A stretch of 64,000 bases of DNA from Promethearchaeota archaeon. Lineage in GTDB: Archaea > Asgardarchaeota > Heimdallarchaeia > Hodarchaeales > Hodarchaeaceae. The notes beneath the pieces were generated by a model. It was not told where the DNA came from. It did no database searches and saw only the letters and a program-made list of their open reading frames with translations. The stretch covers positions 32,001-96,000 of the forward strand of contig JBHLMN010000008.1 of the NCBI GenBank assembly GCA_048938105.1, given 5' to 3'. The translations under genes and the position numbers were made by a program. Positions 1-64,000 of this stretch are shown here, piece after piece (positions within the stretch are counted from its first letter, which is position 1; the number at the start of each line of letters is the position of its first letter).

Positions 1-2
1 CC

Positions 3-872
3 CATACAAAAAGAAGCTACTGCTTTACCTCGATTAACGGTCTTCTGCGTATTGTCTACAATACCATTCTTCATTAAATCCACAAGACCATCCGAAACTA
101 ACTCTGTATGAACCCCAAGGTGATTTTTTTCACTCAAATTAGCCATTACAGCGTCAGGAATTGAACCATAACCAACTTGAATCGTGTCACCATCTTGAAT
201 AAGACGTGCTACATAATTCCCTATTTTAGATGCAATATCAGCATGTGATTCCTCACTTGTGGGTATTGGGTCATACTCGAGAATAGGTTCATCATATGGT
301 ATTATGTAATCAATATCTTCGATATGAATGAATCCATCACCATGAACACGGGGCATATGAGAATTTATTTGAGCAATAACTAATGATGCCTTCTCTGTTG
401 CAGCTTTAACAATATCTACTGATACTCCAAGATTAACATACTCATGTTCATCAGGGGGGGAACACTGTATCAAAGCAACATCTATAGGTACCAAGCCGTT
501 AGAAAATAATTTAGGAGTATTAGATAAAAAAATAGGAGTATAATCGGATAAACCCGTATTTATAGACTTTCTAGTAGGAGCAGCAACGAAAAATGAATTG
601 TACCGAAAATTCTGTTGGTATCGTGCATTAGCATAAGGTGCAACTCCTAAATTCCACCAGGAAAGAACTTCAGTATCAAAAAAAGCTTTGGGATGCGACT
701 CTAAATATGAAGCAAGACGGCTAATGAGATATTGAGGTTCTGCACATGCAGTAGATATAAAAATTCGGTCACCTCTATGGATATTTTGAAAAATCTGTTT
801 TTCAGAAGCAAATTTCTGTGGGTAATCTTGCTTCAATTTGTCATAATTGTCTCTATTATTACCTAAAGCCAT
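3..872 (-). CDS. Acetyl-CoA hydrolase/transferase (4-hydroxybutyrate CoA-transferase-like), runs off the window start
   Basis: Not in the ORF track. Manual translation from ATG 872 gives MALGNNRDNY...GDRIFISTACAEPQ...DVALIQCSPPDEH...MPRVHGDGFIH...DGDTIQVGYGSIPDAV...HLGVHTE, typical family motifs, open to the edge. Confidence 0.9.
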   Translation of the reverse strand, partial: MALGNNRDNYDKLKQDYPQKFASEKQIFQNIHRGDRIFISTACAEPQYLISRLASYLESHPKAFFDTEVLSWWNLGVAPYANARYQQNFRYNSFFVAAPTRKSINTGLSDYTPIFLSNTPKLFSNGLVPIDVALIQCSPPDEHEYVNLGVSVDIVKAATEKASLVIAQINSHMPRVHGDGFIHIEDIDYIIPYDEPILEYDPIPTSEESHADIASKIGNYVARLIQDGDTIQVGYGSIPDAVMANLSEKNHLGVHTELVSDGLVDLMKNGIVDNTQKTVNRGKAVASFCM

Positions 873-1011
873 CACTAACACTCCAAGTTATCCATTAGTC
901 AATTTTGATCTTCCTTGGTAGACAATTATTACTTTTGTTGAGTGTGATATAAATTAACACCTCTCGAGATTGTAATAACATTTTTGAATTGGAGTTCCTC
1001 CAATAATAATT

Positions 1012-2979
1012 ATGAGGGATCATCAACATATTATACTAATTTGTCTATTACTTTCAGTATTTTTGTATTCTCCTATCTCAGTTCGTTCAACCACTAATAA
1101 GAATAATGTTAAATGTGTGACTGATACGCCTATAACTCCTTTCTTTAATATTACTCTCCTTACCCCTGATAATTATGATAAACGTATTGAATGGGCACAG
1201 GTAATAGAACAAGAATTCCCTAAGATTGGTATAGGTGTAAAATATCATGACATCGCACCTAGAAAAGTTATTGATGAGGAACGGTTGGTGATAAATCCAG
1301 AGACAGGAATGTATAATACATATGATGAAGGAGGGTTCGATATTATTACTGATGGATTAATGTGGGGGTTTAACCTTCAGTGGGACGCTTATCAAGAGGT
1401 TTATCCTTATATCACATACGAGGAGGGATATCAATCACCAGGTATGGATGAGTTAATGCCTATATACTATTCAACATTCAATAATACTAAAAGATTAGAG
1501 ACACTCAAACAAATTCAAGCAACACTGCATGAAGATCAACCCGAGATCGTAATACTCTATCCTGCTGGAATTTGGGCTTTCAATCCAAGCTGGGATATTT
1601 TATATGAAGATGTTTTGGCTATCCAATTCTATAGAATGCGGAGCGGTTGGGCTGACTTTGGTTTTAATGGATATGATCCTATCGTATTTGGAAGAATTGA
1701 TCCTGGTCCTTATACTACTATTAACTTTGAAACTCTTTTTCAGGATTTCGAATGGGGGTATTTCTTCACTGTAATTCCTTCTATGATATGGCAAGGGCTC
1801 TATGAAAGAAACCAGACAGATAACTTCAATTGGGTTCCATTAATAGCGAAACAAATGCCTATATGGAGTGAGGACAATAAATTAGCAACTATTATATTAC
1901 GAGATGATGTTTTCTTTGCCGACGGTCATCAACTTACAAGTCATGACGTTGTAGAGACTTATCGGTTTCATTTAACCCCAAGCTATTCTCCTTTTTCTTA
2001 TGGTGTGTTCAACTATTTTTTTGGATTTAATGAATCAATCATTGCCATAGACGATTTTACTGTTCAGTTTAATTTTACAGAGGCGATAGATGATTTTCCT
2101 TATCCTCTTGAATTTTTTGATTATGGTATCCTCCCAATTCACATCTGGGGAAATCACACTCACCCAGCTGTTGCTGATTATAACTTTGATGCAGCGTTAG
2201 CAGCTAATATGACTAAATTGTACGAATTTTGTATTGGAACAGGGCCCTATAGATATAAATTCGTCAATATGACAGAACCCCGAGTTGAATTACAAGCGGT
2301 CAATAATTATTGGAACGGGGATGTTCAGACCAACGAGATCCATTTTGAGATTTATGAGTATGATTATACTAAAGGTTATTGTAGAGACGAAGATCAGGCT
2401 ATTGCTGATTTACAAAGCGGAAAGACTCATATCTTAGGAAGAAATATCATTCAGAATCTATCTAAAGTTCAAGGACTTGACTATTATGTTCTTCCCAACT
2501 CAAATTTAATCCCTGGTGAGATGGATACACCAATTCAAGAATTGTTTCTTAACTTGTATCATCCCATTTTAGGCACGGGGGTGAAAACGCCGTTAGGTAT
2601 TACAACCCCCTCACGTGCGGGAGAAGCTGCTAAGTATATTCGTCAGGCAATCAGCCATGTTATCCCTAGGCAACGAATCATTGACGAGATTCTTTTAGGA
2701 GTTGGAATACCTGGGTTAACTCTCGTTAATCCTATTTGTTTGGGTTTTGATGATTCTCTCGAACCTTATGAGTATAATATAGCGAAGGCAAAGGAGTTAC
2801 TTACAAAAGCAGGGTATAAATACCCTCCTGAGCCATCTACTACATCATCTACAACGTCAACGACATCAACGATTTCTGCTGCCAATTCCTCCTTTGAATT
2901 AATGATTTTAATCGCTAGTATGACTTCATTTGGAATCTATAATGCTGTAAAACATCATAAACGTCGTCATCAAAAATAA
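1012..2979 (+). CDS. ABC transporter substrate-binding protein, family 5 (peptide/nickel), with C-terminal membrane anchor
   Basis: Signal peptide; LRDDVFFADGHQLTSHDV, IGTGPY, IRQAISHVIPRQ, YEYNIAKAKELL motifs; Thr/Ser linker, TM and basic tail. Confidence 0.85.
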   Translation: MRDHQHIILICLLLSVFLYSPISVRSTTNKNNVKCVTDTPITPFFNITLLTPDNYDKRIEWAQVIEQEFPKIGIGVKYHDIAPRKVIDEERLVINPETGMYNTYDEGGFDIITDGLMWGFNLQWDAYQEVYPYITYEEGYQSPGMDELMPIYYSTFNNTKRLETLKQIQATLHEDQPEIVILYPAGIWAFNPSWDILYEDVLAIQFYRMRSGWADFGFNGYDPIVFGRIDPGPYTTINFETLFQDFEWGYFFTVIPSMIWQGLYERNQTDNFNWVPLIAKQMPIWSEDNKLATIILRDDVFFADGHQLTSHDVVETYRFHLTPSYSPFSYGVFNYFFGFNESIIAIDDFTVQFNFTEAIDDFPYPLEFFDYGILPIHIWGNHTHPAVADYNFDAALAANMTKLYEFCIGTGPYRYKFVNMTEPRVELQAVNNYWNGDVQTNEIHFEIYEYDYTKGYCRDEDQAIADLQSGKTHILGRNIIQNLSKVQGLDYYVLPNSNLIPGEMDTPIQELFLNLYHPILGTGVKTPLGITTPSRAGEAAKYIRQAISHVIPRQRIIDEILLGVGIPGLTLVNPICLGFDDSLEPYEYNIAKAKELLTKAGYKYPPEPSTTSSTTSTTSTISAANSSFELMILIASMTSFGIYNAVKHHKRRHQK

Positions 2980-3036
2980 ATCATATTATTATAAGTGTCA
3001 TGTTTTCTCATTCAGAAATAATGGATCTGAAAACAT

Positions 3037-6000
3037 ATGACTAAAAATCTCATATTAATCATTTTTAGGATAATAATTGGTTTTTCTTTGATAATTGCTT
3101 TAAACCCCCTTGTTATTCATAAATCAAGAATTGCTCAGAGTAATAATTTACTTATTCATTCAGTAGATTGTTGTAAAGACCAAATTATTCCTAAATTCCA
3201 CGATTTTCACAACAAGAGGATTTTTATTAATGAACTTCTGAATGAAGATTTGGTTTACAGTATTACAACTGATAGTCTAGCGAATATCTTAGTAACTGGT
3301 AGCTGCTATCGGAAAGAAACGGATTTAGATGTATATCTGACAAAATTCTCCTCTACAGGGGATTATCTTTGGACCAGATCTCTCAATGGAAGTTCTAAAG
3401 ACATTGGAACTGATATAGCTGTTGATAAGAAAGGTAATATTATCATCACTGGAGTAACTTATTCAATTAATTTTCCAACAACACCAGATGCCATAAAAGG
3501 GCCTCCCCGAATATTTTATGAATCTGATCCCTTTGTTACAAAATATTCACCATCAGGAACGATCATGTGGAGCACATGTCTTGGAGGATCTGCATATGAT
3601 TCAGGAATTACGAGTCTTGCAGTCGATAGTCATAATAATATTGTTATAGTTGGTCAGGTGCACTCTGATGACATTAATATTAGCAGTGACTGTTTTGATC
3701 CCACGTATAATGATGGGAACGACGTATTTATCGCAAAAATCAATGAAAATGGTTCCCTCATATGGTGTACTTATCTGGGTGGATCGTCTCATGACTATCC
3801 TATTGACCAATTAGTAGTTTATCCTGAACAGCCGAATGAAATAGATGTGGTGATCGATAGCAACGATAATATCATTGTTTCTAGTTCAACTGAATCAGAC
3901 GACTTTCCGACAACAGTAAATGCTTTTAATAGGACCTACGGAGGAGGAGGAGATATTTTTCTTTCAAAATTTAATACTACTGGCTTTCTGCTTTGGAGTA
4001 CTTTTATAGGAGGAAATAGCATAGAAAATGGCCATAGTGTTACAGTTGACACAGAGGATAATATTCTCATTACTGGTGGTACATATTCAACCAATTTTCC
4101 CACAAAAAGTGCTTACCAAGCAACGAATAAAGGCGATTATGATATTTTCCTTTCAAAATTTAGTTCTACTGGTTCTTTACTATGGAGTACTTTTCTAGGA
4201 GGGGCAAGAGACGATAGAGGCCACTCTGTCGTTGTTGACAATTCGAATGAAATTTATATAACGGGACGTACGAAATCAAATGATTATCCCACGACAGAGA
4301 GCTCTTATGACGTTACTTTTGGGGGGGGAGCTAAATTAGGAGATGCATTTTTAACAAAATTAACTAATTCTGGAGAAGTGGTTTGGAGTACTTACATTGG
4401 TGGAGAAGATGATGATGCTGGAGCAGAAATAACAATAGATAACAACAATAATCTCATTATTACAGGTAATACGGCTTCAGAGAATTTGGAATCATATAAT
4501 AGTTCTTACTTATATTCGTTTGGAGGACTTAAGGATGGTTTTTTCTCAAAATTTCAATCGACTGGTGAAATTATATCACTTACACGTGCTTTAGTAGTGA
4601 CGGAACCAAGTAGTGATCCTGATAATGATGAACTCATAAATAAAGATGAATTTAAATACTTAACAGATCCTTTTAACCCAGATACTGATAATGATACTAT
4701 GACGGATAAAGCAGAAGTGGATGCAGGCTTAGAACCGCTCATAGATGATGCAGATGAGGATTATGATGCAGATGGATTAACAAATATTGAAGAAATGTAT
4801 CGCCATACGAACGTATCGAATCCTGATACTGATGGAGATGGGATGGATGATTGGTGGGAAATCGAAATGGCGTTAATTCCCTATATAAACGATACCCAAG
4901 GCGATAAAGATGACGATGGAATGCCAAACTATTGGGAATACCAAATGGGTTTACATGCAAACTATAATGATTCCGCTAATGATCCTGACAATGATGGGTT
5001 ATCAAATCTGGGAGAGTATCAGAATAAAACTAATCCTAATAAATTTGATACAGATAATGATAGTTTGCCTGATGGATGGGAAGTAAAAAATAAATTGGAT
5101 CCTCTCAATCCTGCTGATGCAAACCATGATTCTGATGGAGATGGGTTTCCAAATATGTTAGAATACCAACTAGGATTCAATCCCCAAAGTCCTATTGAAT
5201 TATATGGTGGTTTATTCCTAGTTTTCATTGTATTATGCCTGGTAGCAGGACTGTTTCTTCGAACAAGAAAATTAAATCAAGAAGCTGTTTTGTTAGGATT
5301 TGAAAACAATGCTGATAAGAAAGCTGCTATTAGAGCCGGGTTTAAAACAGTCAAAGAACGATCTGAGGCCCAAGCTGCTGGCTTTTTAACTGCTGACATA
5401 TACAATATAGTAAAAGCCGCTGGTTGGTTTACTGTTGCGGAAATGGTGGGAGATTGGAAAAATGAATTCTCAGCTACTAGAAAAGAAATCACAGACGAAG
5501 ATATACAGGATTTTAATCAATCAGTACAAGAGTCAATTTCACCCCTTCATCTCAGTGAAATTGAATCAGAGTTTAAACCGTTGTTTGAGAAAATTAAGGG
5601 TAAAAAAACGCGATTAATCCAGATATCTTCATTACAACAGTCTTTAGCAACAAGCTACGAGTCAAGTAAGACTCCTTTGCTAATTGGTATCTCTTTAGAT
5701 GAGTTGAATACTCATAGTACTCAATCAGCCTCTCTTCTCCAATTTTTGAATGAGTGTGAGGAGAGAATTAATAATTCAATATCTCATCGTCTTGAGTTCT
5801 TTACTCCTTGGTCAAGACTCCTAACTTTAATTCAACTCACTGAGGATCGTACTCCCGTTAAACTGAGTGAGATCGCGAATATCGTTAATTGTCCAGAGGA
5901 ACAGGCTGAGGAATTAATTACCCTTTTATTAAAAGAAAATGATTATATTGGTAAGTTTGACGATAAGGATAAAGTGTATATAAAAGGTCATGATGTGAAT

Positions 6001-6060
6001 GAATTAATCCAAAACTATATTAAACTAGTAAAAGAATTTATGGAGGACTATGAAGAATAA
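3037..6060 (+). CDS. Single-pass surface protein: SBBP beta-propeller repeats, DxDxDG Ca-binding repeats, TM, cytoplasmic tail ending in a PCI-like winged helix
   Basis: Repeated WSTxxGG / IAVDxxxNIxITGxTxSxxFP; repeated DTDxDGxxD; TM GGLFLVFIVLCLVAGLFL; C-terminal LSEIANIVNCPEEQAEELITLLL...IGKFD. Confidence 0.8.
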   Translation: MTKNLILIIFRIIIGFSLIIALNPLVIHKSRIAQSNNLLIHSVDCCKDQIIPKFHDFHNKRIFINELLNEDLVYSITTDSLANILVTGSCYRKETDLDVYLTKFSSTGDYLWTRSLNGSSKDIGTDIAVDKKGNIIITGVTYSINFPTTPDAIKGPPRIFYESDPFVTKYSPSGTIMWSTCLGGSAYDSGITSLAVDSHNNIVIVGQVHSDDINISSDCFDPTYNDGNDVFIAKINENGSLIWCTYLGGSSHDYPIDQLVVYPEQPNEIDVVIDSNDNIIVSSSTESDDFPTTVNAFNRTYGGGGDIFLSKFNTTGFLLWSTFIGGNSIENGHSVTVDTEDNILITGGTYSTNFPTKSAYQATNKGDYDIFLSKFSSTGSLLWSTFLGGARDDRGHSVVVDNSNEIYITGRTKSNDYPTTESSYDVTFGGGAKLGDAFLTKLTNSGEVVWSTYIGGEDDDAGAEITIDNNNNLIITGNTASENLESYNSSYLYSFGGLKDGFFSKFQSTGEIISLTRALVVTEPSSDPDNDELINKDEFKYLTDPFNPDTDNDTMTDKAEVDAGLEPLIDDADEDYDADGLTNIEEMYRHTNVSNPDTDGDGMDDWWEIEMALIPYINDTQGDKDDDGMPNYWEYQMGLHANYNDSANDPDNDGLSNLGEYQNKTNPNKFDTDNDSLPDGWEVKNKLDPLNPADANHDSDGDGFPNMLEYQLGFNPQSPIELYGGLFLVFIVLCLVAGLFLRTRKLNQEAVLLGFENNADKKAAIRAGFKTVKERSEAQAAGFLTADIYNIVKAAGWFTVAEMVGDWKNEFSATRKEITDEDIQDFNQSVQESISPLHLSEIESEFKPLFEKIKGKKTRLIQISSLQQSLATSYESSKTPLLIGISLDELNTHSTQSASLLQFLNECEERINNSISHRLEFFTPWSRLLTLIQLTEDRTPVKLSEIANIVNCPEEQAEELITLLLKENDYIGKFDDKDKVYIKGHDVNELIQNYIKLVKEFMEDYEE

Positions 6061-6098
6061 CTTTACAGATATTCTATACCTAATGGCAAAAAAATCTG

Positions 6099-7262
6099 TT
6101 AATTAAAGGTACCAGGAAAATACGTCATCCCTCCACCGCAAAATAGACAGGTGGTCATCCCTTGTTCCTTCATTTGTAAATAACCTTTTTCACAGATCGC
6201 TCTAAAGCAATTATTGCATTGATAATGTGCATGGGAGACAGGTGAGTCTTCATCGTGGATTTCACAATGATATTTATCTGAACCAAGAACCAACACATCA
6301 TCATCTACGGTGTCATAAGTTCCTCCTGTTTCTATGAATCCTTGGAGTGATTGACGACTGATTAATCTGCTAATAATCTCATGTGTTAAACCCACTTCCA
6401 ACCTAGATATTTTTGCGATTCTTTGAATAGGAATTTGACTGCTTTCTTCAACCTCATAAAGTGTTGAAATGGTATCAATAACCATTTTTTCATGTTCAGA
6501 GATATTTTTCTCGTGCTTCCGATAATCTAAATATGTTCGGGTTTTCTCCTTAAGTGAGGAATATGATAGCCTTTCTTTAAGCTTCAGAGCCTTAAAATCA
6601 TTGACAACTCTTCTAGATACTGTTTTAATTCCTTGTCGTGAAACATTATACCTTTGAACTTTATAATATTCACTTAATGAGGTTTTCATTTCTTTCGGAT
6701 TATATGATGATTGAGCATCCGTCTCTTTAAATATCCTAGGAACTGGTATTAGAGAACCGTTACAATAGGGACATGTATTACTATTTCCTTTCCGATAACA
6801 ATCACTACAGATAAATCGGAGACACTGGACACACTGAAAGTGAAGTTCAAAAACGTCATGTTCCATCTGGTCTATTTGACACCAATAATAATCTTGTCGT
6901 AGAACGAGGGTGTCATCACTGATGTTATCAGGGGTTTGATTCTCCTCGATATAACCATCGATAAGACGTTGTTCAATAAACTCTTGGATAATAAAAATAA
7001 TATCATTCTCAGGTAATTTAACTTCCTCCGCGATCACAGCAATCCCTATCCGTCCCTTATGAATCTTATTGAGACTACCAATAGCAATGAATGTTCGTTT
7101 GATTGGATTGGATGATATTTTATACTCTTGGTCGAATTTTTGGAATTGATTAGCCTCCTTTTCGACCCTCTTTCTTAATGATGCCTTTATTCTGTCTGTT
7201 AATCCGTCATTAGATTCTGGCACCTTGAAAACCCTGTTTAATTCTAACTTCTTTGAAATCAT
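6099..7262 (-). CDS. Protein with two tandem (PCI-like winged helix + RING-like zinc finger) units
   Basis: Units IAEEVKL...LIDGYIE...CQID...CVQCLRFICSDC...CPYC and IAKISRL...LQGFIE...CEIH...CNNCFRAICEKG...CLFC. Confidence 0.7.
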   Translation of the reverse strand: MISKKLELNRVFKVPESNDGLTDRIKASLRKRVEKEANQFQKFDQEYKISSNPIKRTFIAIGSLNKIHKGRIGIAVIAEEVKLPENDIIFIIQEFIEQRLIDGYIEENQTPDNISDDTLVLRQDYYWCQIDQMEHDVFELHFQCVQCLRFICSDCYRKGNSNTCPYCNGSLIPVPRIFKETDAQSSYNPKEMKTSLSEYYKVQRYNVSRQGIKTVSRRVVNDFKALKLKERLSYSSLKEKTRTYLDYRKHEKNISEHEKMVIDTISTLYEVEESSQIPIQRIAKISRLEVGLTHEIISRLISRQSLQGFIETGGTYDTVDDDVLVLGSDKYHCEIHDEDSPVSHAHYQCNNCFRAICEKGYLQMKEQGMTTCLFCGGGMTYFPGTFN

Positions 7263-7432
7263 AACACAAATTTTGTGCTTTGTGTCATTTTTCGATTATT
7301 ATTCATTCTTCAAATATAATTGGTATATATTTAAAGATTACATTAGGGGGAGAAAAAACATCAATTAATAACATCTTTAAACAGAAAATTTCGCTTCTAC
7401 ATAATGGAATAAGAAAATTCAAGGAATATCAC

Positions 7433-7558
7433 ATGTACTGTCCACGCTGTCGTTCTCAAGGTAAAACAATTAAAATGAGATCATCTAAGCGCAGTTTCCA
7501 TAAAAAAACTAAATGGTTATGTCCTGATTGTGGGCTAGTGAGAATGGAAAAGCGTTGA
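7433..7558 (+). CDS. Small basic C4 zinc-ribbon protein (41 aa)
   Basis: MYCPRC...WLCPDCG. The in-frame ATG at 7433 is more plausible than the TTG at 7280. Confidence 0.65.
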   Translation: MYCPRCRSQGKTIKMRSSKRSFHKKTKWLCPDCGLVRMEKR

Positions 7559-7610
7559 ACACTTTTTTGTACACAAAGATAGATAAGAATTTTGAAGGTG
7601 TCAGTAAGGA

Positions 7611-8552
7611 TTGACCATATCTTTAGGTATTTCAATATCTTATTCAAGATTTCTCTCTCAAAAGAAAGCTTCGGAGAAATTCCAAGAAATTAAAGAGAAT
7701 AAAATCAATGCAATTGAGTTCGGATTGTTAAATTGCGTCCTCGGAAAGTCACAGATCCCAGGTACTGTTCCTTATCCTTCTGAAAGTCAAGTAAAAGCAG
7801 CGACGGAAATTGTACCATCTGATCTATATTATTTGTCAATTCATGCGCCTTACCGAATTTCTGCTACTTCTGAGGATCCCAAGAAACTACAGTACTCCAA
7901 ATCGAATATTTCTAAATCCCTATTGATTGCTGATTGGCTTGATGCTCATCATGTCACTTTTCATTGTGGTAGTTTTAAACGTAAACACAATAATGCTCAT
8001 GTTCAAAGAGTCCTTGAGGACTGGGAGGCATGGCGACAACATAAAGGTTATAATGCAAAGATGGCTCCGGAAGTAGGGGGTAAATTTAATGCCTTTGCTG
8101 ATTTCTTCACATTAGTTGAAATAGCTGGAACCATTGATAATTGTCTGATTACATGGGATATTAGTCATGATTTCGCACGTGGAGGTAATATAACAACAGA
8201 AGATGGGATACTTAACCGACTTAGTCTTCTTGATCAGATATTTGCCCTCAATCCTAATAATCGCTTACCCATGCATTTCTCAGGCATGGTGGTTGGGAAA
8301 GCAGGAGAGGCACATCATACACTCTTAGATCATGGAACAGGAGTGCCTTGGAAATTGGTGTTTTCGGTTCTCAAAGAACAGGAATACCTAGGCAAAGTTA
8401 GTTTAATCTGTGAAAGTAAAGTTCCTAAGAATGAGAAGATAAAAGGTAATTCTTTGACAGATGCAATTCGGGCACGAGATTTTCTAGAATCTGATAAATT
8501 GGAAAAGACTTACAAAGGCAAACCAGGCCATCTAGATTATTACTTCAGCTGA
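7611..8552 (+). CDS. nfo: Endonuclease IV (AP endonuclease family 2, TIM barrel)
   Basis: Metal-ligand motifs SIHAPY, TFHCG, PEVGGK, DISH, HFSG, EAHH, ICES. Confidence 0.8.
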   Translation: MTISLGISISYSRFLSQKKASEKFQEIKENKINAIEFGLLNCVLGKSQIPGTVPYPSESQVKAATEIVPSDLYYLSIHAPYRISATSEDPKKLQYSKSNISKSLLIADWLDAHHVTFHCGSFKRKHNNAHVQRVLEDWEAWRQHKGYNAKMAPEVGGKFNAFADFFTLVEIAGTIDNCLITWDISHDFARGGNITTEDGILNRLSLLDQIFALNPNNRLPMHFSGMVVGKAGEAHHTLLDHGTGVPWKLVFSVLKEQEYLGKVSLICESKVPKNEKIKGNSLTDAIRARDFLESDKLEKTYKGKPGHLDYYFS

Positions 8553-8697
8553 AAATCAGATGATATCAGCCAAATCCTTAGAGGGAAAGATACTTTAATC
8601 TATTTATAGAAAGTGCGTTTGCGAAATAAAATCATTAAAATTAAGAAATACTATAAAAGTTATAAGAAGAGATCAATCATCACAGTTGGTAATAATA

Positions 8698-9894
8698 ATG
8701 ACCGTCTTCAAAATTCCACAAAGGAGATTCGAATCTCGTCAAGAGAAATTAGTAGAAATTCTTAAAGGGCTTAAATTACAAAGTTTCATAATCATAAGCC
8801 CTACTTCTATATATTATCTTACTGGTTTTGCGATGATTCCCACTGAGCGTCCATTTATACTCGTTTTTAAGGATTCTAGCATCAACTTTTTTGTACCAGA
8901 ATTAGAGAAACAGCATGTTTCAGAAGAAGTTCCAACAGCAGAATATATCGGAAGCTATTTCGAGTATCCTGACGTTATTCATCCTATGACTCATTTCAAA
9001 GATTTTGTTAAAGATGATTTGAAGATTTCTGGTAAATTAGGAGCGGAAGGCGCTGGAGCTAGAGGAATGTGGGGATATCAAGGACCTAAGTTTCAAGAAG
9101 TTCTAAAGATGGATGTCGCTATTCATCCTGATTTAGTAACAAATATGAGGATCATTAAGGATCCCGACGAATTAGCCTGCCTTCATGAATGTGCTCGTTG
9201 GGGGAACTTGGCTCATCAATTACTTCAAGAATATACTGCAATAGGTGAAAACGAAATTGATGTCTCTTTTAAAGCCAGTCATGAAGCTTCCAAGGAAATG
9301 CGTGAGATTCTAGGCCCCGAATATTCCCCTATAGGTTATGGGGGACAACCATGTGGCGCTGGATATCGAGGACAGATAGGTACATACTCTGCTATTCCCC
9401 ATGCTATGACAAGAAATGCAGTATTCCAAAAAGGTGACACTCTAGTGACAGGCGCAAGTGCCAATGTTGCGGGGTACCACTCAGAATTAGAGAGGACAAT
9501 GTTCATGGGAGACCCTAATGAAAAACAGCGTGGGTACTTTGCTGTTATGATGAAAGCTCAACAAGCTGCTTTCGATACATTAGGACCAGAAGTGCCGCTT
9601 TCTAAAGTTGACCAAGCCACTAGAACAGTTTTTAAAGAGGCGGGGGTGATGCACCTAGTACAACATCATACTGGACATTCAATTGGTCTTGAAGGACATG
9701 AACGTCCTTTCTTAGATGTTGGTTTGAACGATATGATAAAACCAGGGATGGTATTCACGGTAGAACCAGGTATTTACGATCGCTCAATTGGCGGATTTCG
9801 TCACTCTGATACAATTGTGATAACTGATGATGGAATAGATATTATTACTGATGAATATTCAAGAGATTTAGAATCACTCATTATTGCCCATTAG
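8698..9894 (+). CDS. Xaa-Pro peptidase (M24B)
   Basis: Creatinase-like N-domain; MRIIKDPDE, HHTGHSIGLEGHE, VFTVEPGIY, GFRHSDT. Confidence 0.9.
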   Translation: MTVFKIPQRRFESRQEKLVEILKGLKLQSFIIISPTSIYYLTGFAMIPTERPFILVFKDSSINFFVPELEKQHVSEEVPTAEYIGSYFEYPDVIHPMTHFKDFVKDDLKISGKLGAEGAGARGMWGYQGPKFQEVLKMDVAIHPDLVTNMRIIKDPDELACLHECARWGNLAHQLLQEYTAIGENEIDVSFKASHEASKEMREILGPEYSPIGYGGQPCGAGYRGQIGTYSAIPHAMTRNAVFQKGDTLVTGASANVAGYHSELERTMFMGDPNEKQRGYFAVMMKAQQAAFDTLGPEVPLSKVDQATRTVFKEAGVMHLVQHHTGHSIGLEGHERPFLDVGLNDMIKPGMVFTVEPGIYDRSIGGFRHSDTIVITDDGIDIITDEYSRDLESLIIAH

Positions 9895-9903
9895 AGGATT
9901 AAA

Positions 9904-10269
9904 ATGGACACAAATCTGAAAAGAGGCGTTGAACTGATCAAACAGGTCGATAATTCAACTGCAATAGTATTTCTACTTAAAGCATTAAAAAAAGATCCGT
10001 CAAATCCAGAAATTTTCCGTCATCTTGGTTTAGCTTATTTTAATCTAGGTAACTTCGATGAAGCTCTCCTACACTGGAAAAAAGCAATCGAGCTAGACCC
10101 AACTCACCATCAAACAATATGGTCCTTAGGTAATCTACATGAGATAGAACACAGATATGATGAAGCTTACCAATGTTATAGCCAAGCAGCAGAAATTGCG
10201 AAACAGGGGTCATATCCCAAGAAAGCTGAACGTTATAGAGAGTGGGCAGCTAGGATTAAGAGGAAGTAA
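9904..10269 (+). CDS. Tetratricopeptide repeat protein
   Basis: LGLAYFNLGNFDEALLHWKKAIELDP-type TPR repeats. Confidence 0.85.
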   Translation: MDTNLKRGVELIKQVDNSTAIVFLLKALKKDPSNPEIFRHLGLAYFNLGNFDEALLHWKKAIELDPTHHQTIWSLGNLHEIEHRYDEAYQCYSQAAEIAKQGSYPKKAERYREWAARIKRK

Positions 10270-10362
10270 GAGCGAAAACACCAAATAAAACACTTTTTTG
10301 TATGAGGATAAGCATTTTTTGTTTAATATTCTGTCGAAGAGTTTTTTTCCCTAACAAATAAA

Positions 10363-10370
10363 TTTATAAA
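10363..10370 (+). promoter_or_regulatory. Putative TATA box (TTTATAAA, A-rich upstream) for the RIO kinase leader transcript
   Basis: Canonical archaeal TATA about 340 bp upstream of the RIO start codon. Confidence 0.45.
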
Positions 10371-10419
10371 CAAAAGACAAAAGATTGGAATCATCAATGG
10401 AACGAGGTGTTTCTTGCAG

Positions 10420-10700
10420 TGAGATATGAAAATAAAATAATGAGAAATCTTGTTTTAAGTAAAAGCGAGCAAACACCAGTTATTGTCGCTTAAGTCAATA
10501 ACTTTCATAACTCCTTTTGTTTTCGCTTCTTCTTTAACAAGCAGTCTCTTCTGAGTTATTGTGTTGTTTTACAGAGATTACTTGTTAGCTCAAGTTAGTT
10601 AATGAGTGGTCTCTGATATACGTAGTGGGCACTCTCAAAGTCATTATTGCTCAGTGGGCGCTCTAAATAATTCAGGATTCTCATCTCAAGAATAATCTCA
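10420..10700 (+). ncRNA. Candidate structured 5' leader or ncRNA with uORF upstream of the RIO kinase
   Basis: Nested complementary segments: 10440-10452/10673-10684, 10463-10473/10516-10528, 10478-10485/10496-10503, 10535-10549/10573-10587, 10604-10608/10630-10634. Confidence 0.5.
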
Positions 10701-10712
10701 ATTGATAGAAAG

Positions 10713-11690
10713 ATGAAATGGAAGATATCAAATTTGAGTACAGACCGTAATCAAAGACTTGGATTTGGAAGATTTGGAAAAACTGCCCATGGTAGAGAAG
10801 AATCCTATCAGAGTCGAAGGATTAAAACCAAACACCAATTAAAAGAGATTACTATTACTGAAGCTAAGAATCAGCTCTTAGCTACTGGTGAAATTCGTAA
10901 AATACTTTCAGTAATTGGTGGTGGTAAAGAGGCAACAGTCCTTCTTGCTGAAAATAATGAGGAAGAATTAGTATGTGCGAAGGTATTCCGATATTTCACG
11001 AGTACCATAAGAAAACGTCTTCATGGGACTAAACATCTTCTTCCAAGTGATATGGCGATTTTAGCTGCAAAACAGGAATATTGGAATTTATATGAAATGA
11101 ACCTTCATATTCCGGTACCTAAACCACGATTACTTGTCGATAATGTTGTTATCATGGATTTCATTGCTGAAGAGAGAGGATCAATTAGACCAGCCCCGCT
11201 TCTTAGAGAAGTTGATCTAAAGATGTATGATCCTGAAGAGCTTTTCCATGAATCTATTGATATACTTGCTAACTTATTTTTGAAAGGTTATTTCATTCAT
11301 GGAGATTATAGTGAGCATAACTTAATGTTTACACAGGAAGGTACTCTTATCACAATGGACGTTTCTCAATCAGTTCAATTTAACACTAAGACTTTTATAA
11401 ATACCCCTTTGAGAATTAGAATTGACAGGGCCGTTGAATTCCTCAAAATTGATATAGAAAATATTAATCGCTTTTTCAGGAGAACCTACCATATAGCTAT
11501 TGATCCTAGTGAAGTAATCGAAGCCATCATTAATGAATTACCCCAGAATTTACAAAATTTCTTAAATGAAAAGACTTTGGAAATTTATCCTTCTGCTATG
11601 TATTCTTCTGAAATGTATTTAGGGAAAGAAGGATATCGGGATGAGTTAGTATTTCAAAGGACAGGTACAAGTCGTCAACGACCAAAATAG
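10713..11690 (+). CDS. RIO1-family atypical Ser/Thr kinase/ATPase
   Basis: IGGGKEATV, AKVFR, VPKP, IHGDYSEHNL, MDVSQSV, DIENINRFF. Confidence 0.9.
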   Translation: MKWKISNLSTDRNQRLGFGRFGKTAHGREESYQSRRIKTKHQLKEITITEAKNQLLATGEIRKILSVIGGGKEATVLLAENNEEELVCAKVFRYFTSTIRKRLHGTKHLLPSDMAILAAKQEYWNLYEMNLHIPVPKPRLLVDNVVIMDFIAEERGSIRPAPLLREVDLKMYDPEELFHESIDILANLFLKGYFIHGDYSEHNLMFTQEGTLITMDVSQSVQFNTKTFINTPLRIRIDRAVEFLKIDIENINRFFRRTYHIAIDPSEVIEAIINELPQNLQNFLNEKTLEIYPSAMYSSEMYLGKEGYRDELVFQRTGTSRQRPK

Positions 11691-11968
11691 CAATATTGAG
11701 AAAGAATCGGTGAACATAAGTATTGAAATTTCATGAGAAAGGGGTTGAAAAATTAGAGGAAACAGATAGCTATATTTCTAACCAGATTTCTATTATTTTT
11801 AATTTGAAAAGGAAAAATATTTTATCTGATCAACCACACATTGAACCTTTAAGTAGAATAGAAGAGAATGAAATGAACATGTACATCGTTAAGGCTCAGG
11901 AAATTGTGACAAAGTGGAATGAGGGATTGGAAAACGATTAGTACAAAGAATAGGAGAAGAAGAAGAGA

Positions 11969-12799
11969 ATGAAATTCAATAAAATTGACGAACACCTTAT
12001 TTGGACGGATGTTGGTTATGGAAATAGTGTAGTAATAGACCTAGGAAAAAAAGTGTTTGTGATAGATTCTATGTTTAACTGGGAGTTAGCAACAGAATGG
12101 CGAAGCCTTGTTGAACAAAATTTTTGTAAACCCATATCAGGATTGATACTTACACATCATCATGCTGATCATACCTTTGGAAACCAAGTATTTTCGGATT
12201 TACCTATCATTTCAAGTCTTGAAATTCGAGATATGACAAAGGAATTTGAAGAAGAAGTGTGGATGAAAGAAACACAAGAGGATCTTGCTGAATGGGAAGC
12301 AGGGGGATATGGTGTAAAAAACCTACAGCTCACACATTCAAATCTCTGTTTTGAGAAAAAGCTTTATTTGTATGGAGAAAGAAAATTGGAGCTTATTCAA
12401 GCCAATGGTCACACTAGTGGTAGTACTTATTTATGGGAACCTGAAACTAGGACGCTAATTGCTGGTGATTTGGTTTTCAACAAACAATTTCCTTATGGGG
12501 GAGATGAAACATGTGATATAGTAGTATGGCAAAAGGTTATTGAGAATCTAATTGCTCTAGAACCAGAAATTATCATCAGTGGTCATGGGCCAGTCGCGAC
12601 TATCAAGGATCTTGAAGAAATTAATGAGTTTTTCTTGAGGAGTATTGATTTTATAAAAAATAAGCTAGAGGAAGGATTAGATTTACAAGAAATTACGGAG
12701 GATCCACATTTTCCCGAATACTATTCTCTTGATCGTCTTGAAAGGAAAAAAGTATCAATTGAAAGATGGATGCAGTTTTTTCAAGAAGAGAAAGGATAG
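11969..12799 (+). CDS. MBL-fold metallo-hydrolase
   Basis: THHHADHTFGN, GHTSG, AGDL, SGHG. Confidence 0.9.
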   Translation: MKFNKIDEHLIWTDVGYGNSVVIDLGKKVFVIDSMFNWELATEWRSLVEQNFCKPISGLILTHHHADHTFGNQVFSDLPIISSLEIRDMTKEFEEEVWMKETQEDLAEWEAGGYGVKNLQLTHSNLCFEKKLYLYGERKLELIQANGHTSGSTYLWEPETRTLIAGDLVFNKQFPYGGDETCDIVVWQKVIENLIALEPEIIISGHGPVATIKDLEEINEFFLRSIDFIKNKLEEGLDLQEITEDPHFPEYYSLDRLERKKVSIERWMQFFQEEKG

Positions 12800-12831
12800 G
12801 ATTACATTCCCCCCTGGAGTAGAATAATGAA

Positions 12832-13662
12832 ATGATTGAGCTTGAAATGAATAATTTTGACGAAATTCGATCTCTTTTTTCTTGTTCGGATCATCTTCGT
12901 TTTACTATTGATGCCGTTATTGCTGGAAATAGTCCTGGAAGAATCTGGGTAGATAATCACAACAAACCCACTGTTGCACTTCTTTGGGATACCTATCATT
13001 GTTATTATCTTGGGGGAACTGCAAATAATGATCAATTCAATGTTGATCTAAAGGAACTGCTATTTGATGAAATAATTCCTGTAGTAATTGAAAAAAATAG
13101 GGAGATTTACAAAGTAGAGTATTCATATAAGGAATGGGAGCCCATCCTTGAGAAAATTCTTGAAACCAAATTCCCTGTAAAGGTAGCTCGTAAATTTTTC
13201 ATCTTGGATACCCTATTAACTCGTCAATGGAAAGAGATTCTTCCTTCAAACTTTAAGGTGAGAAAAATCGATAAGAATCTTTTTGAAAGTGATATTCGAT
13301 ATATTGAAAGAATAAGGGATGAGATAAACGAATGTTGGTATTCTGTTGATGATTTCTTAGCGAGAGGATTTGGTTTCTGTTTGATTTATAGTTCGAAAGA
13401 GATGGAGGAAGTTCAAGGTTGGTGTACAGGGGAATACTTCAGTGAAGGAAAGTGTGGGATTGGTATAGAAACCTTTCAAGGCTATCGAAGAAGAGGTTTT
13501 GCCACAGCTATGGCTTCAGCTTTTGTGGAACATAGTTTATCTATCAATATTCAACCTTATTGGGATGCATCTGCAGATAACCATGCATCGGTACGTGTGG
13601 CTGAAAAAGTGGGTTTTAAGCAAATTCAGGACTATTATGTGTTATTTGGGACTTTTAAATAA
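12832..13662 (+). CDS. GNAT family N-acetyltransferase
   Basis: IGIETFQGYRRRGFA (motif A); NHASVRVAEKVGF. Confidence 0.85.
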   Translation: MIELEMNNFDEIRSLFSCSDHLRFTIDAVIAGNSPGRIWVDNHNKPTVALLWDTYHCYYLGGTANNDQFNVDLKELLFDEIIPVVIEKNREIYKVEYSYKEWEPILEKILETKFPVKVARKFFILDTLLTRQWKEILPSNFKVRKIDKNLFESDIRYIERIRDEINECWYSVDDFLARGFGFCLIYSSKEMEEVQGWCTGEYFSEGKCGIGIETFQGYRRRGFATAMASAFVEHSLSINIQPYWDASADNHASVRVAEKVGFKQIQDYYVLFGTFK

Positions 13663-13668
13663 GCTCAA

Positions 13669-14409
13669 TTATCTTTTTTTTCCCACTGTCAAGATGTATA
13701 TCACAAACTGCTTTTCTCCATCAAGATCAAGGATATTGTTTAATTCTTTGTCCTCAAAAGCAGCAATTGCACAAACACCACAGCCAATATTCTCGGCTGC
13801 TAGGTACAGGTTTTGACCGACATGTCCTGCATCAATGTGCAAGTATCGGTATCCTCTCACTCCATATCTCCATGTCATCCTTTCTACAATTGCTACTAAG
13901 AGAAAAGTAACCCCACATGTTTTTACTTGTGATTGATCGAGAGCTGCATTTGTTATCTTTTCTGCAATGTTTTCTTCTAAATTTAATGGAACAAGCTTAT
14001 GGTCAATGGCCAGAAATCTGTAGAGACCTTGTTGCAGTCCGTCAACTCTATTCACTAATAGATAAGTTTCAAAAGCATGACGGGCTCCAGCAGAGGGAAC
14101 TGTGCGGAGAGTAGCCCTGGATCCCATTATCTCCTTAACTCCCTGAGTACACCAAAGCAACCATGATAATTCTATCAAAGAAAGCGAATGATCAGAATAT
14201 TTTCGTACACTCTTACGAGCTTCTATTACTTCTCGTAAGCTTATAGCCATAATTTCTAATTCTTGTGGTTTTGGTAAATCGATTACTTGTTTTGATAAAT
14301 CATAATCTAACTCTAATGGTGGCTGGGAAAGTCCTTTGCTTTGAGCCGACGGCCCCATAAATTCATACTGGGTTTTCTTCATAAATTCTTGACCAATTTT
14401 CTCAGACAT
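13669..14409 (-). CDS. SagB/ThcOx-family FMN nitroreductase-like dehydrogenase
   Basis: RKSVRKY, RTVPSAGARH, RYGVRGYRY, DAGHVGQN. Start assigned to ATG 14409 (MSEKIG). Confidence 0.88.
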   Translation of the reverse strand: MSEKIGQEFMKKTQYEFMGPSAQSKGLSQPPLELDYDLSKQVIDLPKPQELEIMAISLREVIEARKSVRKYSDHSLSLIELSWLLWCTQGVKEIMGSRATLRTVPSAGARHAFETYLLVNRVDGLQQGLYRFLAIDHKLVPLNLEENIAEKITNAALDQSQVKTCGVTFLLVAIVERMTWRYGVRGYRYLHIDAGHVGQNLYLAAENIGCGVCAIAAFEDKELNNILDLDGEKQFVIYILTVGKKR

Positions 14410-14790
14410 TAGTAGCCCTCTAATTTTATTTTGTAATCCTTCTTTCAATGTCGTGTTATTAAATGGGAATAAGAACCTTATTATATTTGATTTGTGAATT
14501 ATCAAAAACAGCTTGAGGATTTACTAATAATTCATTTAAAAGAAAATGATTTGAGAAATAAGAAGAGCTATACAAGAAATTTTATGAATCTAATCTATCG
14601 CAGCTTAAAGTGAAAGAAAGGGGTTGGATTCGACTTTCATAATCGAATGACCGAGACATAATAAATAAAAGAATGTCATTTGATAGTTATTGATAGGGAG
14701 AGAAATCGGTCAATTTAAAATTAAGAGATCAGAATATTTGCCCCTATCTAAGGATTTAAAAATTCAAATCATCTTTTAATTGATCAATGC

Positions 14791-15378
14791 GTGATGAAAA
14801 TGAGAAGGTTTTCCATAATTCTCATACTGGTAACAGTTGCTAGTCTTTTAATAGTTGGGTTTGTCATTTTTTGGGTATTTAACCTTGAAGGAAAAGATAC
14901 TTCTTTTAGAATAACAAGTCCAGCATTTAGTAATGGAACATACATTCCTGATGAATTCACGTGTCATGGATCAGATATAAATCCAGAATTAAATATACTT
15001 AATACACCAAATGGAACAATAACTTTAGCATTGATAATGGATGACCCAGATGCTCAGGATATTCCATGGGTGAGTCGTATTTGGATTCATTGGGTTGTTT
15101 GGAATATCCCTTCCTCAACTGAAGTAATTCCTGAAGGAGACCTTCCTGAAGGTGCTATTCAAGGCCTTAATAGTTGGAGTAGTAATGATTATGGTGGACC
15201 TTGTCCCCCTGCATGGCGTGATCATAGATATTTTTTCAAAGTTTATGCCTTGGATATCGAATTAAACCTTCCTGCTAATTCGACTGGAAAGGGCAGCCTT
15301 TTAGCTGCAATGGAAGGGCATATTATTGATCAAGCTGTATTAATGGGACGTTTCGCAGGCGATGAGGTTAATACCTAA
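14791..15378 (+). CDS. YbhB/YbcL (PEBP/Raf kinase inhibitor-like) protein with N-terminal TM
   Basis: MDDPDA, WIHWVVWNIP, YGGPCPP, HRYFFKVYALD. Confidence 0.92.
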   Translation: MMKMRRFSIILILVTVASLLIVGFVIFWVFNLEGKDTSFRITSPAFSNGTYIPDEFTCHGSDINPELNILNTPNGTITLALIMDDPDAQDIPWVSRIWIHWVVWNIPSSTEVIPEGDLPEGAIQGLNSWSSNDYGGPCPPAWRDHRYFFKVYALDIELNLPANSTGKGSLLAAMEGHIIDQAVLMGRFAGDEVNT

Positions 15379-15430
15379 TAGTTGTTTGATTCGGTATTAA
15401 TTGAGAATCATAAAAAAAAGAAGGGGGAAT

Positions 15431-18400
15431 TTATCTCTGGTGTCTTCTTAATGTTATTAGGATGGCTGCACTGAGTAATGGGATGATCATGAACCCTGGA
15501 GACACTTCTGGTACTGATTCTGATGTATCTGTTCCCGTTGTCGTAGTTTCTGTGGTTTTTGTTTTGGCAGGCTGCGATGTTGTTGGAGTAGTAGGTGGTA
15601 CTGATGTTGTTGTAGGTGGTACTGATGTCGTTGTGGGTGGTACTGATGTTGTTGTGGGTGGTACTGATGTTGTTGTCGTGGGAGGCACTGTAGTTGTAGG
15701 TGGTGTTGTGGTGCTGATGGTGGTAGTGGTGGTAACTATATATTCTGAAGTAAAGGATAATTCACTGGAAAAAGCCGAATTACCAACCATATCCTCTGCA
15801 TAGACCTTAACAATTACTGTGGTTCCTTCCTCAAAGGTGGGTAAGTCTAAAGCGAAATTATTATCGGTAATAAAATTCATCTTAGACACTATCCAGCTAT
15901 TCCCAAAGTCAGTACTATAGTGAGTTTCAACCCTTAAGAGGCCAGAATCTACATCTTCAACATCAGTAGATACAATTACAATAGTAGTCGGATCAATGTT
16001 AGCAGTTGGTGTAATCCATACATTCATTATATTTGGTGCCGTACTATCAGATAGGATAGTAAAGAAATAGGTCATAGAAGTATAAGTAAAACCGGCTTTA
16101 TCAACTACCTTTATGTAAAATTTAACTAATGATCCGATAGCAAAAGGACCAATTATAGATTCGAAATCTGAGTATCCTATTTGCGTTACAGCGGCTGAAA
16201 CTTCAGGAGTACTATCCACTGAGTAGAAAACTTCTACAGACTCAAGTTCAAGTAACGATTGTCCCCAATCCAGAACAGAGAATGTCAGATGTAAATCTTG
16301 GTTGTTATATAAGTGAGTTCCATCGTAAAGATTGTGGTGAATAGAGACGATTTCAGGAGGGTATATATCATCAACCCATACTTCGTCAAAGTATCTGTTA
16401 GCTGATGGATGAGTCCAATTGAGCATGTTATTAACTAAAGTGATTGTTTGAAGATCTACTCTAAAGTTCTCAGTGACTTTACCAAACATATTCTTGTAAT
16501 CAGCAAAGATGGCTTCCCCAGAGAAGATTGCCTTGGACATACCATTTGGTCCAGTATGCCATTCAGCAGCTAGTAGTGTGTAGGATCCTCCAACAAGGGG
16601 AGGATAACCTTCCCAAACATTGTCTGCATCGTGATCCTGATCCATAATAGTACCTGATCCCGAAGTGTTCCAGATCCAATCAGTATAGGGGAGATCTTCC
16701 CAATTAGGCATATCATTAATACCATCGGTAGTACCATTATAAGGCACCACGGGGCATGGGGCATGGAATAGTCCATACTTTACTTCTGAAATGTCGAAAG
16801 CTGTCCAATCTGGGTTGGTTGTGTTTGCAATGATACGATGAATAGCACCATCATTGCTACAATTATCCATAAGGCAATCATCTTGAAGAATAATGTGTAA
16901 TCCCAATTCAACTGCGAGAATGTTCATATCAAAAGGATTATACAAGGCATCATAATCCGAATCGCCTGCAAACCAAATAGCGTGGTCACCCGAATGCCAC
17001 CACATCTTTATTAATGTCCTCTCGCTTTCCGTGAGATATTTTGGTGCATTAAGAATCAAGATATCAGTTACTTCTAAAATAATCCCATTAAGATAATTAG
17101 TGGCAATGACGTTATATCCCCAAGCGGACGCATTCGCAGTGAATCCCTCTATAGCTGTATGATAAGCTTCATTACCATTAAAGACCACGATGTTCGGACC
17201 ACGACCCGTAAATCCTGATGGATCTACAATCCACTTAAACATCCTTTCAATAAGGGTAATCGTGGTGAGTTGAGCAAAACCATTCGCGGAAACCTTACCA
17301 AACATGTTTTTATAGTCGGAAAAGATAGCTTCCCCAGAGAAAATCGCCTTGGATTTATTATTTGGTCCAGTATGCCATTCAGCCGCAAGGAGGGAAATTG
17401 ATCCATTAGTGAGGGGAGGAATAAATTCCCAAGTGTTGTCTCCATCAAAGTCTTGGTCAAGGACTTTACCAAACCGAGAGGTGTTCCAAATCCAATCAGC
17501 ATAAGGAAGGTCGTCCCAAGAAGGCATACCATTTATTCCATCAGTAGTACCATTATAAGGCACCACGGGGCATGGGGCATGGAAGGAGCCATTATAAATA
17601 CCTGTTAAATCGAATTGTGTCCAGCTAGGATTGGTTTCATTAGCTATAACACGGTAGCTAGCATCATCATTGTGGATAGGATCTTCAATGGCATCATCTT
17701 GGAGAATGATATGTAATCCAAGCTCCACGGAGAGATTGTTCATAGCTGAAGGAATATAGATACCACCATAATCAGAATCCCCTGTAAACCAAATAGCATG
17801 ATCTCCAGAGTTCCACCATTTTATGATATATCCTTTTTCTTCCTCGGATATAGTCTTTTGTGCGTTGAGAAGCAGGATATCAGTCATTACTAAAGAATCA
17901 TGGGTTAGAGTTGTGATATCATGGACAAAATAGCCCCATTCTGTAGCGTTTGTCTTAAATCCTTCTATTGAAGTGTGGTCTGCTCCATTTCCATTCCATA
18001 CAGTAATTATGTAATTCCTTGGTATTAATTCAACATCAATAGGGGTATTATCAACTGCCCATGTGATCATTCTTTGAATGAGGGTAATTGTGGAGAGTTG
18101 AGTAAGACCTGTTACGGAAATATAGCTAAACATATTCTTGTAATCAGCAAAGATGGCTTCCCCAGAGAAGATTGCCTTGGATTTATTATTTGGTCCCGTA
18201 TGCCATTCGGCAGCAAGGAGAGGGAAGGATCCATTTGTGAAGGGAGGAATATATTCCCATTTGTTGTCTCCATCAAAGTCTTGGTCAAGGACTTTACCAA
18301 ACCGAGAGGTGTTCCAAATCCAATCAGCATAAGGAAGGTCATCCCAAGAAGGCATATCATTAATTCCATCAGTGGTGCCATTATAAGGCACGACGGGGCA

Positions 18401-19021
18401 TGGACCATGAAAGGAGCCGTTATAAATACCTGTTAAATCAAACTCTGTCCAGTTAGGATTGGTTTCGTTGGCTAAAATACGGTAGACAGCACGGTCATTG
18501 TTGATAGGATCTTCCATGGCATCATCCTGAAGAATTATGTGCAGCCCAAGTTGTACAGAAAGATTGTTCATGGCTGAAGGGATATAGATACCACCATAAT
18601 CAGAATCCCCCACAAACCAGATAGTGGCATCTGTGGAGTTCCACCAAGATTTAATTAAGGTAGATTCGTCCTCAGTGTAGAAATTTTGAGCATTTAGGAT
18701 TAACATTTCTGCAGAGTTCAGTACTGCTGGTTCAAGAATAGTGGTGGTATACACTTCATAACCCCAAGCTGACGCGTTATCTTTAAAACCCTCCACAGCT
18801 GTATGTATGGAGCCATTACCGTTAAAAATAACAATCCGTGGCAGACGTGAGGTTAAGCTCAAGGTTCCTCCTTGAAAATATGCTATTGCTAAAATATTTA
18901 GAGAAATTACTATCAGAAGAATTTTATTCTTAGTGATAAACTTCAATAATCTTACACATCCTACTAGTGGGTTAAATGAGGAAAAAAAACTTGAAAACTT
19001 TGACTTTTGACTGTGATTCAC
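15431..19021 (-). CDS. Large cell-surface protein: three ~275-aa repeats (GATase-like/GIFT-like), two Ig-like domains, Pro/Thr linker, PGF-CTERM-like anchor
   Basis: Three copies of GDSDY...LQDD...FHxPCPV...SGEAIFxDYKNMF; many NxS/T sequons; ends SPGF, hydrophobic helix, RRHQR. Confidence 0.75.
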   Translation of the reverse strand: MNHSQKSKFSSFFSSFNPLVGCVRLLKFITKNKILLIVISLNILAIAYFQGGTLSLTSRLPRIVIFNGNGSIHTAVEGFKDNASAWGYEVYTTTILEPAVLNSAEMLILNAQNFYTEDESTLIKSWWNSTDATIWFVGDSDYGGIYIPSAMNNLSVQLGLHIILQDDAMEDPINNDRAVYRILANETNPNWTEFDLTGIYNGSFHGPCPVVPYNGTTDGINDMPSWDDLPYADWIWNTSRFGKVLDQDFDGDNKWEYIPPFTNGSFPLLAAEWHTGPNNKSKAIFSGEAIFADYKNMFSYISVTGLTQLSTITLIQRMITWAVDNTPIDVELIPRNYIITVWNGNGADHTSIEGFKTNATEWGYFVHDITTLTHDSLVMTDILLLNAQKTISEEEKGYIIKWWNSGDHAIWFTGDSDYGGIYIPSAMNNLSVELGLHIILQDDAIEDPIHNDDASYRVIANETNPSWTQFDLTGIYNGSFHAPCPVVPYNGTTDGINGMPSWDDLPYADWIWNTSRFGKVLDQDFDGDNTWEFIPPLTNGSISLLAAEWHTGPNNKSKAIFSGEAIFSDYKNMFGKVSANGFAQLTTITLIERMFKWIVDPSGFTGRGPNIVVFNGNEAYHTAIEGFTANASAWGYNVIATNYLNGIILEVTDILILNAPKYLTESERTLIKMWWHSGDHAIWFAGDSDYDALYNPFDMNILAVELGLHIILQDDCLMDNCSNDGAIHRIIANTTNPDWTAFDISEVKYGLFHAPCPVVPYNGTTDGINDMPNWEDLPYTDWIWNTSGSGTIMDQDHDADNVWEGYPPLVGGSYTLLAAEWHTGPNGMSKAIFSGEAIFADYKNMFGKVTENFRVDLQTITLVNNMLNWTHPSANRYFDEVWVDDIYPPEIVSIHHNLYDGTHLYNNQDLHLTFSVLDWGQSLLELESVEVFYSVDSTPEVSAAVTQIGYSDFESIIGPFAIGSLVKFYIKVVDKAGFTYTSMTYFFTILSDSTAPNIMNVWITPTANIDPTTIVIVSTDVEDVDSGLLRVETHYSTDFGNSWIVSKMNFITDNNFALDLPTFEEGTTVIVKVYAEDMVGNSAFSSELSFTSEYIVTTTTTISTTTPPTTTVPPTTTTSVPPTTTSVPPTTTSVPPTTTSVPPTTPTTSQPAKTKTTETTTTGTDTSESVPEVSPGFMIIPLLSAAILITLRRHQR
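15591..15690. repeat. 21-bp tandem repeat (about 4 copies plus a degenerate one) encoding VPPTTTS
   Basis: Unit gt(a/g)ggtggtactgatgt(t/c)gtt. Confidence 0.9.
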
Positions 19022-19347
19022 AAATCATTTATGGGGTTAGGTTTTTACTAGTTCCACCTTTATATCTTTTTTGAAAAAGTGTTCTATTAGAAAATCGCCG
19101 TTACATTAGAGTTCACTCGGTTTTTCTACCTATTTCTTTTCTTATTCGATAACAATGAAGATTTTGATTAATTTGACTGATAGAAATGATATCTAAGATT
19201 CTTACCGTTTTATTTTATTTTTTAACTCATATAATGCAAATTGTTTAGAATATAATTATTTTTTAAGTAAGATCTAAGACTCAAAAGGTCTCAATGCCTA
19301 TATTGAAAGGTTTAAAAACTAGTTTTTACTTGATATTAGCTAAGATA

Positions 19348-19366
19348 ATACTTCCGATAATAGTAT
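19348..19366. promoter_or_regulatory. Palindrome ATACT-N9-AGTAT, candidate PadR autoregulatory operator
   Basis: Inverted repeat 12 bp upstream of the PadR-family ATG. Confidence 0.4.
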
Positions 19367-19378
19367 GGGCTGAAGATT

Positions 19379-19762
19379 ATGTCCTTAAAAGAGTCTTTAA
19401 CCGATGATTTGACGAATTGGGTTGCCAAGGAAATTAATCAACTTTCAGGCAGTACTCTTCGCTTAGCATTACTTGCAATCATCAAGAAACATCAATCAAC
19501 TGGCATCTATGGATATGCTATTGGGGAAGAGCTCTTTTCGGATACTAAAGGGGAGTTAGACGGGACAAAAGCCACTTTCTATGCCATTCTTCGACGGTTG
19601 GAGAAAGACCAATTAGTAACATCCGAACTTCAAATGTCTCCAACTGGACCTGCGAGGAAATATTACCGTTTAACTCCTAAAGGTGAGAGAGCATATAATG
19701 CTCTCTGGCAGAATTGGATTCATTATTATGGAATTCTAGAACGTTTAATTGAAGAAAAATAG
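19379..19762 (+). CDS. PadR-family transcriptional regulator
   Basis: YGYAI...ATFYAILRRLEKDQLV...GPARKYYRLTPKG. Confidence 0.92.
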   Translation: MSLKESLTDDLTNWVAKEINQLSGSTLRLALLAIIKKHQSTGIYGYAIGEELFSDTKGELDGTKATFYAILRRLEKDQLVTSELQMSPTGPARKYYRLTPKGERAYNALWQNWIHYYGILERLIEEK

Positions 19763-19774
19763 GAAAGATTGACC

Positions 19775-20842
19775 ATGAGTAAACAATCTGAAAGTGTTGA
19801 ACAATATTTAGAACAAGTAGGGATGTATTTAGAACCCTTAGCTGATAGAGATCAGATTATTAGGGAGTTACGATCTCACATCTGGGATCAAGCAAATAGA
19901 CTGTCCGAAGAAAACAAGGGACTTTCTGTACAAGCAGCATTTGATCAAGCCATTCTTCTAATGGAGGACCCACAAACCCTTGCAGCTAAATTTCTTGAGG
20001 AAGAATCGAGTGATTTTGCTGTTGATTGGAAATCTCCTCTTAAAGTACCTGAAGCTAAGGTTCGTAACGAACAATTCCTAGTCTTGGCTATTGTTGGTTT
20101 TGCTGCAGTTCTTATAATGTCTTTGACGATTCAGATCATCTCCAATGATCTATTAGTGTCCCTTATAGCTGTTGTAATAGGAATTCTCGCGATTGGGATG
20201 TTCACCTTTGGATTGTACCAAAGTGATGAAAAATTGTTCCAGGAGCAATTAACACGGTTTCGGGCGTTATTTCAGAGGCCTGAAAGCTCAAAACAAGGAA
20301 TGAAGGGCGATATTTCATTTATTCGCGAAAAATCCGTGTTGATTCGAGACGTGGGATTCTGGAGTGCTTTTGGCGAACATTTGGGGGGATTTTTTGGAGG
20401 AATTTTCATCGCCTTTCTCATAGGAGTCATATTTGTTTTGGATACCTCAAACCTCTTACCCTTGTTTAATGAGAATTGGTACACCATTGGGGCCCTAGCT
20501 ACATACGTTGTATTGGGATCTAGTTTGGCATACAGTGCATTTATGGTCGTGTTCGGTCGAATTCGAACCACACGGTTGCTATCTGCTGCAAAAAACGTTA
20601 TTGGTTTTTCTTGTGCAATAATATTAGTCGTATATTATCCATTCACGCTTAAATTAGCGATTTTAGCTCAGAATATTCCTGAAGTGATGACTGATCCAGA
20701 TTTTCTACTTATCGTGAGTAAAGCTGATCTTTTTCTCCAAATGATTATTGGTATTTCAGGTATAATTTCGGGAATTTCAGCGTTGTATGATATGTTTAAA
20801 TTTGGTGCATGGAAACCAAGTGATCGAAAATCGTTGATCTAA
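19775..20842 (+). CDS. Membrane protein with N-terminal HAAS-type helical domain (typical PadR partner)
   Basis: EQYLEQV...DQIIRELRSHI...EDPQTLA, then multiple TMs; directly downstream of the PadR gene. Confidence 0.75.
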   Translation: MSKQSESVEQYLEQVGMYLEPLADRDQIIRELRSHIWDQANRLSEENKGLSVQAAFDQAILLMEDPQTLAAKFLEEESSDFAVDWKSPLKVPEAKVRNEQFLVLAIVGFAAVLIMSLTIQIISNDLLVSLIAVVIGILAIGMFTFGLYQSDEKLFQEQLTRFRALFQRPESSKQGMKGDISFIREKSVLIRDVGFWSAFGEHLGGFFGGIFIAFLIGVIFVLDTSNLLPLFNENWYTIGALATYVVLGSSLAYSAFMVVFGRIRTTRLLSAAKNVIGFSCAIILVVYYPFTLKLAILAQNIPEVMTDPDFLLIVSKADLFLQMIIGISGIISGISALYDMFKFGAWKPSDRKSLI

Positions 20843-20862
20843 TCATTCTCTTCTCTTTTTCT

Positions 20863-21036
20863 TCAAGTAATATTGATTCAAAACTAACCGAGGAGTTTCT
20901 CCAACTCCTTTTAGAGCTGCAAAAACGTCGTACTCTTACAGTTATCATGGCATCTCACGATCCTCAAGTTCTAAAGATAGCAGAAAAAGAGATTGAGTTA
21001 AAAGATGGGCAGTGTGTCAAAGTTACTGAGTATTAA
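20863..21036 (+). pseudogene. C-terminal remnant of a LolD/MacB-type ABC ATPase
   Basis: Translates SSNIDSKLTEEFLQLLLELQKRRTLTVIMASHDPQVLKIAEKEIELKDGQ...* (D-loop end and H-loop). No Walker A or N-terminal half. Confidence 0.8.
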
Positions 21037-21283
21037 ACAATCTCCTTAAACGCTTAATACAAATATATTTAGTCTATTCCTCTTTAGTAAATTCTAGCCT
21101 CAAAGGCGGGTAAATTTCCTTCTCCTATAAGTCTAAGCTGCATACTATTAGTTTTGAATGAAGATAGACAACCTTATAAAGGAAAATCTAAGTGATCTTT
21201 GTATAATAAAGTCATTTTGAGAATAAATATAGAGAGTCTTTTTACATTATGTTTAAAAGTTATCAATCCCAAATCTGAAGTAG

Positions 21284-22147
21284 ATGGCAATCATGCCCAT
21301 AATTGCATCATCAGATGTAGAAGAATCGACTGACGAAGAAATCCTGAAAGAATTAAGGAACCTATTAAGCTTAAAAGGTATTGATTCTGAGGAAAATGTT
21401 CTTACAACGTGGAAATCACTTCTAAAAATGAAGGAGGAACTATCACTTCCCTCCTTAAATCCCATTAAGCAACATTATTATTTCTATCAACAATTAATAG
21501 ATATCCAAAAAGTCTTAAATCTCTCCTTTATGGCTGACAAGGAAGGTATCAAAAAAATCATTGATGATGCAAAATTAGATATAAAAGGAAATTATCTAAA
21601 GAATGCCAGTGAAAAACTGAAACAAGCCTCTCAATTGATATCACGCTTAGGAACTAAGGAGAGGGAAGCAAAGAAGCTAACAGAGGATTCATCACAGGAA
21701 ATAAAAATTGATTTTAAACAATTAAATCAGCTTTATATTGAAATAAATACTCTACGTAAATTCTATAAACTACCTGAAACAACCCCCATGCTAGATATTA
21801 TAACCATGATTAAACGGCAATCTTTGCAAGAATTAGCATTGCTAGGTATTGATTCTGATTCTCTTATTCTTAAAGTTCTATTATTTGATTTAACGCCGTC
21901 TAAGCAAAAAGTTTCACAAGTTCAAGAGAGATTAACAATAGAAAATGACTTAGATCATAATATTTATGAGATATTAGTCGCTTATGGCCCTCTTTCTCGC
22001 CCTGAAATTGTACAATTGACGGGTATTGCACGTAGCTCAATCTATGATAGCTTACAACGATTGATAGTGAAAGGATTTGCAGTTCAGTATAAAGAAAAGA
22101 GAAGTCACACTGGCCGTCCAGCAACGGTGTTTGATGCATTAATATAA
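21284..22147 (+). CDS. Protein with helical N-terminus and C-terminal TrmB-like HTH
   Basis: GPLSRPEIVQLTGIARSSIYDSLQRLIVKG...GRPATVF. Confidence 0.75.
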   Translation: MAIMPIIASSDVEESTDEEILKELRNLLSLKGIDSEENVLTTWKSLLKMKEELSLPSLNPIKQHYYFYQQLIDIQKVLNLSFMADKEGIKKIIDDAKLDIKGNYLKNASEKLKQASQLISRLGTKEREAKKLTEDSSQEIKIDFKQLNQLYIEINTLRKFYKLPETTPMLDIITMIKRQSLQELALLGIDSDSLILKVLLFDLTPSKQKVSQVQERLTIENDLDHNIYEILVAYGPLSRPEIVQLTGIARSSIYDSLQRLIVKGFAVQYKEKRSHTGRPATVFDALI

Positions 22148-22209
22148 AATTTGATTAACACAAATTACGAATTAAATAACTCGTTATTCAATAAGTAAAG
22201 ATTAATGTA

Positions 22210-24030
22210 TCAGAATGGTTTTGTTAAATTTTCTTCTGCAATCATAAAGTGAACCATTTTAGCAATCGGATAATGGTCCTTTTGGATAGAACTAACCGAG
22301 CTTCCAACTGTTGCTTTATAAAACAAAGAAAATAAATTATTTGTATCCTGAGGAGAAAAATGATTACGTAAGAACGGATTACGGAATGATTTTCCTCTTG
22401 GTACATGCAGGTCTTCAAGTCTGAAATCAGGAACGTTTGTATTATTAAATCCAATGAGTTTCTTTAAATTCTTTGCCGTATTACCATTAATAGGAATACT
22501 CCTATCGTTATTGGTTAGATCTGATAGGATAAAGTATAATCCTGTTTGCATACCAAGAATACCCCAAAGAAGGAAGTCGTCAAATCCTTGAATGAATGAT
22601 AATGCAGTTCTGATAGTAAACAATATGGTTGCGAAAAGCCAAGATAGGACAATTGCATTTCTTTTATTAAGGCTAATTCCATTAAAATATTCGTGATATA
22701 TTCTCCAAAGGTAAGCTTTTAGCATTAAATAAGAGGTAAAGACCAAAAAACTCATAACTTTTATCTGTGTTTGTCTTTCATTTTTAAAGTAGATAGCTTT
22801 GGTTGGTACATCTTGTATACGAATTCCAGCCACATCTAAACGACATAACCAGTCTCCTGGATAACCGTAACCTTGACGAGCTTTAGTCCAATCAATGAGG
22901 GGAATCACATTTCTATGAATAGCTGTATAACCCATCTGGGAATCAAATAAACCAATGCGTCCCGATGCTATTATTGTTATAATAGAACAGAGAATATTAC
23001 CAATTATTCGTAATTTAGGCATTTCTCTAAAAGCATTGCCTTTTAAAGAAGGATTTTTATAAATAAATCTATTTCCTTTTGTATAATCAGCTTCCCTTTT
23101 TACAATAGGCTGAATTAAGCTTTGGAGGTCTTCCATCTCCATCTGAGCATCCCCACCAATAACAACGAAAATGTCATAACCATCCTCGTAGGCATTTATG
23201 TAACCTGAAATTATAGCGCCTCCTACTCCCTTATTCTCAAAATGATTGATTAATGATATACGGTGATCTCTTGACATCATTTCCTTTACTTTTGTTGATG
23301 TACTATCTGTACTGGCGTCGTTCACTACATAGATTTTTTGTACTAATTTAGGGATATTTGACAAGGTTCTTTGGATTAATTTTTCTTCATTATGAGCTGG
23401 GATAACCATGGCAACATTTGGATTATATGAGATTCTCGTTGAAGGAGAAAACCCATTTAAAAGAAGAGAATATTTATTATGGACATTATTAATAAGAATC
23501 ATTGCGAATATTGCCTGTATTGCACTAAGAAAACAATAAATGCATTCTATATTGGATGTATCATTAGTTAAAACTATACTACTAATGAGAATAGAAGGAA
23601 ATACAGTTAGTATAGTTAATGCAAATGTTACCTTTTTAATTTTAGTGTTATTTCGATCTATTGTCAAATAAAATAATATAAAGACCATAAATAAGTTGAA
23701 ATAAAACATCCAATTCATTAATTGCAATATATTCGAATCTAAAGTATTACTAGAGGTAAATGTAAAAAGTAATAGATTGAAACCAAGGCCTATTGCTCCA
23801 AATAAGGTAAATTGTTGATAATTTAAGGTTCCGAAGATATAATCGTAATTGGTCTTAATCAAAACAGCTATACTGAGGATTAATGAATATAGTAATAGCA
23901 AAAATCCTGTTATTTTAGAAATAACAGATAGATTATATATTATTGATATTATATTTGATGAAATAACCGTTAATGTAGAAAATAATATAATAGCGTTAAT
24001 CTTGTTTCTGTTCAAGCATTCTCCAACCAA
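22210..24030 (-). CDS. GT2 glycosyltransferase with N-terminal multi-TM domain
   Basis: VIPAHNEE, VVNDASTD, NKGVGGA, GGDAQM, KGNRF, FDSQMGY. Confidence 0.88.
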   Translation of the reverse strand: MVGECLNRNKINAIILFSTLTVISSNIISIIYNLSVISKITGFLLLLYSLILSIAVLIKTNYDYIFGTLNYQQFTLFGAIGLGFNLLLFTFTSSNTLDSNILQLMNWMFYFNLFMVFILFYLTIDRNNTKIKKVTFALTILTVFPSILISSIVLTNDTSNIECIYCFLSAIQAIFAMILINNVHNKYSLLLNGFSPSTRISYNPNVAMVIPAHNEEKLIQRTLSNIPKLVQKIYVVNDASTDSTSTKVKEMMSRDHRISLINHFENKGVGGAIISGYINAYEDGYDIFVVIGGDAQMEMEDLQSLIQPIVKREADYTKGNRFIYKNPSLKGNAFREMPKLRIIGNILCSIITIIASGRIGLFDSQMGYTAIHRNVIPLIDWTKARQGYGYPGDWLCRLDVAGIRIQDVPTKAIYFKNERQTQIKVMSFLVFTSYLMLKAYLWRIYHEYFNGISLNKRNAIVLSWLFATILFTIRTALSFIQGFDDFLLWGILGMQTGLYFILSDLTNNDRSIPINGNTAKNLKKLIGFNNTNVPDFRLEDLHVPRGKSFRNPFLRNHFSPQDTNNLFSLFYKATVGSSVSSIQKDHYPIAKMVHFMIAEENLTKPF

Positions 24031-24350
24031 TTTATTCCCTATTTTTGACTCTAGTTAACAAAGATTCGATGGTTTACTGTTCTTCCGTATGTCGCGTATT
24101 AGATGGTGCTAGACTTGAGATCAGCAATTGTAATTGAATTTCTTTTTCCGTATTCATATCTCTTTCAGTGTTAACTCGTTAGAAAGAACCTTACACATGG
24201 CTATAAATATTTTTCCAGCATCTATGAACATTAATATCGATATAACAATCCGTATTTGTCCCCCTATTTATAATTTTCTGAATAAAGAATTGTATGATTC
24301 AGAAGCGTAAGTAAATGTACACACACGATTAATCTTTAAATATAAGCCAA

Positions 24351-24700
24351 GAACCAACAAATTACTGGATGTAGCATCTGATTACGATGATCGGCATTCT
24401 AAGTTACTTACAATTATATTTCCGACAAAACTGTTGACACAACTTTTTTTTCCGACAATACATCTATTGAAGAACTTATAAAGCTATAAAAACTGCATTA
24501 ATTAAATCTATATATACGATTATTGTAATATAAATCTATCTTCAGTACAAACTTAGTTAAGTCTAATCATCGTTAAAGATATTAGGACCAGTAAATTATT
24601 AGATGTAGCTAGATACCCAAATTGGCAAACCAAAGTTGGAAAGACTTCTATTCCGACTAAATAGTAACTTTAGCTTTTTTTTCCGACAAAACATCAATAG
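24351..24700. repeat. Diverged ~120-bp direct repeat (24351-24469 / 24585-24700), each copy carrying two TTCCGAC motifs 30 bp apart
   Basis: TTCCGAC at 24420, 24450, 24651 and 24681; shared AAATTA(c/t)T(g/a)GATGTAGC and T-tract-CCGACAAxACATC. Confidence 0.7.
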
Positions 24701-25709
24701 TTTTTGTTAAATGGCTTTTGTCGAATTTTTGATAGTGTTTTGCAAAAAAACAACAAAACCTTTATATTTGTTTCTAAGTATAATACTTGTAGTAAAAAAT
24801 AAATTTAAGAGATCGTCATGGATAAATACTGGAAATACCCTCACTTATAAAATAAAAAAGGATAATATTACAAATATCGCAGGTAAAAGCTGGTTTACTC
24901 ACGTAAATAAATCAGGCTTTGTCTTAAAAGATTCCAATTATTCTTCATGTTGTTTCAACATGATTACATGGAAAATTTGTCTTAATACTAAAAAAATATA
25001 AAACCATTTCAATAGAATGATCTGTAAAAGGACACGAACATTGACAATAAGGATAAGCATCTGAAAGCATTTTGAACTAACTGAATTTAATCTTTCATAG
25101 AAAAAGATAAGTTTTCTATGAATTTTATCACATTCAATACAACTTCTTCGTGCGTTAATATTGACAAGTACTCCCCCTCACATTTATTCAGGTGATCATT
25201 ATCAAAAGAAGAAACTGATAAAAGAATGAAGCGAAATTTGACTCTTTTTTCATTTATTAGAAAAAAAGCATATTATCTTATTCAAAATCATTTTAGATTA
25301 TACAACCTGAGTATGCATAATATTAGAATGATCAAAATTATAATTATAACTGTTTTCTTGATTTTTCGTTTGATTAAGGCCCATTCCTCTTCATTTATGC
25401 TCATTGAATCGCCTGTACTCATTTTTAACACTCCCTAAATGAGCCAAATAATAATAGGAAGGCCACTTACAATGATTAATAAAGTGGTATTAGAATCTAT
25501 GTAAGATTTCATCTATTATGAAAAATCATGTTTGCTTCTAATGAGAATTTATAAGTTCTTATTTATTTTAGTACAGCTATCGTTTAGTATTTCTTATATC
25601 TTTTACTTCTGGATTTTTATATAAATCTTGAGGGGTGGTTCTTGTAATCGGTTCGTTTGTAGAGAAAGCTATCTATTCCTTTCAACTAGTGCTATTCATT
25701 CATCATAGA

Positions 25710-26099
25710 CTATTTATTTAATCTCTCAAAACACTCATTACATATATTTTTTGTGTATTCCTCTGTGAAAGGAATGAGATCACTGAACGCTTTAACCCTT
25801 TTTCCGCAATTATTACATTTTGGAAAACCACGGATGAAGAATTGAACAACTCTACTAGGACAAAAGTGCGTGGTTTCAAATTTTCTTTCTTTCCCTAGTT
25901 ATCTCATATCCCCATTAACTCGTATTGCATACATTAAAGGATACATTCCTACATAAGCCTCTCCGCAAATAGGCTTATCTGGGGTTCGATATTCAGCTAT
26001 AAAAGTTTCACCAATTTTATGGTCTACTCTGCATGGAGATTTTACCTTAATGACCTTAATTTGAAAACTCATTGGTTCATACCATTCATCTTCACTCAT
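25710..26099 (-). pseudogene. TIGR04076-like Cys protein with C-terminal zinc finger, interrupted by an in-frame TAA
   Basis: After TAA at 25899-25901 the frame continues LGKERKFETTHFCPSRVVQF...CNNCG...CNEC to TAG at 25710. Confidence 0.7.
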
Positions 26100-26109
26100 T
26101 TCAAGATCA

Positions 26110-26901
26110 TTATTCCATTAAATTTTCGTGTTGGTGGAGAATTTTGAGCGTCTCTACCGCTACGTGTGCTTGAACTTTGCATGTCTTAATATACTCCTTA
26201 TCTAAATATGAAATATTCCATCCTTTTTCTAGATCAATATAGGGTTGTAAAAGTGCACCAATCGGGATTTTTTTTGCTTTAGCTATTGAATAAAGTGTTG
26301 CAACTTCACCATTTTCCATAGATATGCAGCCTTTTTTGCGAAATTCATCCATCGAATCTGGGGTAATCCGATAGATTGCTTCACATGCTCCTACTCCTCC
26401 TTCCTTCCAATTTGTACCTATTTTGTTCAATGTTGTAGTAAGAGCATTAAATGCCCGTGGTTCGTTCTCAATCCTCCAGTTCTTATTCTCATAATGCACT
26501 GATGTACCATCGATGCCGATAGCAAAACTGGGTAGATGTAACTGTCCTTTCAATAAATAATTTTCTCCTAGTCCCCAAGAAGCACAAACAAGGATGATAT
26601 TCTTTGCACCAAAATAAATTAATTCCTCAGTAAATGCTGCCAAAGGAGATGCTCCCATAGGTGGTATAAACACAGCAAGGTCATACTCGATTTTTCCTTT
26701 CACACTTTTTTGTGATGATGAATATGGACTAAGCATCTCTCCTTTCCACTTCCATTCCTGTAGATTATATGTCTTTGTTAATTCTTCTAATACTGTGTTG
26801 CTGAATGTTAATATAATTGAAGAAGGGACGGTAATGTCAGAACGAGGTATATTTCGGCTTTTAGCTATTCTTAAAATGTCTGCTGGATTAAGTATATACA
26901 T
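26110..26901 (-). CDS. Nucleoside phosphorylase (PNP/UDP family 1)
   Basis: MGASPLAAFTEELIYFGAK, IDGTSVHY, EAIYR, SMENGEVATL. Confidence 0.75.
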   Translation of the reverse strand: MYILNPADILRIAKSRNIPRSDITVPSSIILTFSNTVLEELTKTYNLQEWKWKGEMLSPYSSSQKSVKGKIEYDLAVFIPPMGASPLAAFTEELIYFGAKNIILVCASWGLGENYLLKGQLHLPSFAIGIDGTSVHYENKNWRIENEPRAFNALTTTLNKIGTNWKEGGVGACEAIYRITPDSMDEFRKKGCISMENGEVATLYSIAKAKKIPIGALLQPYIDLEKGWNISYLDKEYIKTCKVQAHVAVETLKILHQHENLME

Positions 26902-27511
26902 CAAAGATCATCCTAGTATTTTGAATATATGTTTAAAAGCAAAAATAGAAATGAGAAAAGGATTTGATCAATTTCCTTTCCTCAGTACTAAATTAGAGAA
27001 AACTTGAATTCCTATACAAGGGTGTACTTTAGTACGAAAGAGTGTGAAAGAATTCTTTCATATTATCCTCCTTTTCTATATTAATAAAGCGTATGATCTG
27101 TGCAAATGCTATTTTTATCAGCCTCCTAATATTAAAAATAGTGAGGATACAACCTCATATTACGTATATCAAAGTAAAAAGAATAGTAGAGGCTTCCCTC
27201 AAGTAAAAAAGGAGGAGGAAGGAAGATTTCGTTATCTCCTTTCCTCTATAAAATAGAAATAGGAAGGTTTCTTCTTTTATGAATAACTACTTCGATTTTT
27301 TCTCACAGAGCACCTTAATAAAGGAATTGATACGTGCAAAGTTTCCTTCTTTCGATATTATAGTCTGATATATATATTTCAAATGAAAAAAAGTTTGATT
27401 ATTTTATATTAATATCTGAATACTCTCATAATTAGTCTTTTAATAAGAAACTTCGGGATTATTAACCAATTAGATGAGTGTTACGATCAGTTTTACGCTT
27501 AATATGACGAT

Positions 27512-28669
27512 TCACATACATCCAAGGTTCCTTGCGATGACAAGGCGTTGAATTTCAGAAGTACCTTCTCCAATCTCTAATAAGCGTTGGTCTCGGTAAA
27601 AACGTTCAATAGGATACTCCTTCATTAATCCATAACCCCCGTGAAGTTGGACAGCTTGATGAACAACCCGTTTAGAAACCTCTGAACAGTATAATTTAGC
27701 CATAGCAGCTAGTTTCTTATATTCTTCACGCCCTTGATCAAAAAAACAGGTAGCTTTGTAAAGTAAATTTCTTGCTGCTTCAATCTCCGTTGCCATATCC
27801 GCCAGTTTAAAAGCGTTAATTTGAAATTTTGAGATCGGTTTACCAAATTGTTTTCTTTGCTTAGCATACTCTAAAGCAAGTTCAAAGGCGCCTTGAGCAC
27901 ACCCTAATCCCATTGCTCCAATAGAGAGTCTTCCTTTGTCAAGGGTGTCTAGCATTTGGTGAAACCCCTCGCCACGAGACCCAAGCATATTACTCTCTGG
28001 CACCTTACAGTCTGTAAAGTACAGCTCAGAAGTGATTGAAGCACGCCAACATATTTTTTTGTGCATTGTTCGGGTTTCAAATCCTTCAGTTCCTTGGTCG
28101 AGTAAAAAACAAGTGTACTCGCGGCCACGTCCATCAGCTCTAGTACCAGTAATCGTTTGAACAGTTGAACCAAGCGATGCTTCTGTAGAACCGTTGGTTA
28201 TAAAAATCTTAGACCCATTAATAATCCATTCATCACCCTCTTTTATAGCTCTTGTTTTTGTACCTCCTGCGTCGCTTCCTGCTTCAGGTTCTGTGAGCCC
28301 AAATCCCCATAGCTTCTCTCCTGTTGTAAGTTTCGGCAAATAATACTCCTTTTGCTCCTTAGTTCCGAAATAGTATATTGGTCCAATACCTAGTGAATTA
28401 TGAGCGGCTACTGTTGCTGCTTGAGAACCATCCACACGTGCTATCTCTTCAACTGCCACAATATATGAAAGATAAGAGAGGCCACTGCCCCCATATTCTT
28501 CAGGAATACTTACTCCCATTAATCCCAAGTCTCCCATCTTCTTAGTTAATTCTAGTGAGAATTCTTCTTTTTCGTCAAGTTCTGCTGCTATAGGTTGAAT
28601 CTCTTTTTCAGCAAACTCCCGGACCGCTTCACGCATCATCATGGATTCTTCTGGTAAATCAAAATTCAT
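27512..28669 (-). CDS. Acyl-CoA dehydrogenase
   Basis: FGLTEPEAGSD, INGSKIFIT, RKQFGKPI, QLHGGYG, IGEGTSEIQR. Confidence 0.95.
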   Translation of the reverse strand: MNFDLPEESMMMREAVREFAEKEIQPIAAELDEKEEFSLELTKKMGDLGLMGVSIPEEYGGSGLSYLSYIVAVEEIARVDGSQAATVAAHNSLGIGPIYYFGTKEQKEYYLPKLTTGEKLWGFGLTEPEAGSDAGGTKTRAIKEGDEWIINGSKIFITNGSTEASLGSTVQTITGTRADGRGREYTCFLLDQGTEGFETRTMHKKICWRASITSELYFTDCKVPESNMLGSRGEGFHQMLDTLDKGRLSIGAMGLGCAQGAFELALEYAKQRKQFGKPISKFQINAFKLADMATEIEAARNLLYKATCFFDQGREEYKKLAAMAKLYCSEVSKRVVHQAVQLHGGYGLMKEYPIERFYRDQRLLEIGEGTSEIQRLVIARNLGCM

Positions 28670-28826
28670 ACTTCTTTCACCTGATGGATTCTAGGTTTTT
28701 TTTGGTCGAATTGGCTATTTGTCCTTAGATTTGTGATAGAAAAAAGTCTAAGAACCTTCAATGGCCTCCCAATTTTAAACTTTCATTCTCAATTTTCTAT
28801 CTTATTGGTATTAAGATATACTTCAT

Positions 28827-29198
28827 TTAGGACTCGTCATCATTCTTTAGAAAAATAGAATACCATAACAATCCTATTATCCCTAAAAAGAGGCCAATAA
28901 CAGCACCAATCAGAAGTAGGATGAAAATTATGCCACTAAATGGAAAATTGAGAGGTGGTCTCCCTGAGTTATCAAGAGGCTCATTAAATACACCAGTATT
29001 ATAAGTTCCCCCCAAGAATAATATGATAAATAGAATTAAAGAGCAAAAAAGACCCATTATTAAGAAGAAAAGAGGACCCCCCACAGAAAGCTTAGAACCA
29101 CCAAATATCTTCAGATATAGAGAACTCTGCTTTCTTTGTTTATGATCTCCTAACAAAAAACTCACCTTTTTGTGAATATTGTTCAGGTAATTCCTCAC
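28827..29198 (-). CDS. Hypothetical two-TM membrane protein (start uncertain)
   Basis: Two hydrophobic segments; no recognised motif. Confidence 0.45.
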   Translation of the reverse strand: MRNYLNNIHKKVSFLLGDHKQRKQSSLYLKIFGGSKLSVGGPLFFLIMGLFCSLILFIILFLGGTYNTGVFNEPLDNSGRPPLNFPFSGIIFILLLIGAVIGLFLGIIGLLWYSIFLKNDDES

Positions 29199-29262
29199 TT
29201 CATTTTAAAATGTTTTGAAAAAGTTCGTGCCAAATTAAGATATATGTAACAGTTCCATGGAA

Positions 29263-30241
29263 TTATTAAACAATATCCAGTAATAAAAAGAAAACAAAAT
29301 GACTAAAGAGTATCAACAGGCTACTGATGATACTTATTAAGGTTATTGATCTTAAATATCTAAGAATAGGTTGAGCTTTCTCAACACATCATCGTTCCTA
29401 TTCACAACCTGCTTTATAGTCATTTGCCATCCAACTGAGGCTAATCCAAACCAGATTGCTATAAGAAAGGGAACTATTGTCCACCAACGCTTCACGAGAC
29501 AGAATGGGTAATGATGTGGCTCACCAAGGGATTGATCAAGCAGTTTTTTTAGAAGCAAAGATCCACATAGGAGCAATAAATTCTTGTACTGATATTACAA
29601 AAAGAGGGGCTGTTAAAACCGCTGATACTAGGGAGCCTATTAAGAATAGTGGATTATAGATTTGTAGATATTGTAATAAAGCGATTAATGACAATAGTAT
29701 CATAGTAGCAAGAAAAGTGATAAAGGCTGTCTCTGGTTCTAGAACATGTAAGGGGTTGTAATCAACCGAGGCCAGAGTCAGCTAGCAATAATGGGAGCAT
29801 CACAAAGGAATATAATTTGGAAAGGAATGGTGTTAATACAAGTTTTTCTGTTTTTTTATTTATGTGATCAAGAAACAACCATGATTCATAAATGAAAGGA
29901 ACTATTAATTTTACAACAAAGTTTAAGAATCCAATAGAGGGAATTGAGGCGTCTAACACTCCATATGGGTACATAGCTTCAGGAATAATAGGTACCAGTG
30001 ATATTAGGACATAATAAAAGTAGAATACGTTAAGAGAACGTGAGACCAGGAGAATAACAGCTATCATACTTAGTAAATAATAATAATTTTCTTTTTCCTT
30101 TTCCAAATTGTGATAATTATTAATTTCTTTTTTGTGCTTTAAGATTTTATATTCTAAATAGGCACCATATCCAGATAATAAAAGAGTTATAAAACCTAGT
30201 AACAATTCAATGGCAATATGGAAATTCCAAATTATATTCAA
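29263..30241 (-). pseudogene. Frameshifted multi-TM protein resembling the AMC...HHCPFC membrane family
   Basis: Four consecutive hydrophobic fragments separated by frameshifts or stops; motifs PEAMYPYGVL and PHHYPFCL. Confidence 0.65.
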
Positions 30242-30358
30242 AGAACTCCAAAGTAGTAGAAATTCTTATTGTAATAGCTTAGCTATCAATATCTTTAAAA
30301 TCATTATGGAGATAAAGTGCCAAAACAATGGTATTCTATCTGTTGGGGCGTTTATGAA

Positions 30359-30772
30359 ATGGCCTCAGTGAAGAAAATCATCATAGTGGTGATTATTACA
30401 TCAATAGTGATAATAGGAGGAGTTATCGGGATAAATCTGGTAAGAATGACTACTGATGTGGATTCACCAAGGTTAATTTCTGTAGAATATAATCCTAATC
30501 TCAAGGTGAACACATCCACAACAATTCAGATTTTTGTTGAAGATATATCAGGTATTGAATCGTGTAAGATCTATTATAGTATGAATGGTAGTGCTTGGGT
30601 TTCTAGAGAGCTTCGACATTACATTATCATTTGTTGTCCTCCTAGATATCTAATCAGATTAAGGCCTTTTAGATCCACTGGTATTCAATGGGATTTTTAT
30701 TTTGAAATCATAGATAAAAAGAATAATATATTAATCTCTGAAATTTACAGTTTTATTATTGTTGATTCTTAA
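30359..30772 (+). CDS. Membrane-anchored Ig-like protein with a CCPP motif
   Basis: N-terminal TM; DSPRL...VEDISGIESCKIYYS resembles the Ig-like domains of 15431-19021. Confidence 0.7.
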   Translation: MASVKKIIIVVIITSIVIIGGVIGINLVRMTTDVDSPRLISVEYNPNLKVNTSTTIQIFVEDISGIESCKIYYSMNGSAWVSRELRHYIIICCPPRYLIRLRPFRSTGIQWDFYFEIIDKKNNILISEIYSFIIVDS

Positions 30773-31041
30773 AATCGATATATGGAGGAATTTAACAAAA
30801 GAAAAACTTTTTTCCAAGTAAAATGGAATTGACTCTAAAAATAAAAAGAAAAGCGTTAATAAAACAAATTTATTGTGGAAAAATCGATTACTTTCTATCT
30901 TTTTGATACTATTTATAAGAGCTAAAGAATAAAAAGACATTCTTATTAAAGACTAAGAAATACAATAAAAAAGAGAAATAAACCCGACTTTTATATTAAG
31001 AGTTGTATAAATTCGAATAATGTGCTGCGAGAAGAACAAGA

Positions 31042-33378
31042 ATGGATAAGCGGTTAGTTGTTATATCAGCAGGAGTTGACCTATCACCATTGATGTTAGA
31101 ATTCCTCCAGGCTGGTCTTAGATTCGCAATAATTCTTAATACTACCGCTGATTTTTCGTTATCAAATAATGAGGCAAAAGATAGTGGAGAGGAAGTATGG
31201 TATCACCACGAAATTGTAAAACTGGCAAATGCAGTGGTACCTGATGATTTAACAAAAAGTTCATTGGCCAAGGTTTTTTCACAACCAGCTCAGACCCGAA
31301 TAACACTAAGCGATGCTGAGATGTTCTTAGTCCAATGGGTTAGCGAAAGAAAAAAGGCAAAACAAAGTTTTCATGACTTTTTTAAAGCATTAAACGAATA
31401 TGCTGGTATGCATCTTGAAGTTTATCCCTTAAAATTTCCTGAAGAAGTTGTTACAATCAAAACACCTACTTCACAAGTTCCGTTGCGATATTTCCAAATT
31501 ACTGGCTATGTAGATCGGAAAGCAGAGCAAAAAACCGATCTTGAGGAACTCCAAAAACTCTTAGTTGAAAGTCAGGAAATTAAAGAGAAAAAGAAAGGTA
31601 TAAAACCTATTGAAATCTTTGGATTAAATCTAAATCGAGACATCTTAACTGAAGAAGCGAGAAAAATCATCACTGAAGCTGATGCAATCCTTTGGCTAGC
31701 AGGAGATCCTTGTTCATTAGCTCTCCTCCTTTTACACAAAGAGTTCACCAAAACTGTGAAAGAATCAAAAGCTCCAGCTACATTGATTTGTCCTAGTCAA
31801 TTCAGTTTTCGGGAGCAATTCATACTACAATTATTGGGAGTCAAACCCACATTACTTGGAATTGCAGAACTAAGTACAGGGATTGTAGACAACCTCGTAG
31901 TTGGCCCTGAAGAGGCTAGTGAGGTTACATCTCTCCGTTCTAAAGGCTTTAATGTTATTATGGAAGATATCAGTAAAACAGAGGGTAAGAAAGGCTTATC
32001 ACCAATTCTAAAGGGCATGGGAATATCATTCAAGGATATTTCAGTCGAATCTGAAGAAGCTGATGAGAAACGATCACTTGAAGATCTTGTTACTCAACTT
32101 TCCTACAAAGTTGAAGAAATTCCTGAAGTTAAAGAACCAGATACTACAGAAATAGATACTAGTACTGAAGATATAGAGATGTCTGAAACTGCAACTGAGG
32201 CTACCCAAAGCGAAACTCTTCCCCCGCCAATAACACTACTAGATACAGAAAGAAAAAATTACGATTTTGATGATTCATCCTTAACCCTAACACAAGAAAT
32301 GATTGAAGGGCTCATGCAAGAATTAACTGAAGAATTCCCATCATCAGAGCAACAATCCCCAGTTGTTATCGATGAGGATGTTTTAAGTTCTGCTTCAAGG
32401 GAGAATGACAGAGGAGAACCAAGTATTCAATTTGAAAGTCAAGAATCTTTCACTGAAGCGATTCAAAAGCTTTTAAAGTTAGAGAAGATCGACCAAGAGA
32501 GTGAATTAGTTCAGGGGATAAGAGATGCTATCTCAAAGAATGCAGATATGGCAATTTATGCTGCAAAGAAGCTCACTAAAGAGTTGGAAACGCACCCCAC
32601 TCAAATTATCCCAATATATCTTGAATTCCTTAAACCTAGAGCTTTAACATTTATTAAAGAATTATTAGATTGGCTATTAACAGATCTAGAATCTCCAGAT
32701 TATGTAGCTTTTGCTCAACGAGTTTCCGTTATCATTTCGATGAGTAAACAAGATGTTCAATTCATAGAACAATTGATTACACAAATCGTTGATTATCATA
32801 TTTCGAAGTCTCTTCCCCCTACTGAACGAGAGCGCATACGCACAATAATTGGAATGATTACTGCCCGAAATGTGACGCTACAAAGACGAGCTATTAGGAC
32901 ATACTTAAGCTATTATGAATCATCTGAAGTAAAACCAGATGAACTCTGGCTTGGTCTTATTAAATTTGATGCGACTCTAGTAGCGCTTGAAATCATTGAA
33001 CATCAGAGTGAAATAGGAGTTAAACTCGTACAGGATGCATTATCGCGAAATTTCGGTTCGTTTGGACATATTGTTTATGATGTATTCCACGCTTACCAAA
33101 AAGGAGATATTCAGCGTGTATTAACGTTTGCAGGAACGCTCTCAGATGGTCTGCTTAGAAAACAAAAACGAATGGAACTCGCGGCAAAGATAACTAAATT
33201 TGGAAGCGTACCAATCGAAACATTGGCACGAAGTGTTGAAATTGATCCCAAGGAATTAGAAAATCTTGTTTATGAGATGATAAACGAAAATGAGATCAAT
33301 GCTAAAATCGATGTCGTTGAAGGACGTCTCTGTATAGTGCAGTTGAATGACAAAGAGAAAGAAGAAGGTGAAAAGTAA
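31042..33378 (+). CDS. Degenerate CofD/UPF0052-fold domain, acidic linker, helical region and C-terminal PCI domain
   Basis: LVVISAGV...ILNTTADF...EARKIITEADAILWLAGDP (CofD-like); GSVPIETLARSVEIDPKELENLVYEMINENEINAKID (PCI). Confidence 0.7.
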   Translation: MDKRLVVISAGVDLSPLMLEFLQAGLRFAIILNTTADFSLSNNEAKDSGEEVWYHHEIVKLANAVVPDDLTKSSLAKVFSQPAQTRITLSDAEMFLVQWVSERKKAKQSFHDFFKALNEYAGMHLEVYPLKFPEEVVTIKTPTSQVPLRYFQITGYVDRKAEQKTDLEELQKLLVESQEIKEKKKGIKPIEIFGLNLNRDILTEEARKIITEADAILWLAGDPCSLALLLLHKEFTKTVKESKAPATLICPSQFSFREQFILQLLGVKPTLLGIAELSTGIVDNLVVGPEEASEVTSLRSKGFNVIMEDISKTEGKKGLSPILKGMGISFKDISVESEEADEKRSLEDLVTQLSYKVEEIPEVKEPDTTEIDTSTEDIEMSETATEATQSETLPPPITLLDTERKNYDFDDSSLTLTQEMIEGLMQELTEEFPSSEQQSPVVIDEDVLSSASRENDRGEPSIQFESQESFTEAIQKLLKLEKIDQESELVQGIRDAISKNADMAIYAAKKLTKELETHPTQIIPIYLEFLKPRALTFIKELLDWLLTDLESPDYVAFAQRVSVIISMSKQDVQFIEQLITQIVDYHISKSLPPTERERIRTIIGMITARNVTLQRRAIRTYLSYYESSEVKPDELWLGLIKFDATLVALEIIEHQSEIGVKLVQDALSRNFGSFGHIVYDVFHAYQKGDIQRVLTFAGTLSDGLLRKQKRMELAAKITKFGSVPIETLARSVEIDPKELENLVYEMINENEINAKIDVVEGRLCIVQLNDKEKEEGEK

Positions 33379-33399
33379 GTACGGAGGATTTCTTGAACT

Positions 33400-34413
33400 T
33401 TAAATCTGAGGGACATAATTTACCAAAATGAAGATTACTACTAGCAGAATAGTAACTACAAAGATCCAAATAATATTCATTCTTCTTACTTTTTCAGATT
33501 GTCTCTTAGACAGGCCTCTACTTTTTACTCCAAATATCCAAAACACTCCAGTGCAAGAGAGATTGATTGCTAGGATGTTAAATAGAAGGAGACCAGTAGC
33601 AGGTATTGCCAAGTTAAATTCCCCAAGCGCTAATAAAATCCCAATAGTTGCTGCAGGGGGACATAATGATGCCGCTATAGCTACTCCAACAATTGAAACA
33701 TCTAGTCCTCGTGCGACTACTATTCCTGCGGCAAGTCCTCCCAATAATGCAAGAGCTATTATCGGGGCATCTAGTCTTGTACGATTAAGTAATTCTGTTG
33801 TTAATTCAATTTCTTTTGTTAAAATTCCTAGAGTGCTAAGATATTGAAAGATCACGACCATTAATCCTCCAACTATCACCGTTACCGAAATACCTGTGAT
33901 TTCAGCTAGTAATCCCCTTTTAATGAATGAAGTTGTTTCAAGACTTAATAATCCAAGAGAAGTCAGTACTATTGGCCCTAGGAGAGGAGCTACAATCATA
34001 CTAGCAATGATGACAACCACATCATTATTAAGAAGACCAAAAGCAGCTAGAGCAGCTGCAAGGCAGTTCATAAGAATATAAATACCAGAAAATCCTGAAA
34101 TTTCGCCAAGAGTTGCTAATATCTCTTGTTTATTTACTCCCGCGCTCGTAGGTAAGATATCTTCTTCCTTTCTACTGGAAATAAGTAAAGATACCGGTTT
34201 GACAACTATCTCGCCATAAGCTACACCTATTCCTCGGGCTTTCAGTTCTTCTAAAGCGAAATTTGTCTGATAGTCTTCAATTCTGCATTCAAAGCGGAAA
34301 GATTCACCAAAATTGTAACTTGTGGCTTGAAGAGAAAATTCCTTCAAAAATTCCTCCATCAAAGTTTTACGATCAGTAGGGAGGGTAACTTGAATTTCCT
34401 TCATGAATTTCAC
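33400..34413 (-). CDS. DUF389/TIGR00341-family membrane protein
   Basis: VIIASMIVAPLLGPI; VGVAIAASLCPPA. Confidence 0.9.
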   Translation of the reverse strand: MKFMKEIQVTLPTDRKTLMEEFLKEFSLQATSYNFGESFRFECRIEDYQTNFALEELKARGIGVAYGEIVVKPVSLLISSRKEEDILPTSAGVNKQEILATLGEISGFSGIYILMNCLAAALAAFGLLNNDVVVIIASMIVAPLLGPIVLTSLGLLSLETTSFIKRGLLAEITGISVTVIVGGLMVVIFQYLSTLGILTKEIELTTELLNRTRLDAPIIALALLGGLAAGIVVARGLDVSIVGVAIAASLCPPAATIGILLALGEFNLAIPATGLLLFNILAINLSCTGVFWIFGVKSRGLSKRQSEKVRRMNIIWIFVVTILLVVIFILVNYVPQI

Positions 34414-34702
34414 CTATATTAGGGAATTAATACCTATCAATAATTGGAGATGGGAAATATCAACGATTAACGGTGAATTATTACAAATTAGACTTGACCT
34501 ATTTGATTTTGAATATTTTTAAATGACTGGGTTTCCACTAATCAATGGTTAAAAAACTAAACCTAAATCTATGTTTTAAATATCTTGGTGGATTATTTAA
34601 AAGATGATTAATAGATTTAAATGATTAATAAAAGAGGGAAGACAATTTATCATTAACTCCAGTAGAAACATGATACTCGTTAACTGAGCAGCAGGCTAGA
34701 GA

Positions 34703-36439
34703 ATGACAATGATTCCTAGTTCACAGCAGGAAAAAATGAAACATTATCAAGCAAGAATTATAGAAGTCATGTCAAAGTCTGGTGTCTCCAATTTATGGTA
34801 TTTTTCTATTATTTTGTTTTTTCTTGTACTTGTCTTATTTCCTACGATTTTTGTCTTAATTTATGTGATCCTAGAATTTGCTATTATCCAATCGGAGGTG
34901 CTTTCTAACCCAACAATCATGTCTGAAATTTTACAAGCGTTAATGTATTCAATTACTGTATCAGTCATTGTAACAATAGTAGACCTGATATTTGGGCTTC
35001 CTATTTCTTGGATATTAGTGCGAAAAGAATTTCGGTTCAAATCGATCTTAAATAGTATTATTGAACTCCCTTTGGCTGTCCCTACAGCTGGTCTTGGTTT
35101 CTCAGTCGCCCTTTTTTGGGGAGTGACTCCAAGTGTTCCCAAAGAAGAAGGTTTAGTATCAGTTTTTGCATTGAATTTCATACAAGATGCACTTCCTATT
35201 TTGATTCTCTTCCATTTTACTACAACATTTCCATATGTTGTTCGTTCATTGGCAGCGATATTAGATGAAATTGACATCACACTAGAAATCGCTGCTCGAA
35301 CATGTGGAGCAAGTAAGTTTACAGCAGCAAGAACTGTTACACTTCCTTTATTCCGTTCTGGTGTTGCGACAGCAATGGTATTAAGTCTTGCCAAAAGTTT
35401 AAGTGATACTGGTGGAGTGATGACCGTCTTAGCCACAATTAATAGCCTTAAACAGACTGGTACTGTACTAATTGGAAATTGGAAAGGAGAGTACAAAGAT
35501 GCAATTGCAGCAGGGGAGGAACCACTCAGTTATCTATTACCTGGTATGGCTTTTGTGAGTGTATTAATGATCTGTATCGCATTATTTTTAGTTTTTCTTG
35601 CGAAAATTCTAGCAAAACAAGCAAAATTACCATTTCGGAGAGTATTTCCCAGCTTTGAATGGAGAATCAGTGAGGGTACAGCACCAAAAGCTCGATCAAT
35701 TTTATCTTTCGGTTTCCTAGTAGTATTTGTTTTAATTCCCTCATTTTTCCTAGTTTTATATCTTTTTCAAGGAATAAGTGTTGAAAAACTTTTCACTGCT
35801 GATTGGCTACTTTTTAGCCAAAGTATTCTATTATCAGTAATAGTAGCAACTGTTGCAACCATTGTAAATGTTTGTTTAGGGGTTCCAATGGCGATTCTAA
35901 TTACACGAAAAAACCATCCTTTCTCACGTATTCTTGATGCACTGGTCGATATTCCTTATATTGTACCAAGTGCAGCATTAGGGTTTAGTGTAGGATTGTT
36001 CTGGACTACTCAATTTATTTTTCCCCCAAATGAATTATTCTTTGTTATTATGGCTCATATTAGTATGACTTTTCCTTTCATCGTTAGAAATACCATTGGA
36101 GGATTAGCTGAACTTGATCCTTCATATGAAGATGCTGCACGAAGCTTAGGTGCTCGACCTGTTCAAACATTTCGTCATGTTACTCTTCCAGTAGTAAAAT
36201 TTTCAATTATCGCTGGAGCAATCATGTCTTTTACCCGTAGTATTGGAGAAACTGGAGCAACTTTAGCAGTATCTCCTGAATCTATCACTGCTCCAGTTTT
36301 CATCGTTGAATTGATAAAGGGGGTAAAGCCCGATTATTTTTTCGCAGCTCTCACAACAGTGATCTTAATTTTGATTTCTTCTCTATTGATCTTCGTTCTA
36401 AGAATTACAATAACAAAAAAAGGTAAACACGTTGTGTAG
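34703..36439 (+). CDS. ABC importer permease with two fused TM modules (Fe3+/thiamine/anion class)
   Basis: Two EAA loops: LEIAARTCGASKF and YEDAARSLGARP. Confidence 0.9.
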   Translation: MTMIPSSQQEKMKHYQARIIEVMSKSGVSNLWYFSIILFFLVLVLFPTIFVLIYVILEFAIIQSEVLSNPTIMSEILQALMYSITVSVIVTIVDLIFGLPISWILVRKEFRFKSILNSIIELPLAVPTAGLGFSVALFWGVTPSVPKEEGLVSVFALNFIQDALPILILFHFTTTFPYVVRSLAAILDEIDITLEIAARTCGASKFTAARTVTLPLFRSGVATAMVLSLAKSLSDTGGVMTVLATINSLKQTGTVLIGNWKGEYKDAIAAGEEPLSYLLPGMAFVSVLMICIALFLVFLAKILAKQAKLPFRRVFPSFEWRISEGTAPKARSILSFGFLVVFVLIPSFFLVLYLFQGISVEKLFTADWLLFSQSILLSVIVATVATIVNVCLGVPMAILITRKNHPFSRILDALVDIPYIVPSAALGFSVGLFWTTQFIFPPNELFFVIMAHISMTFPFIVRNTIGGLAELDPSYEDAARSLGARPVQTFRHVTLPVVKFSIIAGAIMSFTRSIGETGATLAVSPESITAPVFIVELIKGVKPDYFFAALTTVILILISSLLIFVLRITITKKGKHVV

Positions 36440-36452
36440 GAGAGAAGTGTAG

Positions 36453-37616
36453 GTGGTAAAAGCACATATTGAAATTCAAGACTTAAATAAGCGCTTCGGG
36501 AAGCTTTACGCCATACAAGATTTTAATTTAGAAGTAGAACGTGGAGAATATGTTGTAATTCTAGGGCCAACTGGTGCGGGGAAAACTACACTACTGAAAT
36601 TGATTGCTGGTTTAGTTAAACCAACATCAGGGAACATATATAAGAACGGTGAGTTATTAAATAATATTCCACCTGAAAAACGCAATTTAGCATATCTACC
36701 TCAAACATCAGATTATTCTCTTTTTCCATATATGAATGTCTGGGATAACACTGTTTTTTCTCCAAAAGTGAGAGGAAATAAACCATGGGAGGAAGTATTA
36801 ACCTTGGGAGATGAAATACTCGATTTAGTTAACTTAAGAACTCGCTACAATGCATATCCTCATGAATTAAGTGGAGGGATGATGCAGCGTGTTGCTTTAG
36901 CACGAGCGATAGCGGCAGATGCAGACGTTTTCCTGTTAGATGAGCCGTTACGAGCTTTAGATGCAAGGTTACGTATTCGATTACGAAAAGAGATACGAAA
37001 ATTAGTTAGTGATCTTGAAAAAACAACATTTCATGTAACCCATGACCAAGAAGAAGCGATAGCGGTCGCTGATAGAGTGTTAATCATAAATAAGGGGAAA
37101 ATTGTCCAATTTGATATTCCTGAAGAAATCTACAATTATCCTTCTACATTATTCGCAGCTTACTTTTTTGGTACAACAAATTTAATTCCAGCCCTAAGAG
37201 CAAGAAATAAAAATAATGGGGATGTGGTGCGAGTAGGGGAACATAAAATAAGTATTAAATCCCAAGATATTGTCCGTGGTATAGACAAAAATGAAAGTAA
37301 TTCAGAAGAGGAAATTGTGCTTGCGATTAAAGCGGAAAAAATCCTTGTGGCCCCCTTAATAGAAACTAGGACTGAATTAAAATCTAATGTAAATATCTTT
37401 GAAGGAACTGTTGAACAGGCTTTTTTCCTAGGAAAATGGGCAAATCTTGCTGTTAAGGTAGAAGGACTTTCGAAGAAAGAGCTTCAAGTGATTATTCCTT
37501 CATCAGATCTTCAACATTACGATGTTGGAACTAATGTTAGACTAGAAATTCCATTTGAGAATATATCTTATTTCGTTGAACCTTGGGAGTTAGTTAAAAA
37601 ACTGGAGATGACTTAG
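36453..37616 (+). CDS. ABC ATP-binding protein (PotA/CysA-like with TOBE domain)
   Basis: GPTGAGKT, LSGGMMQR, LLDEP, HVTHD. Confidence 0.93.
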   Translation: MVKAHIEIQDLNKRFGKLYAIQDFNLEVERGEYVVILGPTGAGKTTLLKLIAGLVKPTSGNIYKNGELLNNIPPEKRNLAYLPQTSDYSLFPYMNVWDNTVFSPKVRGNKPWEEVLTLGDEILDLVNLRTRYNAYPHELSGGMMQRVALARAIAADADVFLLDEPLRALDARLRIRLRKEIRKLVSDLEKTTFHVTHDQEEAIAVADRVLIINKGKIVQFDIPEEIYNYPSTLFAAYFFGTTNLIPALRARNKNNGDVVRVGEHKISIKSQDIVRGIDKNESNSEEEIVLAIKAEKILVAPLIETRTELKSNVNIFEGTVEQAFFLGKWANLAVKVEGLSKKELQVIIPSSDLQHYDVGTNVRLEIPFENISYFVEPWELVKKLEMT

Positions 37617-38714
37617 ATGCCAAATGTACAATTAATAGGGGTTTCTAAATTTTTTGGGCGGATTAAGGCTCTTGAAGATATAAATTTAGAAATCAAAGAA
37701 GGGGAATACGTTGGTATTTTGGGTCCATCTGGATGTGGGAAGACCACATTGATAAATTGTATCACTGGAATCGTCGAACCAACACATGGAACGATCTTGA
37801 TTGATGGAAAAAGTGTGATAAATATCCCTATTGAACGAAGAGATTTTGCAATGGTTTTTCAAAGTATTGCGATATTTCCTCATATGACAGTAGAACAAAA
37901 TGCTGCTTATGGACCTTTTGTTAGGGATGTACCTAAACAAACTCAGGGGAAAATAAGTGAAGAAATGTTACGATTGGTCGATATACTTGATCAGAAACAG
38001 TTATGTCCCCGTTCATTAAGTGGAGGAGCTAAACAAAAAACCGCGGTTGCACGAGCTCTAGCCAATCAAGAAAAGCTACTAATATTAGATGAACCAATCT
38101 CAGCTTTAGATTATAAAGTTAGGGTGTCCCTTCGGTATGAACTCAGACGATTGGTGAAAAAATTAGGATTAACTGCCGTGCATATTACGCATGACCAAGA
38201 AGAAGCAATGTCGATATCTGATCGACTGGTTATTCTACGAGCAGGGCGGATTGTCGAATCTGGAACTCCTCAACAGCTTTACGAACATCCGCAAACATTA
38301 TTCTCAATGAATTTTGTAGGAGAAAGTAACTTTTTAGAGGGAATGATCAAAAGCAAGAGAGCTCAGGAGTCTTATTTTAGAATTGAGTTTCGAAATCATC
38401 AATACATTGATCTTCAAGGCTTAGAAGGGGATTTTGATCAGGGGGAAAGTATTGTCTTGGCTTTCCGTCCTGAAACCATAAATTTTCGCTTTCAGGAAGA
38501 AGATAATACTTTGAGAGGAACTATTTTACGAAAAAGATTTATGGGGGGATACATTCGATATGAAGTGGAGTTATTAACGGATGATTTGATAATCATTGAT
38601 TCTCCAACTCTATTAGAAGAAAAGAAAAAGATATATATCCAAATAGACCCCCAGGAAGCACGTTTATTCGCTGCTCCAGAATTTGGTTTAAAGAAGGTAT
38701 TAGCACTTGAGTAA
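37617..38714 (+). CDS. Second ABC ATP-binding protein (PotA/CysA-like)
   Basis: GPSGCGKT, LSGGAKQK, ILDEP, HITHD. Confidence 0.93.
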   Translation: MPNVQLIGVSKFFGRIKALEDINLEIKEGEYVGILGPSGCGKTTLINCITGIVEPTHGTILIDGKSVINIPIERRDFAMVFQSIAIFPHMTVEQNAAYGPFVRDVPKQTQGKISEEMLRLVDILDQKQLCPRSLSGGAKQKTAVARALANQEKLLILDEPISALDYKVRVSLRYELRRLVKKLGLTAVHITHDQEEAMSISDRLVILRAGRIVESGTPQQLYEHPQTLFSMNFVGESNFLEGMIKSKRAQESYFRIEFRNHQYIDLQGLEGDFDQGESIVLAFRPETINFRFQEEDNTLRGTILRKRFMGGYIRYEVELLTDDLIIIDSPTLLEEKKKIYIQIDPQEARLFAAPEFGLKKVLALE

Positions 38715-39408
38715 ACATGAAGAAAGTAGTTTATTGCATTGGTTCCGTCAGCGGCGAAACCAAGTAATTTTGAAGGGTTTAGATGAACATAATGAGAAAA
38801 TTTTAGATACACTAACCTCTTGCGAAGAATTAATCAAACATATGGCATCACCCGAGTTGGCTCGTGTAGAAAAGCTATATAATCGAGTAAGTATGCTTGA
38901 AAGGTCTGCGGATCACTGCCAAGATGATCTCGCTAATGAAATAGCACGGGGAGTGCTCCCACCTGAAATTCGGGAAAAACTGTATCGTCTTGTTCGAGTA
39001 GCTGATGCAACAGCAAATTGGACAAAGACTGCTAGCAAAAATTTAGTTATACTTGCTAAACTAGATGTAGACATGTTACAATTTGAAGATCCAATATTGA
39101 ACTATTTTAAGGAAATAAATAAACTTACGATAGAATCTGTTCGTATTTTTCGAAAGATGTGTTCATCTCTTGGACGAGATGATCGAATTATTATTGATAA
39201 TCGCCAGATCATTGAAGATCGTGAACGTGAGGCTGATGAGGTTCATTTTCGCGCAAGAGAGGAAATTTTAGGGATTTCTGATAGTTTTGGATATTCTATT
39301 CACTTTCTTCTTCTGGACACTGTAAAAAACTTCGAAAATGCTTCCGATGCCATAACATCTGCTGCAGATGTCTTGTACACCATTGTGTTATTAGGAACCC
39401 CAGCTTAA
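38707..39408 (+). CDS. DUF47/PhoU-like phosphate transport regulator
   Basis: LERSADH...GVLPPEIRE...EREADEVH...ENASD repeats; overlaps the upstream stop. Confidence 0.8.
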   Translation: MSKHEESSLLHWFRQRRNQVILKGLDEHNEKILDTLTSCEELIKHMASPELARVEKLYNRVSMLERSADHCQDDLANEIARGVLPPEIREKLYRLVRVADATANWTKTASKNLVILAKLDVDMLQFEDPILNYFKEINKLTIESVRIFRKMCSSLGRDDRIIIDNRQIIEDREREADEVHFRAREEILGISDSFGYSIHFLLLDTVKNFENASDAITSAADVLYTIVLLGTPA

Positions 39409-39453
39409 TTAATTCTTCCATTCTTTTAATCACTGTCGGAGAACTAGTTTGTT

Positions 39454-40173
39454 ATGATCAAATATGATAGAAACACTAGAATCACAGTGATTTCTGGAGC
39501 AGGATTCTCCCAAGCATCTGGGATCCCAACTTTCCGAGGAAAGAATGGCTTATGGAAGAACTATGATCCTTCTGATTTGGCTACTCCTAGTGCTTTCGCT
39601 AGAGATCCAAAACTTGTTTGGGAATGGTACAAGTGGCGCTTAAATATTATTTTAAATGCAGATCCAAATCTGGCACACTTAACGTTGGCAAAAGTAGAGC
39701 AGGAAGGTTTTGATGTAGTTATTCTAACACAAAATGTCGATGATCTTCATGAAAGAGCAGGATCACAGAATGTGATACATCTTCATGGTGAAATACGTCA
39801 AGTAAGATGTGTCAGCTGTGGAGAGAAATTCTATTGGACATTAGATCTCCTTAAAATTATTAATGACATACCTAAATGTGATACCTGTGCATCAGTTTGC
39901 CGTCCTGATGTTGTGTGGTTTGGAGAAGGTTTGGATAGTAAAATCATTCAAAGCTGTATTACACGACTATCTATAACAGATATATTGATCGTTGCTGGAA
40001 CATCAGGAGTAGTTTATCCTGTGGCTGAATTTCCATTCCTGTCCAAAAGACAGAATCCATCAATTCAGATTTTTGAGTTCAATCTTGATTATACACCTAT
40101 TTCTAATATTGCTACTAAAACAATTCTTGGATCAGTTGAGAAGACGCTCCCAAACTTCATTCAATCTAAATGA
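39454..40173 (+). CDS. cobB: NAD-dependent protein deacylase (sirtuin)
   Basis: SGAGFSQASGIPTFRG, TQNVDDLHE, HLHG, CxxC...CxxC, RPDVVWFGE, GTSGVVYP. Confidence 0.93.
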   Translation: MIKYDRNTRITVISGAGFSQASGIPTFRGKNGLWKNYDPSDLATPSAFARDPKLVWEWYKWRLNIILNADPNLAHLTLAKVEQEGFDVVILTQNVDDLHERAGSQNVIHLHGEIRQVRCVSCGEKFYWTLDLLKIINDIPKCDTCASVCRPDVVWFGEGLDSKIIQSCITRLSITDILIVAGTSGVVYPVAEFPFLSKRQNPSIQIFEFNLDYTPISNIATKTILGSVEKTLPNFIQSK

Positions 40174-40264
40174 TCTTCATTGTTTTCTAATAATCTTAAA
40201 AAGCATATATGAAATCCTAGCCCCATCAACATTCTTTTACTAAATTATTTGTGAGATGAACTGA

Positions 40265-41704
40265 ATGAAGACTTCTCAAGAATATAGAGAGAGCTTATAC
40301 AAAATGAAGCATAATGTATTCATAAATGGGGAGAAGGTCGGACGGAAAGATCCGAGAATGGAAGGGGTAATAAAGACAATTTCCCAAACCCTAGATAGAG
40401 TTAATGAACCAGAATTTAAAGATTTACTATCTGCCAAGTCCCATATTAGTGGTGAAACTGTAAATAGATTTACCCATATTCATCAATCCGTAGATGATCT
40501 TCTCAAGAAACAAGAGATGACAAGAAGGATTTGTCGTTATACTGGAGGGTGTATATTTCGCTGCATGGGAATCGACGCAATGAATGCGCTTTCAATTATA
40601 ACTTATCGCGCAGAAAAAATGACAGGTAAACCATATCATCAACGTTGGCTAGAATACCTAAAGTTCTGGCAAGAAAATGACATTATTGCGACTTGTGCTC
40701 AGACAGATGTTAAAGGAGATCGATCCCTGAGGCCCCATCAACAAGCTGATCCTGATTTGTATGTTCATGTTGTAGAGCATCGTGATGATGGTATTGTGGT
40801 TCGTGGAGCCAAAAATCATATTACTGCAGCTGCGGTAGCTGAAGAGATCATCGTTACTCCAACAAGATTTTTGACCCCAGAGGAGGATCAATATGCGGTT
40901 TCTTTTGCTATTCCTGGCGATTGGGACAACGTTTATCTGGTTACACGAGCGTCGAATATGAGACCACGTGAGCATACATCATGTCCTTCTGCAGATGCTG
41001 GGGATGTTGAAAACTTCATCATTTTTGACGATGCATTTATTCCAAACGATAGAGTGTTTCTAGGGGGTTATGAGGGAGAACATCAGTTCGGAGGTTGGTT
41101 AGCTCTGTTATTTGCTTTATATCATAGACATAGCTACACTGGGTGCAAACCTGCGACCACTGATATTATTATGGGGTATAGTGCACTAGTCACAGAATAT
41201 AATGGCGTAGGAGACAAGAAACACGTCCAATCTAAGCTCGCAGATTTAATTAGTGTTGCTGAACTCGTTAATGCAGCGGGGATTGCCTCAGCTTATAAAG
41301 CAACAAAAGATGAATCAGGTACAATGATTCCTGATCCAGTTTTCTGTAATGTCGGTCGAAAACATGCCGGGAAAAATTATTATCACGAACTAGAAACTCT
41401 AGCTGATCTTGCTGGAGGATTACCAGCCACTCTTCCTTACGAAAAAGACTTTTTCAATGATACAACTGGTCCATTTCTGCAAAAATATATCAAACGTAAA
41501 GAGGATGTCTCTGCTGAGAATGTGTATAGACTCTACAGAACACTGTCAGATACTCTTTGCTCGGGAATTGGTGGTGTTGCGGCTGTTGCAGGTATTCACG
41601 GTGGTGGAAGTCCAGTTATGGAAGACATAGCTATTCTTAAACAATACGATATCGATGAACGGAAGAAAATCGCGAAGTACCTTTCTGGAATTTCGGATGA
41701 TTGA
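40265..41704 (+). CDS. 4-hydroxybutyryl-CoA dehydratase-like protein (AbfD/HpaB family)
   Basis: GCIFRC and HRHSYTGCK (candidate Fe-S ligands), TDVKGDRS, GAKNHIT, HGGGSP. Confidence 0.85.
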   Translation: MKTSQEYRESLYKMKHNVFINGEKVGRKDPRMEGVIKTISQTLDRVNEPEFKDLLSAKSHISGETVNRFTHIHQSVDDLLKKQEMTRRICRYTGGCIFRCMGIDAMNALSIITYRAEKMTGKPYHQRWLEYLKFWQENDIIATCAQTDVKGDRSLRPHQQADPDLYVHVVEHRDDGIVVRGAKNHITAAAVAEEIIVTPTRFLTPEEDQYAVSFAIPGDWDNVYLVTRASNMRPREHTSCPSADAGDVENFIIFDDAFIPNDRVFLGGYEGEHQFGGWLALLFALYHRHSYTGCKPATTDIIMGYSALVTEYNGVGDKKHVQSKLADLISVAELVNAAGIASAYKATKDESGTMIPDPVFCNVGRKHAGKNYYHELETLADLAGGLPATLPYEKDFFNDTTGPFLQKYIKRKEDVSAENVYRLYRTLSDTLCSGIGGVAAVAGIHGGGSPVMEDIAILKQYDIDERKKIAKYLSGISDD

Positions 41705-41752
41705 CAGTGTATCAATAATTAATCCTTAAGCAGAAACTTTCAGAACTAGTCT

Positions 41753-43405
41753 CTAGTCTACTTGGATAGTAACTAATGGCCCAAAAACTTCTTCAGCATC
41801 ATTTATTGCATCATCGAATTGGCTTAGGTCTCCGCTCCAAGTAGGAATGATAGCTTTGAATTTCTCCTCGAATTTCTGTAAGAACTTTTGTAAGAGACTA
41901 TGTAGTTCAGGGTCATTTTTATTAGCAAAAATTGCAGCAGAAAGTCCCATCTTGCCTTTATCAGAAATAATGAAGTGAGTTCCATGACGAACTAGGCTTA
42001 AGTTTGCCCCTTCTTCTCCAGTTGCTTCTAGCATGAATGACCCTACAGCTGAAAGGGCACCAGAAATCAAAGGAAGATCTACTTGAAGTTCTTTCTCTCT
42101 CCCAAAATCATAATGAAAGATAGGCATTCCAGCGTCATTAATGACCAATAAGAGAAAAAATTCTAAGGGGGGAAAAGAATCTCCAATCCAAAATAATGGT
42201 AAACCAGCAAGTATGGCTAAACCAAGTAATATAAATACATTCATAATCAAGGTAATATCTAAGATTTGTTCAGAAACAAATAAATAACTTAAGGGGAAGC
42301 CAATATAAATACCTAGACCAAGAGATTGGAAATTAAGAGATGAATATTTACCAATGGAATCTCTCGGAGCTAGGTCTACCCATAAACTTCCATCAAGAGC
42401 TGGGTGAATCAAAGCGAAAGATATACCGATGATAAGAGCAGAGAGATAAAAAGCTGCTGAATAGTCGTTAAATAATCCAACAATTAATGAAGCGAAAACA
42501 ATTCCATATAAAGCTAGAATAATTGAAGTTTTTCTCCCCCAATAATCAGTAAGGAATCCCGAGGGGAAAATAAAGAAGCAACTACCAATAAGTACAATTA
42601 ACCAGAAAGATTTGTACCAACTAATGTCTAGAAATGTACTAAAACCAAGGATAATGCCAGCCTGGGCTAATGAACCGAAGGTCAAACCAATCATCAAATA
42701 TACAAGGGTATGTGTCCAATAATAAGCCTCTACTGAAGGACGCTTGAGAATTCGTATAAGTGGAGTAACCCATGGGTCATTTATCCAGAAGGGCCAATTT
42801 CGGGTATAGTAATAGAAAACAATACTAATCACAATTCCAATAACTGAAATTACGGAAAATGAGAAGAAAAAATCCAAATTAAATAATTCAGTTCCTAAAA
42901 GCAATAAAATACAAGAAAATAGCCCTCCAAATATCGCAATCGCATATCCTCTCCCACGATGCGTCCACTTTATCGAAGATCCATAGAGAGTATGTGCTGT
43001 AATAGTCAAAACTCCCATAAAGGCCCCTAGACAAAATACTGCTATAATTAAGAGTAATCCATTTATAAATTGTAAAGCAATCATATCAATGGCAAGAAAT
43101 AGCGAACTTCCAATCAGTCCCACTACTGTTACTTTTCCTAAATCTTTAGGATATTTATCTATGACCATACCACTAAAAGATCCAGTAACTCCTGCTGGAA
43201 CTGCCCAGACAATCATAATAAAAAAATCATGAGTACCAGGTAAAATGTTATTATCCTTTATATAGTCCATCATATCAAAGGAATAAATTAAGACAAAAGC
43301 AATGAGTAATACCCATGTAAATAGGGATGGTAGCAAAGCGTTTGTGTAATGAATAAGTCTGCTATATTTATTATTTTTTTCATTATTTACTTTCAATCTC
43401 CTCAC
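41753..43405 (-). CDS. MFS transporter fused to a C-terminal longin-like domain
   Basis: About 12 TMs with SGFLTDYWGRK (MFS motif A); tail LLVINDAGMPIF...LISGALSAVGSF...FEEKF...WSGDLSQF. Confidence 0.8.
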   Translation of the reverse strand: MRRLKVNNEKNNKYSRLIHYTNALLPSLFTWVLLIAFVLIYSFDMMDYIKDNNILPGTHDFFIMIVWAVPAGVTGSFSGMVIDKYPKDLGKVTVVGLIGSSLFLAIDMIALQFINGLLLIIAVFCLGAFMGVLTITAHTLYGSSIKWTHRGRGYAIAIFGGLFSCILLLLGTELFNLDFFFSFSVISVIGIVISIVFYYYTRNWPFWINDPWVTPLIRILKRPSVEAYYWTHTLVYLMIGLTFGSLAQAGIILGFSTFLDISWYKSFWLIVLIGSCFFIFPSGFLTDYWGRKTSIILALYGIVFASLIVGLFNDYSAAFYLSALIIGISFALIHPALDGSLWVDLAPRDSIGKYSSLNFQSLGLGIYIGFPLSYLFVSEQILDITLIMNVFILLGLAILAGLPLFWIGDSFPPLEFFLLLVINDAGMPIFHYDFGREKELQVDLPLISGALSAVGSFMLEATGEEGANLSLVRHGTHFIISDKGKMGLSAAIFANKNDPELHSLLQKFLQKFEEKFKAIIPTWSGDLSQFDDAINDAEEVFGPLVTIQVD

Positions 43406-43447
43406 TACCCATTTTGCTGTGTCTTCTTTAGATTTTAAGTATTGGGA

Positions 43448-45262
43448 TTATTGTAAGGAAAAAATAGGTTGATCAACAGTGAGAAGTTTGGCTGCTTCTA
43501 TATTAAAGTTGGATCCATAGATTCTCTCTACTGCCTCATTGAACGGAGTATGACGTCTAGCTGCTAATAATTGATTTGTTCTCATGTGCAGGGATCTGCG
43601 TGGAAGTGGTTCCACATCTTTAGCTCTTGATTGCCAATCTGCTATTTGTTGTGAAATCCCTGCAATTTCGACAGAAGTCGTTGCTATAGTACCAACAACT
43701 CGTTCTTGATTTCCATTCAAGCTAAGAATGAGTTTTTGATTGTCTTCAGCTATCAAGAAGAGTTCTTCAATTAATATTCGATTGTCATCAAAGCAGGTTT
43801 TATATAATTTTGATATTTCCTGATCTAAACCATTAAAAAACGTAATCACTGTATTTGGTAGAGTATCCAGTCGTGTTAGGAAAAATGTGTCCGTTTTCTT
43901 AAAGTCTGTTTCAAAAGTTCCAACGACGTAATAGCTTTCCTCACGAACCGTATCAAAGAGATCGAAAAGATTCATATCTCCAACCGCGTCAACAGTTATT
44001 CCTTGGGTGATAAAAGAACTTTCAGACATAAATTGTGGTAAATGACTTTGTTTTTTCTCTTTCTTTACTTCTTTAGGGAGTTTGATTTTTCTTGGTTTAG
44101 GAATTGATCTTTCTTTGACTGGTGGTTTTGCTTTCTTACCAAATAATACTCGCTTAATTTTGCCAAAGAAGCCTTCTTTAACTGGTGGTTCTACTGTTTC
44201 TACCTCTGGAACAGCAGCAATCTCTTCAGATATAATGATTGGTTTCTCTTTGGGTTTAACAGCATGTTCTTCTATGGAAGTAAATAATGATTTCCAACCA
44301 CCATGTTCAAGACCCCGTAATTGAAGAATTGTTAAGACTTCTGAGAGATTGAGTTCATCTGCTGGTGTTTTAAGAACAAATATTGGTTTTGCGCGCGTAA
44401 AAGGATCTCGTACGATGAAAAAATGTTCCATAGTATCTAATATACTCCCTCTCATTAGTACTAATTGTTTACCATCAAGAGGTTGATTTAAGAATTTTAC
44501 AATTGAAGGTAATTCGACTTGTAGTTTGAGTGCATTTGATGGGGTTGTATTCCATAAAGAAACTAGAGAGGTTTGTTGAGCGTCAAGAAGTAAAATAGCT
44601 TTACTTTCGTTCATGTTTGGAATAATCGGATTAGGATTTGTTTCTACAACTTGTTTTTCACTATAACTTATCATCAAGCGCCAAATTGGTTCAGTTAATG
44701 CTTTATACTCTGTATATTGAGGTAAATTACCGAATTTCTGAATTTCGTCATCTGGGTACATTCTCTTCATGGCAGCTGATAAAATACCTAGTTCCCACCC
44801 ACAAGGGCCTTTCCCTAGAAGTTCTGACACTACAGCTAAATAAGGGGTGATATAGCTATCTTTTAACCTGATTAATGTAGCTTTCCGTGATAATCCCCGA
44901 CCAGCCATAAACAAGTCCTGTCGTCTTATGGTGGTAGCTGTTTTATATGCTAGATAGAAAATTCTCATCAAGGAGTCAGATGAAGAACAACGAGAACGAC
45001 CTTGAAGAAATGAGTGTATAACTGACCGATATCGTTCCTCATCTGATCCACCAGAAGGAAGTTCGGAAGCGGTGACGATGAAATCAGCAACAAAAAGAGC
45101 ACGAACCGCATCATCAATTTCAGTTAATCCTTGATTGGAAGCGAGCTCAACCAACTCTGATTGATTTTTATAACGATTCAACCGATTTTCAAGATCATAT
45201 TCATCTTCTATCTTGTGAACCAAGGATCTACAAACGTCTTCATTTGGTATCTTTAACATCAT
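43448..45262 (-). CDS. Hypothetical soluble protein with possible roadblock/longin-like domains and an amphipathic helix
   Basis: Intact 604-aa ORF. The fold guess comes only from the secondary-structure pattern. Confidence 0.6.
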   Translation of the reverse strand: MMLKIPNEDVCRSLVHKIEDEYDLENRLNRYKNQSELVELASNQGLTEIDDAVRALFVADFIVTASELPSGGSDEERYRSVIHSFLQGRSRCSSSDSLMRIFYLAYKTATTIRRQDLFMAGRGLSRKATLIRLKDSYITPYLAVVSELLGKGPCGWELGILSAAMKRMYPDDEIQKFGNLPQYTEYKALTEPIWRLMISYSEKQVVETNPNPIIPNMNESKAILLLDAQQTSLVSLWNTTPSNALKLQVELPSIVKFLNQPLDGKQLVLMRGSILDTMEHFFIVRDPFTRAKPIFVLKTPADELNLSEVLTILQLRGLEHGGWKSLFTSIEEHAVKPKEKPIIISEEIAAVPEVETVEPPVKEGFFGKIKRVLFGKKAKPPVKERSIPKPRKIKLPKEVKKEKKQSHLPQFMSESSFITQGITVDAVGDMNLFDLFDTVREESYYVVGTFETDFKKTDTFFLTRLDTLPNTVITFFNGLDQEISKLYKTCFDDNRILIEELFLIAEDNQKLILSLNGNQERVVGTIATTSVEIAGISQQIADWQSRAKDVEPLPRRSLHMRTNQLLAARRHTPFNEAVERIYGSNFNIEAAKLLTVDQPIFSLQ

Positions 45263-45410
45263 AAGCGTCTCGGTGAAAATCAGTGAGAATTGAAAAAAAA
45301 CAATTTCAATTATTTCATAAGAAGTTAATTAGGAGTTGCTTTTGAAACTTCCCAATGAAAAATTACTATGTTTATACATGTTTCAAGAAGATATCTTTGG
45401 TAAATTTTGA

Positions 45411-46745
45411 TTATTCGAGGCCAATATCTGGAACTGGAGATAGAGATTTCTCCATAGCAATCTCAGTTGGTACAGCGGTCTTTTCAACATTTCGAAACCC
45501 AGTCATAAACCATGAAAATCCTAGGAAGAACAATCCCATTGATATTGCTAGAAGAAAAACTGGTACTATCCCTAACAGTTCAGCTATAATCCCTGAAAGA
45601 ATCGTTGAAATTGGTCCCGATGATTGAGCAATTGATCTCCTAACAGACATTACTCTCCCCATTTTTTCTGGTGGAACGATTTTTTGCCAAATTGTTTGGG
45701 ATGCAATGTTAGCCACTGGAAGAAAGAACCCCATAATGACCATACCACAGGCTAATATTAGAAAATTTCCTGTCGGGGTAATAGTACAAATGAGAAATCC
45801 AATATACATTGCAAACAATCCAATAACTACTCCATTGGCATTATTTTCGAATCCTCTCCAAGTTGACATGAATATAGAAGCTGCAATAATTCCAAATTGC
45901 TGAACTGCCATGATGAACGCTAAATCAGTTGCTCCTCCTAAATGATTGTATTTTACATACATGGGTAATAGAACAAAAATCGGATTAATGAAGAAATTGG
46001 CTGCAGTAAAAACGGTCAACAGGGCTAGTAATCCTTCTTTGCTCTTAATAAAGATAAAACCTTCAGAAAATTCTTCCCGAAACCTGGGTTTTTCTTCACT
46101 AGGAATCGTTTTGGCTTTTATTGAAGGAATCGCAATAATTATTGTTGGTATTATAGCAAAGAAAAAGGTAATTGCATCAATCCACATAACTTCCCAGATG
46201 AACCAAATTTCAAGTAATACAGCTCCAATTATCGGTCCTGTTAAAAAGATGATCCCCGTAAAGAAATAATTTAGCCCATTCATACGACTGAGTTTTTCTT
46301 TGGGGACTAATAAAGGAATAATTGCATCAACTGCAGGATTATGGAAGGCCTGAAAAATTGCTCTAAGCGTTATAATTGCTAGAACCCAAATCATTAAAAC
46401 CCAAGATTCTAATCCAATCATAAATAGATAAATTAGAAAAACCGTTACCAGAGCTTGAAAGAAGTCGACAGTGGCAATAATCTTCTTTCTTGACCATCTA
46501 TCTACAAAAACTCCTGCAATAGGAATTAGAAAAACTGTAGGCGCGAAACCGAGGAAAAAGGAAATTGCTAACATGAATTCGCTCTCGGTTGTGATCGTAA
46601 TCCACCATACGATTGCAAATTGTACTATACTTGAACCTAATAAGGATACTAATTGACCAATCCATAAAATAATATATCCTCTTAAGTTATAGTGAGACTC
46701 CATATCATTTTCATTCGTTGTTGAATTATTACTGTTTTCAGACAC
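45411..46745 (-). CDS. MFS efflux transporter (DHA3/MefA-like)
   Basis: LWIGQLVSLLGS, AGVFVDRWSRKK, VPPEKMGRV. Confidence 0.9.
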   Translation of the reverse strand: MSENSNNSTTNENDMESHYNLRGYIILWIGQLVSLLGSSIVQFAIVWWITITTESEFMLAISFFLGFAPTVFLIPIAGVFVDRWSRKKIIATVDFFQALVTVFLIYLFMIGLESWVLMIWVLAIITLRAIFQAFHNPAVDAIIPLLVPKEKLSRMNGLNYFFTGIIFLTGPIIGAVLLEIWFIWEVMWIDAITFFFAIIPTIIIAIPSIKAKTIPSEEKPRFREEFSEGFIFIKSKEGLLALLTVFTAANFFINPIFVLLPMYVKYNHLGGATDLAFIMAVQQFGIIAASIFMSTWRGFENNANGVVIGLFAMYIGFLICTITPTGNFLILACGMVIMGFFLPVANIASQTIWQKIVPPEKMGRVMSVRRSIAQSSGPISTILSGIIAELLGIVPVFLLAISMGLFFLGFSWFMTGFRNVEKTAVPTEIAMEKSLSPVPDIGLE

Positions 46746-46760
46746 CGCGAATTCACCATG

Positions 46761-46934
46761 TAACGATTTAGTAAATCACTGAACAGTTAGTTTTAAAAGT
46801 TTCTTGAGGTGGTAATTAATGCTTAAAAACAACAAAATAATATTCTTCAAATAACATAAAACCAAAAAGACAAAAATCTGTTAATAGCCTTTAATGGCTG
46901 CATAATTCTTTAACAATTCAGTTTTTAACTGAAC
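46761..46934. promoter_or_regulatory. Pair of related operator-like palindromes TT(C/T)AGT-N5-ACTGAA between the divergent MFS and regulator genes
   Basis: taacgatttagtaaatcactgaac (46761-46784) and taacaattcagtttttaactgaac (46911-46934). Confidence 0.65.
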
Positions 46935-46966
46935 CGTAATAAGATTCTTTATTGTGGTAAATTATA

Positions 46967-47716
46967 ATGAAATCATCACAATCTAAGACACTATCAATAA
47001 AAAAGAAAAGAATTAGAAAATTACCAAAATTATTATCTGATCCTAAACTCAAGAAGAGATTACTTCAACATTGGCAAGAAATACCAGTAATAAAAGAGAT
47101 ACCAGAATTTATGCCAGCTTTAGTTGAACAAGAGGTTAGATCAGCAATTCTCAATCTACTACGAGAGGGAATTGAGGAATATAATGAGGAACAAGATCTT
47201 ATTGAGATGAGACATGTATTTTCAGCTAAAGAGTTACGAAAACTGATAAATGAAAGAATATCCAAACGAATCAAAATTTCAAATGTTTATTTTCATATAA
47301 ACACATTGAAAGATAATGGATATCTCCAAATTGTCACTAGTATTAAAGAAGGACGACAAATTACTCACTTCTATGGAAGAACCGCAAGACTGTTCCTATG
47401 GATAGGAGAACCTCTTGAAAAAGCAAAGATAACTGAAGATTCAATTTATCTTAATTTGAAGGTATTATTGAAACAATTTCATCCTGATTTGGCGTCAGAA
47501 GATATTAAAGAACTTTATAGATCATTTCTACAAATAAAACAAGAAACTCATGACAGAGTAAAACTGTGGATGGAAAAAAATGTTGAAATCCTGACCAAAC
47601 TAAATGTAGATACAAGAGAGGTTTATAGTTTTCTGAAATCAATAGATCAATGTAATTCACACACAATCGAAATATATCACAGAATTATGAAATTCATTAA
47701 TTTTCATGATGAATGA
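46967..47716 (+). CDS. Winged-helix (ArsR-like) transcriptional regulator
   Basis: RSAILNLL...SAKEL...SNVYFHINTLKDNGYL...HFYGRTAR. Confidence 0.75.
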   Translation: MKSSQSKTLSIKKKRIRKLPKLLSDPKLKKRLLQHWQEIPVIKEIPEFMPALVEQEVRSAILNLLREGIEEYNEEQDLIEMRHVFSAKELRKLINERISKRIKISNVYFHINTLKDNGYLQIVTSIKEGRQITHFYGRTARLFLWIGEPLEKAKITEDSIYLNLKVLLKQFHPDLASEDIKELYRSFLQIKQETHDRVKLWMEKNVEILTKLNVDTREVYSFLKSIDQCNSHTIEIYHRIMKFINFHDE

Positions 47717-47735
47717 AAATACATTTCCTCACCTT

Positions 47736-48977
47736 TCATGTTATATCTTGAGGAATTTCCCCAGAACGTTTGAGTGCTTGTTTTAATAATAGGGGGCCAA
47801 GGATTTCTGCAATTAGAACATTAACAGCAACAATATCCAAAATTAATATTGCTACTTCTTCCATACCAATTGCCATGAGTCGAGTAAAAGCTATCGCTGC
47901 TAGTCCTAAAGCCACGCCTGCTTGAGAAAGTAAGGCGAGAGGTATATTATTTGTCACTTTTGCTGGCATTTTCGCGATATAAGCAGAACCATAAGAACCA
48001 ACTGTTTTTCCAATTGTTCTCAAGACAAAATAGAGTAATATTATTACTAAGATAGGTGTGACTAATAATCCTAAATCCATTTCATAACCTACCAATATAA
48101 AGAATAAAGCTATTATCGGTACTGATAATCGTTCTACTCCCCTAATACATTCTTTGTTTTCACACCTAGCTATTAAATTTAGTGTTAAACCTAAAATAAT
48201 ACAGCTTAAGATAACAGAAAGATGCAATAGCCCAGATAATGAAATACAAATCAAAACAGATGGAAAAACAAACTCTGCTGATTGATATGCTTCCACTCCT
48301 TCAATATGAAAAGGTTTCATCATTAAGGCAAGGATAATTCCTAATAGGACAGAACCACCAATTTCAATTATCAAGGGTATCGAAATCTCAATCAATGATA
48401 GGCTTATTCCAGAATATACAGACTCAGCGAATGAAATAGCAACACTGAAGAAAATAATCGTTAAAATATCATCAAAAGCGATAAGAAACAATATAGTTTG
48501 ACTCAAAGAGCCATAGGATTTGTATTCACGAATCACCTCCGCTGTGGAAGCTGGAGCAGTAGCCATTGCGATTGTCCCTAATATTATTCCAATAAGAAAA
48601 TCCTGAAGTACTAATGTAATCACTAGAGTAACAATGATAAAAGTTCCAATAGTATTTCCAAGTAATATCAGAACTAAGCCCCATGATGCATCTTGGAGCT
48701 TCCAAGGGTCTAAATGCGAGCCAATGCTATAGCCAATAAATCCTAAAGCAGCTGTAGTAACAATATAATGAATTAATGGAGTAGGAGGCGTTGGAAAAGT
48801 TACGATTGAGATCGAAGAAGTGAGAAATGTGAGAAGTTGCAAAAAAAATCCTCCAAAAATCAATCCAAGTACTTGAGGAATACCTCTTTTTTTCAACACC
48901 CTTGCAACTATCAATGAAAATATTATGACAGTTCCTATCTCAAAAATAAAAATTAGAGCCTCTTCATATTCTGTCAT
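47736..48977 (-). CDS. Cation:proton antiporter (CPA2/KefB-like)
   Basis: ATAPAST, IAFDD, LLSQAGVALGL. Start assigned to ATG 48977. Confidence 0.88.
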   Translation of the reverse strand: MTEYEEALIFIFEIGTVIIFSLIVARVLKKRGIPQVLGLIFGGFFLQLLTFLTSSISIVTFPTPPTPLIHYIVTTAALGFIGYSIGSHLDPWKLQDASWGLVLILLGNTIGTFIIVTLVITLVLQDFLIGIILGTIAMATAPASTAEVIREYKSYGSLSQTILFLIAFDDILTIIFFSVAISFAESVYSGISLSLIEISIPLIIEIGGSVLLGIILALMMKPFHIEGVEAYQSAEFVFPSVLICISLSGLLHLSVILSCIILGLTLNLIARCENKECIRGVERLSVPIIALFFILVGYEMDLGLLVTPILVIILLYFVLRTIGKTVGSYGSAYIAKMPAKVTNNIPLALLSQAGVALGLAAIAFTRLMAIGMEEVAILILDIVAVNVLIAEILGPLLLKQALKRSGEIPQDIT

Positions 48978-49119
48978 AAGGTTGTTAAACCTCACGAATT
49001 GTTTTATGGAAATATTTTTTCTAGGATGTATTTCTTTTCTTTTTTTCATTCTCTAAAAATAATTTCTTCTTGAAACAAATATCAAAGACTAGCATCAAAA
49101 AACATACTAAAACTCTTAC

Positions 49120-49274
49120 TTACTTTATCCAGATGGTTTTAATGTTTATAAATTCCCTAATCCCAAATAAGAAAGTTCGCGACCGGAACCTGATTCTTTT
49201 ATTCCTCCAAAAGGTAACCTCGGATCCGATTTTACAAAATCATTTACAAAACAAGATCCTGCTTCAAGTTCTTC
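49120..49274 (-). pseudogene. Frameshifted C-terminal remnant of an aldehyde (succinate-semialdehyde-type) dehydrogenase
   Basis: [36 protein letters not shown], frameshift, then [13 protein letters not shown]. Confidence 0.85.
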
Positions 49275-49298
49275 CAGATTGATGTATCTCGTTTTAAC

Positions 49299-51521
49299 TC
49301 AGCGGATTACTCTTTTTTTACGATGTATCAGTATTACTAAAGTAATGGCTACCAATACAGGTAATATAGGAAACTGAGAATTATTTTGTGAGGTGTCTGT
49401 TGTTGTGATGGTGGATTCTTGAATAAGATTTATCAAGACATCAAAAGCGATAGCTCTCGCATTATATTCATCTTCCCTGGCTGTAGTAACGATAATTAAA
49501 TCATATGTTGGATAAATTTGAATCATTTGACCACCATAACCAAGAGCTGTATATGCATCCCCAATGAGCCAGAATTGATATCCATAGCCAGAAGGGTTAT
49601 TAATACCAGTTCTAGGCAATCCTTCAATATGATCTTGAGATGATATCATAATCCAGTCTTTAGAGATTATTTGATTACTGTTCCATGTCCCATTATTCAA
49701 ATATAATTGACCGAATTTTGCCATATTTCGAGGCGTTAAAAAGAGTCCAATTCCCCCAAAATTGATTCCATCGGATCCAGCCATCCATATCACGTCGGAC
49801 TCTTCAATGCCTAAAGGCTTAAAAAGATATTTTAAAGCGAATTCTAAGGTAGATAAACCAGTAGTCTTCTGGATTATCGCTGATAATAATTGGGAAGCCC
49901 CTGTATTATAATTATATTCTGCACCTGGATTAGCAGCCATTGGTTTTGAGAGAACATACTCCACACTATCATTAGCTACAACCATTCCCCATATATCAAT
50001 CAAATCATTCCACTCCATCCCTGTGGTCATTGAGAGTAAATGATGAAGTGTTATTGCTTCTTTTCTCGAATCATTGTTTGATATTGATATATCAGGAAAG
50101 AAATCAAGAACTCGTTGATCAACACTATTAATGTATCCTTTATCAATAGCAATACCAATTAATGCTGACGTAAAACTTTTAGTGGCCGAAAAATGAGTAT
50201 GTTTTAAGGTAGGAGTATATACTTGACTATAATCACTATAATATTGCTCAAATACTAAACTACCATGCCTGATTATTACTACACTATGTATTCGTGAGTT
50301 TTCTACAGTATTGGCTAAAGATTTTCTTAATGACGTCGAATTGATTCCTTGTTCTTCTGGAGTTGATGTGGGCCATTCATCTAACGATTGTTCTATACTA
50401 AGAGTTGGATAATCTCCCCATAGCTTAACTGTCCAATCCCAACTAGCTGAGGCAAGCATTGTTCCATCCAATGAGAATTTCACTGACTCAATGGAATTTT
50501 TATGGCCTACCACTGTATCAATTAACTTTCCATCAGTTGTGTTCCAAATTTGGATTGAACAGTCATGTAGTTGGCCATAAAAACGCCAATAATCTTCAGG
50601 CCATTCTAGAGATGGATCAACCGCGACGGCAAGAGAAGAATCAACTAGAGAAAGAGCTAATGACCAAGTTGATTCATTTGTTTTTAGTACGCGAGAAATA
50701 TTTTTTTTCTTTACATCCCAGAAATTGATTGATTTATCAAGGCCAGCAGAAATTATTGTTGACTCATCGTGTGAGAATGTCACAGAAGTAATCTTATCTC
50801 CATGACCCTTAAAAGTTTGAAGTTCGATTCCAGAAGATACATCCCATAATCGAATAGTTTTATCCCAAGAGCCAGTAAGTAACAAAGAGTCATCCTTTGA
50901 GAAGGAAATGGAGGAAACAGCATCGGTATGACCAATGAACCTCTGTAAGACTTCTCCACTAGTCACGTTTAAAAGCTGAATGAACTTCTTTTCGTTATTA
51001 CCATAAGTAACATCTCCCATCCATTCACCTCCTCCTACAGCTAAAGTTTTTCCGTCAGAGGACCATTTTAAATCAATAACTGCATGTGGAAATAAAGCCC
51101 ACTTCGCCAAAAGTTCCCCTGAAGAAATATTCCAGAGATTAATTTTAGTGTCTATTCCCCCAGAAGCTAAGATTTCACCAGAAGGATTAAAATCTAATGA
51201 AATGACCCCATAATGATGTCTACTTAGTACATGTATAATATTCCCGTTACTTAAGTTCCACAAGCGAATAGTTCCGTCTGAAGAACCTGATGCAAGTATG
51301 GAACCATCTGGTGAAAATGCTATTTCTCGAACTCTCCAACCATGACCTGTGAGGGTGGCAAAGTTGTTGGAAAATAATGAAGATTTGGAACTTCTAGAGT
51401 AATGTACGAGATTTTCGTCTTCATTGATTGCACCTACGCCGAAGTTCATGCAAATTGTGTTTGTAATGAAGATTATTAGGGAAATTAAACAAAAAAAAGT
51501 TTTACTGGTTATTTTTGGCAA
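49299..51521 (-). CDS. Secreted, C-terminally anchored WD40 propeller fused to a beta-lactamase-like serine hydrolase
   Basis: Signal peptide; GH...W(D/N) WD40 repeats; SATK (SxxK), HLLSMTTG, YNYNTG; Thr linker, TM and basic tail. Confidence 0.88.
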   Translation of the reverse strand: MPKITSKTFFCLISLIIFITNTICMNFGVGAINEDENLVHYSRSSKSSLFSNNFATLTGHGWRVREIAFSPDGSILASGSSDGTIRLWNLSNGNIIHVLSRHHYGVISLDFNPSGEILASGGIDTKINLWNISSGELLAKWALFPHAVIDLKWSSDGKTLAVGGGEWMGDVTYGNNEKKFIQLLNVTSGEVLQRFIGHTDAVSSISFSKDDSLLLTGSWDKTIRLWDVSSGIELQTFKGHGDKITSVTFSHDESTIISAGLDKSINFWDVKKKNISRVLKTNESTWSLALSLVDSSLAVAVDPSLEWPEDYWRFYGQLHDCSIQIWNTTDGKLIDTVVGHKNSIESVKFSLDGTMLASASWDWTVKLWGDYPTLSIEQSLDEWPTSTPEEQGINSTSLRKSLANTVENSRIHSVVIIRHGSLVFEQYYSDYSQVYTPTLKHTHFSATKSFTSALIGIAIDKGYINSVDQRVLDFFPDISISNNDSRKEAITLHHLLSMTTGMEWNDLIDIWGMVVANDSVEYVLSKPMAANPGAEYNYNTGASQLLSAIIQKTTGLSTLEFALKYLFKPLGIEESDVIWMAGSDGINFGGIGLFLTPRNMAKFGQLYLNNGTWNSNQIISKDWIMISSQDHIEGLPRTGINNPSGYGYQFWLIGDAYTALGYGGQMIQIYPTYDLIIVTTAREDEYNARAIAFDVLINLIQESTITTTDTSQNNSQFPILPVLVAITLVILIHRKKRVIR

Positions 51522-51712
51522 AATATCACACTCGAAAAGTAAGTATCCAATAAAGTAAGGTTAATACTCGAAATTTATTTGGTGTTCTTATAATTTCCCA
51601 TATTTTGAGACGTCACAAAATTTGGGATAACTTATTATTCTATTCTGCAAAATGCTAAAAAGATAACGAGTGGATATGCAAAGACGCAAATAGTACTGTA
51701 AGGTTAAGAAAC

Positions 51713-52336
51713 ATGAATTCATCACATGAAAGGAAAAAATATTTTTCTAATAAACCTATATTCAAAGGAGTTATTCGTTTCCTATTATTTCGATATGGGC
51801 CTCAAACTGCTAAACAAATACAAATAAAATTAGGTTTAAAACAACAAACAACATACAATTATTTGAATGAATTAGTTGACGAAGGGAGAATTGAGGTAAA
51901 ATACGAAAAACTCGAAAAACGTTCAAATTTGACAAGAGCTTATTACTACCATAAACAACTTCCTTTTTTTCCTGATCCTGAAGAGATGCCTTATACTGAT
52001 AGAATAATGAAAGCTAGTCGATCTGTTGAAAACTTAGTAAAACAGGTAAGAAGTGGAATAGAGTCAAGCTTAGGAGCAATATTAGAAATAAAAGCAGCAA
52101 TAGATAGGATGACCGATAAAGAAGTGGAAGAATATGTGAAATGTGATCCGATAGTATGGGGATTTTTTACAACAACAATGTTACTAACGGATGAAGAATA
52201 TAGTGAACTTCAAATAGAATTTAAAGAGTTATTGAATAAGCTGGATAATAAATGGGTGAACGAACATGAAAAGGATGTGCATTCAGGAAACGTGTTTACA
52301 TTTATGTTTTACAAAGCAATACCTTATAGTGAATAA
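51713..52336 (+). CDS. Winged-helix transcriptional regulator
   Basis: GPQTAKQIQIKLGLKQQTTYNYLNELVDEG; divergent from the hydrolase gene. Confidence 0.75.
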   Translation: MNSSHERKKYFSNKPIFKGVIRFLLFRYGPQTAKQIQIKLGLKQQTTYNYLNELVDEGRIEVKYEKLEKRSNLTRAYYYHKQLPFFPDPEEMPYTDRIMKASRSVENLVKQVRSGIESSLGAILEIKAAIDRMTDKEVEEYVKCDPIVWGFFTTTMLLTDEEYSELQIEFKELLNKLDNKWVNEHEKDVHSGNVFTFMFYKAIPYSE

Positions 52337-52492
52337 CAGGTTAATTCAGGATTCATAAATTCATAATAACTTCTATAAAGATCTGAAAGAAGAAGTGTGT
52401 GAAAAAACCACAGACTTTTAAATTACAGAATTTTAGAGGAACTTGTATAATTATAAAAGAAACGATTTTATCGCAAAATTAGGTGCAACAAA

Positions 52493-52966
52493 ATGTCACG
52501 AAGAGTTTATGTTAAAGGAAAACGCACGTATGCCCACGGTCAAGCCCCAGATCTTTCTAAATCCAACCGTTACCAAAATATCGTCAGCTTAATGTCTATA
52601 CGGGTAGAAGATGTCCATGAGACAAGTCCCGTGGATAGAACGGGTGAATTTTATTTCGAAGTAGGAGGTAAAGGAGCCTTAAAGCACGATTATCGCATTC
52701 CACATCAAGGGAATATTAATATTAAAGAAAATATGACCTATTCCGCTAAACAAGATTTTACATTGTGGCTCGAATTTGACGAGTCTGAAAAAGCAAAAAC
52801 TAAGCAGATTCCTATTAAACTTCGAGAACGGGATGCTACCCGAGATGATACTGTAATAAAGTCCGAAATTCCAATTGTTTACGGAAGTGGAACCAAATAC
52901 GAGGTTTTGAAAGGGAAGGGTATTGCTGTTAAGATTAAAATCTCGTCCCGTAAGACTCGTTTTTAA
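52493..52966 (+). CDS. Hypothetical beta-rich protein, C2-domain-like
   Basis: VDRTGEFYFEV and IKLRERDATRDD resemble C2 loop motifs. Confidence 0.55.
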   Translation: MSRRVYVKGKRTYAHGQAPDLSKSNRYQNIVSLMSIRVEDVHETSPVDRTGEFYFEVGGKGALKHDYRIPHQGNINIKENMTYSAKQDFTLWLEFDESEKAKTKQIPIKLRERDATRDDTVIKSEIPIVYGSGTKYEVLKGKGIAVKIKISSRKTRF

Positions 52967-52990
52967 GAATGCTTTAATTTCAGTTGATTA

Positions 52991-53584
52991 ATGATAATAG
53001 GTGCAATGAGAATGGTAAAAGACGAGGAACCAAAAAAGTCACGTAAATTGTTCGATAAGATCAAAGATTCAGGGAAGGATTTCGTAGAGGGTATGAAAGA
53101 AGAAATTCAGACTGCTCAAACCACGACTAAAGAGAAAACCAAGACTTATACAACGAAAAAGTCTGAGGAAATAAGAACTTCTGTAAAGCGTCGGGCTGCA
53201 GAAACCAGTACTGCAGAGGAACTTTATTTTTCTACATGGGCTTGGTTCTGGGCAATGATCTTTAGTGGTTTCGTGTGTCTTTCTATTTTTTTATTTAGTG
53301 TGGTCAACGCAAGATTCTTTTTGGTTGGATTACTTGCATTGATTGCCCTCCCATTCGTTGTTGCATGGTGTCTTATCCATATGATTCCGACTGTTAAAAT
53401 TTTTGGTTTCACTATTTTTGATAGACGGAAGCTATCATTACGCAGACAGTTGAGCTTGGGAAAAGAAATTGCGCGATTATTTTCTCGTGAATTCCTACAG
53501 GAATCTCCCATCATTGCATTCTTCATCTTTGCATTTTTCGTTATATTTATCTTTGCCCTCCTATTTGCGTTTATCCCTACTTGA
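52991..53584 (+). CDS. Hypothetical membrane protein (charged helical N-terminus, hydrophobic hairpin, C-terminal TM)
   Basis: Hydropathy pattern; 24 bp downstream of the previous gene. Confidence 0.7.
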   Translation: MIIGAMRMVKDEEPKKSRKLFDKIKDSGKDFVEGMKEEIQTAQTTTKEKTKTYTTKKSEEIRTSVKRRAAETSTAEELYFSTWAWFWAMIFSGFVCLSIFLFSVVNARFFLVGLLALIALPFVVAWCLIHMIPTVKIFGFTIFDRRKLSLRRQLSLGKEIARLFSREFLQESPIIAFFIFAFFVIFIFALLFAFIPT

Positions 53585-53635
53585 TCCTCCTCTACAGTTC
53601 AAGGTAGTATTATATATGCTTCAGATGAGTTAGTC

Positions 53636-54565
53636 ATGAAGCCATTACCTACAACAAGCTTTTCTTATGATAAGAATATTCTCTCCAAACTGGGAGAAAC
53701 ACTAAAAGAATATCATAGTAGTAATATTGATGTGTCACAAGAAAATTACTTATTAAGTACTGAACTTCTAGACTTACTGGATGGCGAGATTCTTCATTTT
53801 CTGTTGTTAAATGGGCTTGTTCAGAGCGAAAACGATATGGATAGATGGAATTTTCAGTACGTTTTTAGTGATAATCTACTTCTTTTCTGTGATTTACCAA
53901 GTTTTGAGCGGCATCGTCAATATGTTTGGCTATCTTCCAATGTTTCTGGAGGGAGTTGGGCTTTTTCTCGGTCATTGCCCGTAAAGAAGGGGATGAAAGT
54001 CTTAGATCTAGGTACTGGGTCTGGATTATTAGCATTAATGGCTAGATTAAAAGGGGGGACGGCTCTTGGAGTTGATGTGAACCCTCGCGCAGTACAATTA
54101 GCTCAATTAAATCGAGACTTAAACGGTTTGAATTCAGTTGATTTTCAAATACGTAACTGGAATTCTGTTGAAAGTGATCGGTTTGATCTGATTGTTTCGC
54201 AACCGCCTTTTGGGATTTCATCAGGGGAAATCTCGCTTGGTTACTCGTTCAATGGGGGAGATCTCACAGGTTTACAGGCTACAAAAGAAATTGTTAAACG
54301 TTTTTACCCTCAAGAGAATCAAACTCTTGGATTATTTGTTCATGTTTTAGAAAATGATTCACATTCTCGTTTTCTACATCTATTAAAGAAGTGGATCATA
54401 GATGAATCTATTAGTATAGATCTTCAACCCCAATACAACTACTCAATTAAAATTTGGTGGGAAAGATTACTGAAGAAACAAAGATTAAAATCCTCCCTTC
54501 CAATTTCCTCTGATCTTCAATCTTACAATGAAGTTGTTGCTTATATTGCATACTTAACTAGATAA
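53636..54565 (+). CDS. Class I SAM-dependent methyltransferase (MTS/HemK-like)
   Basis: VLDLGTGSG, DVNPRA, LIVSQPPF. Confidence 0.85.
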   Translation: MKPLPTTSFSYDKNILSKLGETLKEYHSSNIDVSQENYLLSTELLDLLDGEILHFLLLNGLVQSENDMDRWNFQYVFSDNLLLFCDLPSFERHRQYVWLSSNVSGGSWAFSRSLPVKKGMKVLDLGTGSGLLALMARLKGGTALGVDVNPRAVQLAQLNRDLNGLNSVDFQIRNWNSVESDRFDLIVSQPPFGISSGEISLGYSFNGGDLTGLQATKEIVKRFYPQENQTLGLFVHVLENDSHSRFLHLLKKWIIDESISIDLQPQYNYSIKIWWERLLKKQRLKSSLPISSDLQSYNEVVAYIAYLTR

Positions 54566-54608
54566 CTGCTGTATTAGTGATCGATGGATTGAAGATGAAT
54601 AAGACTCA

Positions 54609-55535
54609 TTAATCTTTTAATCCGAATAATATCTGAGTATCTTGGATTGTACCACCTAGTTCTTTAACTGTAGCTATTAGGTCTTCTTGATTTCCAACAT
54701 TCATTAACAGAGGCTTATCCTGCCACCCAGTCTCAATGTTATGTTTAGAAATTTCGACTAATAAAGCTTTTCTTAAATTTTCATATCCAGGCCTAGTAGC
54801 TAAAAATCTAACGATTAGACCTTCCTGGGTAATACCTTCCAAAGGTGCACCAGCACATACAAGTTGGTTATCTTTTGATAAGAGCATCGTGTGCTTATCA
54901 GGAAGAACTCGATTTTGGAAGTAGCTTATCCAGGCTTCTTCATTGGGAAAGGCATTTTTTAAATTGGGATCAGATTTGCACAATTCTATTAACGCCTCTA
55001 AATCGTCCATGGTTGCCATCCGTTTTGAATATCCTGATACCTCTTCTTTACTGGCTTTTTGAACGTCAATAGCATATCGGTATCCTTCATCAATTATTTC
55101 AAAACCCTTACTTTTCGCAAAAGAAACTGATTCGGTAAAACTGTCAGAAAAGTAGCCCATCACAATTTCATTCTCTGGATCACGTTTTTTTATGTATTCA
55201 AACATTTCATTGTAGAGTTTTTCCTGTACGTCGGGACATGCTTCCACTGCCCAAGGGTACCCAATCCAAGTTCGTCTCTTTGTGTTTTCGTTTGCTTCTG
55301 TTACCCGAGTCTGGATATAGGCAAGAGGGTTACCACCCTCTTTAAAGGCGTATCTTATGCCTTTAGGATCTGGTTTTTCAGTCTCATACCTTTGTCGGAT
55401 CAATTCTGCACTTGCAGTTACACGTGTCTTATATTTTTTTGTGTCTTCATTATATATTTGAGCTTGGAGTTCCTCAAATCCCTTATTTGGTTCATAATAT
55501 AGATAATTGACTTTCATTTTCATCATCACCATCAT
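54609..55535 (-). CDS. Hypothetical protein, probable tandem GNAT fold
   Basis: FAKSKGF, RMATMDDLEAL, TRPGYE-like GNAT patterns. Confidence 0.5.
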   Translation of the reverse strand: MMVMMKMKVNYLYYEPNKGFEELQAQIYNEDTKKYKTRVTASAELIRQRYETEKPDPKGIRYAFKEGGNPLAYIQTRVTEANENTKRRTWIGYPWAVEACPDVQEKLYNEMFEYIKKRDPENEIVMGYFSDSFTESVSFAKSKGFEIIDEGYRYAIDVQKASKEEVSGYSKRMATMDDLEALIELCKSDPNLKNAFPNEEAWISYFQNRVLPDKHTMLLSKDNQLVCAGAPLEGITQEGLIVRFLATRPGYENLRKALLVEISKHNIETGWQDKPLLMNVGNQEDLIATVKELGGTIQDTQILFGLKD

Positions 55536-55599
55536 TTCTACGCAAATTCTAATAAGATTACTTTCGATGCAAAATCCAAAATACTGAAAAAAAGGAAGA

Positions 55600-56244
55600 A
55601 TGATTCAGGTGGTGTGGTTCAACAAGTTGCAGCCTTTCGATTTAATTCCTTCTTACCTTCAAAAAATTTTGATTAAACTAGAGGAAAGAGATAGAGAAGA
55701 ACGAAAAGTAGGTCTAGAACGATCCAAACGCCTTCGACAGATTCCCCGTGAAACAGGTGAATTTCTTTTTCAGTTTCTTACTACATTCATTCCTCAGTTC
55801 CCTGAGTTTTTAGCTCTTGAAATAGGCACATCAGGGGGATATTCAACATTATGGCAAGGGATGGCATTAGTACTACGTCACCAGGGAAAATTAATTTCAC
55901 TAGAGCATGATCCCAAAAAGTACCAACTAGCTTCTGAGAATATTACATCCACTGAAGTTGAGAAATATGTCACATTGATTCATGAAGATGCCAAGAATTA
56001 TCTAAAAAGAAAATCTCAGGATAGATACTCCTACGTTTTCATGGATTGTGAAAAAGAAGATTATGCTTATTTTTTTAGTTTTCTTGTTGCACGATTAACC
56101 TGTGGTTCTGTCTTAATAGCTGATAATGTGATTAGTCATAAGGATGACATGTCAGATTTCATTGGTCAAATAAAAAGCGATTCAAGAGTATCTAGTATAA
56201 TATTGCCTATTGGAAGCGGTCTGGGCTTTATCCGATGGATTTAG
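55600..56244 (+). CDS. O-methyltransferase (family 3, COMT-like)
   Basis: LEIGTSGGYSTLW, FMDCEK, LIADNV. Confidence 0.9.
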   Translation: MIQVVWFNKLQPFDLIPSYLQKILIKLEERDREERKVGLERSKRLRQIPRETGEFLFQFLTTFIPQFPEFLALEIGTSGGYSTLWQGMALVLRHQGKLISLEHDPKKYQLASENITSTEVEKYVTLIHEDAKNYLKRKSQDRYSYVFMDCEKEDYAYFFSFLVARLTCGSVLIADNVISHKDDMSDFIGQIKSDSRVSSIILPIGSGLGFIRWI

Positions 56245-56286
56245 CTTCTATTCAAGAGTGAACCACAGGGGGTGTGTTAAGGTCTC

Positions 56287-56487
56287 TTATCTTATTTTTT
56301 CTATCCGTTCATATTCCTGATATCTAGGGTACTTTCCCCTTTTTCGGGTTTTGTTAAGTTTTCGTTTAGAAAGAAGATAAGAGATTGATCCTGGGTTCAT
56401 ACCTAAAACTGCTCCAATCCAAGCTCCAATTGATTTTCTTTCTAATTCCTTATCAAGTTCACCTTTCTTTTTATCCTGCATTTCCAA
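56287..56487 (-). CDS. Small hypothetical basic protein
   Basis: Non-overlapping 66-aa ORF; no motif. Confidence 0.4.
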   Translation of the reverse strand: MEMQDKKKGELDKELERKSIGAWIGAVLGMNPGSISYLLSKRKLNKTRKRGKYPRYQEYERIEKIR

Positions 56488-56702
56488 TCCACATATTTAA
56501 CTTTCTGAAAATAGGTCGTCTTAAAGAGAGGCCCATTTCTTTTAAAGCTTGTTAATGTAGAAATCTAAGTTTATGGAAAAAGGGCAATCCTGATTATAAG
56601 GCTTTACGAAATATTTTTCCTAATATAGAAAGTAGCAATAAGTAATCAAATATTATTGGTTCTCGAAATAAATAGCATAATTTCTAAAATGGAGTCATTA
56701 AA

Positions 56703-59015
56703 TTGGTTGTAGGAAAACCCCTTCCACGGAAGGACGCTCGTCTCAAAGTTAAAGGGGAAGCACAATATATTTATGACCTGAGTTTTCCTGATGAACATTT
56801 CCTAGCAGTTGTACGTAGTCCTCATGCCCATGCTCGAATCAAGAAGATTAAAATTGATCATGAAAAGATAAAACAATTAGGAGCTACAATTGGAACAGCC
56901 AAGGACATTCCTGGAAAAAATATTGTTCATGTCATACTTGATGATTGGCCTCTTCTCGCAGAAGATGTCGTGCGACATGTAGGAGAACCAGTAGCCATCG
57001 TTGTTGCAAACGATTTTAGGAGTCTGAAGGAAGCTGTTTCAGCAGTATATGTGGAATATGAAAAACTACCAGCAGTGTTTAATCCTGATGAAGCTAAAAA
57101 CCATTCAAGTATTCACATATATGGAGATAACAATGTCATATCTTATTGGCAACAAAAGAATGGAGATGTGATTAAAGGATTTGAAGAAGCCGAGGTCATT
57201 ATTGAAGGAGAATATCGAACACCAGCACAAGAACACGCGTACATAGAACCCCAAGGATGTATTGCCGTCCCCTTAGGACATGATACGATTACTGTATATG
57301 GTTCGATGCAATGTCCATTTTATGTTCAACGAGCTGTAGCTGACATTCTGGGATATCCTTGGTCAAGAGTTACAATTATCCAAACGACCACAGGAGGAGC
57401 ATTTGGTGGAAAAGAGGACCAACCGAATCAGCTTGCTAGTCTAGTTGCACTAGGTGCATATCTCACAAGAAAACCAGTCAAATATATCTTATCTCGAGAA
57501 GAAGATGTAGAAAATACCTCAAAACGTCATCCAGCAATTATTCGTATAAAAACAGGGGTATCGAAAGATGGAGTGTTAACTGCAGTTCAGGTGGGACATT
57601 TAATGAATTCAGGGGCTTATGCGACTCTGACACCTGCAGTTCTTTATCGTGGATGTTTACACGCTGTTGGCCCTTATCGCTGTCCCAATGTTGATGTTCA
57701 ATCTTATGCTGTTGCCACCAATCTTGTCCCATTTGGAGCTTTCCGAGGTTTTGGATCCCCACAGGTTCTTTTTGCCTGTGAAGAACAGATGGATCGTGCT
57801 GCAGCGGAGTTAGAACTTGATCCTATAGAGTTTCGAGAGAAAAATTTGATACGAAAAGGTGATACCGCTTCTTTTGGACAAGTTCTCGATAACTCTGTTG
57901 GTTTACTAGAAACTCTCAAAGAAGCCAAAAGAAAGAGTAATTGGGAAAAGAAATGGAAACTTGCACCTGATTTCAGGTATGTAATAGAAGAGAGTAAGAA
58001 GGGAAATTATAAATGGAACGGAGTCGGAGTTTCGACAATTTTTTATGGGGTTGGTTTGGGCTCAGCAGGAAAACAGTTATCCCGTACTGGTTCATATGTT
58101 CAACTTGAACCTGATGGGAGTGTGCGATTTGCAGTTGGAACTACTGAATTAGGTCAAGGGATGATAACAGTTCTTTCTCAGATTGTTGCGTCAGAATTAG
58201 GGATAGATTATTCCAAGGTTCTTATGGTACCTGTTGATACTAGTCGAGTTCCTGACTCAGGGCCAACAGTTGCATCCCGAGCAACTTCTTTTTCGGGTCG
58301 AGCACTCCAAAATGCTTGCCAACAAATACGATCTTTGATGTTTGAAACAATTTCTCCACATATTGAGAGTAATTCTTCTGATTTGCAAATAAAAGGGAAC
58401 TATATTATCTCAACTTCTTCTGGAAAAAAGATGTTGGTTGAAGATGCGATTAAAATAATGTACGAAGAACGAGGACAAGTGGCAAAGGCAGGTTGGGATG
58501 TAGCTCCACCTACAGACTATGATAATGAAAAAGGGCAAGGGAATCCATATGCAACTTATGCTTGGTGTACAAATGTTGTTGAAGTGGAAGTTGATGTTCA
58601 AACAGGTACTGTTCAAGTTAAAGACATCTGGGCTGCACATGATGTGGGACGAGCTATCAATCCCCAAACCTTAGAAGGTCAAATAGAAGGTGGATCACTT
58701 CAGGGAATGGGATACGGCCGTTATGAAGAAATAATTTTCACCCCTGAAGGAGGGATTTTATCAAACAACTTAGGCACTTATCTTGTTCCTACAACGAAAG
58801 ATACCCCAAATATTCATTCTATCATTGTTGAAGATCCATGGAAACAAGGCCCTTACGGTGCAAAAGGTTTTGGTGAACAACCTTTGATGGGTATCGCTCC
58901 TGCATTAACTAATGCAATCTATAATGCGATTGGTGTTAGAATATCAGAGATCCCCGCTACACCAGAACGCGTCTGGAAGGCTATTCAGGATAAACTGAAG
59001 GAGGATTGGGTATGA
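56703..59015 (+). CDS. Xanthine dehydrogenase family molybdopterin-binding subunit
   Basis: QEHAYIE, GGAFGGKE, AFRGFG, VASR, GQIEGG, GAKGFGE. Confidence 0.93.
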   Translation: MVVGKPLPRKDARLKVKGEAQYIYDLSFPDEHFLAVVRSPHAHARIKKIKIDHEKIKQLGATIGTAKDIPGKNIVHVILDDWPLLAEDVVRHVGEPVAIVVANDFRSLKEAVSAVYVEYEKLPAVFNPDEAKNHSSIHIYGDNNVISYWQQKNGDVIKGFEEAEVIIEGEYRTPAQEHAYIEPQGCIAVPLGHDTITVYGSMQCPFYVQRAVADILGYPWSRVTIIQTTTGGAFGGKEDQPNQLASLVALGAYLTRKPVKYILSREEDVENTSKRHPAIIRIKTGVSKDGVLTAVQVGHLMNSGAYATLTPAVLYRGCLHAVGPYRCPNVDVQSYAVATNLVPFGAFRGFGSPQVLFACEEQMDRAAAELELDPIEFREKNLIRKGDTASFGQVLDNSVGLLETLKEAKRKSNWEKKWKLAPDFRYVIEESKKGNYKWNGVGVSTIFYGVGLGSAGKQLSRTGSYVQLEPDGSVRFAVGTTELGQGMITVLSQIVASELGIDYSKVLMVPVDTSRVPDSGPTVASRATSFSGRALQNACQQIRSLMFETISPHIESNSSDLQIKGNYIISTSSGKKMLVEDAIKIMYEERGQVAKAGWDVAPPTDYDNEKGQGNPYATYAWCTNVVEVEVDVQTGTVQVKDIWAAHDVGRAINPQTLEGQIEGGSLQGMGYGRYEEIIFTPEGGILSNNLGTYLVPTTKDTPNIHSIIVEDPWKQGPYGAKGFGEQPLMGIAPALTNAIYNAIGVRISEIPATPERVWKAIQDKLKEDWV

Positions 59016-59476
59016 AGGTAGAAATTTTCATCAATGGAGTATTCTATCGAAAAGAAGTATCTCCTGATTATAGACTCTTAGATTTTCTTCGTGAAGATTT
59101 GGGTTTAAAAGGAACGAAAGTAGGTTGTGACCAGGGGGAATGTGGAGCATGTAGTGTGATCTTGAACGGAAAAGTTGTTAATTCTTGTTTGGTATTGATG
59201 GCTCAAGTTCCAAAGCATAGTAAGGTTGAAACTATTGAATCATCAGATTCACTTATTTTATCCCTTCAAGAATCATTTATTGAAAAGGGAGCTACGCAAT
59301 GTGGGGCTTGTACTCCAGGAATGATCATGGCATCTTCAGCATTATTGAGAGAAAAACCTAATGCAAACTTGGATGAGATTCGTGAAGGATTGAGTGGTGT
59401 CATCTGTCGCTGTACGGGGTATCAAAAGATTTTTGATGCAATTAAAGAGACACAACGAGGATTAGTACAAAAATGA
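59012..59476 (+). CDS. Xanthine dehydrogenase family 2x[2Fe-2S] subunit
   Basis: GCDQGECGAC, QCGACTPG, CRCTGY; ATGA overlap with the upstream stop. Confidence 0.93.
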   Translation: MKVEIFINGVFYRKEVSPDYRLLDFLREDLGLKGTKVGCDQGECGACSVILNGKVVNSCLVLMAQVPKHSKVETIESSDSLILSLQESFIEKGATQCGACTPGMIMASSALLREKPNANLDEIREGLSGVICRCTGYQKIFDAIKETQRGLVQK

Positions 59477-60282
59477 GCTCGCAGAAAGATTTTATCAAGA
59501 TTATGACTGAACAATTCCATAAAGGTAAAACTTTCGCACTTGTCACTGTTGTTGACGTTAGTGGTTCGGCCCCTCAACGAATAGGGGCTAAAATGTTGGT
59601 ATCTTCTACTGGAAAACGCCTTTGGGGGACAATTGGTGGAGGAACTATTGAGAATTTGGCTCTTAAAGAAGCACAAGTTCAAATCAAAAAGAAATTACCT
59701 CTCCTGAAAGAATACGAATTAACTGAAGAAGGGGAGAAAGCCACAGGAATGCTTTGTGGAGGGAAAATGAGTCTGTTTATTGATGTGCAGGGTGCAGGTA
59801 CTAAAGCCTATATCTTTGGAGCAGGCCATATCAGTCAACAATTAGTCTCATTGTTAACACCCTTAGGTTTCTGGACAATTGTTATCGATGATAGGAAAGA
59901 ATACCTTGATGAAAATTTCAAGAATATTAATGTAGCTGAAACACTTACAGGTAATTTTCCTGAAATCATTGACTCAATTGAATTTGAAAAGGGTTGTTAT
60001 ATTATTATTCTTACATATTCTCATGATTTAGACGAAAAGATCTTGAAACATCTTTTAACAACACGACAACAAGAATTTGAAACCTGGAAATATCTTGGGA
60101 TGATTGGAAGCAAGAGAAAAGTCTCAGAGATAATCAGTCGTTTAGAATCTCAGGGAGTCGATTCGATCCTCTTTGAAAAGGTTCATGCCCCTATTGGAAT
60201 ACCAATAGGGAGTCAGACTCCAGAAGAAATCGCCATTTCCATTGCAGCCGAAATAATTGATGTTCGGAATAAGAAAGAGTGA
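59473..60282 (+). CDS. xdhC: XdhC/CoxF Moco insertion chaperone
   Basis: GSAP, GTIGGG, GMLCGG, FGAGH, YLGMIGSKRK, PIG...TPEEIAISI. Confidence 0.92.
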   Translation: MSSQKDFIKIMTEQFHKGKTFALVTVVDVSGSAPQRIGAKMLVSSTGKRLWGTIGGGTIENLALKEAQVQIKKKLPLLKEYELTEEGEKATGMLCGGKMSLFIDVQGAGTKAYIFGAGHISQQLVSLLTPLGFWTIVIDDRKEYLDENFKNINVAETLTGNFPEIIDSIEFEKGCYIIILTYSHDLDEKILKHLLTTRQQEFETWKYLGMIGSKRKVSEIISRLESQGVDSILFEKVHAPIGIPIGSQTPEEIAISIAAEIIDVRNKKE

Positions 60283-60288
60283 TGAAAA

Positions 60289-61149
60289 ATGTACGAATTT
60301 GAAATTTATTCACCCACGAATTTAGATGAAGCATTGGATCTAAAAGCCACTTTTGGAGCAGATTTACATCCTCTTGCTGGTGGAACCGATATACTCGTTA
60401 GTATACGGAATAATCGCGTAAATTGGGGAGATAAGCCTTCTCTTTTAAACCTCAACAACATCAAGGCACTCCATTTTATCCGAGAAACACCTGACACTAT
60501 TGAAATTGGTCCTTTACTGACTCATAGTGCAATAGCTACTCATCCGCTTATTGTAACTCATGTTCCCGCTCTAGCTAAAGCAGTATCTTACGTTGGATCT
60601 CCTCAAATTCGAAATCGAGGGACAATTGCTGGTAATATGTGCCATGCAAGCCCCGCTGCTGACTCCTTACCTATTCTTTATTGTCGGAATGCGAAAATAG
60701 AAATTCAAACACATAATCGAACCACTCTAGTTCCTATTGAACAATTTATTACAGGCCCAGGTTTTATTGCAATAGACCCTTGTGGTATACTGACAAAAGT
60801 AATTATCCCTAAACTCCCAAATTATATAGGTGATTATTTAACCCTCCGTCAACGTCAAGCATTATCCTGTAACGTCGTATCTGTTGGAGTTGAGATGTTT
60901 CGACCAAATCGTGAGGGGAAAATAATTGATATTCGAATAGCTCTTGGGGCAGTTGCTCCTACAGTGGTTCGTGGAAGAAAGACCGAGGAACTTCTTAAAA
61001 ATAAAATACTCACTGGAGATCTAATTGATGAAGCTTCTAGTCTCATCCAAACCGAATGTATTCCTATAGATGACGTTCGGTCAAATAAAAACTATCGTCA
61101 AGCCATGACTGGTGTTTTATTAACACGCTTTCTTCATAAATTATCTTAA
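60289..61149 (+). CDS. Xanthine dehydrogenase family FAD-binding subunit
   Basis: AGGTD, QIRNRGTIAGN, ASPAAD, PIDDVRS. Confidence 0.93.
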   Translation: MYEFEIYSPTNLDEALDLKATFGADLHPLAGGTDILVSIRNNRVNWGDKPSLLNLNNIKALHFIRETPDTIEIGPLLTHSAIATHPLIVTHVPALAKAVSYVGSPQIRNRGTIAGNMCHASPAADSLPILYCRNAKIEIQTHNRTTLVPIEQFITGPGFIAIDPCGILTKVIIPKLPNYIGDYLTLRQRQALSCNVVSVGVEMFRPNREGKIIDIRIALGAVAPTVVRGRKTEELLKNKILTGDLIDEASSLIQTECIPIDDVRSNKNYRQAMTGVLLTRFLHKLS

Positions 61150-61176
61150 GAGAAAATTTAGAAATAAAAAAAATGC

Positions 61177-62991
61177 CTAGATCTTTTCTATAACAGGTAA
61201 TCGGAAAACGAACTTTGCTCCTTGAGGTTTAACATTCTCTATCCAGATCTTGCTTTTGTAAGATTGGAGTATCTCTAAACTTATTGAAAGCCCCAATCCA
61301 CTACCTACTTTTCCTTGTGGGCCAATACTGACGAAAGGTCTGAATATTTCATCCTTTAGACCATCAGGGACCCCAGGGCCATGGTCACTGATACTAAATC
61401 TCCAAAATTGATCCTCTTTTTCCACAGAAATCTCAATTACTTCATTTGGAGGACTCCATTTGATGGCATTATCTATGATATTGCTAAAAACACTACGAAG
61501 ACGTAGATCTGCTAAAGTGAAAATCTTTGGATCTGCTGGCCAATTTACATTGAGTTCTAAATTCTTGGTTTTAATTGCTGATTTAAAACCCACCATTACA
61601 TCCTTAATTATTTCCTTTACATCTATCTCTGACAAGTCTTTTACTTCTTCAAAAGTCCCCAATGTCTTTAGGTAACTTCGTACATCAGTAATGATTTCTT
61701 GCATTGAACGAGTTTTTGCGTTAATTCCATCCAAAGATTCTTCTATTTCAGCAAAATTCTGAATGTGACTTAATTCCTTTCTTAAAACATCTGTAAATCC
61801 TTGAATCACCATTAATTGATTTTTCAAATCATGAGAAATGACACTTAATAGGGAGTTCTTGAAATCTATGCTTTTTCTGAGTAGTAGCTCAATTTCTTTC
61901 TCAAGGGTGATATTCTGAACGAGGTAGATAAAGCCAAGAAGATTATTTTTCTCTCGGAGCGCTTTAATACTCACTCTATAGAATTGACCTTGGGGTTCTA
62001 AGGGATAAAGGAGTTCCATCTCAAAGTTCAGGGGCTCATCGCGAATTTCTGGTAAGGAGTTTTCAATTTGGCTTATTCCTTCATGATAAGGCTTTAATCT
62101 TTCCTGTTCACTAAGGATAGCGAAAAGATTGCTTCCGATGATATCTGGGGGACATTCGCTTTCAAATATATACTGACAGGCTGATTCATTAATATCAACA
62201 ATCAAATTATCTCTAGTAGTCGCTATTATTCCAATATCTGCAAGATTTTTGATTATGAATTGATGAGCAAAAGGTACCAAATCAAGAAATCCAACTTCAA
62301 ACAACGCGTAGAAGAATAATATATAGCAAATGACGAATGCTACTGGTGTTAGGTCTATAAATGTAAGAGGAGGGATTTTGAAGATTCGTATTATATTCCC
62401 TAAAATGGGAAAAATTGAACCAATAATTAAGATTAAAATTTGTTTCTGATAAAGATTACTCCCTTTGGTATTAACCTTAAAATACCTCTGTAAAAGTAAA
62501 AAGAATCCAATGGCCAATAAGAGATATGAATAGATAGTATGACTATAAAAAACAGGTCCATAAACAAGATCTAACGTATTAAAAGGAGTTTCTGTGTTTA
62601 GGGTGACTGATTTATAAAACTGTTCGTGATATTCGTTTGTTATCAATAATAACCAATGAATGAAAGGTGGAAAAAATAACAAACCCATAATTGGTTTAGA
62701 GGCAGTCTCTACTCGATTCGTAAAGATTAAAATGAAAAGAAGAAAGAATGGACAAAGTGCAACTATCCCAAGATATTCAATTTTAATCCAAAATAATTTG
62801 GTAGCTTTATCAACTGCAAGTATATCTAAAGTATACCCTAGAGACCAGATCACTGTACTACCAATTAGTGCCATAAAATGAAGTACCAATCGGGATTTTG
62901 GACGGAAAATAAGGGGATAAAGGAACATACAGAAAGCGAGGACAGTCAGAGCGCCCATTACGACCGCAAATGTTGTAAACTCATAGGGCAT
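61177..62991 (-). CDS. Sensor histidine kinase with N-terminal 7TM domain and PAS-like linker
   Basis: WIKIEYLG...DLTP 7TM pattern; SHDLKN, DNAIKW, DHGPG, GSGLGL. Confidence 0.92.
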   Translation of the reverse strand: MPYEFTTFAVVMGALTVLAFCMFLYPLIFRPKSRLVLHFMALIGSTVIWSLGYTLDILAVDKATKLFWIKIEYLGIVALCPFFLLFILIFTNRVETASKPIMGLLFFPPFIHWLLLITNEYHEQFYKSVTLNTETPFNTLDLVYGPVFYSHTIYSYLLLAIGFFLLLQRYFKVNTKGSNLYQKQILILIIGSIFPILGNIIRIFKIPPLTFIDLTPVAFVICYILFFYALFEVGFLDLVPFAHQFIIKNLADIGIIATTRDNLIVDINESACQYIFESECPPDIIGSNLFAILSEQERLKPYHEGISQIENSLPEIRDEPLNFEMELLYPLEPQGQFYRVSIKALREKNNLLGFIYLVQNITLEKEIELLLRKSIDFKNSLLSVISHDLKNQLMVIQGFTDVLRKELSHIQNFAEIEESLDGINAKTRSMQEIITDVRSYLKTLGTFEEVKDLSEIDVKEIIKDVMVGFKSAIKTKNLELNVNWPADPKIFTLADLRLRSVFSNIIDNAIKWSPPNEVIEISVEKEDQFWRFSISDHGPGVPDGLKDEIFRPFVSIGPQGKVGSGLGLSISLEILQSYKSKIWIENVKPQGAKFVFRLPVIEKI

Positions 62992-63123
62992 TCCAGATGT
63001 CTCCTTTTAAAGATCCTGAGATCAAAGAGATCAATATTTCAAAAGAAAACACAATTTTATTGAATGTCTTTAATATTCATCACAATAGAGAAAATTGAAT
63101 CAGTAAGATAGCGAGGGATTGAA

Positions 63124-64000
63124 TTAGTTTTCGGCCCTTTTTGGGATCTCAAAATAAAATATTGTTCCCTGTGGCTTAGCATCTTCAATCCACATTCGTC
63201 CCAAAAAGAATTGAATGGCTTGAAAAGCGATGGTAAGTCCTAATCCGATCCCTTTTTGTTCACCAAATGCAGCAAACGGTTCAAAAACTTGTTTTTTCAG
63301 GCCATCAGGAATACCAGATCCTTGGTCTGCTATACTTACTTGCCAATCATTATTTGTGTCTATTAAACAAATTTCAATTATCCCTTGAGGAGGTGAAAAC
63401 TTTATTGCATTTGCTATCAAGTTTAATATAACACTGTTCATTGCAAGATTAGCAAGAATATATGCAGGACCCTCAAGTAGTTTTAATTCCACTGATAACT
63501 TTTTTGCGTTAATTTCTGGTTGTAATTGTTTAATAGCGGCTTGAATTGCCCCAATTAACTCATATTTCTCTGTGGGTGATGATCGAAGAACATCTTCTAC
63601 TTTTAGATAAGCAGTAACTTCCTCAATAAGTCGCATTGTAGCATTACTTTTAACCCGAATAGCTAATAGTCCTTCTTTCGTACCCTCAAGATCAGTTGCT
63701 TGTGCAGCTATCTCTGTATATCCATCTAGGACATTCAAATGGTTATAAAGATCGTGTGAGAGGAGTTTTAGTATGAGGTCTTGCATACGATTTTTTTGTT
63801 GAAATGTGAGTTCAGCTGTCACATGATCTGTTATATCTCTGAGAATAACTACAAAACCGAGGATATCTCTGTTACTTGGAGACCTCAGAGGGGAGGCAAG
63901 TAGGTCATAGAACTTTTTGGGAACATCCTGAGGAACTAATATATCGAATTCTGTAGAATACATAGAGGATGTACCTGTCTGTAGTTCCTCCAATCCATGT
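63124..64000 (-). CDS. Sensor histidine kinase (N-terminus beyond the window)
   Basis: VILRDIT, SHDLYNHL, NAIKF, DQGSG, GIGLGL. Confidence 0.9.
   Translation of the reverse strand, partial: HGLEELQTGTSSMYSTEFDILVPQDVPKKFYDLLASPLRSPSNRDILGFVVILRDITDHVTAELTFQQKNRMQDLILKLLSHDLYNHLNVLDGYTEIAAQATDLEGTKEGLLAIRVKSNATMRLIEEVTAYLKVEDVLRSSPTEKYELIGAIQAAIKQLQPEINAKKLSVELKLLEGPAYILANLAMNSVILNLIANAIKFSPPQGIIEICLIDTNNDWQVSIADQGSGIPDGLKKQVFEPFAAFGEQKGIGLGLTIAFQAIQFFLGRMWIEDAKPQGTIFYFEIPKRAEN

Follow-up and report, generated by a model that had tools for sequence, protein, structure and literature searches.

Switches built on a leader open reading frame (a leader ORF or uORF, here also called the mini-ORF) are classic RNA regulators in bacteria and eukaryotes; our literature search found no leader-ORF switch or attenuator in Archaea, and no link of a RIO kinase to a uORF, leader peptide, attenuator or riboswitch. 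In ermCL-ermC, cat86 and cmlA a short leader ORF of ~20–30 codons, led by a Shine-Dalgarno (SD) sequence, precedes the gene and contains a segment that takes part in mutually exclusive helices, as in the leader described here, and a ribosome on that segment re-partitions the downstream pairings, as we would expect it to do here as well. In trpL, pyrBI and toiL/Rho a hairpin and then a U-rich tract come after the leader ORF, again as here, and the uORF toiL acts with Rho in ribosome-dependent attenuation (PMC12121999). FttA is the likely archaeal polarity factor (PMC12548453), and the long, otherwise untranslated leader of the present locus would, as in polarity control, be accessible to a termination factor if no ribosome trailed the polymerase. 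Upstream translation opens a long-range helix at the downstream start in MS2 coat/replicase, MS2 coat/lysis and rpmI-rplT, a likeness to the arrangement predicted here, and translational coupling through RNA unfolding of such long-range masks has been reviewed (PMC12548453). Finally, hok, tisB and aapA resemble our leader in that anti-SD segments sequester the SD of a small ORF through a series of helices that replace one another during transcription.

The locus also departs from each of these systems. Unlike erm and cat, its host is an archaeon and its presumed regulated gene encodes a RIO-type kinase rather than resistance; the SD of the leader ORF is masked by its own coding region (helix P1, below), which erm and cat leaders do not have; and 220–550 nt separate the mini-ORF from the gene, with masking of the downstream start only moderately supported. 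Drug- and peptide-specific arrest is unlikely, since the mini-ORF peptide is not conserved. In contrast to trpL, hisL and pyrBI there are no regulatory-codon runs, and clade A leaders (four of six) have no run of five or more T; we know of no work that establishes hairpin-dependent intrinsic termination in Archaea. Whereas MS2 and rpmI-rplT mask the downstream start with the coding body of the upstream ORF, the partner here is that ORF's SD/start segment, and the ORF is a 24-codon mini-gene without a conserved product. Relative to hok, tisB and aapA, the peptides lack both conservation and hydrophobicity, there is no evident antisense partner, and the element is strictly tied to the downstream kinase gene. 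Taken on its sequence and that of its relatives, this leader is probably an undescribed archaeal switch linking kinase expression to translation.

The leader and its distribution

The leader is ~320 bases long and lies ahead of an extra RIO-type kinase gene of a Heimdall-group (Asgard) archaeon. Positions 10355–10712 of the window (the whole stretch of 64,000 nucleotides that was analysed) form a conserved module with a TATA box, an invariant GAGGTG, a 24-codon ORF and a strongly folded + strand, and the features in and after it are as follows:

10355–10370, + strand: promoter, a BRE-like A-rich stretch and TATA box TTTATAAA (10363–10370), from conserved columns
10397–10418, + strand: R1, the 5' switch strand, SD GAGGTG (10404–10409) plus the spacer to the mini-ORF start, with invariant GAGGT
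10419–10493, + strand: mini-ORF (uORF), an open frame of 24 codons, start GTG at 10419, stop TAA at 10491–10493
10465–10477, + strand: R2, anti-SD core GCGAG-C-AAACACC inside the mini-ORF, four codons before its stop, pairing with R1
10406–10412 with 10471–10477 and 10413–10417 with 10465–10469, + strand: helix P1 (R1 × R2)
10449–10541, + strand: H1, a long imperfect hairpin (RNAalifold on five homologues)
10548–10657, + strand: central domain, in which H2 (10548–10556 with 10649–10657) encloses H3 (MFE, RNAalifold)
~10571–10614, + strand: H3, a hairpin of 18–19 bp (MFE, RNAalifold)
10624–10664, + strand: two anti-SD-like copies of AGTGG(N)3CTCT (10624–10635 and 10653–10664)
10679–10699, + strand: R5, 3' strand of closing helix P0, complementary to R1 and the first mini-ORF codons (MFE)
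10713–11690, + strand: divergent RIO1-like kinase gene, the presumed regulated gene (Pfam RIO1, E = 5.6e-25)

The initial annotation, made from the letters of the window, had described a structured leader, and the folding comparison bears this out: the + strand from 10395 to 10712 folds at −89.8 kcal/mol and none of 100 shuffles did as well (z = −4.77), while the minus strand folds less well (z = −2.18). Its remark that SRP and RNase P signatures are absent agrees with a scan of the whole window against Rfam 15, which gave no match at gathering score to riboswitches, SRP, RNase P, ribosomal protein leaders or other families; positions 10200–10800 gave just three matches, all noise with E > 1. 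The genome contains a single copy of the element, which rules out a repeat family.

The comparison covered 24 orthologous loci, drawn from the genus and metagenomes, and five loci of other Heimdallarchaeia families; in this set the module precedes each copy of the divergent extra RIO paralog. Five genomes of the same genus can be aligned from the promoter into the RIO gene. GAGGTG followed by an ORF of 21–27 codons is present in all 15 genus orthologues and in all 12 metagenome loci with upstream DNA, and the module starts 250–630 nt upstream of RIO in both sets. In other Heimdallarchaeia families, five extra RIO paralogs are preceded by a similar module with an ORF of 23–28 codons and GAGGTG (four cases) or GGAGG (one) as its SD; in four of the five the module pairs with itself at −14 to −23 kcal/mol. 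The self-pairing module was not found at other RIO matches, canonical RIO genes included. A covariance model found one strong match per genome in 14 of 21 genus genomes, always at the RIO-paralog locus, but it is too specific at phylum scale, where it missed loci that are visible by eye, and so gives no estimate of distribution. The genes upstream vary among loci (TPR, no family, MBL, CinA). We treat such leaders as a working class, and the present one has all of its features: a strong SD, an ORF of 20–28 codons, an internal anti-SD that pairs with this SD, a position 250–630 nt before a non-canonical RIO gene and one copy per genome. These comparisons support the view that the gap before the RIO gene is a conserved structured leader and not spacer DNA. 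A global MAFFT alignment of all leaders was usable for the mini-ORF only and not beyond it. For clade D, RNAalifold proposed an invariant long-range helix, whose invariance gives covariation nothing to judge.

The mini-ORF and the competing helices

The TATA at 10363, the GAGGTG at 10404–10409 and the uORF from GTG 10419 to TAA 10493 are all present as first annotated, and the conservation that was to be expected of a working uORF was found: every orthologous locus examined has the open frame and the invariant SD. GAGGT is unchanged in 25 of 25 aligned loci, while its flanks vary and covary. Its complement is found at the 3' end of this genome's 16S rRNA, GGAUCACCUCCU, a molecule that terminates in CACCUCCU. 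SD-like motifs are enriched 4–20 fold upstream of long ORFs in this genome, although only a minority of its genes use SD-led initiation; such initiation is likewise not prevalent in a Lokiarchaeote (PMC7531240). The leader's SD has an unpaired probability of 0.00–0.33 compared with a leader mean of ~0.40, and in folds of nascent length it has a pairing partner at every length.

An ORF of 21–28 codons begins 9–12 nt past the SD in every orthologous locus, with ATG as its start codon in most relatives, and its frame is open in all lineages, whereas the other frames contain 0.11 stops per codon; in 313 codons from 13 clade representatives there were 0, 41 and 29 stops in frames 0, +1 and +2, frame 0 being by definition the one chosen as open. 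The encoded peptides (MRYENKIMRNLVLSKSEQTPVIVA in this genome) are unrelated across clades, and the nucleotide motif GARCARACACC is read in a different frame in two lineages, G020 and G016/G001, so the constraint falls on the RNA and not on the peptide. The peptide divergence and the frame shift of the conserved motif led us to reject a conserved micro-protein; a conserved hydrophobic toxin peptide was not found either, the peptides being variable with charged residues throughout, nor did we find runs of regulatory codons or amino acids common to them. The stop codon lies 12–15 nt past the anti-SD even in lineages whose frame is shifted.

Within the mini-ORF, R2 pairs with R1 to form helix P1. 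This duplex (−18.4 kcal/mol) is in the top 0.27% relative to random genomic 36-mers, and across loci cognate R1 × R2 pairs gave −15.4 versus −11.0 ± 0.7 for deranged partners (0/5000). The covariation check suggested for orthologous leaders was significant for P1, with a score of 0.255 versus 0.156 (0/500) and 8 pairs and 28 cells changed on both sides. R2 is also part of H1, whose 5' arm is formed by the second half of the mini-ORF and whose 3' arm is the U-rich segment R3 (TTTTGTTTT at 10515–10523 and AACAAG at 10536–10541); R2 × R3 gave −24.7 for cognate and −16.2 ± 0.8 for deranged pairs (0/5000). P1 and H1 have R2 in common and are thus mutually exclusive, and each pairing is cognate-specific. 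In every clade the mini-ORF stop falls on or close to the tip of the hairpin, and in this genome it sits, as had been noticed, in the loop of a perfect 8-bp stem, AGTTATTG (10478–10485) with CAATAACT (10496–10503). Judged by this comparative evidence, the core of the putative switch is the SD:anti-SD helix P1 inside the uORF, and not the stems that the initial annotation listed. Among the latter, the 15-bp stem 10535–10549/10573–10587 is present in the sequence but has no comparative support: in five close homologues 65% of its cells were paired, 393 of 500 shuffles scored as high, and 8 of its 15 pairs were broken.

The long-range closing helices proposed earlier are supported by a match of the SD segment to the stretch before the RIO start, but the predicted register differs. 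In the MFE structure P0 consists of GAGGU 10404–10408 with AUCUC 10695–10699, UUCUUG 10411–10416 with CAAGAA 10687–10692 and GUGAGA 10419–10424 with UCUCAU 10679–10684, and R5 ends 13 nt upstream of the RIO ATG. In this genome (G000) by itself P0 ranks only in the top 6% among 2231 genomic start regions; its support comes from the relatives: in clades A, C and D the SD segment is complementary to the bases that immediately precede the RIO start, and R1 with the RIO start region gave −11.0 for cognate and −8.75 ± 0.54 for deranged pairs (0/5000). The duplexes are stronger in relatives (L076, −21.7; G014, −19.1; G009, −17.9) and reach −14 to −18 in clade D, where they include the RIO SD, and among the 11 clade A and D loci the R5 segment is R1's best partner in nine and ranks first or second in all. 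The region from −15 to +6 of RIO is not especially masked in clade A (unpaired probability 0.28–0.62). Masking of the downstream start by R1 is, on these pairing comparisons, only moderately supported. R3 as a general mask of the RIO start was rejected, cognate and deranged values (−16.96 and −16.73) showing no difference. Two loci, L077 and L082, do have strong R3 × RIO start pairings despite the lack of a general effect.

In the central domain H2 and H3 show a few changes on both sides, and the tip of H3 carries a 20-nt insertion in three species; their support is moderate and applies to clade A, beyond which the domain is poorly conserved. The two AGTGG(N)3CTCT copies are possible further partners of R1, which pairs with 10622–10636 in nascent-length folds, and a related motif, AG(Y)GGA(N)1-3CUC, is found again in most clades. 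Pairing of R1 with AGYGGANNCUC as a general feature was discarded, as it is not cognate-specific across clades.

Proposed mechanism

We give a probability of about 0.6 to the reading, drawn from comparative sequence data, that the leader is a cis-acting, translation-coupled switch of erm/cat logic in the 5' leader of the mRNA of an extra RIO1-like kinase. We infer that the mini-ORF is translated and is co-transcribed with the kinase. Transcription from the TATA promoter at 10363 would yield the leader (10390–10712) of the kinase mRNA, in which three or four segments would compete for pairing around a 24-codon mini-ORF behind a full-strength SD. P1 (R1:R2) would mask the ribosome-binding site of the mini-ORF; alternatively R2 could pair with U-rich R3 to form H1 with the stop codon at its apex, or R1 could pair with R5 in the closing helix P0, the pairing predicted at equilibrium. 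By loading on R1 and translating through R2, a ribosome would break P1, H1 and P0 and occupy R1. The idea that ribosome transit would open the fold had been put forward in the initial annotation; mutually exclusive helices do overlap the uORF, but the core, P1, had not been seen. Since these helices overlap the uORF and its SD is predicted to pair immediately ahead of RIO, a ribosome engaged with the uORF would have to remodel the predicted fold, and so the fold and kinase expression should track initiation or stalling in the mini-ORF. Control could run in either direction, on or off, and the output could be translational, through access to the kinase start, or transcriptional, through read-through of a U-tract or protection from FttA/aCPSF1-type polarity.

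Transcript boundaries and rival explanations

The columns AAATA.ATTTATAAA of the promoter are unchanged across six close homologues, and a TATA-like box lies 38–43 nt upstream of the SD in 13 of 24 loci from diverged clades. Archaeal transcription usually starts ~25 nt from the TATA box, a spacing that would place the start at ~10390–10396. Just upstream of the promoter, behind the upstream TPR gene, three T6–T7 runs are the terminator of that gene. U-rich tracts follow the mini-ORF stop in the leaders that were read (archaeal termination rules differ from bacterial ones), and in G000 the tract TTTTGTTTT falls within the 3' arm of H1, 12 nt past the apical stem. The long leaders of clades C and D and of L079 and L081 carry in addition T5–T7 runs ~+65 to +85 past the mini-ORF stop, which look like a terminator, and a conserved ATTTTTAAAT box ~110–165 nt upstream of RIO, which looks like a second promoter; the mini-ORF RNA could be a separate transcript there.

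The element might on this evidence be an independent small gene: the promoter at 10363 would drive an RNA of ~130–270 nt terminating in the U-rich region, RIO would be transcribed from a separate promoter, and the RNA would be either a micro-peptide mRNA or a dual-function small RNA whose SD segment pairs in trans with the start region of RIO mRNA. The element's own conserved TATA box, the U-tract inside the 3' arm of H1 and the runs and box of the long leaders all fit this scheme, and the complementarity of R1 to the RIO start region would work equally well in trans. However, the non-conserved peptide and the frame-shifted motif make a functional micro-protein unlikely; the homologue alignment shows no conserved TATA and no SD before RIO in clade A, and four of six clade A leaders have no run of at least five T between mini-ORF and RIO; conserved structure extends to within 13 nt of the RIO ATG; and the one-to-one linkage to the RIO paralog is kept while upstream neighbours change. 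We regard an independent gene as unlikely, if still a serious contender.

A leader that binds a protein or ligand, with the mini-ORF secondary, seems to us quite improbable. Its binding surface would be H2/H3, the AGYGGANNCUC motifs and the anti-SD-like chain, and the factor could be a ribosomal protein, a small molecule or the RIO-like kinase, which in the last case would regulate its own synthesis by recognising a leader that imitates the 16S 3' end or the SD:anti-SD helix. RIO kinases work close to the 3' terminus of small-subunit rRNA, ribosomal protein leaders often mimic rRNA sites, and several leader segments resemble the 16S 3' end CACCUCC, but that resemblance is expected of any anti-SD sequence. 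AG(Y)GGA(N)1-3CUC recurs in most clades, though without cognate-specific R1 pairing, while the central domain shows little conservation beyond clade A, Rfam gave no aptamer or leader match, and binding would leave the invariant SD, fixed start and maintained open frame unexplained. As for an AT-rich spacer without function, whose hairpins and short ORF arose by chance, single helices of G000 can indeed be matched by chance (P0, top 6%) and the 15-bp stem is unsupported; nonetheless the folding z-score of −4.77, nucleotide conservation from the promoter onward, the module's presence in every orthologous locus and in other families, and significant P1 and H1 covariation leave that explanation scarcely credible.

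The kinase gene and a possible role

Canonical Rio1 and Rio2 act in small-subunit maturation, and the initial annotation drew its functional rationale from this. That argument does not carry over as it stands, and is weakened, because by sequence the kinase is a divergent third RIO paralog confined to the lineage and not a canonical Rio1 or Rio2: it scores 87.6 bits compared with 178 and 153 bits for the genome's two other RIO genes, and its nearest solved structures are Rio1 (E ~1e-16). Returning to the translation-coupled switch, synthesis of the extra paralog appears to depend on how ribosomes load or stall, and this suggests that the kinase serves translation or the surveillance of ribosomes and not routine small-subunit maturation. 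In this sense the element hints at what the unexplained extra RIO paralogs of Asgard archaea may do, and it is a test case for the regulatory use of SD-led initiation and of transcription-translation coupling in the lineage. Heimdallarchaeia are the archaeal group closest to eukaryotes, and the leader is a comparatively well-supported candidate for a leader-ORF switch in them, with P1, H1 and P0 as targets for compensatory mutations.

A more speculative extension, which we consider rather unlikely, is that such leaders are an ancient ribosome-status sensor for extra RIO kinases Asgard-wide, perhaps convergent in bacteria, and are read by free 30S subunits or by the kinase. The anti-SD chain (R2, the AGYGGANNCUC motifs and R5) would then relay the SD of the mini-ORF along its members and imitate the 16S 3' end or an SD:anti-SD helix, the extra RIO paralogs would be translation-surveillance kinases, and the element would be the first leader-ORF riboregulator in Archaea.

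The columns GGGKEA, HGDxSEHN and MDVSQS of the kinase are invariant in 12 orthologues. Its conserved N-terminus starts at S(T)DHNQRLGF, and the true RIO start may be the TTG at 10734.

Conservation of the leader and its linkage to an extra RIO gene

The TATA box, GAGGTG, 24-codon frame and stem with the stop codon in its loop, described in the initial annotation as part of a leader ahead of a RIO kinase gene, were all found where it had placed them.

Features of the leader locus
9904-10269, + strand: small TPR gene, 5' neighbour of the gap
10270-10712, + strand: gap (leader region) between the TPR gene and the RIO-domain gene
10363-10370, + strand: TATA box TTTATAAA
10404-10409, + strand: SD GAGGTG
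GTG 10419 to TAA 10491-10493, + strand: mini-ORF of 24 codons
10478-10485 / 10496-10503, + strand: perfect 8-bp stem with the stop codon in its loop
10713-11690, + strand: RIO-domain gene (Pfam RIO1 E = 5.6e-25)

The proposal of a structured RNA was borne out by folding of 10395-10712: the + strand gives -89.8 kcal/mol (z = -4.77), which none of 100 dinucleotide shuffles equalled, and the opposite strand gives z = -2.18. No Rfam family reached its gathering score anywhere in the window, and 10200-10800 gives three hits, all with E > 1. The element is single-copy within its own genome. Immediately downstream of the TPR stop, and 5' of the leader's TATA box, are three T6-T7 runs (10283-10350); they are a typical archaeal oligo-T terminator region and mark the leader as a transcription unit separate from the TPR gene.

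Alignment with five genomes of the same genus, at 69-78%, runs from about 10343 via the promoter and the entire gap into the RIO gene; invariant in it are GAGGTG, the TATA region and two blocks, in and after the mini-ORF. The full locus set comprised all RIO orthologues of the genus plus 14 additional metagenome loci, and wherever upstream DNA is available the locus shows one GAGGTG, a start codon 9-12 nt on and then a 21-27 codon frame; the mini-ORF start lies 250-630 nt upstream of RIO in these loci. A module of this kind, with a frame of 23-28 codons, also precedes five extra RIO paralogs from other Heimdallarchaeia families (SD GAGGTG in four, GGAGG in one), and it is absent from the remaining RIO genes matched in those genomes, canonical ones included. 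When 21 genomes of the genus were searched with a covariance model built on the element, 14 gave a strong match, one per genome and in each case at the RIO locus. Since the 5' neighbour varies by clade (TPR, no family, metallo-beta-lactamase or CinA) and the RIO locus is constant, the linkage is to the kinase. Judged by these comparisons, the leader is a real, conserved element.

The identity of the kinase differs from that first assigned. The window's genome has four RIO-domain genes. With the Pfam RIO1 model two of them reach 178 and 153 bits and the gene studied here 87.6 bits; its protein is far under the NCBIfam cut-offs, its closest structures being Rio1 (E about 1e-16). Orthologues of 58-78% identity are present in 14 of 20 other genus genomes (a fifteenth has just the C-terminal part, located at the end of a contig), and the best matches beyond the genus are about 30-35% identical. 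CP070760.1, a 'Candidatus Heimdallarchaeota archaeon' chromosome, is one close relative. From these low scores and genus-bounded close orthologues we conclude that the gene is a divergent extra RIO paralog. Its GGGKEA, HGDxSEHN and MDVSQS columns are invariant among the orthologues, and the motifs for nucleotide binding and catalysis appear intact.

The conserved N-terminus of the kinase starts at S(T)DHNQRLGF and the residues ahead vary in length; the true start here may be TTG 10734 (MSTD...) instead of ATG 10713. Near 10717-10724 the nucleotides AAUGGAAG are kept in relatives, even where the frame differs. A 72-codon ORF with no Pfam match (11723-11941) begins 33 nt past the kinase stop, followed by a metallo-beta-lactamase-fold gene (11969-12799).

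Alternative pairings of the mini-ORF SD

The strand that holds the SD and spacer (R1, 10397-10418) can pair with a conserved block in the mini-ORF (R2, 10465-10477) that, by its complementarity, is an anti-SD. In this helix (P1) GGUGUUU (10406-10412) pairs with AAACACC (10471-10477) and CUUGC (10413-10417) with GCGAG (10465-10469); the duplex comes to -18.4 kcal/mol in the window's genome, which ranks it within the top 0.27% when random 36-mers of the genome are compared. Its flanks covary between clades.

Covarying P1 flanks
GGUGUUUGU / ACAAACACC
AGGUGUAA / UUACACCU
CAGGAG / CUCCUG
CCGAGGU / ACCUCGG
GGUGCUUUU / CAAAGCAUC
GGUGUCAUAG / CUAUGAUACC

Cognate SD and anti-SD strands average -15.4 kcal/mol, against -11.0 ± 0.7 for between-clade derangements (0 of 5000 as low). 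P1 is 67% paired in a MAFFT alignment and 62% in shuffles (0/500); in a model-fitted alignment of 24 loci, which is biased towards its own structure, the values are 68.8% and 62.1%, with a covariation score of 0.255 against 0.156 (0/500), double-sided changes at eight pairs (28 cells) and 33-56% pairing in slid registers. A long hairpin, H1 (10449-10541), has R2 and the rest of the mini-ORF 3' half as its 5' arm and a U-rich segment (R3) as its 3' arm, with the stop codon at or near the apex in all clades; cognate R2 and R3 average -24.7 and deranged pairs -16.2 ± 0.8 (0/5000). P1 and H1 share nucleotides and are therefore mutually exclusive. The leader switch first proposed was right in outline, but its key helix is P1 and not the stems named at that time, of which the 15-bp one (10535-10549 / 10573-10587) pairs no better than shuffles in close homologues. 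No cognate-specific pairing was found between R3 and the RIO start, nor across clades between R1 and a recurrent AG(Y)GGA(N)1-3CUC motif, and the central domain (H2, 10548-10556 / 10649-10657; H3, about 10571-10614) has modest covariation in the window's own clade (clade A) only.

R1 is also complementary to R5 (10679-10699), just 5' of the RIO start; this is the closing helix envisaged earlier, in a somewhat different register. This helix (P0) is stronger in relatives and built there of other sequences (AAUGGAAAGAGGUGU / ACACCAUUUUUCCAUU, -17.9, in genome G009; -19.1 in G014; -21.7 at locus L076), and in clade D it takes in the RIO SD. Cognate R1 and RIO start regions average -11.0 against -8.75 ± 0.54 when deranged (0/5000), and among the 11 loci of clades A and D the RIO-proximal segment is R1's best partner in 9 and its second-best in the others. 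Taken alone, the window's genome places P0 no higher than the top 6% of its start regions, and in several long-leader clades R1's best partner is found elsewhere; we consider P0 moderately supported. Folding of the window's RNA at nascent lengths leaves the SD paired at each stage: the partner is R2 when the RNA reaches 10480 or 10510, the first AGTGGGCACTCT motif when it reaches 10665, and R5 in the full leader. The ensemble probability of being unpaired is 0.00-0.33 for the SD, where the mean over the leader is about 0.40, and average (0.28-0.62) for RIO -15 to +6. Clade D (L048-L052) has a conserved GGUGA...UCACC helix adjoining the RIO SD (CCAGGAGGT).

Predicted mini-ORF translation and transcript extent

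GAGGT is invariant in all aligned loci and the nucleotides around it vary and covary, which fits an unchanging partner, the 16S 3' end (GGAUCACCUCCU in this genome). Upstream of long ORFs, positions -16 to -6 show a 4-20 fold enrichment of SD-like words, in a minority of genes only. Over the same 313 codons from 13 clade representatives the other two frames contain 41 and 29 stops and frame 0, which was picked as the open one, is open everywhere; at ~0.11 stops per codon an open 21-codon frame is expected by chance in about 8% of cases per independent lineage. The peptides are unrelated from clade to clade. Their genes share only the block GARCARACACC, four codons 5' of the stop, whose frame differs in genomes G020 and G016/G001, and the stop is kept 12-15 nt past it even in the frame-shifted lineages. 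Unrelated peptides and a frame-shifted motif, together with the open frame and SD, so suggest that selection acts on the RNA and the act of translating it, not on the product.

In clade A the leaders are short, with 219-239 nt from the mini-ORF stop to RIO, runs of at least five T are absent from 4/6 leaders (T6-T7 runs come after the upstream gene), and neither a conserved TATA box nor an SD was found ahead of RIO. A TATA-like box lies 38-43 nt 5' of the mini-ORF SD in 13/24 loci, and usual archaeal spacing would put the RNA 5' end a few nt before R1. Together these features favour one leader-plus-kinase transcript in the window's clade. Clades C (L046/L047) and D and loci L079 and L081 have a conserved ATTTTTAAAT box about 110-165 nt 5' of RIO and T5-T7 runs 65-85 nt past the mini-ORF stop, and clade D RIO has its own SD; there the mini-ORF unit may terminate conditionally or be separate. 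This box follows the AG(Y)GGA(N)1-3CUC motif at a distance of 45-50 nt and resembles a second archaeal promoter, in which case the motif might also act as an operator in the DNA. In clade D a TATA box lies about 95 nt 5' of the mini-ORF SD, and a conserved hairpin and then a T-run (e.g., GAGACGAUUUUUCCGUCUUGUUU) occupy the 20-95 nt 5' of that SD, an added element absent in the window's clade.

A proposed translation-coupled leader and its alternatives

Comparison of the loci establishes a conserved promoter, an invariant SD with a maintained mini-ORF, strict linkage to the extra RIO paralog, covarying and exclusive P1 and H1 centred on an anti-SD in the ORF, and an SD segment complementary to the RIO-proximal region. 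We give a probability of about 0.6 to a predicted cis-acting, translation-coupled leader, with control of either sign. P1 would form first during transcription and hide the SD; synthesis of R3 would move R2 into the more stable H1 and briefly free R1; and a ribosome loading there would translate across R2, open H1 and halt at its apex. R1, thus occupied, would be unable to close P0 with R5, so the fraction of open and closed folds should track how fast ribosomes initiate on the mini-ORF or how long they dwell there. What is controlled could be access to the kinase start or, alternatively, read-through of U-rich R3 or the shielding of a long, untranslated leader against factor-dependent termination; FttA is regarded as the likely polarity factor in Archaea (PMC12548453). 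The translation-sensing idea of the initial annotation survives in outline, with another key helix and another kinase identity.

An independent or trans-acting small RNA gene is a distinctly weaker candidate; it could be accommodated by a separate mini-ORF unit in clades C and D, less readily by a single transcript in clade A. A leader that binds a protein or ligand is less probable still: it gives no account of the invariant SD and the maintained frame. Chance is very improbable beside the cognate-specific pairing of P1 and H1.

The logic of the translation-coupled leader is closest to that of bacterial erm/cat leader-peptide attenuators and of RNA-unfolding translational coupling with long-range masks (PMC12548453), and type I toxin mRNAs have a similar chain of SD masks. 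Unlike these, the RIO leader has neither the conserved arrest peptide of erm/cat, nor a regulatory codon run, nor the hydrophobic peptide of the toxins, and with no Rfam match either, membership in those families was rejected. Among the papers listed by full-text searches, none describes an archaeal leader-ORF attenuator, and none ties a RIO kinase to an attenuator, riboswitch, leader peptide or uORF. On its sequence features, the leader probably represents a new variant of leader-ORF RNA switches, one that is archaeal and linked to RIO.

A weak covariance-model match (E about 1e-3 to 1e-4) lies at 1501-1593 on the minus strand of locus L103, from another Heimdallarchaeia family (genome G039). 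The match is an ORF of 22 codons led by GAGGTG, in which codons 15-18 (GAACUAACACUU) show complementarity to the ORF's own SD and spacer (AGGUGUUAGUU), and it stands about 130 nt 5' of a GNAT acetyltransferase gene, not a RIO kinase, so self-masked mini-ORF leaders may not be confined to RIO genes.

Follow-up and report, generated by a model that had tools for sequence, protein, structure and literature searches.

A carrier with a longin tail and a predicted double-longin protein encoded side by side in an Asgard archaeal genome

Introduction

Longin and roadblock domains scaffold the eukaryotic GTPase GEF/GAP complexes TRAPP, Mon1-Ccz1, Ragulator, GATOR and folliculin, and the way these domains have multiplied in Asgard archaea is an important pointer to the origin of eukaryotic membrane signalling. 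Two neighbouring genes in the window (the whole 64,000-nucleotide stretch of Asgard archaeal DNA analysed here) raise the question of whether a solute carrier can be tied to that toolkit. One encodes a major facilitator superfamily (MFS) carrier that ends in a longin-like tail, and the other a protein of 604 residues that a first-pass annotation had put forward as its candidate partner in a signalling module of the SLC38A9-Ragulator-Rag kind. We asked what the two proteins are and whether they belong together.

Results

The features of the two genes are collected in Table 1. The fusion product has 550 residues when read from a GTG start, or 547 from the TTG three codons later that the database record uses. 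Its reading as a 12-TM MFS carrier holds up well: Pfam MFS_1 matches residues 62 to 369 above threshold (45.6 bits, cut-off 33.4; E = 6e-12), 12 TM segments fit the hydropathy blocks, and the superfamily's motif-A signature, GxxxD(R/K)xGR(R/K), is represented by a GxLxDxxGRK-like stretch (here GFLTDYWGRK, residues 283 to 292) in the loop after TM8. MFS_1 is present in 80 of 80 fused homologues (clusters), across which the motif's D, G and R never vary and 78 keep its K; the first-half copy of the motif is degenerate. A search of NCBIfam gave no subfamily match and hence no clue to the substrate. Nor do the genes around orthologous carriers give one, and they differ between the two clades examined (a Cys/Met PLP enzyme, a GDSL lipase, an HD-domain protein, a RuBisCO-like protein and an M24 peptidase). 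In a class-wide genome survey the orthologous fusion gene is limited to one order. This genome holds four MFS-longin paralogues and one other polytopic-membrane-longin protein, and on contig C20 such paralogues stand in tandem.

Table 1. Features of the two genes, in window coordinates
Feature	Position	Strand	Residues	Basis or remark
MFS-longin fusion gene	41753..43405	-		ORF list, translation, Pfam MFS_1, 80 fused homologues
Short conserved linker (DSFPPLEF) and cytoplasmic longin domain	41756..42193	-	405-550	
MFS transporter domain, ~12 TM segments	42194..43405	-	1-404	hydropathy blocks
Spacer between the two genes	43406..43447	.		42 bp; sequence read
604-aa protein gene (helical domain and two longin-like units)	43448..45262	-		ORF list, model
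Second longin-like unit	43475..44035	-	410-596	leading helix, then bb-a-bbb-a-a
Disordered Lys/Pro/Glu-rich linker	44048..44275	-	330-405	between the two units
Conserved amphipathic motif EGFFGKIKRVLFGKK, candidate membrane-targeting helix of MinD type	44132..44176	-		inside linker
First longin-like alpha/beta unit	44282..44602	-	221-327	bb-a-bbb-a-a
N-terminal all-helical domain	44648..45262	-	1-205	many invariant Arg/Asp

The longin-like pattern that had been noticed in the carrier's tail is found in translation as LLLVINDAGMPIF, LISGALSAVGSF and FEEKFKAIIPTWSGDLSQF, and the tail is modelled as a longin fold. The predicted elements (E12-18, E24-28, H40-58, E67-70, E73-79, E85-90, H95-111, H129-143) follow the longin topology beta-beta-alpha-beta-beta-beta-alpha-alpha, and the whole domain matches solved longin structures well above background. 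The roadblock/LC7 order, alpha-beta-beta-alpha-beta-beta-beta, which begins with a helix and lacks the C-terminal ones, is not the one seen here. In sequence the relationship is distant: the tail has no match at gathering score to the Pfam longin families Sybindin (PF04099), Fuz_longin_1 (PF19036) and Intu_longin_1 (PF19031), and sequence and profile searches against PDB sequences returned nothing meaningful. Among 69 tails, there was one Sybindin match at E = 0.006 and two Intu_longin_1 matches at E = 0.034, and paralogous longin domains match Fuz_longin_1 and Sybindin at E = 1.5e-4 to 7e-4, below the cut-off. The linker that ties the domain to TM12 is very short and nearly invariant. On average the tail is 72% identical among homologues and the carrier 52%, but the tail was the seed of the search, which biases the comparison.

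The tail belongs to a wider Asgard-type longin family, expanded to about 25 copies in this genome. Its HMM matches 81 of the 82 genomes of the class, 3 to 26 times each, in many architectures that include 6-7-TM and 11-TM membrane proteins. Other copies in this genome stand alone or share a chain with a HerA-type ATPase, TPR repeats, a wHTH domain or an Arf-like GTPase of the Arf family.

The 604-aa protein has no Pfam or NCBIfam match. By its structural model, which is compact and confident (pLDDT 84.5, pTM 0.81), it is predicted to hold an N-terminal helical domain and two longin-like units, and the high pTM suggests that the domains are packed into one body. The two alpha/beta segments first proposed (residues 220-314 and 430-528) agree with the modelled units at 221-327 and 443-582, the latter being the core of the second unit; both units have longin-type topology. 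The last helix of the second unit is Arg-rich and conserved (RRSLHMRTxQLLxARRHTPF). In an exhaustive structural search with this unit, some 35 of the 50 best-ranked rows were longin or roadblock chains, at modest Z scores of 4.3 to 5.8; a Foldseek search of the whole model against the PDB gave no match with E <= 0.001. Similarity was likewise absent when hhalign was used to compare the carrier's tail with each unit and the units with one another, an ESM Atlas feature search gave no usable match, and Pfam on ten distant relatives gave none that was informative. The protein is not the orphan it was called: its family is present in 62 of the 82 genomes of the class. In this genome it is single copy and without a paralogue. 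The family amounts to only 83 clusters among 1.84 billion representatives and is restricted to the Heimdallarchaeia-type class sampled here.

Between the two units the chain is poorly ordered (pLDDT < 50 over residues 330-364 and 375-405), and in the family alignment this linker varies in length and sequence. Within it, 52 of 53 homologues carry a motif with the consensus GFFxKIKxxLFGKK, which is modelled as a helix at residues 365-374. The motif resembles the membrane-targeting sequences of MinD, KGFLKRLFGG in Escherichia coli and KGMMAKIKSFFG in Bacillus subtilis (PMC5471200, PMC13537761), in having K-G, two hydrophobic residues, K-I-K and then a hydrophobic residue followed by F-G. The hydrophobic moment of the linker helix is of a size comparable to that of MinD (0.30, compared to 0.33-0.45). 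The setting differs, in that the MinD helix lies at the C terminus of a ParA-type ATPase and this one within a disordered linker between longin-like units. From this resemblance we infer that the linker helix may bind the membrane.

The two open reading frames exist as first described: they are co-directional, with the 604-aa gene upstream, and lie 42 bp apart, or 51 bp if translation really begins at the TTG of the database record. The 42-bp spacer shows no T-run terminator, and co-transcription is therefore likely. Adjacency of the two genes, whose conservation across Asgard genomes had been proposed as a check on the pair, is limited among the genomes assessed to part of one genus, in which the MFS-longin gene adjoins the 604-aa gene in six of 13 assessable species representatives and is not adjacent to it in the other seven. 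None of six loci with a 604-aa protein from three other families shows the adjacency. A closed sister genome (G058) has the same neighbours and synteny without the MFS-longin gene, and in the clade typified by G049 the carrier gene lies elsewhere, among metabolic genes. Metagenomic contigs give a mixed picture: the pair recurs on several, even where the 604-aa protein is only 46% identical, one relative has an opposite-strand gene between the two, and another has no MFS-longin nearby. Of the roughly 62 small-GTPase-like ORFs in this genome the nearest lies 139 kb from the pair, and in three other genomes the annotated ORFs that flank the orthologous carrier include no small GTPase; in the distant genome G046, the gene immediately downstream of the 604-aa homologue encodes a Ras-family GTPase. 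Complex prediction for the 604-aa protein and the tail, both supplied as alignments, scored 0.02 against a mark of 0.32, which speaks neither for nor against an interface.

Discussion

The closest known structures to the tail are the TRAPP core longins TRAPPC4/Trs23/synbindin and TRAPPC1/Bet5 (PDB 2J3T, 3CUE, 7B6D) and the SNARE longin domains of Sec22b (1IFQ) and VAMP7 (4AFI), at 8-15% sequence identity and with no Pfam longin family at threshold. Those longins occur as soluble subunits or in front of a lone tail anchor, whereas here the domain follows a 12-TM carrier, with neither a TRAPP Bet3-type partner nor a SNARE motif. The likeness to SLC38A9-Ragulator-Rag of the eukaryotic lysosome, a solute carrier tied to longin/roadblock-fold proteins at a membrane, is one of concept only: in SLC38A9 the unstructured N-tail of the carrier binds separate roadblock proteins and the Rag GTPases, but here the longin is part of the carrier, and no GTPase is linked. 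The 604-aa protein may be set beside the tri-longin GEF subunits (Mon1, Ccz1, Fuzzy, Inturned, HPS1/4), from which it differs in having two longin-like units in place of three consecutive longin domains, an N-terminal helical domain, an amphipathic helix set in a long disordered linker, no sequence similarity and no known paired second subunit. Among the known Asgard kin compared were longin/roadblock and GTPase-longin proteins, including the Loki Roadblock-Longin 8YQG. Passages located by term search in papers on these proteins (Tran et al. 2024, PMC10933270; Liu et al. 2020 preprint, 10.1101/2020.10.19.343400) mention GTPase, two-component and ESCRT fusions, but neither a fusion to a transporter nor an architecture resembling that of the 604-aa protein.

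On balance we think it probable that these are two separate membrane-associated longin proteins, a carrier with a docking tail and a peripheral scaffold, that are neighbours by chance in this lineage. The 550-aa protein would be a working-type MFS secondary carrier in which TM12 leads through the linker into a cytoplasmic longin domain. Set against the carrier's cytoplasmic side, this domain would offer a docking or dimerisation face; it may pair with another longin domain, whether on a further carrier or on a soluble protein of the family, and so couple the carrier to that partner. The 604-aa protein is most likely a scaffold at the membrane periphery, similar in build to the longin scaffolds of GTPase GEF/GAP complexes, that would function independently of the MFS-longin gene. 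The adjacency and probable co-transcription of the pair are a lineage-limited synteny. A regulatory domain that acts within the carrier or as a homodimer, gating or oligomerising it with no outside partner and perhaps under the control of a cytosolic ligand, is an unlikely description of the same tail. The short, nearly invariant linker, the tandem paralogues on C20 and the stronger conservation of the tail (in a search biased toward it) would all suit such a domain, but members of the longin family are joined to a wide range of unrelated proteins, soluble as well as membrane-bound, so a general docking module fits better than a carrier-specific gate, and we know of no ligand-binding feature of longin folds. 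We regard as very improbable a sorting or localisation tag that would place the carrier in a membrane region or protrusion. The longin domains of the SNAREs VAMP7 and Sec22b are indeed read by coat adaptors, but no coat or adaptor homologue is linked to the tail here, TRAPP-type and GEF-type longins match it equally well, and internal membrane sorting in these archaea is, to our knowledge, unproven.

The co-directional arrangement, the 42-51 bp gap and the recurrence of the pair on metagenomic contigs count against independence, as does the presence of longin-type domains in both proteins; longin domains commonly act in pairs. A physical link between the two proteins is possible, and the recurrence of the close pair may be a sign that the two are genuinely coupled in function in the sub-lineage concerned. 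These observations, together with the six paired species representatives, the candidate membrane-binding helix, the abundance of small-GTPase-like ORFs, the Arf-like GTPase fused to a tail-like longin and the Ras-family neighbour in G046, would also suit a membrane complex that reports solute transport to small GTPases, the prokaryotic analogue of SLC38A9-Ragulator-Rag first suggested. We consider it improbable, and the wired module unsupported, because the 604-aa family is far wider than the pairing, adjacency is patchy, the G058 locus lacks the carrier and the nearest GTPase is 139 kb away; the metabolic setting of the carrier in the G049-type clade and the opposite-strand gene that intervenes in one relative also stand against it. 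A narrower version, in which a membrane-tethered 604-aa protein docks on the carrier tail in the co-transcribing sub-lineage and the platform recruits or regulates an Arf/Rag/Rab-like GTPase, seems to us quite improbable; if true, such a carrier-anchored longin platform would represent GTPase signalling coupled to a transporter in a form that predates eukaryotes.

Full-text literature searches found no paper describing an MFS-longin fusion or the 604-aa architecture. New in this analysis, for the 604-aa family, are its predicted fold, how widely it occurs and the motif of its putative membrane helix. The value of the locus is tempered, since the proposed coupling of the two genes was not borne out. 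Longin domains on polytopic carriers would nonetheless be the first membrane-anchored members of the longin/roadblock toolkit, as would a double-longin protein that occurs across the class and has a putative membrane-binding helix of its own, and the MFS-longin and 604-aa proteins are concrete, expressible targets for finding what archaeal longins bind.

Genomic setting of the gene pair

The genome studied here (G000; 65 contigs, 5.85 Mb) carries, in the window G000:C49:32001-96000, two minus-strand genes, for the MFS-longin carrier P0001 and the 604-aa protein P0002, and the first-pass annotation observed both correctly. Homologs of the two proteins are found in public records labelled Hodarchaeales, Heimdallarchaeota, or Promethearchaeota, which suggests an Asgard archaeon of the Hodarchaeales type. 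The pair belongs to a larger conserved block with the order ABC transporter, PhoU_div, Sir2, HpaB, [carrier], 604-aa gene, c13 (a neighbor-gene cluster), MFS_3, C2-like gene, and hairpin gene. The tail-less MFS gene upstream matches TIGR00900 (E = 1.5e-64), an H+ antiporter type, and is found again near the 604-aa gene in related genomes. A gene pair of clusters c3 and c2, the latter a membrane hairpin by its weak DUF2207_C match, lies close to the 604-aa gene in 8/9 loci of the genus, often divergently oriented; in the window it has been moved 7 kb off by inserted genes, including a WD40/beta-lactamase gene.

Positions of genes and protein segments (window coordinates unless a contig, locus [L], or residues are named)
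Feature	Position	Strand	Source or remark
P0001, MFS-longin carrier, 550 aa	41753-43405	-	ORF list
P0002, 604 aa	43448-45262	-	ORF list; co-directional with P0001, 42 bp upstream of it
Second MFS gene, tail-less	45411-46745	-	148 bp upstream of 604-aa gene; DHA3/Mef-like
WD40 propeller + class-C beta-lactamase-family fusion, 740 aa	49299-51521	-	Pfam Beta-lactamase, E 1.8e-27
c3 (157 aa) and c2 (~190 aa) genes	52493-53584		counterparts in L010, L011, L018, L019
P0002 helices	residues 8-203		model
P0002 unit 1, bb-a-bbb-a-a	residues 221-327		model
P0002 disorder	residues 330-405		model
P0002 motif EGFFGKIKRVLFGKK	residues 363-377; 44132-44176		in linker
P0002 helix	residues 410-427		model
P0002 unit 2, bb-a-bbb-a-a	residues 443-582		model
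861-aa longin protein and 874-aa ATPase	G000:C9:125915-131205		L030, L040, L051
Small GTPase and 268-aa protein genes	G000:C20:38644-40036		L031, L050; 22-nt overlap
DUF362-family protein, 914 aa	L032:6157-8898 (G000:C28)		intein with LAGLIDADG endonuclease
Ras-family GTPase, 191 aa	L015:5167-5739 (G046:C4)		co-directional, directly downstream of 604-aa homolog

The carrier and its tail

P0001 has an above-threshold Pfam MFS_1 match, hydropathy blocks compatible with 12 TMs, and the MFS motif-A signature GxLxDxxGRK in the loop after TM8, with D, G, and R invariant among 80 homologs and K present in 78 of them. On these sequence features it looks like a working carrier and not a mere anchor; no NCBIfam subfamily was matched.

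The tail (residues 405 to 550) has no sequence match in Pfam or among PDB sequences. An AlphaFold model calculated on an alignment of 69 tails (pLDDT 88.1, pTM 0.83) has the order beta-beta-alpha-beta-beta-beta-alpha-alpha, and its Foldseek matches are TRAPP Bet5/Trs23/Trs20, AP sigma subunits, Mon1-Ccz1, and Ykt6 (E = 5e-6 to 1e-3). Because of this topology and these matches, the predicted fold is that of a longin domain, as first proposed from sequence patterns. A roadblock fold was rejected, since roadblock proteins ranked below the longin-type matches and covered fewer residues. In the same alignment the linker from TM12 to the tail, DSFPPLEF, is short and nearly invariant, which suggests that the tail may be tightly coupled mechanically to the carrier.

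The 604-aa protein

P0002 matches nothing in Pfam or NCBIfam, and a Pfam scan of ten more distant relatives revealed no informative domain. Among 1.84 billion representatives, a profile search found only 83 clusters of the family, and a single ESM Atlas cluster matches the protein, a 302-aa Promethearchaeota family covering residues 220 to 587. The model built from 53 homologs is confident and compact (pLDDT 84.5, pTM 0.81), and its two alpha/beta units fall where the first-pass annotation had pointed. Foldseek with the entire model found nothing, in a search that may underrate or overlook a lone domain when the model exceeds about 400 residues. The longin assignment is of moderate strength for unit 2 and weak for unit 1; sequence-profile comparison linked neither the tail to the units nor the units to each other.

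The disordered and otherwise variable linker contains a feature absent from the first-pass annotation, the short motif EGFFGKIKRVLFGKK, which is conserved in 52/53 homologs and modelled as a helix. It bears a close resemblance to the amphipathic helices that target MinD to the membrane, KGFLKRLFGG in Escherichia coli (PMC5471200) and KGMMAKIKSFFG in Bacillus subtilis (PMC13537761), and has a similar hydrophobic moment. By this analogy, we infer that the 604-aa protein would attach peripherally to the membrane.

Conservation of the pair

The 604-aa gene is single copy in G000, and 62 of the class's 82 genomes encode a homolog. These genomes represent five of the seven taxonomic families, one of which shows an identity of only ~24%. 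Orthologs of the carrier (E ~1e-67 to 1e-75) are confined, among the 82, to the genus of the window. Judged from contig coordinates and ORF maps, the two genes are adjacent in six genomes (G000, G059, G063, G048, G065, and G066) and apart in G049, G052, G053, G055, G061, and G062. At the loci read in this second group (all except G061), an Lrp/AsnC gene takes the carrier's place, and in G049, G053, and G062 the carrier lies among metabolic genes. Closed genome G058 retains the order c13, 604-aa gene, HpaB and has no carrier gene; contig ends interrupt the locus in G051, G054, and G064. In the tree of the 604-aa family, G058 branches as the sister of G000/G063, a clade in which the two genes are adjacent; the genomes in which they are apart group in a clade of their own. 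Metagenomic contigs vary likewise: the carrier is adjacent with P0116 (604-aa identity, 46%), 860 bp away across an opposite-strand gene with P0102, and absent with P0110. None of six 604-aa loci from three other families has an adjacent carrier.

At one of these six loci, in G046, a Ras-family GTPase gene follows the 604-aa homolog instead. The distant homologs (~24% identity) of G027 and G024 (L016/L017), from another family, share their flanking genes: upstream a Peptidase_C69 gene, downstream the gene of a TPR protein (266 aa) that has SNAP as well as Foie-gras/TRAPPC11-like matches.

The first-pass annotation had read carrier and 604-aa protein as a signalling module. Its folds stand; a conserved, GTPase-linked module is not supported, given this distribution and a distance of 139 kb from the pair to the nearest of 62 small-GTPase-like ORFs in G000. 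The adjacency is lineage-limited synteny within the larger conserved block, and functional coupling in the sub-lineage keeping the 42-bp spacing seems to us quite unlikely.

Longin domains across the class

Asgard longins, roadblock proteins, and GTPases have a general literature (PMC10933270; 10.1101/2020.10.19.343400); the portions of the full-text literature reached by our searches contain no account of a transporter-longin fusion or of the 604-aa architecture. The tail HMM matches in 81/82 genomes, 3 to 26 times per genome, and finds about 25 proteins in G000, some with Fuz_longin_1 or Sybindin matches below the Pfam threshold (E = 1.5e-4 to 7e-4). Four are MFS-longin proteins, two in tandem on C20; others are a TPR protein, an Arf-family GTPase, a wHTH protein, and several stand-alone proteins. 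An 861-aa protein of ~11 TM ends in a longin domain and is convergent to an 874-aa HerA/DUF87-type ATPase with a tail-like longin domain, a second membrane-longin and soluble-longin neighborhood. On C20, 3.8 to 5.5 kb from the tandem paralogs, a small GTPase gene overlaps that for a 268-aa protein in which one domain resembles Fuz_longin_1 (E = 7e-4), and on C28 an intein-split DUF362-family gene adjoins another MFS-longin paralog. Elsewhere in the class, in other families, 6-7-TM proteins of ~380 aa end in the tail-type domain. Because such polytopic fusions occur both in G000 and in other families, longin domains anchored in the membrane are a general feature of the class.
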